Position numbers and translations under genes: made by a program. A stretch of DNA of 20,000 nt, from IMG/VR virus record IMGVR_UViG_3300037631_006629, positions 53,968-73,967 of that record. One strand, written 5' to 3'. A model generated the notes under the pieces. It searched no databases, had not been told where the DNA came from, and saw only the letters and a program-made list of their open reading frames with translations. Positions 1 to 20,000 of the stretch are shown here, piece after piece. Numbering within the stretch: the first letter of the stretch is position 1; each line of letters opens with the position of its first letter. Source of the stretch: an uncultured virus (IMG/VR IMGVR_UViG_3300037631_006629) (Duplodnaviria > Heunggongvirae > Uroviricota > Caudoviricetes).

Positions 1-1060
1 CAAAGTTAAAGGTTTAATTAAACATGAGTGTCTTCATCTAGCTTTTAAGCATACAACTGATAGAAGAAATTCTCCTCATATTATTTGGAACTATGCAACT
101 GATTTAGCTATTAATTCAATTATACCCTATGATGAGTTACCTAAAGGTGGTTTAGTTCCTGGATATCATTTAGAGCCTTTAACAAATGATGATATGGAAA
201 ATATGACAAAAGAAAACATTGACATGTTTAATGTTCTTTCAAGTCTTATTGCATCTTTTCCTCAAAACAAAACTTCTGAATATTACTTTGAAAAACTCAT
301 GCAAAATGAAACAATCAAAGAACATGCAGAAAAATCAAGTAGTTTCTTATCAGATGGCTTTCCTGATGTTGGCTTTGATGACCATGAAGGTTGGGATGAG
401 ATGAGTGCTGAAGCACGAGAAATGATGAAAGAAAAGTTAGGAGAAATATTAAAGTCTGCCGTAGAAGAATCAAATCAAAAAGGATGGGGTTCAATATCTT
501 CTCAAGTCGCAATTACTCTAAACAAAATGATATCAAAGACAATTAAATGGGAAGATGTTTTAAAAAGATTTTGTGGTTTTACGAGAAGAGACGATAGACA
601 ATCATCGACTAAGAGGCTTAACAGAAAATATCCTGCAATACATCCAGGATCAAAAAAAATATACAAACCTAGAATTGCTGTATATGTTGATGAAAGTGGT
701 TCAATGCCAGCATCAATACTTGAAAATTTCTATGGAGAGCTAAATAGTTTAAGCTCTAGAACAGACTTTTATATGTATAAGTTTGATGCTGTAGTAGATG
801 ACAAGTCAGGTTTTCTTTGGAAAAAAGGTAAAAGACTTAAGATAGAAAGGACAATGCACGGAGGCACAAGCTTTCAATCTGTAACTAAACATGCAATCAA
901 AAACAAAAAGAACTTTGACGGCTATATAATCTTTACAGATGGTTGTGCACCTAAACCTTCACCTTCCCATGGCTTAAAGAGATGTTGGCTCTTGATGCCT
1001 AATTGTGAACTAAGTTTTAAAAAAAATAATTCAGATATTTTAATTCAAATGAAAAGTTAA
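1..1060 (+). CDS. DUF2201-type putative metallopeptidase with C-terminal vWA domain (5' end outside window)
   Basis: The frame of ORF 194..1060 is open back to base 2 (KVKGLIKHECLHLAFKH...WNYATDLAINS), giving an HExxH motif at 23-37. The C-terminal half has a MIDAS-like YVDESGSM, GGTSF and IIFTDG. Confidence 0.88.
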   Translation, partial: KVKGLIKHECLHLAFKHTTDRRNSPHIIWNYATDLAINSIIPYDELPKGGLVPGYHLEPLTNDDMENMTKENIDMFNVLSSLIASFPQNKTSEYYFEKLMQNETIKEHAEKSSSFLSDGFPDVGFDDHEGWDEMSAEAREMMKEKLGEILKSAVEESNQKGWGSISSQVAITLNKMISKTIKWEDVLKRFCGFTRRDDRQSSTKRLNRKYPAIHPGSKKIYKPRIAVYVDESGSMPASILENFYGELNSLSSRTDFYMYKFDAVVDDKSGFLWKKGKRLKIERTMHGGTSFQSVTKHAIKNKKNFDGYIIFTDGCAPKPSPSHGLKRCWLLMPNCELSFKKNNSDILIQMKS

Positions 1061-1072
1061 CAAAGGATAGAT

Positions 1073-1237
1073 ATGTTATACCATTATAACGGCGAAACTT
1101 TTAAAATTAAACAGGAAAACAATAAGAATAAATTATATCATAAAGCTGTTAATAAATGGTCGTCTGGTTGGACGTACATTGGCAACTTTAAATCACATGA
1201 TCTGGCTCAAGCTGCAGCTAGAAAATATACTTTCTAA
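1073..1237 (+). CDS. small hypothetical protein, 54 aa (not in ORF track)
   Basis: AAGGA RBS then ATG at 1073; MLYHYNGETF...WTYIGNFKSHDLAQAAARKYTF; TAA at 1235-1237; fills the gap between flanking genes. Confidence 0.75.
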   Translation: MLYHYNGETFKIKQENNKNKLYHKAVNKWSSGWTYIGNFKSHDLAQAAARKYTF

Positions 1238-1245
1238 GAGGAAAA

Positions 1246-1473
1246 ATGAGAAAAGAAAGATTTAAGATTACAATTAGATATCACGGACTAAGAGACTACG
1301 ATGTGGAAAAAGTAAACTATGTTTTTGATGCGTCTTCACCTAAAGACGCTATTAGAAGAGTAAGCAAAGTGTATAAAAGAATTGAAGACTCTGGCGGAAG
1401 GCTTTCATATTATGCAAAGCAATTTCTAGAAGCTGTAGCAATTTCAGCAGAAACTGACCTACTTAACCCTTAA
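1246..1473 (+). CDS. hypothetical protein
   Basis: GAGGA RBS directly upstream, tight operon spacing, 75 aa. Confidence 0.75.
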   Translation: MRKERFKITIRYHGLRDYDVEKVNYVFDASSPKDAIRRVSKVYKRIEDSGGRLSYYAKQFLEAVAISAETDLLNP

Positions 1474-1487
1474 AAAAAAGCAGATTA

Positions 1488-2798
1488 ATGTATAGAAAAA
1501 TTATTTATGAATTTCTAAACAATATGAAACAGACAACTTCTACAAACGATAAAGTAGAAGTTATGATGCATTCTGAAAAGTCTGTTTTAAAAACTCTATA
1601 TTATACTTACAACACATTCATACAATTCGGTATTACAGAAAAGGTTCTAGAAAAAAGAAAAGATCTATGCAATATAAATTCTGAATTTAAAGAAGACAAA
1701 GGAATGTTTAGTTTACTTGATTCTTTAAATCACAGAATGTTAACAGGTCATAATGCAATAAAAGAAGCGAACGGATTTCTCTACAACAATCCAGACTTAA
1801 AGGAAATATTTTATCTTATATTAGGTAGAAATCTAAAATTGCGAGTTTCTGTAAAACTTATTAACAAAGCATGTCCTAACTTAATACCTACGTTTAATGT
1901 AGCACTTGCTAACAAGTACGATGAAAAAACAAAAAAGAAAGTAGACTTGCAGAAAGATGTTTGGTATGTATCAAGAAAACTCGATGGTGTTCGCTGCCTT
2001 GTTGTGGTGGACGAAAAAGGAAAAGCTAAATCATTCTCCAGAGCAGGAAAACAATTTCATACGTTATCCTTGGTAGAAAAAGAAATAGAAAGTTTAGGCT
2101 TTAAAAATGTAGTATACGACGGAGAAATGTGCATTGTAGACAATGATGATAACGAAGATTTTCAAAGTGTAATGAAAGAAATAAAAAGAAAAAACCACAC
2201 AATTAAAAACGGTTTGTTTCAAGTATTTGACTATATACCCTACAGAATATTTAGCAAAGGCCACGGTGAAGTTGGTACTTTTTCTCAAAGAATAAACACT
2301 CTTAACAATATTATTTATAATACAGACGTAGAGTTAAAGCACGTTAAACTTTTACAACAAACGCCAATAAACAATTGGAGCGAATTTAATGTATTAAACA
2401 GCAAGGCATCTGATTTTGGCTGGGAAGGTCTCATGTTAAGAAAAAACAGCTTCTATAAAGGAAAAAGATCTAATGACATTTTAAAAGTTAAAACTTTTTT
2501 TGATAGCGAGTATAAGGTTGAAGGATTGAATTTTGGACCTTTTAGATACATTAAAGAAGGAAAAGAAGTTGAAGAGGAAATGCTTACTGCAGTAACAATA
2601 AAGCATAAAGAAAATACTGTTAATGTAGGAAGCGGATTTACTATAGAGCAAAGACAAAGATTTTATAGTAATCCTGCAGAGATAAAAGGAAAAGTTATAA
2701 CTGTACAATATTTTGAAGAATCTCAAAATCAAAACGGCGAGTACTCACTAAGATTTCCTGTCATAAAGGCTATACATGGAGATAAAAGAGAAATTTAG
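1488..2798 (+). CDS. lig: ATP-dependent DNA ligase (phage type)
   Basis: Ligase motifs in order: SRKLDGVR (adenylated Lys), YDGE, QVFD, WEGLMLR, ILKVK, OB-fold VGSGFT and SLRFPV. Confidence 0.96.
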   Translation: MYRKIIYEFLNNMKQTTSTNDKVEVMMHSEKSVLKTLYYTYNTFIQFGITEKVLEKRKDLCNINSEFKEDKGMFSLLDSLNHRMLTGHNAIKEANGFLYNNPDLKEIFYLILGRNLKLRVSVKLINKACPNLIPTFNVALANKYDEKTKKKVDLQKDVWYVSRKLDGVRCLVVVDEKGKAKSFSRAGKQFHTLSLVEKEIESLGFKNVVYDGEMCIVDNDDNEDFQSVMKEIKRKNHTIKNGLFQVFDYIPYRIFSKGHGEVGTFSQRINTLNNIIYNTDVELKHVKLLQQTPINNWSEFNVLNSKASDFGWEGLMLRKNSFYKGKRSNDILKVKTFFDSEYKVEGLNFGPFRYIKEGKEVEEEMLTAVTIKHKENTVNVGSGFTIEQRQRFYSNPAEIKGKVITVQYFEESQNQNGEYSLRFPVIKAIHGDKREI

Positions 2799-2964
2799 CA
2801 TAGGTGACTTAATAAAGTTTCCTTACGGCTTTGACATTAGAAAGAAAACTTACTACTTAGGAATAATAGTAGGAAAAAAAGTTACCAACAATATAGTTAC
2901 TTATAAGTGTTTTACTAATAATAGCTTTGAATATGTTCAAGAAGCTGTTATTATAAACGTATAA
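2776..2964 (+). CDS. small hypothetical protein with IGDL N-terminal motif (possible SH3-like beta barrel)
   Basis: FSIGDLIKF...YLGIIV; overlaps the ligase 3' end and is followed by a terminator. Confidence 0.6.
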   Translation: MEIKEKFSIGDLIKFPYGFDIRKKTYYLGIIVGKKVTNNIVTYKCFTNNSFEYVQEAVIINV

Positions 2965-2996
2965 AACACTAGAAATAAAGCATATTGTTATATTAT

Positions 2997-3023
2997 AAAA
3001 ACCAGCTAAAAGCTGGTTTTTTT
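2997..3023. terminator. intrinsic terminator (potentially bidirectional)
   Basis: AAAAACCAGCT-AAA-AGCTGGTTTTTTT inverted repeat with A and T tracts, after the ligase operon. Confidence 0.8.
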
Positions 3024-3135
3024 GTGTTTGAAAAAAGTATTGTAGTTTTGACGAAGCAGCGTATGTACACCGCAAGTCACAATTAGATTTATAAAAAATA
3101 GAATATATTTATAGTATAGATACATAGGAGATATC

Positions 3136-3963
3136 ATGAAACTTATATTATTATTAATTTTTTCGTCTTTACTTTTAAATTGTTCTGACGAATTGTCAAA
3201 TTATCAAGGTTACGAAAATGACTTTAGGAGTAAGTCATACTTCGAAGTTAAATATGTTGGTGCTACTTGTGATTCGCAATGTATCTATTCAAGTTACGCT
3301 GTAACTTATAATTTGCAAGAAAAACAGTTTGACTGTGTTGAAGGACCTTGTGCTTGTGTAAAAGAAGGTGATGCACATACTTTATGTAGTGATAAGCCGT
3401 TAGCTGAAGATTTGTGGTCGCAACAAGAAAGCATACAACCACATAATAATCAAGTAATAGAAATACCTTATTATAATCAATATGACAACGCTAACTACCC
3501 GCATTCAACATGTCAAAATACTAGTATTGCAATGGTATTAAGCTACTTTCAATATAACATTCAACCAGATGAGATATTTTATAGGTGGGGTAAAGATATT
3601 GCACAGTCGCCTTCCGGATTAAATCAAGTATATACAAGCTATTCTGCAAACAGTGAAATTAATACTTATACTAATGCTACTCCTGAAGACTTGCGATCTG
3701 CGTTAGATAAAGGTTACATTGCAATTGTTCACGGATATTTTACATCATCAGGACATGTAATTGTCGTTAGGGGCTATGATAAGCAGCATTACTACGTTAA
3801 TGATCCTGCAGGCAAATGGGATGGTTGCTTTAAATGTGGATACACTACAGGCAATTACAATGGTATTACTAAATACTCAAAAATATCATTTGAAAACGCA
3901 GTATTCACTTCAAATGGCAGCTCTTATTTACCCGGTTGGATCCATCTTATAAAAGGTAGTTAA
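3136..3963 (+). CDS. lipoprotein with Cys-rich N-terminal region and C39-like (papain-fold) cysteine peptidase domain
   Basis: AGGAG RBS; lipoprotein-type signal MKLILLLIFSSLLLNC; PYYNQ...TCQNTSIAMVLSY (catalytic Cys), GHVIVVRGYD (His), VNDP (Asp). Confidence 0.88.
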   Translation: MKLILLLIFSSLLLNCSDELSNYQGYENDFRSKSYFEVKYVGATCDSQCIYSSYAVTYNLQEKQFDCVEGPCACVKEGDAHTLCSDKPLAEDLWSQQESIQPHNNQVIEIPYYNQYDNANYPHSTCQNTSIAMVLSYFQYNIQPDEIFYRWGKDIAQSPSGLNQVYTSYSANSEINTYTNATPEDLRSALDKGYIAIVHGYFTSSGHVIVVRGYDKQHYYVNDPAGKWDGCFKCGYTTGNYNGITKYSKISFENAVFTSNGSSYLPGWIHLIKGS

Positions 3964-3964
3964 A

Positions 3965-4639
3965 ATGAAGATTTTATTTAATGTCTGTTTAATTTTTATT
4001 ATGTTCATGATTAATTTATCATACGGTCAAAGTTATGAATGCGACAATAATTTTGGTGATTGTGGAACACCAAATCAAAGTGGTGGAGGAGGTGGAGGTG
4101 GATCGATACTAATTGCAAATACTGATTTAGGCGACACCTACCAGCATGCTGACGACTATGATGATGACGGTATTGAAGATCCTTCTGACAATTGTCCTAG
4201 GATTATGAATCCTGATCAGCTTGATCGAGACGGTGATGGAGTAGGTGATAGCTGTGATAATTGTCTTTCTATATGGAATAAAAAGCAAGAAAACACAGAT
4301 GGCGATGACAAAGGAGACTTTTGCGACGAAGACATTGATAACGACAGCATATTAAACTATTATGACGAATGTCCTTATCACTGGGGTAACGATACATGTT
4401 TCGCATTAAATGTTTTAGAAAATTTTAATAACAATAGTGATTACGAAGATGAACACGCTGAAATAGGAAATACAAAAAGTTTTAAAGAAAATGACATGTT
4501 TATCAAAGCAAGTGATAAACATGTCAAATTAAATCAAAGCTGTAATTCATCGAGATATCCAGATTTTTTCAATGTTTTTGCTTTAATCTCTATAATAATG
4601 CTAGTTATTAAAAAGAAATGTAATGAACGAAAAATTTAA
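3965..4639 (+). CDS. thrombospondin type-3 repeat (Ca-binding) surface protein, MtsC-like, with a C-terminal membrane anchor
   Basis: Signal peptide; DDDGIEDPSDNCP..NPDQLDRDGDGVGDSCDNC and DGDDKGDFCDEDIDND repeats; C-terminal SC...hydrophobic helix...KKK. Confidence 0.82.
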   Translation: MKILFNVCLIFIMFMINLSYGQSYECDNNFGDCGTPNQSGGGGGGGSILIANTDLGDTYQHADDYDDDGIEDPSDNCPRIMNPDQLDRDGDGVGDSCDNCLSIWNKKQENTDGDDKGDFCDEDIDNDSILNYYDECPYHWGNDTCFALNVLENFNNNSDYEDEHAEIGNTKSFKENDMFIKASDKHVKLNQSCNSSRYPDFFNVFALISIIMLVIKKKCNERKI

Positions 4640-4973
4640 TGTAGGTGACTTTGTCTATGTTAAGTCTTACTATATTAAAAACAATTTTAGTAAGCATGAG
4701 ATACTTTATCTTAATAAAAGTTATGCGCTGATAAAAAACAAAAAAAATGGTGAACTTTATAAAAAAGTTGCAATAAAGGATATCACAAAAAGTAAAGAAA
4801 CAGCAGTAATAACTGAAGATATTGTAAAAGGTGATCTTGTAAAATGCATTGTTGACAACAGCAGAATAGAACAAGGTATCGTAATTGATGCATATGAAAA
4901 CTTTGTTCTTGTACTTATATCAACTAAAAAAAAGAAAGTTTCTAAAAACAGAGTTATTGTTGTTAATAATTAA
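4623..4973 (+). CDS. hypothetical protein with two VGD/KGDLV-type modules
   Basis: FNVGDFVYV and IVKGDLVKC; overlaps the upstream stop. Confidence 0.65.
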   Translation: MNEKFNVGDFVYVKSYYIKNNFSKHEILYLNKSYALIKNKKNGELYKKVAIKDITKSKETAVITEDIVKGDLVKCIVDNSRIEQGIVIDAYENFVLVLISTKKKKVSKNRVIVVNN

Positions 4974-5049
4974 CCCAATTCTAAGTACTTAATCTGTATA
5001 GTAAAATATACATGCAATAGCTGCGGCTTGACGAAGCAGAAGGTATACT

Positions 5050-5259
5050 GTGAAAGTAAGAAACAAGTTAACAGGTAAAATTGGTATAATAAAAGACTGG
5101 AATAAAAGTTTAAACGGTAAAGTCTGTATTGTTGTTTATGAAATAAACATATCATACAACAAAAAGTATGACATATGTAAAGTATTAATTGACAATAAAA
5201 TACACACGGTTCCAAAACACTTTATAAAAATTTGTACAAGTTTGAGCGCTGACTTATAA
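5050..5259 (+). CDS. hypothetical protein
   Basis: GTG start with AAGG upstream; KVRNKLTGKIGII pattern typical of small phage beta-barrel proteins. Confidence 0.6.
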   Translation: MKVRNKLTGKIGIIKDWNKSLNGKVCIVVYEINISYNKKYDICKVLIDNKIHTVPKHFIKICTSLSADL

Positions 5260-5260
5260 T
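5232..5260 (+). promoter_or_regulatory. putative sigma70-like promoter TTGTAC-N17-TATAAT
   Basis: TTGTAC 5232-5237, 17-nt spacer, TATAAT 5255-5260; resembles the minus-strand promoter family. Confidence 0.5.
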
Positions 5261-5297
5261 TACACATTAATATTTAAAAAGAAAGAGTGAACGAGCA

Positions 5298-5402
5298 ATG
5301 AAAAATAAAAAAGAAGATAAAGATTTAAAAACAGTACTAATAATATCGTTTTCATATTTTGCATGTTTTTTAATACCTGCAATTACAAATTGTATCCAGT
5401 AA
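5298..5402 (+). CDS. 34-aa putative single-pass membrane peptide
   Basis: MKNKKEDKDLKTVLIISFSYFACFLIPAITNCIQ; lies between a promoter and a terminator. Confidence 0.5.
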   Translation: MKNKKEDKDLKTVLIISFSYFACFLIPAITNCIQ

Positions 5403-5429
5403 TAAGAAAAGTTTCTATCAAACCATACT

Positions 5430-5459
5430 AAAAAACCAGCTTAAAGCTGGTTTTGTTTT
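5430..5459. terminator. bidirectional intrinsic terminator between convergent genes
   Basis: AAAAAACCAGCTTAAAGCTGGTTTTGTTTT hairpin, nearly identical to the one at 2997-3023. Confidence 0.82.
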
Positions 5460-5501
5460 ATAGATTATTTGTTAATGTTACTGCGGAATACTTATACTGA
5501 A

Positions 5502-5876
5502 TTAAAAGTTAATATCAAATCCTGACTTACTTTTTTGCAAAGGAAGAATTATAGTCAATACTCCCTTTTCTAATGAAGCTTTAACTTCTTTTTTTTCTAT
5601 GTTTTCACCTACGTAAATTTTATGATTTAAGTTTGAAACAAATTGAGAATTACTTTCCTTGCTTTTACTTGTCACACTAAGATGTTTGTCTTTAAAAGTC
5701 ATTTGAATTTCGTTTTGAGAAAGTCCCATAGCTTCAGCAGCAAATACAACTTTATCTTTTTCGTTTTTAATACTATAGCTAGAACTTGATGCTAACCCAT
5801 GCTTTAACATAACTACGTCTCTTTTTAATAGCGGCGAGCTCGCTTCAAGTATTTCTTCGATAAAAGATCTGTTCAT
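5502..5876 (-). CDS. Hsp20/alpha-crystallin small heat shock protein
   Basis: AMGLSQNEIQMTFKDKHLSV and IEKKEVKASLEKGVLTIILP motifs, C-terminal I-x-F. Confidence 0.88.
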   Translation of the reverse strand: MNRSFIEEILEASSPLLKRDVVMLKHGLASSSSYSIKNEKDKVVFAAEAMGLSQNEIQMTFKDKHLSVTSKSKESNSQFVSNLNHKIYVGENIEKKEVKASLEKGVLTIILPLQKSKSGFDINF

Positions 5877-5952
5877 TTATAAATTACCTTTCTAGTTTGT
5901 TTTTGTTAGTGTGTATAATATAAACACCAAAATTTAAATTGTAACCCTTTTA

Positions 5953-6192
5953 CTAAAATAAAATATTTTTATAGTAACTTTCAATTAATGTTTTAACTGG
6001 TATCGATCTAATTTTACCTCCCCAGCTATTTACTAAAGTTTCTAGTTCTCTCATAGGCATCGTGTTTTTTTCAAGTAAAGAATAAACTTCTTCTTCATAG
6101 CTAGATATGTTTTCAAATATATAAATTATACTTGAATTTCCAATGTCTGTAATCTCTTTGTTTTCGTTAATAGTAATAATAAACTTTTTCAT
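5953..6192 (-). CDS. hypothetical protein
   Basis: Strong AGGAGG RBS, 79 aa. Confidence 0.75.
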   Translation of the reverse strand: MKKFIITINENKEITDIGNSSIIYIFENISSYEEEVYSLLEKNTMPMRELETLVNSWGGKIRSIPVKTLIESYYKNILF

Positions 6193-6222
6193 AACATAAC
6201 CTCCTATATTAATAGGTAGGCA

Positions 6223-6477
6223 TTAATTTAAAAATTCTATACTGTTGTAACTTTTTAACCTCAATAAAACAATTTTGTCTTGAACAAGTATGTCCATAAA
6301 AATATTGTTACTACTTTCGTCAATAAAATAGTCTGTGACAAGATAAAAACCTTTGCTTACTTCAACATTTATTGCTGTTACATCTGAAGGTGTAATTACT
6401 CCTATAAAGTTTTTATGTAAACAAAGAAGCTTGCCTATATATTTCAATTTAATAGTTCTTTGTATATACGTCTGCAA
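6223..6477 (-). CDS. hypothetical protein (start uncertain)
   Basis: 84-aa ORF filling the gap; TTG start overlaps the upstream gene. Confidence 0.5.
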   Translation of the reverse strand: MQTYIQRTIKLKYIGKLLCLHKNFIGVITPSDVTAINVEVSKGFYLVTDYFIDESSNNIFMDILVQDKIVLLRLKSYNSIEFLN

Positions 6478-6922
6478 TACCTGAAGCTACAAAAGAATCT
6501 GGTTTTACTTTGCACACAAATCCACAACCTGTAATGTAACCTTTTATCATGCTTTCGTATCTAGAAGAATTGTGCTGTTTATTAGTATTAATATCAGCAT
6601 GTATTTCTATGTTTGCACAATTAATTTTTTTTCTGATTTTAAAAGCAATGTCTATAGAATCAGTTGTTTCTTTAAGTAGTCTTTTTGATAAATCATAATA
6701 CGAATCGTCAGAAACTTTTCTCTTAGTATAAAAAAATCTTCTATCATAAAAGCTGTTGTCATTTATTACGCATATTGCGTTTGCAAAAACAAATTTTCCT
6801 CCGAGCTTAACACTATCAGTACCTACAATAATTTTATGATTTTTGTTTTTTACAACTTTTTTTAATATTTGTATTACTTCTGTTTGAGTAAATATTTGTT
6901 TTTTGCTGTTTTTCCATTTCAT
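6449..6922 (-). CDS. RNase H-like YkuK (DUF458) family protein
   Basis: IIVGTDS, RLLKET..S, IEIHADIN, KPDSFVASGIAD motifs; AGGTG RBS. Confidence 0.87.
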   Translation of the reverse strand: MKWKNSKKQIFTQTEVIQILKKVVKNKNHKIIVGTDSVKLGGKFVFANAICVINDNSFYDRRFFYTKRKVSDDSYYDLSKRLLKETTDSIDIAFKIRKKINCANIEIHADINTNKQHNSSRYESMIKGYITGCGFVCKVKPDSFVASGIADVYTKNY

Positions 6923-7049
6923 TTTATCACCTATATGATTGATAATTGACTTCGTTTGTTTTTAAACTAAACTTTAAACAAGTATTACAGCTCGAGCTTT
7001 TTGTTTTTATTGATTTCATACGTTATATATAACGCTAACATATATGATT

Positions 7050-7208
7050 TTAATTGTAAAAGCTTATTGTTAAATAAACTGTAATGAAAACAAGCAATAT
7101 TGAAGCTAAGTATTTACCTAAAAAAACATAAAAAGGTTCTTTATGATAGTAGTAGTAAAAAAAAGAAAAACATATTGTTAGAAAAAAAGAGTATATTAAA
7201 TTTACCAA
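7050..7208 (-). CDS. 52-aa putative two-helix membrane protein (not in ORF track)
   Basis: TTG start overlapping the upstream stop; MVNLIYSFFLTICFSFFYYYYHKEPFYVFLGKYLASILLVFITVYLTISFYN. Confidence 0.5.
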   Translation of the reverse strand: MVNLIYSFFLTICFSFFYYYYHKEPFYVFLGKYLASILLVFITVYLTISFYN

Positions 7209-7768
7209 TTATCTTTAACCTTTACTACTGTATAGCCGTGTGGAAATAAAACTTTTCTTTTGTACTCTTCATGAGTAAGACCTGAGCTTTTTATTTCTTC
7301 ATGCCATTCTTTATACATTTGATAACCCAACTCAGTCAGCTCTTCTTCAATTGGAATATCTGAGTTTGAAGGATCTACGAAACCATCATTAGGTTTAACC
7401 CATTTACCTTTATTACTTTTATTCTCGTTCTTGAAAAGCTTTAAGCTTTTTGGTGTTCCTTCTAATAAGGAAGCATTTAAAATAAATTCGCAGCTTACTT
7501 CTGTTTTTATTTTTGAGTTTTTTCTTGTAATAACTTCACATAAACAAAAAAGGTTTTTTCTGCCTTTAACTGATATTAATTTGATCCATGCTTTTTTGTT
7601 TCTCTTAAAAGCTTTTATAAGATCAATTGCGTCTGCTGAAGAAGTTTCACCTTTCTGTATAGAAGTTGTTATGTTGTCCAGAATGTCTGAAAATACTTTT
7701 GACTTTAAAGAAACATACATCCACTTTTGTTTTACGTCAAAAAACTTTAATTTAATTTTTTCTCTCAT
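7202..7768 (-). CDS. hypothetical protein
   Basis: 188 aa, AAGGA RBS, promoter motif directly upstream. Confidence 0.8.
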   Translation of the reverse strand: MREKIKLKFFDVKQKWMYVSLKSKVFSDILDNITTSIQKGETSSADAIDLIKAFKRNKKAWIKLISVKGRKNLFCLCEVITRKNSKIKTEVSCEFILNASLLEGTPKSLKLFKNENKSNKGKWVKPNDGFVDPSNSDIPIEEELTELGYQMYKEWHEEIKSSGLTHEEYKRKVLFPHGYTVVKVKDNW

Positions 7769-7787
7769 GATATTTCCTTTTTTTATT

Positions 7788-7818
7788 ATTATACATTTAA
7801 AAAGAAAATATTACACGC
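7788..7818 (-). promoter_or_regulatory. promoter GCGTGTAA-N17-TATAAT
   Basis: Minus strand reads GCGTGTAA TATTTTCTTTTTAAATG TATAAT. Confidence 0.75.
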
Positions 7819-8042
7819 TAGTCAACATACTCCCATTTAGCTGCTTCAAATCCAAAGTTTTCAAATAAATAGCTTTCGATTTCATCTTCATCTTCATCAA
7901 AAAGCTCTATTGATAAAGTCTTAGGCAAGCCAGCATTTACTCTAGCTTCTTCGTATTGCAAGTAATCAAACTCTGTGTCTTTAAAACACCAAGTAACTTT
8001 AATTGTATTTGTTTCTGTATTACTTTCTTGAGACATTTTCAA
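7818..8042 (-). CDS. acidic hypothetical protein
   Basis: 74-aa ORF with AAGG RBS. Confidence 0.7.
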   Translation of the reverse strand: MKMSQESNTETNTIKVTWCFKDTEFDYLQYEEARVNAGLPKTLSIELFDEDEDEIESYLFENFGFEAAKWEYVD

Positions 8043-8069
8043 ACCTTTCTGTTTTTTGTCTATATATGT

Positions 8070-8294
8070 CTATGATTTTTGTTTTTTTGCTTTTTTGTCT
8101 ATTTCGAATTGAATAAACCATAAAGCCTTACTCAAATCTTCTTCTGTTTTTTCTTTGTTTTTTTTGCCTGCTCGAGCAATATATTTTATAGCACTTCCTA
8201 ACTCAAAATTTAAAGACCATGCATTTATAACATCAATTACTTCGTGACCAGTATCTTTTAAATAATGTGTAGGATGATCCACGTTTTCTTTCAT
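8070..8294 (-). CDS. DUF3310 (SaV-like / T7 gp1.7-like nucleotide kinase-related) protein
   Basis: ENVDHPTHY...EVIDVI...FELGSAIKYIARAGKK...EDLSKALWFI signature. Confidence 0.88.
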   Translation of the reverse strand: MKENVDHPTHYLKDTGHEVIDVINAWSLNFELGSAIKYIARAGKKNKEKTEEDLSKALWFIQFEIDKKAKKQKS

Positions 8295-8331
8295 CTTTTT
8301 CCTTTTTAATTTATTATATGTAAATCTTAAA

Positions 8332-8946
8332 TTAAATTAAGTCTTCTATCTTTTGTATGCCAAAACTTCTTAACTCTTCCGGTTGAACTTCAATATCAAT
8401 AAACTCTTTTTTAGCTTTATGCTCTTTAAAGTCACCACTTTCTAGACCTAACTTATGAGGTACACCTTCTAAATTAGCAATATTTCCGTTAAGTAAATCA
8501 GATTGATCAATATAGATTTTTACATGATGATCGAGTTTAGAACCTTTTGTTCTCAAATGAAATCTTACTTTGTCTTTAGAAGCAGAGCCAAATCTCATCC
8601 ATGCAATACCTGTGCTGTTAAAAGTATCTAAAAGATTTGAACATTCCATAAAATTTTCTGAATTTGTATCAGAAGATAATATTTCTTCGTTTAAAGTATT
8701 GAGTATGTTAAGCCACACTATATTATCTTCTGACACTTTTGTTTTTGCCCATGCTCTTCCTCTGCCTGAAAACATTGCTTTTATACTTGCATTGCTTGTA
8801 TGACTAATGTTTAGATGACAATTGATTGCTTCGTTAAATATTTCGCGAAGTAATGTAAGTTTAATTTCGTGCTGATCTTCTTCAAGCTTAGAAATAATAT
8901 TATGTACACCAGGAAAAATAATTTCTTTGATTAATTGAATGTCCAT
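8332..8946 (-). CDS. hypothetical protein, paralog of 10949..11497
   Basis: GGAGG RBS; shares GRGxxWxK, AWxRF, GSKxDH and PxKxxLE blocks with 10949..11497. Confidence 0.8.
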   Translation of the reverse strand: MDIQLIKEIIFPGVHNIISKLEEDQHEIKLTLLREIFNEAINCHLNISHTSNASIKAMFSGRGRAWAKTKVSEDNIVWLNILNTLNEEILSSDTNSENFMECSNLLDTFNSTGIAWMRFGSASKDKVRFHLRTKGSKLDHHVKIYIDQSDLLNGNIANLEGVPHKLGLESGDFKEHKAKKEFIDIEVQPEELRSFGIQKIEDLI

Positions 8947-8969
8947 TTGTTAATCACCTCCATAGAAAT

Positions 8970-9000
8970 ATTATATTTAAAAATTAAACTTTTTACATGC
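8970..9000 (-). promoter_or_regulatory. promoter GCATGTAA-N17-TATAAT
   Basis: Same architecture as the other copies; upstream of 8946. Confidence 0.7.
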
Positions 9001-9012
9001 ATAAACAACTAA

Positions 9013-9195
9013 TTAATTTTTTCCAGAAATTAAATTTTCTGCATATTCTTTGTTGCATTTCATACATAGATTATCGCAATTATTACAACCGTAATACTCA
9101 TGAAAAGCATATTTGCATTCATGAAAATAAAAGTCATATTCCTTTTTACACTTATCACACTTAAGATTGTTTTTCATTTTTCTTAACACTTTCAA
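9013..9195 (-). CDS. small Cys-rich putative zinc-binding protein
   Basis: CDKC, CNNC and CMKC pairs; true start may be the internal ATG (MKNNLKC). Confidence 0.6.
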   Translation of the reverse strand: MKVLRKMKNNLKCDKCKKEYDFYFHECKYAFHEYYGCNNCDNLCMKCNKEYAENLISGKN

Positions 9196-9352
9196 TTATG
9201 TTTTCTTCTAAATCTAAAATTTGAACTTCATCAATGTAAGTTACTATTTCATAGTCGTTGTTTTTAGTTCTAAACAAAGAAGTTATTTGAATGTCTAGGT
9301 CTAAGACTAGTTGTGCAAATTTTTTTAACTTTAAACTTTCTTTTTCAATCAT
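9161..9352 (-). CDS. hypothetical protein
   Basis: ATGA overlap with the upstream gene. Confidence 0.65.
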   Translation of the reverse strand: MIEKESLKLKKFAQLVLDLDIQITSLFRTKNNDYEIVTYIDEVQILDLEENIIESVKKNEKQS

Positions 9353-9615
9353 CTTTTATTTCTCAATAGCTCTCTAACTTCTTTTTGTGTCTGTGACATT
9401 TTGCCAACCATTCTTGCACCCGGCTTTTCTATTACATTTGATACTTGGCCAGATCTTAAACCACCATTAACTAAACAATAAAAATCAAAATAATCTATCT
9501 TAGTCTCTTCATCTCTCCATAGATTTACAACCTCACCAAATCCATAGTTTTGATCTGCCCCTTTTAGTGAAACCCATAACATATCGCCTAGTTTAATTTC
9601 AGTAGTTTTCGACAT
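9349..9615 (-). CDS. hypothetical protein with IKLGD motif
   Basis: 88 aa, overlapping operon arrangement. Confidence 0.75.
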   Translation of the reverse strand: MSKTTEIKLGDMLWVSLKGADQNYGFGEVVNLWRDEETKIDYFDFYCLVNGGLRSGQVSNVIEKPGARMVGKMSQTQKEVRELLRNKR

Positions 9616-9931
9616 AAGGCAAATGATTTTCTGGTTTTGAAAAATATTTATGCAAGTGATATTCGTTTACAATACAAGCTTGATTTGTCTTAAGTCTTGT
9701 CAAGCTAATCCTGACCATCCTTGTCGCACCTTTAGTTTCTAGTACTTCGCTTCCTAGATAAACAAAAGGTTCGTTTAACTTAATAGGTAACTTTTGCCCG
9801 TCTAATCTTAGCTCTCTTTTTGCCGGCATAAAATAATTACCTTTGTTCCTAAGATAAACAAAGGATCCAGAGCCTGATTTGCTATTAAAAATAATAATGT
9901 CGCCTTTTCTTATTTCAACGTATTTAACCAT
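9599..9931 (-). CDS. hypothetical protein with IRKGD motif
   Basis: AGGAG RBS, promoter upstream. Confidence 0.75.
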   Translation of the reverse strand: MVKYVEIRKGDIIIFNSKSGSGSFVYLRNKGNYFMPAKRELRLDGQKLPIKLNEPFVYLGSEVLETKGATRMVRISLTRLKTNQACIVNEYHLHKYFSKPENHLPYVENY

Positions 9932-9950
9932 TATTGTCTCCTTTTTATAT

Positions 9951-9980
9951 ATTATAACAAAAATTTTTACTATTTACACG
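9951..9980 (-). promoter_or_regulatory. promoter CGTGTAA-N17-TATAAT
   Basis: Minus strand reads CGTGTAA ATAGTAAAAATTTTTGT TATAAT. Confidence 0.75.
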
Positions 9981-10899
9981 TATTAACTAACTCATTCGTT
10001 GCCCAATCAACATTTCTATATTTATTTGAAAAATATACACCGTATCCTGAACTGTTAGGTTGCTGGATTTTCTTATCCAATACTTCCTCTTTTGCAAAAC
10101 CGATAAACATAGTAAGTAAATTATCTGGCAGCCTAACAGTCTTATGCAGCCTTTTAACATTTACTTTAAAGATTTCTTCTTTGATGTTGTAATGGCTTGG
10201 CCAGTTGTTTTCAACAGCTTTGTAAAGGCATTCTAAAAATATGCTTTGTGTTTTTTTGTCTTCTGATATATTTTCTAAATTTCTATACTTTAAATATTTT
10301 ATTATCCTTGCTATTGTAAAAGGAGAGTCTGAAGAGCTTAGTTTAAGTATTTTTTTTGCATCACACTCTAATGCTTCTTCTTCATAATAAACTATGTAAT
10401 CATTTTTTTCTTTTAAAATTCCATACTTACAGTTTAATACGTCAAAAGAGTTAAAACATTCTTCGATATTTTTGAAGAAAAATTTATTTACCAACTGTAC
10501 TTTTATATCTTTTATTTCTGAAATGTTATCATCGAAATAGTCAAAATTTAATGCAAAGTCGCTAGTGTAACAATTTAATTTTGGATGTTCAAAAACGTTA
10601 TCATAGTGACTTAAATTTTTCATATGTCCTGATATTTTTTTATATGCAAGATCATATTCGTTTTTTGAGTTGCAAAATAAGTCTATGTCCCCTGAGCTGT
10701 AATATTCTGATAGGTAATTTATAATTCTATTAGTCTTTTTATTATTGCTATTTATATCAAAATGTGCATGACAAACTTCTCTTGCAAAACCTCCAGCTAT
10801 CCAAAAGTTTGAGTCAAATGCTATTTCAATAACTGGGTTTCTAAATATATTATTTAACTGTTCTTTGTGTATACCTTCGACAATAAAAGACTTGATCAT
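9970..10899 (-). CDS. Pol-beta superfamily nucleotidyltransferase (CCA-adding/poly(A) polymerase head-like)
   Basis: FWIAGGFARE...GDIDLF (hG[GS]...DxD) signature, later VQLV and FDV. Confidence 0.75.
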   Translation of the reverse strand: MIKSFIVEGIHKEQLNNIFRNPVIEIAFDSNFWIAGGFAREVCHAHFDINSNNKKTNRIINYLSEYYSSGDIDLFCNSKNEYDLAYKKISGHMKNLSHYDNVFEHPKLNCYTSDFALNFDYFDDNISEIKDIKVQLVNKFFFKNIEECFNSFDVLNCKYGILKEKNDYIVYYEEEALECDAKKILKLSSSDSPFTIARIIKYLKYRNLENISEDKKTQSIFLECLYKAVENNWPSHYNIKEEIFKVNVKRLHKTVRLPDNLLTMFIGFAKEEVLDKKIQQPNSSGYGVYFSNKYRNVDWATNELVNTCK

Positions 10900-10948
10900 T
10901 TTTTCTCCAGAAAAGTGTTAGAAAGAAAAGAGTTTTACTATGAAAAGT

Positions 10949-11497
10949 TTAATAAGTATACTCAAGCAATCCTTCAAGCTTTAGAAATTTCTCCCATTCT
11001 TTAAGCTCGAGCTCAGTACAGCTTGAAAGCTTAGCCTCTTTTATTATCTCATTTGTTTGTCTAACAATTTCTTCAGCTTCTCCATTATTAATTGTACTGT
11101 TTTTTGTTTTTCTTCTTTTAGGCAAAGGCTTTTCTTGCTTTTTCTTTCTATCTTCTGGATTGATTTCTAACTGCATCTTTACTGGTGTATTTCCAAGCAA
11201 AGGTAAATCCTTGACTTGATTATCATTTATAATTAATACACAGTCTGGGTGATCAATTTTTGAACCTCTTTTCCTTACTTCGAAAATAACTTGAGGATTA
11301 TCTTCGCTTCCTGTAGGTTTTGAAAATCTTATCCAGGCAAAACCTTCTCTTTCAACATGCCTTACATACTCAATACCATCAGGAGAATTTGCAATTGTCA
11401 TTACTTTATTATACACATTAGAATCATTAGGTACCTTTACCCAACAATTACCTCTGCCTTTATATCGATCTCTTATTGTATTTTTAAAATTTGACAT
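10949..11497 (-). CDS. hypothetical protein, paralog of 8332..8946
   Basis: YKGRGNCWVK, GFAWIRF, FEVRKRGSKIDH, TPVKMQLE; basic linker. Confidence 0.8.
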   Translation of the reverse strand: MSNFKNTIRDRYKGRGNCWVKVPNDSNVYNKVMTIANSPDGIEYVRHVEREGFAWIRFSKPTGSEDNPQVIFEVRKRGSKIDHPDCVLIINDNQVKDLPLLGNTPVKMQLEINPEDRKKKQEKPLPKRRKTKNSTINNGEAEEIVRQTNEIIKEAKLSSCTELELKEWEKFLKLEGLLEYTY

Positions 11498-11539
11498 ATT
11501 AAAGTTACCTTTTTAAGTTTTGTTGATGTTGTTTTGTAT

Positions 11540-11571
11540 ATTATAAATTAAAGTTTATCTAATATACACGC
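11540..11571 (-). promoter_or_regulatory. promoter GCGTGTAT-N18-TATAAT
   Basis: Same motif with an 18-nt spacer. Confidence 0.65.
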
Positions 11572-11572
11572 A

Positions 11573-11830
11573 TTAAGAAATTAACTTTGATTTTCCTTGC
11601 CCAGGACCTACTGTTTGACCAGTCTGTGCAGCAGGTGTTCCTGCTGTTGCAACAGGAATTCCGGGAAGAACGTCTATTAAAATATCTGCAGATGTTACAA
11701 ACTCGTGTATTGCTTTAGCAACTGCATCACATCTTTGCTTTACTTTAGCTTTAGCTTCGCTTGTCATTTCAGTATCTTTTGTTTCTGCTTCAAAGAGTTC
11801 ACTTGACAATTTTTCTTTTTTTAAAGCCAT
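11573..11830 (-). CDS. small putative virion (tail/baseplate-associated) protein
   Basis: Helical N-terminus (AKAIHEFV) then GIPVATAGTPAAQTGQTVGPG, a pattern I recall from small proteins of contractile-tailed phages; function unverified. Confidence 0.5.
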   Translation of the reverse strand: MALKKEKLSSELFEAETKDTEMTSEAKAKVKQRCDAVAKAIHEFVTSADILIDVLPGIPVATAGTPAAQTGQTVGPGQGKSKLIS

Positions 11831-11833
11831 TAT

Positions 11834-12115
11834 CTATTCCGTTTCTATAATATTGTAGCTGAAAATGATGAAGCTTTCTTTTGTATTAGTATCTTTTACT
11901 TCAAGCATAACATCACAATCTGTAGTTACTGTGACTTCTTCAACTATTCCAGTTTTAACGTTTTCTTTAATTACATCATCAACGACTACAGGCACATTAA
12001 ATTTTATTTGTTTGTTTAGCAAGTAAGACTTTGAAATTTTATTGACATCTAAATAGTACAGTTCATGTTTACTTTTTATTTCTTTTAACAGATTTTCTAA
12101 TAAGTCTTTGTTCAT
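11834..12115 (-). CDS. hypothetical protein
   Basis: 93-aa ORF in a tight operon. Confidence 0.7.
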   Translation of the reverse strand: MNKDLLENLLKEIKSKHELYYLDVNKISKSYLLNKQIKFNVPVVVDDVIKENVKTGIVEEVTVTTDCDVMLEVKDTNTKESFIIFSYNIIETE

Positions 12116-12118
12116 TTT

Positions 12119-12364
12119 TTATTTACCTTTTTTAAATAAGTTTTCAATAACTACTAAAAACTTTAGCATTGTTATTTCAACGTAAATTAAAGTTTTTAAT
12201 ACTAAAGAAGGATTGTTTGAAACTACATACATTTTTTGAAATTGTTTGTTTTGTTTTTTTGTTGGTTTACCTGAAACGATCCATGATAGTTCTCCTTCTT
12301 CACTAACAATAGCTAACATAATGCTACCAGATAAAATTTGTTTTTCTAAGTTTTCATCTAACAA
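12119..12364 (-). CDS. hypothetical protein
   Basis: TTG start with GAGGA RBS, 81 aa. Confidence 0.65.
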   Translation of the reverse strand: MLDENLEKQILSGSIMLAIVSEEGELSWIVSGKPTKKQNKQFQKMYVVSNNPSLVLKTLIYVEITMLKFLVVIENLFKKGK

Positions 12365-12429
12365 TTTATTTCCTCATATTTATTATTATATTATTTATAT
12401 GAAAATTTACAACACAGAAACGAAATAAA

Positions 12430-13269
12430 ATGAAATTTATAGTATTTTTTTTGAGTTTATTATTATTAGCTTTTGACATTCCAATTGAAAAGATAAAGTC
12501 TTCTTACGGTCATATAGAAGCTTATTATAAAGTTCAACCGAAACAAAGTTTGGATTGTGAAAATTGCTTTACATCGATGGAGGCTTTTCAAGAGATAAGA
12601 TCAATAAACAAAAAGCTAATGCAAATGGCGTATGTCAAAGCTTCTTCTTTTATAGTTAAAAAGAAAAAATCAGAAACTATTTCTATTACTTCTGAACATG
12701 TTTGCAAAGAATTAAGCGTCTTTTTAAGAGATCAAAAGTTCAAAGCTTTAGCAAAAGATTTGATGAAGACAATGGCAAAAACATATGCAGACAGTGCTTT
12801 ATATTCAGAGATATACAGAACTTATGAAATCGTTCCAAAAGCTTATATATATTCTTTTGAAGGAGTAAAGCATGAAATAACATCGATAATACTCTCAGAC
12901 AGTAAAATTGATACATGTGCAATTAAATCTTTAGGCGTCTGGGGAAAAGAAGTAACTTTTGCAAAGAGTGGTTGTTTATATGAAAAAATATTTAATATGT
13001 CTAGCTCAGGGGGATATTATCATAAAGGATCAGTAGCTCTAAGAGAAGGATATGTTAACGGAAGAGTTGAAGAGTTAAGAATACAAGAAAGAAAGTTTAA
13101 AGAAGTAAATCTGTATACTTTGCTAGTTAAACCAGGCGCATCAGGATCTGCTGTATTCAATGTTAAAGGAGAAGTATGTGGATCAGTTAATATATCTTTT
13201 ATAAAAGTTGATTTAAGTGCTGGTGCTTCTTATTCTGATCTAACTCAATTTTATAAACAATTGCGTTAA
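12430..13269 (+). CDS. secreted trypsin-like (S1) serine protease
   Basis: Signal peptide MKFIVFFLSLLLLA; triad motifs TSEHVC (His), IDTCAI (Asp), PGASGSAVFNVKGEVCG (Ser). Confidence 0.85.
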   Translation: MKFIVFFLSLLLLAFDIPIEKIKSSYGHIEAYYKVQPKQSLDCENCFTSMEAFQEIRSINKKLMQMAYVKASSFIVKKKKSETISITSEHVCKELSVFLRDQKFKALAKDLMKTMAKTYADSALYSEIYRTYEIVPKAYIYSFEGVKHEITSIILSDSKIDTCAIKSLGVWGKEVTFAKSGCLYEKIFNMSSSGGYYHKGSVALREGYVNGRVEELRIQERKFKEVNLYTLLVKPGASGSAVFNVKGEVCGSVNISFIKVDLSAGASYSDLTQFYKQLR

Positions 13270-13417
13270 AATATTCTTCAACGTTCCAGTTATGTCTAGA
13301 AGATAAAAGATTTCCTTTTCTATCATAAACTGAGCTGCAAATCTTGCATTGAACAATATCACTATGAAACTTTAAAATAACAGCACCACACTTACATTTT
13401 GTTAACATACTTTTCAC
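13199..13417 (-). CDS. putative zinc-ribbon protein
   Basis: CKCG...CKIC; 3' end overlaps the convergent protease gene. Confidence 0.5.
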   Translation of the reverse strand: MKSMLTKCKCGAVILKFHSDIVQCKICSSVYDRKGNLLSSRHNWNVEEYFNAIVYKIELDQNKKHQHLNQLL

Positions 13418-13501
13418 TCTTCCTTAGGATTAAATATTTCGTATAGATTGTTATCTATGTCACAGTCTTCATTGCTTATGAAAAAACACCATAAAAACAT
13501 G

Positions 13502-13753
13502 TTATTTTACCTTTCTTGCGCAATTTTTTGAATTCTGTATTTGACTAACATTATGTCCATGAAGAACTAAAAGTCTGCATACTTTTATTAGACTACTAGC
13601 TTGATACTTTGATTTAATTTTACAGCTTTTCTTTACATTATGTATGCACTTATGATACGCTGGTTTTCTTTTTAAATTATTCGTATTTAATCCATACTCA
13701 GCCAAAGCAGTTGCTGATATTGACAACGATAAAAAAACTATTAATTTCATCAT
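13502..13753 (-). CDS. small secreted Cys-containing protein
   Basis: Signal peptide MMKLIVFLSLSISATALA followed by a basic mature part with four Cys. Confidence 0.65.
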   Translation of the reverse strand: MMKLIVFLSLSISATALAEYGLNTNNLKRKPAYHKCIHNVKKSCKIKSKYQASSLIKVCRLLVLHGHNVSQIQNSKNCARKVK

Positions 13754-14013
13754 TCTATATTCCAGTTTTTACCGGGTAGATTATATTCACCGTCATCTTC
13801 CTTAAATCTATTTTTAATATCAAACCTTTCAGCAACTGTCTGAGAAACATTGACAGCGACTTTGTGACTAGAAAAAGTTTTTGTAATTACTTTGTTTCTA
13901 AAAGTTACAGTAAGAAGATGATCATTACTTAAGTGCATTGTACCCCAATTTACGTTTGACCTTTTATGTAAATTATATCCTTCTTCTGTTTTCATCCAGA
14001 TTAATCTTTTCAT
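13750..14013 (-). CDS. hypothetical protein
   Basis: AAGG RBS, ATGA coupling with the downstream gene. Confidence 0.7.
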   Translation of the reverse strand: MKRLIWMKTEEGYNLHKRSNVNWGTMHLSNDHLLTVTFRNKVITKTFSSHKVAVNVSQTVAERFDIKNRFKEDDGEYNLPGKNWNIE

Positions 14014-14059
14014 ATTATGAAACCTTTCACATTAATATTATTATAAAAACTAGCTGAGA

Positions 14060-14401
14060 TTAATAGTGTTCTTTAAAAAGACTGTCTACTAGCCCAGGCA
14101 TAAAAAATTGTTTTGCATGTGTTAAACATGTAATTTCTTTATTGTATAAAGCTTTTTGTCTTGTTTTTTCTGAATATGCGTAAAATGTTTTGCTTGACAC
14201 ATTAAAGCATATACTTTTGTAAGCCCCTCTACAATAGTTGTCTGATATTGTCCAGACATCATCATCCACATTGAATTTAACAAAAATACATTTATCACCT
14301 TGACTAAAAGATTTTCCGTGATTAAAAGCTAATTTTGCTAATTCTTTTATTCTTTGTGGTGGGCTTCCGAATTCTTTTATAGACTTATTTTCAAAAATCA
14401 A
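14060..14401 (-). CDS. hypothetical protein
   Basis: 113 aa, TTG start, promoter upstream. Confidence 0.7.
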   Translation of the reverse strand: MIFENKSIKEFGSPPQRIKELAKLAFNHGKSFSQGDKCIFVKFNVDDDVWTISDNYCRGAYKSICFNVSSKTFYAYSEKTRQKALYNKEITCLTHAKQFFMPGLVDSLFKEHY

Positions 14402-14430
14402 ATTATTCTCTTTTTTGTTTAAGAAGATTA

Positions 14431-14461
14431 ATTATATCAAAATTAAAACAATTCTACACGC
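14431..14461 (-). promoter_or_regulatory. promoter GCGTGTAG-N17-TATAAT
   Basis: Minus strand reads GCGTGTAG AATTGTTTTAATTTTGA TATAAT. Confidence 0.75.
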
Positions 14462-14490
14462 TTAAATACTTTTAATTAAAACTAATTATC

Positions 14491-15087
14491 TTAGCCCCAA
14501 GCACTTCCTTGTTTGTTTTTAAATGACTTTTTACTTTTTGAAGTAGCTGAATTACGTACGTCAGGCCATAAATAATATACTGTATAACCATGTTCAGACT
14601 TATATACAGCTTTTTGTTTTCTACCGTTAATATCAATTTCTCCATAGTAATATTTTTGCGGGTCTCCTTGATAAGGTCCAGCTGGCCATGGTACGTCGAA
14701 GCTTCCATCATTACTGACACCTATGCCATTATTTATTCCAGCTTCGTATATTAAATCGTCTTCTGTCATTACAATATCACCAACATCAACATCACTGGGG
14801 AAGCCAGACATACCTTTGATATGCTTTGTTAGACTTTCAATTTCAATTTGATAACCATATTCTTCATTAATCATTTCTTCATCACCATGCTGATCAAACC
14901 TGTCGTAGCAATAAAAAATATCTTTACCATGAATATCTTCTAACTCTTTCAACAAATCTTTTGCTTTTTTTGTAGGATTGTGTCTAGTTCTTGTTATAGA
15001 TCCTCCTTGAGATTCGTTAACTTTACTTTTAAATTCGAACTTTCGCCATTCTTTTAAGATTTTTTTTGTCTCATTAGTTTTTTTCAT
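14491..15087 (-). CDS. hypothetical protein with N-terminal ILKEWRKF and C-terminal GSAWG motifs (possible internal virion protein)
   Basis: 198 aa, AAGGA RBS; terminal motifs shared with 15984..16727. Confidence 0.75.
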   Translation of the reverse strand: MKKTNETKKILKEWRKFEFKSKVNESQGGSITRTRHNPTKKAKDLLKELEDIHGKDIFYCYDRFDQHGDEEMINEEYGYQIEIESLTKHIKGMSGFPSDVDVGDIVMTEDDLIYEAGINNGIGVSNDGSFDVPWPAGPYQGDPQKYYYGEIDINGRKQKAVYKSEHGYTVYYLWPDVRNSATSKSKKSFKNKQGSAWG

Positions 15088-15124
15088 GTTGCATCCTTTA
15101 TTTGCTTTCTATAATAAATATAAT

Positions 15125-15355
15125 CTATATATATAAAATTACGTATTTACCAAACCATATATCAAAAGTACTAATTAAATCTTCATAGTTACTCATCTTC
15201 ATTGTTTTGATAATATCTTCTATTATTATTTTGTCATAACCTAGCTGTTTTCCCAGGCTTTCAGCAAGTGACATCAAGTAATATGCATTACCATTAGGCC
15301 CACTAAGGTCAACTTCTATGTGTCTGGCAGGTTTTTCTTCTATACTTTTAATCAT
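15125..15355 (-). CDS. conserved phage hypothetical protein
   Basis: IEVDLSGPNGNAYYLM...NYEDLISTFDIWFG pattern that I recognise from large myoviruses. Confidence 0.75.
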   Translation of the reverse strand: MIKSIEEKPARHIEVDLSGPNGNAYYLMSLAESLGKQLGYDKIIIEDIIKTMKMSNYEDLISTFDIWFGKYVILYI

Positions 15356-15358
15356 ATT

Positions 15359-15622
15359 TCATTCCTTAAAGCTTATAAGTTTAAACATGTCATTTGATTT
15401 GCTGCTAAATAACTCACTTGCATACACTGACTTAAATTTAATCTTTCTGTTATTTATTAAGAATACTAAAGACCTTTCTTTATAGGTTGCTCCAAAGTTA
15501 TTATCTAAAACTAAAAGTATACTTCCTTCTTTTATTACTTTATGATTAAAATGATCTTGCCAAAAGTTAAAAGTTTTTTTAACAAACAACAAGTCGTTTT
15601 CTTTTACTTCGTTTATGATCAT
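15359..15622 (-). CDS. hypothetical protein
   Basis: 87-aa ORF in an operon; VKENDLLFV. Confidence 0.65.
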   Translation of the reverse strand: MIINEVKENDLLFVKKTFNFWQDHFNHKVIKEGSILLVLDNNFGATYKERSLVFLINNRKIKFKSVYASELFSSKSNDMFKLISFKE

Positions 15623-15630
15623 AAAATTAT

Positions 15631-15897
15631 CTATTTAACTATAAAACTATTCTTGCCTTTTTTAAAGCTTTGATAAACTGATTTTTCTACTAAAGCCCAG
15701 TATTTTTTACAACTTACATTAGCAAACATTTTTTCTCTATTTCTATAATGATCTATACCATTAAGAAACTTAATGCAGCCTAAAGTTTTTACTTCTTTTT
15801 CAAAGACACCTATACATACAGCATAAACATAATCTTCTAACTCTAGACAGCTTTTTAGATAGTTTATTTCTCGAGAAAGCTGTTTATAATTATTCAA
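15631..15897 (-). CDS. hypothetical protein
   Basis: TTG start with AGGAG RBS. Confidence 0.65.
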   Translation of the reverse strand: MNNYKQLSREINYLKSCLELEDYVYAVCIGVFEKEVKTLGCIKFLNGIDHYRNREKMFANVSCKKYWALVEKSVYQSFKKGKNSFIVK

Positions 15898-15983
15898 TAC
15901 ATATCTCCTTAATGTTATGTCAAATCTAATTAAACCTAAAATAGATAGTTATAGATATACTATGAAAAAGGTAATAGACGATT

Positions 15984-16727
15984 ATGAGAAAAGTCATTCA
16001 GACAAAAGAAGTTTTAAAAGAATGGAATTCTTTTTTAATAAAAGAATCAAATGCTGATAGAGTAAAAAGGATGATTGATGATCTAGAAAGCTTTGGAAAA
16101 CAAATTCATATTACAGAGCCAAGTAAAAGCGTTATTGTAATTACTTATGGAAAAAATTACACTAGCGGTAATCGAGATGCATCAAAAAACTTATTTGGAC
16201 AGATACGCTGTTCAGACACTTCAGCGTCATATGATGATAAACAAAAAGGCATTGGAGCAGGAGAAACAAACTCTTGTTGGGAAGTTGATTTAACTAGTCA
16301 CACTACTAAGGGAATGGGTCCTTTGCTTTATGAAGTGCTTATTGAATATATTAGCAATATAAAAAGAGCTTCGCTTAAACCAGATGCATCCTCAGTTTCT
16401 GATTTAGCAAAAAATGTGTGGAATAAGTTTAACGATAGACCGCAGAACGATGTTAAAAAAATTCAGTTAGATGTTGGTGAAAAAACTGTATATAGATTTA
16501 AGAGATACAAAAACCAAGATGTTAAACAACTAACACCTGACAATGTTGAAGATGATACGATGCAGGATTCATCAATAAGAGACAAAGGTTTTGATGCTTG
16601 GGAAGAAAGTGCTTTAAGTAAAGCCTATAAAAAACTAGATATGCCGATTATAGATGAACTTAAAGCTAGAAATCTAATTATAATGCCTAAAACATTTAAA
16701 AGCAAACTAGGCAGTGCATGGGGTTAA
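15984..16727 (+). CDS. putative GNAT-fold protein with N-terminal VLKEWNSF and C-terminal GSAWG motifs
   Basis: KGMGPLLYEVLIEY resembles GNAT acetyl-CoA-binding motif A, followed by SVSDLAKNVWNKF (motif B-like). Confidence 0.6.
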   Translation: MRKVIQTKEVLKEWNSFLIKESNADRVKRMIDDLESFGKQIHITEPSKSVIVITYGKNYTSGNRDASKNLFGQIRCSDTSASYDDKQKGIGAGETNSCWEVDLTSHTTKGMGPLLYEVLIEYISNIKRASLKPDASSVSDLAKNVWNKFNDRPQNDVKKIQLDVGEKTVYRFKRYKNQDVKQLTPDNVEDDTMQDSSIRDKGFDAWEESALSKAYKKLDMPIIDELKARNLIIMPKTFKSKLGSAWG

Positions 16728-16745
16728 TTTTAAGTGATATGAGAA

Positions 16746-17582
16746 TTAGTAATTTGTGATATAAAGATGATTAACTTTTCTTTGAACTTTATTTCTATCT
16801 TTAAAAGCAATATTGTAATTAAACTTATTGCTTTTAATGTTAAATTTCTGGTAAAGACTCTCATATAAAACATCTTCGCAGTGCACAATCATCCAATTTG
16901 CATGCTTTATATTAGCTACCTCATGAAACAATTCAACGTGATGTCTATCATTCCACTCTTCAACAGGATATCCTGCCCTATTTCTGTAGGGAGGATCTAT
17001 AAATATAAAGTTGTCTTTTTTGTCGTTTGCCCTAATACACTTTTTATAGTCTTCACAAGTTATAACTGTTTTGTTCTTTAGAAAGTCATGATGCTTTTGT
17101 GTTAGATTATTAGTAAACTTTTTATACCATCCATAGGGTACATTAAAGTTTTTTGTTTTTTCGTTGACTCTTAACATTCCGCTAAAGCATAGCTGTCTGA
17201 TTATGAAAAAAGCGTATGCAGCTTCTGCTCTTTTAGAGTAATCTTTATTGTTTAAAATATCACGCTGCTTATAGAACTCGTCTTCCAGAGAATGTAGATT
17301 AGCTCTGTTTGGGTCATCTTTTCTAGCAAAGGGTATATTAGAATATGCATTTCTAATTAAACTGTCAATCTTTGAGTAATCGCTAGGGTCTGCTATCGCT
17401 TCGTAAAAATTACTAATGTCTTTGTCTAGATCGTTAATAACAGATTTTTTTTCCAAGTGAAAAGCAATTGCAGCGCTTCCTGCAAAAGGCTCTACTACAG
17501 TATCAATAGTTTGAGGAAGCAATTCTACAATTCTTTTAGTCTCTTGCTTTTTTCCACCTGGCCACTTAAACAACTTCTTCAT
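16746..17582 (-). CDS. D12-class N6-adenine DNA methyltransferase (Dam-like)
   Basis: FKWPGGK, VEPFAGSAA (SAM binding), VINDLD, FIDPPY (catalytic). Target sequence unknown. Confidence 0.93.
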   Translation of the reverse strand: MKKLFKWPGGKKQETKRIVELLPQTIDTVVEPFAGSAAIAFHLEKKSVINDLDKDISNFYEAIADPSDYSKIDSLIRNAYSNIPFARKDDPNRANLHSLEDEFYKQRDILNNKDYSKRAEAAYAFFIIRQLCFSGMLRVNEKTKNFNVPYGWYKKFTNNLTQKHHDFLKNKTVITCEDYKKCIRANDKKDNFIFIDPPYRNRAGYPVEEWNDRHHVELFHEVANIKHANWMIVHCEDVLYESLYQKFNIKSNKFNYNIAFKDRNKVQRKVNHLYITNY

Positions 17583-18276
17583 TTAATAAGCTTTCTAAAA
17601 CACTTATGTGTTTTTTAATATTTGAAGTTAACTTAGTTTTTCCGTCTTTTTTAGTACGAGAAGCAAAATTATCTGTATCAAATCCCGGAAACATTTCTAA
17701 GAATTCTTTTGAACCAATCCTTACACAATCTTTATGAGTAATTTGATTTGAAATGTTTAATTCAACAAATGTTTTCCAATAACTTTGACTTTGATCACCA
17801 ACAGTCAATATAACAAATTTATTACAACCAGACTTTTTAAATCTTTGAATATAATCGTCAGCTTTAAATTTACTGTCAAAAGTACCATTTTCACCACCAT
17901 TTTTAACTTCACAGTAAGTCTTGATGCCTGTTTCATTGTGTATTACTAAAACGTCAATATATGATTTTTTTTCTTTAGTTTTACCATTACTATCTTTCAT
18001 TGTATATTTGTTTAATACATGAGAAGTAGCTGTAAAATCTTTACAATATGTGTTTATTGTTTCTTCGATAATACTTTCTAAAGTAAAAGAGTTAGAAATA
18101 TTTGAACCATGTATAAGTCCTCTTAAAGCATTACATAATTCAAGATCATTTGTTTCACTTAAGTAACATGAAAGAGAATTAAACATATCAATTCTCTTTT
18201 GTAGGTTTTCATTTGATATGTCGTAGTAACTTTTAACTTTAGTGTCGCTAGATGATGTTTTATTCCATTTATTCAT
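17566..18276 (-). CDS. putative PD-(D/E)xK endonuclease (type II restriction enzyme candidate)
   Basis: LESII...YIDVLV...YCEVKNG pattern; overlaps the methyltransferase start by 17 nt. Confidence 0.6.
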   Translation of the reverse strand: MNKWNKTSSSDTKVKSYYDISNENLQKRIDMFNSLSCYLSETNDLELCNALRGLIHGSNISNSFTLESIIEETINTYCKDFTATSHVLNKYTMKDSNGKTKEKKSYIDVLVIHNETGIKTYCEVKNGGENGTFDSKFKADDYIQRFKKSGCNKFVILTVGDQSQSYWKTFVELNISNQITHKDCVRIGSKEFLEMFPGFDTDNFASRTKKDGKTKLTSNIKKHISVLESLLNEEVV

Positions 18277-18314
18277 GTTGTTTCCTTAAATATGTAGGTT
18301 TGTTGTTATGATTT

Positions 18315-18345
18315 ATTATATTACAATATTGATTATTTTACACGC
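18315..18345 (-). promoter_or_regulatory. promoter GCGTGTAA-N17-TATAAT for the nuclease-methylase operon
   Basis: Minus strand reads GCGTGTAA AATAATCAATATTGTAA TATAAT. Confidence 0.75.
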
Positions 18346-18467
18346 AATTGTTTTTAAAAAGGATGTTTACTATAACAATTAAATGCATGAGATAAATAGC
18401 ATATTAACTTAGAGAAAATGTGTATTGCAGATAAAGAAAAACATAATAATGAGTTAGTAATCAAAAA

Positions 18468-18550
18468 TACCACCAGCCGGGATCGAACCGGCACGACATA
18501 ATGTCGGGGGATTTTAAGTCCCCTGCGTCTACCTATTCCGCCATGATGGT
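18468..18550 (-). tRNA. tRNA-Leu (TAA)
   Basis: ACCATCA/TGGTGGT acceptor stem, GGGGA-CTTAAAA-TCCCC anticodon arm, long variable arm, GGTTCGATCC T-arm; no encoded CCA. Confidence 0.95.
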
Positions 18551-18554
18551 GTAA

Positions 18555-18627
18555 AGCTAATAAAGGGACTCGAACCCTTAACCTGCTGATTACAAATCAG
18601 CTGCTCTGCCAATTGAGCTATATTAGC
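18555..18627 (-). tRNA. tRNA-Thr (TGT)
   Basis: GCTAATA/TATTAGC acceptor stem, GCTGA-TTTGTAA-TCAGC anticodon arm, GGTTCGAGTCC; no CCA. Confidence 0.95.
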
Positions 18628-18634
18628 GATATAG

Positions 18635-18706
18635 TACACCCGGTAGGATTTGAACCTACGACCAATGGCTTAGAAGGCCACTGCTCTTCCACTGAGCTAC
18701 GAGTGC
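18635..18706 (-). tRNA. tRNA-Arg (TCT)
   Basis: GCACTCG/CGGGTGT acceptor stem, GTGGC-CTTCTAA-GCCAT anticodon arm, GGTTCAAATCC; no CCA. Confidence 0.95.
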
Positions 18707-18733
18707 TTATTGAGCATTATATGATACTGTATT

Positions 18734-18898
18734 TTAAGTAAATAATTTATTTATAATGTAAATTAAAAAAATAGAAACAAACCCAGGAGTATAAAAAACA
18801 ATGCAAAATCTGAAGGATAGGTTTAATACTTCAAGATAAGTTAACTTTTTATCTTTTATAATATAGTCTTTAATGTCATTTATTGTTTTTTTATACAT
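18734..18898 (-). CDS. small membrane protein (54 aa; start re-assigned)
   Basis: ATG at 18898 overlaps the upstream stop; MYKKTINDIK... with a hydrophobic C-terminus. Confidence 0.55.
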   Translation of the reverse strand: MYKKTINDIKDYIIKDKKLTYLEVLNLSFRFCIVFYTPGFVSIFLIYIINKLFT

Positions 18899-19280
18899 GC
18901 TTTTTTTTCGGTATATGCTGAAATATAATGTATGGATACCACTGGTCTGCATATGAAGTACCAATTCTAAGCCATATGTGCTCATCTTCAATATCTCTAA
19001 GAACGTAACCAGAAAATTCATCATCTATATCAGAATTAATATTTTCCATTCGTACTTTTGCTAAGTTTTTTTGCGCAATAAAACTTTTGTTTTGATTAGC
19101 ATCAGCGTAAAGCACGTAATCAAGCATGCTCCTGTATCCATCCATCTCATCTTCTACAGCTAACCACAATATATTGTCAAATTTAAAGGTATGTTCTTGT
19201 TCGTTTGCACCTTCGTAGTCTCCTACAACGCCAACGAGATTATGAAAGTGGTATAAAATTGATTTTTCTATACATTCCAT
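18891..19280 (-). CDS. hypothetical phage protein
   Basis: 129 aa, starts immediately after the upstream stop; EDEMDGYRS and WLRIGTSYADQWYP. Confidence 0.75.
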   Translation of the reverse strand: MECIEKSILYHFHNLVGVVGDYEGANEQEHTFKFDNILWLAVEDEMDGYRSMLDYVLYADANQNKSFIAQKNLAKVRMENINSDIDDEFSGYVLRDIEDEHIWLRIGTSYADQWYPYIIFQHIPKKKHV

Positions 19281-19601
19281 TTAAAGTGTTTCTTCGCTTT
19301 CTAGAGTAATTCTTTCAATCTCTTTTTTAAATGCATTGTTATATGAAATAGTATTGGTTTGCGGCATATTATCTATCAGCTGTAAAGACAATTCAGCATA
19401 CTCAGTAGTTGCAATTACTGGAAATGTTAAAATTAGATTGTCATCTTCTATAAAAGACTGACAAAATCTACAAGTTAGTTTATCAAAAAATTGTTCAGGA
19501 TCTATTTTTGTTTTATGCTTTTTATTAATAGCACTTATTGTTGAGTATATGATATTGTCAGAAAGTGTTGGATGTCTGTTGATCTTTAAACTTTTATTCA
19601 T
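19281..19601 (-). CDS. hypothetical protein (start re-assigned to MNKSLKINRH)
   Basis: GAGGT RBS before ATG at 19601; the longer ORF-track version runs through a tRNA. Confidence 0.7.
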   Translation of the reverse strand: MNKSLKINRHPTLSDNIIYSTISAINKKHKTKIDPEQFFDKLTCRFCQSFIEDDNLILTFPVIATTEYAELSLQLIDNMPQTNTISYNNAFKKEIERITLESEETL

Positions 19602-19630
19602 ATTTACCTCGTAAAATTTAAAATTATAAA

Positions 19631-19703
19631 TGGGCCCGGTGGGGATTGAACCCACGACCGGCCGATTATGAGTCGGATGCTCTAACCACTGAGCTACAGG
19701 CCC
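19631..19703 (-). tRNA. tRNA with CAT anticodon, probably tRNA-Ile2 (lysidine-modified, reads AUA)
   Basis: GGGCCTGTAGCTCAGTGGTTAGAGCATCCGACTCATAATCGG...GGTTCAATCC; paired first base and no GGG/CCC anticodon stem argue against initiator Met; no CCA. Confidence 0.85.
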
Positions 19704-19711
19704 GTAAGATA

Positions 19712-19837
19712 TTGAGGTTCCCAACTTCCTCAACTAGACACAGCCTAAATGATCATTACTTCGATCACGCTTCCGCAACCACAAAATAGCATTCTGCTAG
19801 TAATGCATGCTAACTATAATGATGGTCTGTGTCCCCC
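19712..19837 (-). ncRNA. putative structured noncoding RNA of unknown family
   Basis: Closing stem GGACACAG/CTGTGTCT, internal hairpins including a GGAA tetraloop, 3' hairpin TTGAGG/CCTCAA; TATAAT just upstream. Confidence 0.5.
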
Positions 19838-19852
19838 ACATATTATATTTAA

Positions 19853-20000
19853 TTATCGAGGTGTTACTAAAATAGTATTTTCTCCGTTTGTATACACATT
19901 AGTAATTTCAGAGCTATCATAGTTTTCTGCTACTTGCTGAATTCTACGAAGTTGATCATTTAGTCTAAACAAAGGAGTAAACTGTGATGTTCCGTTTTGA
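19853..20000 (-). CDS. 3' end of a hypothetical protein (starts beyond window)
   Basis: Open frame QNGTSQFTPLFRLNDQLRRIQQVAENYDSSEITNVYTNGENTILVTPR then TAA. Confidence 0.6.
   Translation of the reverse strand, partial: QNGTSQFTPLFRLNDQLRRIQQVAENYDSSEITNVYTNGENTILVTPR

Follow-up and report, generated by a model that had tools for sequence, protein, structure and literature searches.

Analysis of a 20,000-nucleotide stretch of DNA from an uncultured virus of the Caudoviricetes (hereafter the window), which constitutes the final 20 kb of a 73,967-base IMG/VR record, indicates that two of its genes encode proteins that are alike only at their ends. The first, P0001, is a 198-residue protein encoded at 14491..15087 on the minus strand that starts MKKTNETKKILKEWRKF...VNES and ends KKSFKNKQGSAWG, and the second, P0002, is a 247-residue protein encoded at 15984..16727 on the plus strand that starts MRKVIQTKEVLKEWNSFLIKES and ends PKTFKSKLGSAWG (all as read from the translations). 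When the two are compared by BLASTP, residues 1-33 of P0001 align with residues 1-29 of P0002 (E = 4e-4), as do the final 12 residues of each (E = 2e-3), and no other region aligns. An hhalign comparison of the profiles of their respective families, termed family 1 for P0002 and family 2 for P0001, aligned 18 N-terminal columns and nothing more. Full-length homology between the two proteins is rejected, as both methods align ends only. A preliminary description of this locus had claimed that shared N- and C-terminal tags frame unrelated middles; the translations, BLASTP and hhalign confirm this arrangement, and neither alignment method detects homology between the two cores.

The same description had taken the different coding of the two tags as a sign of selection at the protein level, a view that is borne out. 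The GSAWG pentapeptide is coded GGA AGT GCT TGG GGC in one gene and GGC AGT GCA TGG GGT in the other, with the codons of P0001 and P0002 differing at three third positions, and both tags are conserved in metagenomic homologues; in the AlphaFold models of P0001 and P0002 they are located in stretches of low pLDDT beyond the predicted folds. A chance origin of the shared tags is excluded because they are conserved in both families. When all stop-to-stop frames of at least 20 residues in the 73,967-base record are considered, P0001 and P0002 are the only ones that end in AWG. The tags thus exist, are conserved and modular and lie outside the folds, and the N-terminal tag (N-tag) matches the register of the leaders that target bacteriophage T4 proteins to the capsid.

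P0001 begins with a helical leader resembling a capsid-targeting sequence (CTS), MKKTNETKKILKEWRKFEFKSKVNE (residues 1-25; 15013..15087, minus strand), and terminates with the C-terminal tag (C-tag) SFKNKQGSAWG (14494..14526, minus strand), which follows a disordered linker rich in S and K. The leader was delimited by alignment, AlphaFold and hhalign, and the C-tag by alignment and AlphaFold. The AlphaFold model, in which the leader is predicted to be helical, has a mean pLDDT of 72.0, with residues 18-29, 178-189 and 191-198 below 50. Leucine or isoleucine is absent directly after F17 and a candidate processing site, V-N-E, occurs 8 residues downstream, such that putative cleavage would occur after a conserved [LIV]-N-E at residues 23-25. 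Without leader and tail the protein is acidic (pI 4.8). A word-index search returned 18 family-2 proteins at E <=0.01 (query counted), all from marine metagenomes. P0049 is a divergent member of the family, with 27% identity. In an alignment of 17 family-2 sequences, E13, W14 and F17 are invariant (17/17), while the basic C-tag is present in 14 and is replaced by a long acidic tail in the remaining 3. Searches of Pfam and PHROGs gave nothing significant for P0001, and it has no match to the PDB by sequence, no clear fold by Foldseek and no usable match of its core to the protein atlas.

The leader of P0002, MRKVIQTKEVLKEWNSFLIKE (residues 1-21; 15984..16046, plus strand; alignment, AlphaFold and hhalign), is likewise predicted by AlphaFold to be helical and has I-K-E as its final residues. 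It terminates in FLIKE, so that one additional residue precedes the Glu relative to the T4 register. Its C-tag, TFKSKLGSAWG, lies at 16692..16724 on the plus strand (alignment and AlphaFold). The model of P0002 has a mean pLDDT of 82.9, with residues 1-4, 6-22 and 239-247 below 50, and the intervening core (approximately residues 32-225; 16077..16658, plus strand) is predicted from structure searches to adopt a GNAT-like acyl-CoA N-acyltransferase fold. The best 50 rows of a representative-wide structural search with this core are mostly annotated acetyl- or acyltransferases (Z 4.8-6.4), and GNAT-fold toxins are among the fold matches; Foldseek support is weak (best E 0.07). Searches of Pfam and PHROGs with P0002 returned nothing significant, and a sequence search of the PDB gave no match. 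An invariant GMGPLLYE stretch of family 1 resembles a CoA-binding motif when judged by eye only. The family comprises 27 proteins at E <=0.01 by word-index search (query counted), again all from marine metagenomes. W14 is invariant in 22/22 aligned sequences, and their tails are of three kinds: 12 carry the basic C-tag, 3 a long acidic tail and 7 are tailless. A 271-residue paralogue of P0002 in the same record also has the N-tag and is devoid of the tail.

The record has a G+C content of 30% and encodes a family-B DNA polymerase, GroEL, a sigma factor, a PurZ-like enzyme, a ligase and a Dam methylase; no head genes were recognized in its 73,967 bases by family scans. A second IMG/VR record of 115,535 bases overlaps it across 57,018 bases at 99.998% identity and has an estimated completeness of 46% (CheckV). 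This second record adds ribonucleotide reductase (RNR), thymidylate synthase, ClpP, a UvsX-like recombinase and a gp32-like single-stranded DNA binding protein, as well as a T4-type baseplate protein, a sheath, a gp19-like tube and a weak match to the gp15-like sheath stabiliser. Additionally, 6,033 bases of the first record match a metagenome contig of 254,264 bases with 100% identity. From the T4-type genes and this identical contig we conclude that the source phage is a distant T4-like jumbo myovirus of approximately 250 kb. Approximately 132 kb of its genome could be read, and neither a head module nor an S77 protease was found within this portion; the sole protease-like head candidate there is the ClpP homologue, which is full-length (PF00574, E 6e-26) and located outside any head module. 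DNA and protein comparisons with GenBank phages gave no match. The T4 late-promoter octamer TATAAATA occurs in the window at chance level (6 observed versus 5.04 expected), and TATAGAT shows no consistent occurrence upstream of the tagged genes.

The C-tag has the consensus P.K.FKSxLGGAWG, with the basic-tail form described by (F/Y)K..(L/Q)G(G/S)(A/V)W(G/S/N). It ends a basic tail (pI ~10) that follows a linker rich in P, S, Q and K, while in families 2 and 3 the core has an acidic pI of 4.4-4.9. Its terminal residue is variable among homologues, being G, S, N or D, and the acidic variants terminate in I or S. A search of metagenome contigs with the pattern FK.[KQRS]LG[GS]AW[GSN]-stop located 12 loci, 11 of which are ends of open reading frames on low-G+C contigs of this lineage; the twelfth is a chance match at 51% G+C. 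The same pattern gave 5 loci in viral contigs, none of them real, since two are chance matches ending frames of 27 and 51 residues and three have no frame. The 11 genuine loci span three families, so that a search for the C-tag on other proteins did disclose a third, unrelated cargo family. This family is represented by P0048 and its homologue P0050; P0048 is a 197-residue protein with leader MDNKEFKLLIEGFDKFLLSE and tail PKKQFKSSLGGAWG that is encoded ~28.5 kb beyond P0002 in the same genome, with other leader-bearing genes among its neighbours. Alignment of families 2 and 3 by hhalign matched 17 tail columns and nothing more, and families 1 and 3 align weakly in the leader. Remote homology between families 2 and 3, as suggested by a weak BLASTP row (E 0.002), was rejected given that hhalign aligns the tail only. 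A profile of the last 30 residues of the C-tail had 5 matches at E <=0.001 among 1.84 billion representatives, of which three proved genuine (families 2 and 3) and the other two were spurious repeats; since family 1 was missed, the sensitivity of this search is low. No further C-tag family was found by the viral-contig pattern search or the C-tail profile search, and the C-terminal address therefore covers three families only. The C-tag is thus a real, lineage-restricted linear motif under protein-level selection that, judging from these searches, appears confined to this phage lineage and its three cargo families.

There is some indication that tails change in step between families. Family 2 and family 3 proteins of one metagenome series have identical PAKTFKSSLGGAWD tails whose coding differs at 8 synonymous or stop positions, and there is therefore no recent gene conversion behind this identity. 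The acidic tails of families 1 and 2 occur in clusters that share the same longest contig (118,793 bases) and are therefore probably from one genome. When tails were permuted among five pairs, for which a shared contig is inferred, the observed similarity was reached in 10/120 permutations, and for the four basic-tail lineages it was reached in 10/24. Co-variation of the tails is thus coarse, taking the form of a charge switch, with no significance at a fine scale, and is not statistically firm.

Between core and C-tag, a conserved (L/I)xE site is absent in families 1-3, and the tail is therefore probably retained on the mature protein. The C-tag would constitute a further short linear motif, independent of the leader and placed where a disordered linker ends; its probable role is that of a docking handle for a single shared partner that is particular to this phage lineage, perhaps a component of the head interior or of the ejection apparatus. 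A retained tail that is disordered, carried on a flexible linker and lacking a preceding cleavage site could also act after ejection by docking delivered enzymes onto a hub protein of the host, with the N-terminal leader alone responsible for packaging. The effector-like nature of the cargos, which include a GNAT fold and acidic small proteins, is in keeping with such a role. However, the switch from basic to long acidic tails in both families of one lineage fits a co-evolving partner better than it fits a conserved host hub, and no known host-binding motif was recognized, so that we regard docking within the host as unlikely and favour a partner encoded by the phage.

The N-tag is far more widespread. 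The record contains five open reading frames with this tag, namely P0001, P0002, a 109-residue protein, the 271-residue paralogue and a 552-residue protein that is truncated by the start of the record. Viral contigs searched with a DNA pattern derived from the peptide K.[ILV][LI][KN]EW[NRK].FL contained at least 117 loci, and among the matches listed, 68 of the 76 that are in frame are at the extreme N-terminus, mostly right after the start Met. Although the pattern imposed no constraint on Glu positions after FL, this residue occurs at +2 in 46 and at +3 in 10 of the 58 unique N-terminal instances listed. The cargos behind the tag are diverse, with 47 complete open reading frames among the matches listed falling into at least 16 BLAST clusters, the largest of which is S-AdoMet lyase (PF23780, E 4e-16, above the cut-off). 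On a related contig, four consecutive genes whose products begin MKL(L/V)xENWRK, one of which carries a nucleotidyltransferase domain, sit just upstream of terminase, portal and S77 protease genes. The exact [KN]EW[NRK]xF core is found in one gene each in three near-complete T4-like genomes, and the N-tag is therefore one leader variant among several and not a universal signal. In the record itself, several genes bear a second leader type, MKITESRLRRIIRKVLLE, and two tiny lysine-rich proteins have an ...EEFI(R/K)E leader.

A relationship between the N-tag and T4 leaders is best seen with the S-AdoMet lyase cargo, which has homologues in cultured phages that carry short leaders of 10 residues (MKTFSEFLGE in Paraglaciecola GD virus 1 and MKDFDSFLEE in the T4-like cyanophage S-CREM2). 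The marine leader MKKILNEWKKFLKE, followed by SSLSRL, aligns with MKTFSEFLGE followed by SGLSRI of the Paraglaciecola GD virus and with the leader of S-CREM2 ORF6, such that W8, F11, L12 and E14 of the marine leader align with residues 4, 7, 8 and 10 of the short ones. Invariant across the aligned long and short leaders are F, L and E followed by S. As described in the excerpted text of PMC9026906, T4 leaders have 10-19 residues, of which the first 10 suffice for IPIII; the main determinants are residues 4 and 7 for targeting and residues 8 and 10 for processing, and such leaders may be a general means by which T4-like phages package varied proteins. The S-CREM2 ORF6 product, a SAM hydrolase, and a kinase-like protein were found in the virion by mass spectrometry, as stated in the excerpted text of PMC10665884. 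A Peptidase_S77 match (T4 gp21) is present in 7 of the 13 N-tag-bearing records that were searched and in all four of those rated >=90% complete; completeness is 11-81% for the six records with no such match, among them the 46% fragment of the present phage. The idea in the preliminary description that the N-terminal tag is a packaging leader of T4 type is thus supported by its N-terminal position, its aromatic-xx-F-(L/I)-x-E register, the (L/I)xE site after the tag and the short-leader orthologues, one of which has been detected in virions. Interpretation of the N-tag as a longer variant of the T4-type capsid-targeting leader is therefore well supported by comparison of sequences, and P0001 and P0002 themselves would presumably be packaged.

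The N-tag is predicted to be helical and amphipathic, and an amphipathic helix could simply mediate oligomerisation, membrane association or expression, with the Glu being incidental. Neither an S77 protease nor head genes turned up in the portion of ~132 kb that could be read, which would agree with this. Against it, an (L/I)xE site directly follows the tag in 56/58 unique instances among the matches listed, the tag matches the register of short T4-like leaders on orthologues, one of them a virion protein, and S77 is encoded in every one (4/4) of the near-complete tag-bearing genomes. We consequently view a general helix as distinctly unlikely and return to a leader that directs proteins to the capsid.

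Together these observations lead us to propose that P0001 and P0002 are internal or ejected proteins packaged in the capsid of a distant T4-like jumbo myovirus, with a leader that is cleaved and a C-tag that docks, a reading to which we assign a probability of approximately 60%. According to this model, the N-tag would be an N-terminally extended CTS of T4 type that forms an amphipathic helix, with its W, F, L/I and E corresponding to positions 4, 7, 8 and 10 of the 10-residue T4 leader. Through this helix the protein would attach to the prohead's scaffolding core, and a prohead protease of gp21 type would then remove the leader after Glu. Several findings weigh against this reading: the lack of a head module and of an S77 protease in the ~132 kb read, the displaced candidate site of P0001, the presence of only one gene with the exact core in each of the T4-like genomes, the chance-level count of the late-promoter octamer, the weak co-variation of the C-tags and the confinement of the C-tag to three families.

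Both tags might instead be signals for turnover. Unstructured C-terminal tails are typical degron sites, and the tail, perhaps along with the leader, could be recognized by, for example, the phage ClpP together with a host unfoldase, which would keep down the number of free copies of enzymes that could be harmful. The full-length ClpP encoded by the phage and the GNAT-fold toxins among the matches to P0002 are in accord with this scenario. No observation links ClpP to the tails, however, and the existence of basic and acidic tail variants fits a single unfoldase poorly, while the N-tag specifically and independently resembles a capsid-targeting leader; we therefore deem a turnover function very unlikely. 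Use of the terminal Gly of GSAWG in ubiquitin-like conjugation or transpeptidation, for which the shared final Gly of P0001 and P0002 is the argument, is scarcely credible given that the last residue varies, that long acidic tails take the place of the motif in some relatives, that Gly-Gly is not conserved and that family scans revealed no E1-, E2- or sortase-like gene. The modular addressing scheme of the preliminary description thus stands with respect to the T4-type N-terminal leader and a real, selected C-tag, and is not supported with respect to conjugation through the terminal Gly.

Beyond packaging itself, we tentatively raise the possibility of a layered address code in which the extended N-terminal leader loads many enzymes (SAM lyase, the GNAT-like protein, nucleotidyltransferase and others) and a C-terminal handle of the jumbo lineage, FKSxLGGAWG, sorts a subset of them. 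The handle, co-evolving with a phage partner, might conceivably set the location, the order of ejection or the state of activity of this subset. If such a code exists, it would represent a second, independent addressing layer for proteins delivered by phages. The C-terminal handle would be the first address that such cargos share at their C-termini, and it could reveal how packaged proteins are sorted within the head or during ejection. If the leader functions as proposed, then M(x)0-7 K x [IL][LI][KN]EW[KRN]xFL x(1-2) E would flag proteins that are probably injected with the DNA and would yield, from sequence alone, a catalogue of candidate anti-defence effectors acting in the first minute of infection by uncultured marine T4-like phages. 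This catalogue already holds SAM lyases and a GNAT-like enzyme. Both tags are also possible packaging handles for phage engineering.

With regard to systems that are already known, cargo-loading peptides of encapsulins are short conserved C-terminal peptides that follow a flexible linker and bring unrelated cargos into a shell of HK97 fold. The C-tag shows no likeness in sequence to these peptides, and the comparison is by architecture only. A full-text literature search for capsid-targeting sequences recovered T4 and giant-phage work only, and a search with the motif strings of either tag recovered no relevant paper. From the T4 work, the closest parallel to a protein with two tagged ends is Alt, an ADP-ribosyltransferase that is packaged and ejected, framed by N- and C-terminal extensions and processed at both ends; the excerpted text of PMC5694885 leaves open whether these extensions have roles in targeting, tethering or control. 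Alt loses a C-terminal piece of 63 residues by cleavage at an LTE site (PMC5694885, as excerpted), whereas the C-tag has ~12 residues, is common to three families and is not preceded by an (L/I)xE site. In this respect families 1-3 do not resemble the two-ended propeptides of the Alt type. The jumbo myoviruses SPN3US, phiKZ and 201phi2-1 similarly package proteins with propeptides that are cut after Glu by a gp21-related protease; these propeptides differ in being long and in having A/S/G-x-E motifs, and no shared short tag appears in the excerpted account of them (PMC5694885).

The closest relatives of the N-tag are the leaders of the T4 internal proteins IPI-III, which are likewise short, N-terminal and present on unrelated cargos, with aromatic residues in positions 4 and 7 followed by L/I in position 8 and Glu in position 10. 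According to the excerpted text of PMC9026906, gp21 of T4 cuts after this Glu, and the cargos, which are varied, often have anti-defence functions. The leader described here differs in its length of 14-25 residues, in an extra N-terminal (T)KxIL(K/N)E segment and in the replacement of the first aromatic residue by W, and it is known from the sequences of uncultured marine phages, including a jumbo lineage of ~254 kb. This comparison gives good support to the view that the N-terminal leader is a new, extended variant of a known signal; the C-tag is a previously undescribed motif.

The W-x-x-F-L core of the N-terminal leader is also found at a C-terminus, as a copy in a 182-aa protein encoded on the minus strand of the window (10949-11497) that ends in ...ELELKEWEKFLKLEGLLEYTY; a homologue on another contig (L004, 7834-8418, minus strand) ends in ...AWEKFLEVEGLLDDTI. 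At this position, the core may act as a C-terminal targeting element.

Leader-like starts of the form M.K.LL.E(F/Y).(A/E)LC(E/P) are present in three of four gp21-type (S77) protease genes from other contigs (L127, L128, L129 and L143), with L-C-E ending the stretch in two of these three. Additionally, there is a recurrent second type of N-terminal leader, M(K/R)(I/L)TE(S/A)RLR..IR..(I/L).E, which likewise has the (I/L)xE ending. It occurs in a gene of the full 73,967-base record (8549-8896, minus strand), in three genes at locus L145 (1072-1491, 1666-2346 and 4486-4803), in one at L006 (10365-10640) and in one at L147 (1084-1401), the locus that carries the third C-tag gene. The product of the latter gene ends in FKRYLGM, which resembles a truncated C-tag. 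The third C-tag gene is itself flanked by a paralogous pair of ~275 aa each (L147 1544-2383 and 3065-3877) that start with MLLKEYVSFYIKE and MILEKYVKNYLIE, respectively. Pfam and PDB searches with these paralogues returned no match; both contain a D-M-H-x-G-N stretch that by eye is like a kinase catalytic loop.

On the plus strand of the window, a gene for a Peptidase_C39_2 protein whose signal sequence is lipoprotein-like (3136-3963) adjoins one for a secreted product that carries thrombospondin type 3 repeats (3965-4639), a pairing that is uncommon in phage. On the same strand, a 279-aa protein with a signal peptide (12430-13269) has a Trypsin_2 match below threshold (22.4 bits, cut-off 27.6).

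Elsewhere, the phage encodes a GroEL-like chaperonin and a sigma factor (30546-32204 and 32434-33180 of the full record, both plus strand) as well as a full-length ClpP (67837-68439, minus strand, of the overlapping 115,535-base record). Self-matches at 18- and 36-base offsets point to a short tandem repeat at ~33611-33746 of the full record. Also outside the window, a PHROG match (E 6.5e-78) to the PurZ-type adenylosuccinate synthetase family (46660-47859) beside a dehydrogenase (45586-46656, both plus strand) hints at modified (2-aminoadenine) DNA. Finally, two neighbouring tiny lysine-rich proteins of 112 and 95 aa (42226-42861, minus strand, outside the window), one with a DUF5824 match, share the N-terminus MNDLFLLEEFI(R/K)EALIDE followed by KKKK runs, and look like classic basic internal proteins.

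Follow-up and report, generated by a model that had tools for sequence, protein, structure and literature searches.

The window, as we call the whole 20,000-nucleotide stretch of DNA analyzed here, forms the final 20 kb of an IMG/VR virus record of 73,967 bp (IMGVR_UViG_3300037631_006629), the G+C content of which is 30.6%. An identical copy of the stretch lies within L008, a metagenome contig of 254,264 bp, which makes the source phage a giant of roughly 254 kb. The public runs that contain the stretch are marine (20 rows from 15 studies), the isolated phages nearest by DNA ligase share only ~31% identity, and most of the neighboring ORFs belong to no PHROG or Pfam family. Near the end of the window, on the minus strand, the 3′ end of a 126-aa ORF (48 codons plus stop, 19853–19999, with the stop at 19855–19853; the full ORF occupies L008:2369–2749) is followed by tRNA-CAT (19631–19703), which is called by ARAGORN and scores 70.5 bits against the Rfam tRNA model. 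Its identity could be either Met or Ile2 read through lysidine. The ORF is conserved, matches no Pfam or PHROG family, and has no assigned function. The gap from its stop to the tRNA, which lies on the same strand, measures 149 nt and is filled whole by the folded element that concerns us here.

Five nucleotides past the ORF stop lies TATAAT (19842–19847), a −10-like box, and folding starts 2–7 nt further on. The element is on the tRNA strand, directly behind this box and directly ahead of tRNA-CAT, as a prior reading of the letters alone (the sequence-only reading) had described it. The −10 match is perfect; only three of six −35 positions agree by eye, and the site falls below the threshold of a consensus scan, which does not list it. 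Within the 74-kb record, TATAAT has a frequency of 1.25 per kb and strand. Beyond position 18000 of the window, the minus strand carries four copies (19847, 19628, 18721, and 18320), all in spacers, and the units behind them are the element, a 106-aa ORF, a tRNA-Arg (9 nt ahead), and a 236-aa ORF. This placement is suggestive of a promoter role. Downstream, only 29 nt, a GAGG included, separate tRNA-CAT from the next ORF. No intrinsic terminator was found in 19704–19852; the scan of 18300–20000 lists two terminator-like sites, both inside tRNA genes (18493–18471 and 18579–18563). Because no terminator lies between the ORF and the tRNA and the gap to the next ORF is so short, the tRNA appears to be embedded in an mRNA operon.

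Public RNA libraries contain the region. A contig from an oligo-dT RNA run extends across 19747–19962 and so bridges the ORF and the element, and a run labeled RNA-Seq yields a contig across 19423–20000. These contigs indicate presence rather than proving transcription, since they carry no information on ends, strand, or level and DNA carry-over could have produced them. Two DNA runs, X4 and X8, have no contig over 19713–19847, with both flanks covered at 100% identity; their depth is low (4–5×) and their contigs also break at the tRNA, and we read nothing into this gap. Separately, a loose end common to X8 and another run, X9, follows a tRNA that is only ~80% alike and may be another organism's.

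The predicted minimum free energy (MFE) structure of the minus strand is a helix-closed, multi-branched leader of ~136 nt (19704–19839, G+C 42%). An outer helix, P0, pairs GUGGG (19835–19839) with CUUAC (19704–19708), the last 5 nt before the tRNA. Inside it, the closing stem P1 pairs GGACACAG (19827–19834) with CUGUGUCU (19736–19743) through seven Watson-Crick pairs and one G-U pair, 8 bp in all. P1 encloses a long arm, P2 (19778–19826), with the basal helix ACCA.CA/UG.UGGU and a distal part that has two competing registers, either AUAGU/GCUAU plus UGC/GCA or UAGCAU/AUGCUA; a short hairpin, P3 (19768–19777), UGC-GGAA-GCG with a GNRA-type loop; and the hairpin P4 (19749–19768), (G)UGAUC - GAAGUAAU - GAUCA(U). 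On the 3′ side, P5 (19711–19734) is a 7-bp hairpin, GUUGAGG - AAGUUGGGAA - CCUCAAU. Every stem listed in the sequence-only reading, and TATAAT with them, lies on the minus strand where it had been placed, and all 33 of its proposed pairs are standard. The closing stem, ACCAU/GUGGU, UAGCAU/AUGCUA, UGC-GGAA-GCG, and UGAUC/GAUCA are all present, and the UUGAGG/CCUCAA hairpin does end 8 nt before the tRNA (19703). Taken exactly as proposed, the pairing has an energy of −29.8 kcal/mol; the MFE fold keeps its helices and adds the 5-bp P0 (19839–19835 with 19708–19704), which it lacked.

The helices differ in how sharply they are predicted. P1 has pair probabilities of 0.89–1.00 and P5 of 0.85–0.92, and both persist (at least 0.85) when the tRNA is attached, with the tRNA cloverleaf still forming. 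P0 reaches ~0.7 for the element alone and 0.49 with the tRNA attached. The two P2 registers have probabilities of 0.3–0.5 each, P4 pairs 0.44–0.58, and the two G-C pairs of P3 0.52, while its U-G pair has 0.05. Only the P1 closing stem and the P5 hairpin are well defined in this model. With the inner arms at 0.3–0.6, the proposed four-way junction survives as a plausible fold but not as a well-defined one. The predicted fold is fully nested, without a pseudoknot.

We compared the stability of the fold with shuffled sequences and with the rest of the record. The minus-strand MFE is −39.2 kcal/mol compared to −31.2 ± 3.4 for dinucleotide shuffles, a z-score of −2.38, and 3 of the 200 shuffles do equally well. 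Adding the promoter changes z to −2.24 and this count to 6 of 200. Its raw MFE ranks 22nd among 9846 windows of 137 nt covering both strands of the whole record. Correcting for G and C content by regression leaves a residual of −2.1 sd and lowers the rank to 238 of 9846, showing that much of the stability comes from composition. An excess over shuffles, the check that the sequence-only reading had proposed, is there but only moderate, and we regard the modeled structure as moderately above chance. The element is indeed GC-richer than its surroundings (42.3% over 137 nt against 30.6% for the record), which places it at the 97.8th percentile among windows of that length. In the same phage, tRNA-Lys and the tRNA-Arg cluster have A+T-rich leaders without a fold, with z-scores of +1.62 and +0.64. 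Set against these sister leaders, the raised G+C points to selection on the RNA or to a recent acquisition. The highest G+C peak of the record (G000 14781–14917) proved to be a coding tandem repeat and not an RNA.

The strand is fixed by gene context more than by folding. G-U pairs had been taken to favor the minus strand, and the minus-strand fold does use six of them and is 9.3 kcal/mol more stable than the plus-strand fold. However, when each strand is set against its own shuffles, it is the plus strand that scores better (z −3.15, 0 of 200 as good). Folding statistics alone therefore leave the strand open, and it is the orientation of the gene and the tRNA that settles on minus. The fold also depends on where the transcript begins. 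With the ORF included as read-through, long-range pairing to the ORF takes over the predicted structure and the probability of P1 falls to 0.01; this switch arises because 19763–19742 and 19966–19947 form an inverted repeat, to which we return below.

The element belongs to no RNA family that we could find, as had been suspected. A gathering-score scan of the window with Rfam 15 (4227 models) returned four tRNAs only, and over 19550–20000 at E ≤ 10 all five matches lie on or downstream of the tRNA, with none in 19704–19850. The suggestion that it might be a tRNA mimic found no support: ARAGORN, run with introns allowed, with lowered thresholds, and in tmRNA mode, finds tRNA-CAT only, neither its relaxed settings nor the Rfam tRNA model find anything in the element, Rfam clan CL00001 has no match there at E ≤ 10, and by eye there is no T-loop-like sequence. 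The permissive metazoan-mitochondrial mode makes one call, 19823–19751, which disregards the strong stems. Searches beyond Rfam were equally blank. Among 50,697 phage records, blastn matched the tRNA alone, and a search with just the element gave five chance matches of 24–27 nt (E 5). Against the T4 stable RNAs rnaC and rnaD, blastn-short found chance words of 10–12 nt only. A word search of the open-access literature, not exhaustive, turned up no description of the element, and passages of PMC10690425 contain none.

We looked for homologues in closely and distantly related sequences. A metagenome scan recovered two copies only, in L008 and L009, 100% identical over the region. Four public runs show a single variant within the element, at 19822; this base is bulged out of the MFE fold, so the variant is uninformative about pairing. 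Neither a 17-mer from the element nor a 42-mer from the tRNA had a match in IMG/VR viral contigs. The neighboring proteins were no better as probes: the 106-aa and 236-aa proteins found nothing in viral contigs, tblastn of both neighbor proteins found nothing in isolated phages, an alignment of the 106-aa protein family found nothing in viral and genome contigs, and neither did an alignment of the upstream ORF in genome contigs. A methyltransferase search gave one distant provirus at 40% identity (G001), the tRNA region of which has no match to the element model. The DNA ligase was more productive: it matched 159 stretches in IMG/VR, and 80 loci were retained from these (41–100% identity).

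In these relatives we searched with R1, a covariance model built from the single sequence, which scores itself at 173 bits and is weak for distant homologues. R1 matched none of five records (G002–G006) at E ≤ 10 and none of 35 further related records at E ≤ 1. In another five (G041, G007, G010, G012, and G020) it gave one match, of 14.9 bits in G020, which we rejected as a homologue because it is without the P2–P4 domain and has no tRNA nearby. With filters off, the tRNA regions of five relatives gave partial matches only, of at most 12 bits. Over the 45 related whole records there is accordingly no full-length match, a result that falls short of proving absence, as most of the records are fragments. 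The T4 tRNA region (L007), too, is without an R1 match at E ≤ 10. No second copy of the element occurs in the 74-kb record or in the 45 related records. A 194-nt gap before a tRNA-CAT of a distant relative, G006, was considered and set aside: its fold has a z-score of only −1.5 and it shows no similarity to the element.

The upstream ORF allowed the same position to be examined in other genomes. Its family comprises 55 proteins at E ≤ 0.001 including the query, with the other 54 at 60–85% identity; P0009–P0011 stand at 83–85% and P0012–P0040 at 70–77%. The order ORF, spacer, tRNA-CAT is kept in two relatives. In G002, where the ORF is 73% identical, the spacer is 74 nt long and consists of TATAAT, 7 nt, a 7-bp UUCG-loop hairpin, and 5 nt before the tRNA-CAT; its fold has a z-score of −6.5. 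In G041, the sole carrier of the ORF (66–67% identical) among 40 searched records, the spacer is 82 nt, A+T-rich, and contains a single hairpin that stops 3 nt short of the tRNA; its z-score is −3.65. Neither spacer has anything like P1–P4 or any sequence similarity to the element. The spacer position is therefore kept and folded in three of three syntenic genomes, and the four-way junction is found in one of the three. The idea of a conserved noncoding RNA gene fares poorly here, with no homologue found and a short hairpin leader in its place in G002 and G041. This absence, at ORF identities of 66–73%, says nothing about the closest relatives, whose ORFs are 83–85% identical. An abutting hairpin is also not clearly a rule for tRNAs in this group. 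Among 36 leaders of tRNAs at least 35 nt from the preceding tRNA and with at least 45 nt of upstream sequence in the locus, 13 have one, compared to 108 of 420 random windows.

The inverted repeat noted above joins the element to the upstream gene. The segment 19742–19763, which covers the P4 loop and 3′ strand, the linker UUUAG, and the start of the P1 3′ strand, is complementary to 19947–19966, a coding segment of the 126-aa ORF that holds the conserved RLNDQLR codons. Of 22 aligned columns (19763–19742 against 19966–19947), 19 are complementary, with a score of 28 compared to 16.6 ± 2.3 for shuffles; no shuffle matched this in sets of 1000 and 500, and three neighboring ORFs used as controls show no such complementarity. 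RNAduplex gives −66.1 kcal/mol for the pairing of element and ORF, a value reached by 5 of 500 shuffles, but it allows unrealistically large loops, so the alignment test was used instead. The complementarity was found post hoc, and the TGATCA at its core is self-complementary. Three further places in the 74-kb record match the element with an identical bit score (24.7, E 0.35 each), which puts the complementarity at chance level, and we do not count it as a finding. For G002 and G041, comparing each spacer with its own ORF, 67 of 500 and 391 of 500 shuffles are as good.

What, then, is the element? We favor, at roughly even confidence, a structured 5′ leader (spacer RNA) that is specific to this lineage, belongs to the tRNA-CAT unit, and is removed by RNase P. 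It does not look like a conserved new RNA gene. Transcription would start a few bases past TATAAT (19847–19842), or else read through from the 126-aa ORF, for which there is a weak hint. The first ~136 nt would then fold into a compact body, with P0 and P1 predicted to close both ends of the leader. RNase P cleaves at every tRNA 5′ end. A cut by the host enzyme between 19704 and 19703 would free the tRNA and leave the folded leader as a by-product. The leader's role would be local and cis-acting: it may hold the tRNA folding and processing site apart from neighboring mRNA sequence, and its structure could cap the RNA end made by RNase P. Because the relatives manage with a single hairpin, the elaborate shape would be a peculiarity of the lineage and not a conserved machine. 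The sequence-only reading had offered a processing element among its options, and this is the one that fits best. The composition of the element counts against this interpretation, since a plain leader has no need for high G+C. So do the poor −35, the lack of a clear excess of abutting hairpins in the wider group, and the collapse of P1 in the read-through fold.

A rival reading makes the stretch an independent gene for a trans-acting small RNA, comparable to T4 rnaC and rnaD or acting as a protein decoy or mimic, with its 3′ end made by RNase P. Its own TATAAT, paired ends (P0), raised G+C, and above-chance fold are what such a gene would have, and in the T4 tRNA cluster two stable RNAs, 139 and 119 nt long, are annotated. 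Additionally, a near-threshold match to freshwater-1 RNA (69.4 bits against a gathering score of 72) lies in the tRNA array of a distant relative, G005, indicating that small RNAs among tRNAs do occur in this phage group. Nevertheless, no homologue appeared wherever we searched, G002 and G041 included, the inner arms are ill-defined, and the element has by eye no T-arm like that of rnaC and draws a blank with R1 in the T4 tRNA region; we consider such a gene doubtful. A functionless recent insertion, or the decayed remnant of an RNA gene or small mobile element, tolerated as a removable leader, is unlikely as well. It would account for presence in one of three syntenic genomes, for a G+C-corrected fold that is unremarkable (238th of 9846), and for the higher G+C expected of newly arrived DNA, and tRNA remnants do occur in the gaps of relatives, where a T-arm-like GCGGGTTCAAGTCCCGC follows the G002 tRNA and L091 has sub-threshold tRNA matches. 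The element itself contains no tRNA remnant at E ≤ 10, has no second copy in the 74-kb record or 45 related ones, and shows no terminal duplication by eye, and its five or six helices in 136 nt exceed what shuffles produce.

The complementarity to the upstream ORF invites regulatory readings. An antisense or retro-regulator of the 126-aa gene, pairing 19763–19742 with the RLNDQLR codons at 19966–19947, could act in cis on the read-through transcript, creating a target for a double-strand nuclease, or in trans after release by RNase P. The 19 complementary columns of 22 that no shuffle equals, the three blank control ORFs, the domination of the 375-nt read-through fold by ORF pairing, the partly single-stranded state of the segment in the leader fold (P4 loop and UUUAG linker), and the RNA-library contig that bridges ORF and element all speak for it. 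The post hoc discovery, the three equal matches elsewhere in the 74-kb record, the self-complementary TGATCA core, and the lack of such complementarity in the G002 and G041 spacers leave it very unlikely. A fuller version, in which a species-specific regulatory RNA has its own promoter, a 3′ end made by RNase P, paired ends that keep it stable, and a P4 loop and linker that pair with the upstream RLNDQLR codons, strikes us as quite improbable. If the stretch were a feature of the DNA (palindromes that bind a protein, or a site of recombination or replication) rather than an RNA, the plus strand would be expected to fold better than its own shuffles, as inverted repeats do, and it does (z −3.15). 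Yet the six G-U pairs work on the minus-strand RNA only, which is the more stable by 9.3 kcal/mol, the arms lie up to 83 nt apart, and a location between a promoter-like box and a tRNA suits an RNA better, making this highly improbable. A ribozyme, also among the earlier suggestions, which by self-cleavage would trim the precursor of the tRNA or the mRNA upstream, is hardly credible: there is a multi-helix junction beside a processing site and a G-U pair at the base of P1, but no Rfam self-cleaver (hammerhead, twister, twister-sister, hatchet, pistol, or HDV-like) matches at E ≤ 10 over 451 nt, and the fold is nested, without the pseudoknots of HDV-like or twister ribozymes, and shows no conservation.

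If the element is merely a lineage-specific leader, it amounts to a small annotation point. A leader of this kind would mean that this group of marine giant phages places tRNA genes in mRNA operons behind fast-evolving folded spacers, with a tetraloop hairpin at one extreme and a branched body of 136 nt at the other. The element would gain in importance were the fold retained in closer relatives, and the candidate target 200 nt away makes the regulatory proposal testable. Were the regulatory RNA real, the upstream gene would be shut down or its mRNA marked for a double-strand nuclease, and the element would act as an antisense regulator punctuated by a tRNA, similar to P1 C4 RNA but aimed backwards. 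To our knowledge, no function has been assigned to the folded RNAs next to phage tRNA genes since T4 species 1 and 2 were annotated.

Those two T4 RNAs, rnaC (species 1, 139 nt) and rnaD (species 2, 119 nt), are close parallels in size and setting. Like the element, they are phage-encoded, lie beside tRNA genes on the same strand, contain no ORF, and are annotated without a function. They are located 3′ of tRNA-Arg, whereas the element is 5′ of its own tRNA behind its own TATAAT. Furthermore, rnaC has a canonical T-arm-like GGGUUCGAAUCCC hairpin and a z-score of −4.6, while the element has by eye no such sequence, and there is no sequence or model similarity between it and either RNA. Passages of PMC11143913 describe the T4 tRNA genes as transcribed in longer precursors that are cut by RNase P.

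For the antisense reading, the precedent is C4. This antisense RNA of phages P1 and P7 is matured by RNase P from the transcript that bears its target. PMC11143913 cites Hartmann et al. 1995 on it. C4 is conserved, genetically proven, and directed at downstream targets; the match of the element is 19 of 22, lies upstream, is unconserved, and stands at chance level genome-wide.

The favored leader interpretation has its own counterparts. RNase P cuts at an adjoining tRNA or tRNA-like structure make RNA ends in mitochondrial tRNA punctuation, in MALAT1-mascRNA, and in E. coli 3′ETS-leuZ. In each of these, as proposed for the element, the 3′ end of the upstream RNA is set by 5′ processing of the tRNA, and a stable structure lies beside that end, as is predicted here. 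They have been shown experimentally, whereas the cut product of the element and its stability are predictions. A further comparison is with the leaders of G002 and G041, which share with the element the succession of ORF stop, promoter-like box, folded leader, and tRNA-CAT. Their helices end 3–5 nt before the tRNA, compared to 0 nt (P0) or 7–8 nt (P5) in the element, and they are single hairpins of 18–36 nt where the element is a branched body of 136 nt.

The CAT-anticodon tRNA of the window (19631-19703, minus strand) is presumably not a bacterial initiator by the usual rules, because it carries a G1-C72 pair. Some phage tRNAs that resemble it are annotated in GenBank as tRNA-Ile. The remaining tRNAs seen in this phage are Lys-UUU, Arg-UCU, Thr-UGU and Leu-UAA, all of which read A-ending codons. 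A tRNA-Ile2 of the lysidine type, reading AUA, is therefore a possible identity for tRNA-CAT.

The surroundings of tRNA-CAT were also inspected in the syntenic relatives G041 and G002, which keep the upstream ORF followed by this tRNA. Immediately 3' of tRNA-CAT, G041 encodes a QueF-like protein (L097:2057-2419, plus strand; PF14489, 74.1 bits, E 1.1e-20), an enzyme of the 7-deazaguanine pathway. The same place in the window's phage is occupied by a 106-aa ORF of unknown function, unrelated to the QueF-like protein. About 60 nt downstream of tRNA-CAT in G002 lies a T-arm-like remnant, GCGGGTTCAAGTCCCGC (L093:6100-6160, minus strand); no tRNA was called there, and the remnant looks like a decayed tRNA gene.

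In the distant relative G006, a 194-nt gap (L091:1921-2114, minus strand) adjoins tRNA-CAT on its 5' side. A terminal helix of 12 bp closes the gap, and a T-arm-like GGGUUCGAAACCC lies within it; folding gave a z of just -1.5, and we found no similarity between this gap and the folded element that precedes tRNA-CAT in the window (19704-19839, minus strand). Other gaps of the same G006 locus gave sub-threshold or odd matches to the tRNA model, at 1176-1251 (26.4 bits) and 2629-2729 (37.8 bits).

The top composition-corrected fold of the entire 74-kb record falls, on both strands, at window positions 2884-3020 (residuals of -5.5 and -5.1 sd). This stretch belongs to the spacer that separates the end of the DNA ligase gene (2798) from the next ORF (3136). 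Here 2887-2914 and 2962-2989 form an imperfect inverted repeat of 28 nt with 75% complementarity, possibly a terminator or a palindrome to which a protein binds. G+C content peaks outside the window, reaching the record's maximum of 61% at G000:C1:14781-14917 (L010:780-920). This peak is not an RNA gene; a tandem repeat in coding sequence, GCTGGTGCTGAG / GCTGGTTCAGAG, specifies runs of AGAE and AGSE there.

Among known RNA families, freshwater-1 RNA (RF02979) gave a near-threshold match in G005, a distant relative whose ligase is 48% identical (L092:1577-1638, minus strand; 69.4 bits against a gathering score of 72, E 1.2e-14). The match is flanked by tRNA-Asn and tRNA-Ala, inside an array of 21 tRNAs.
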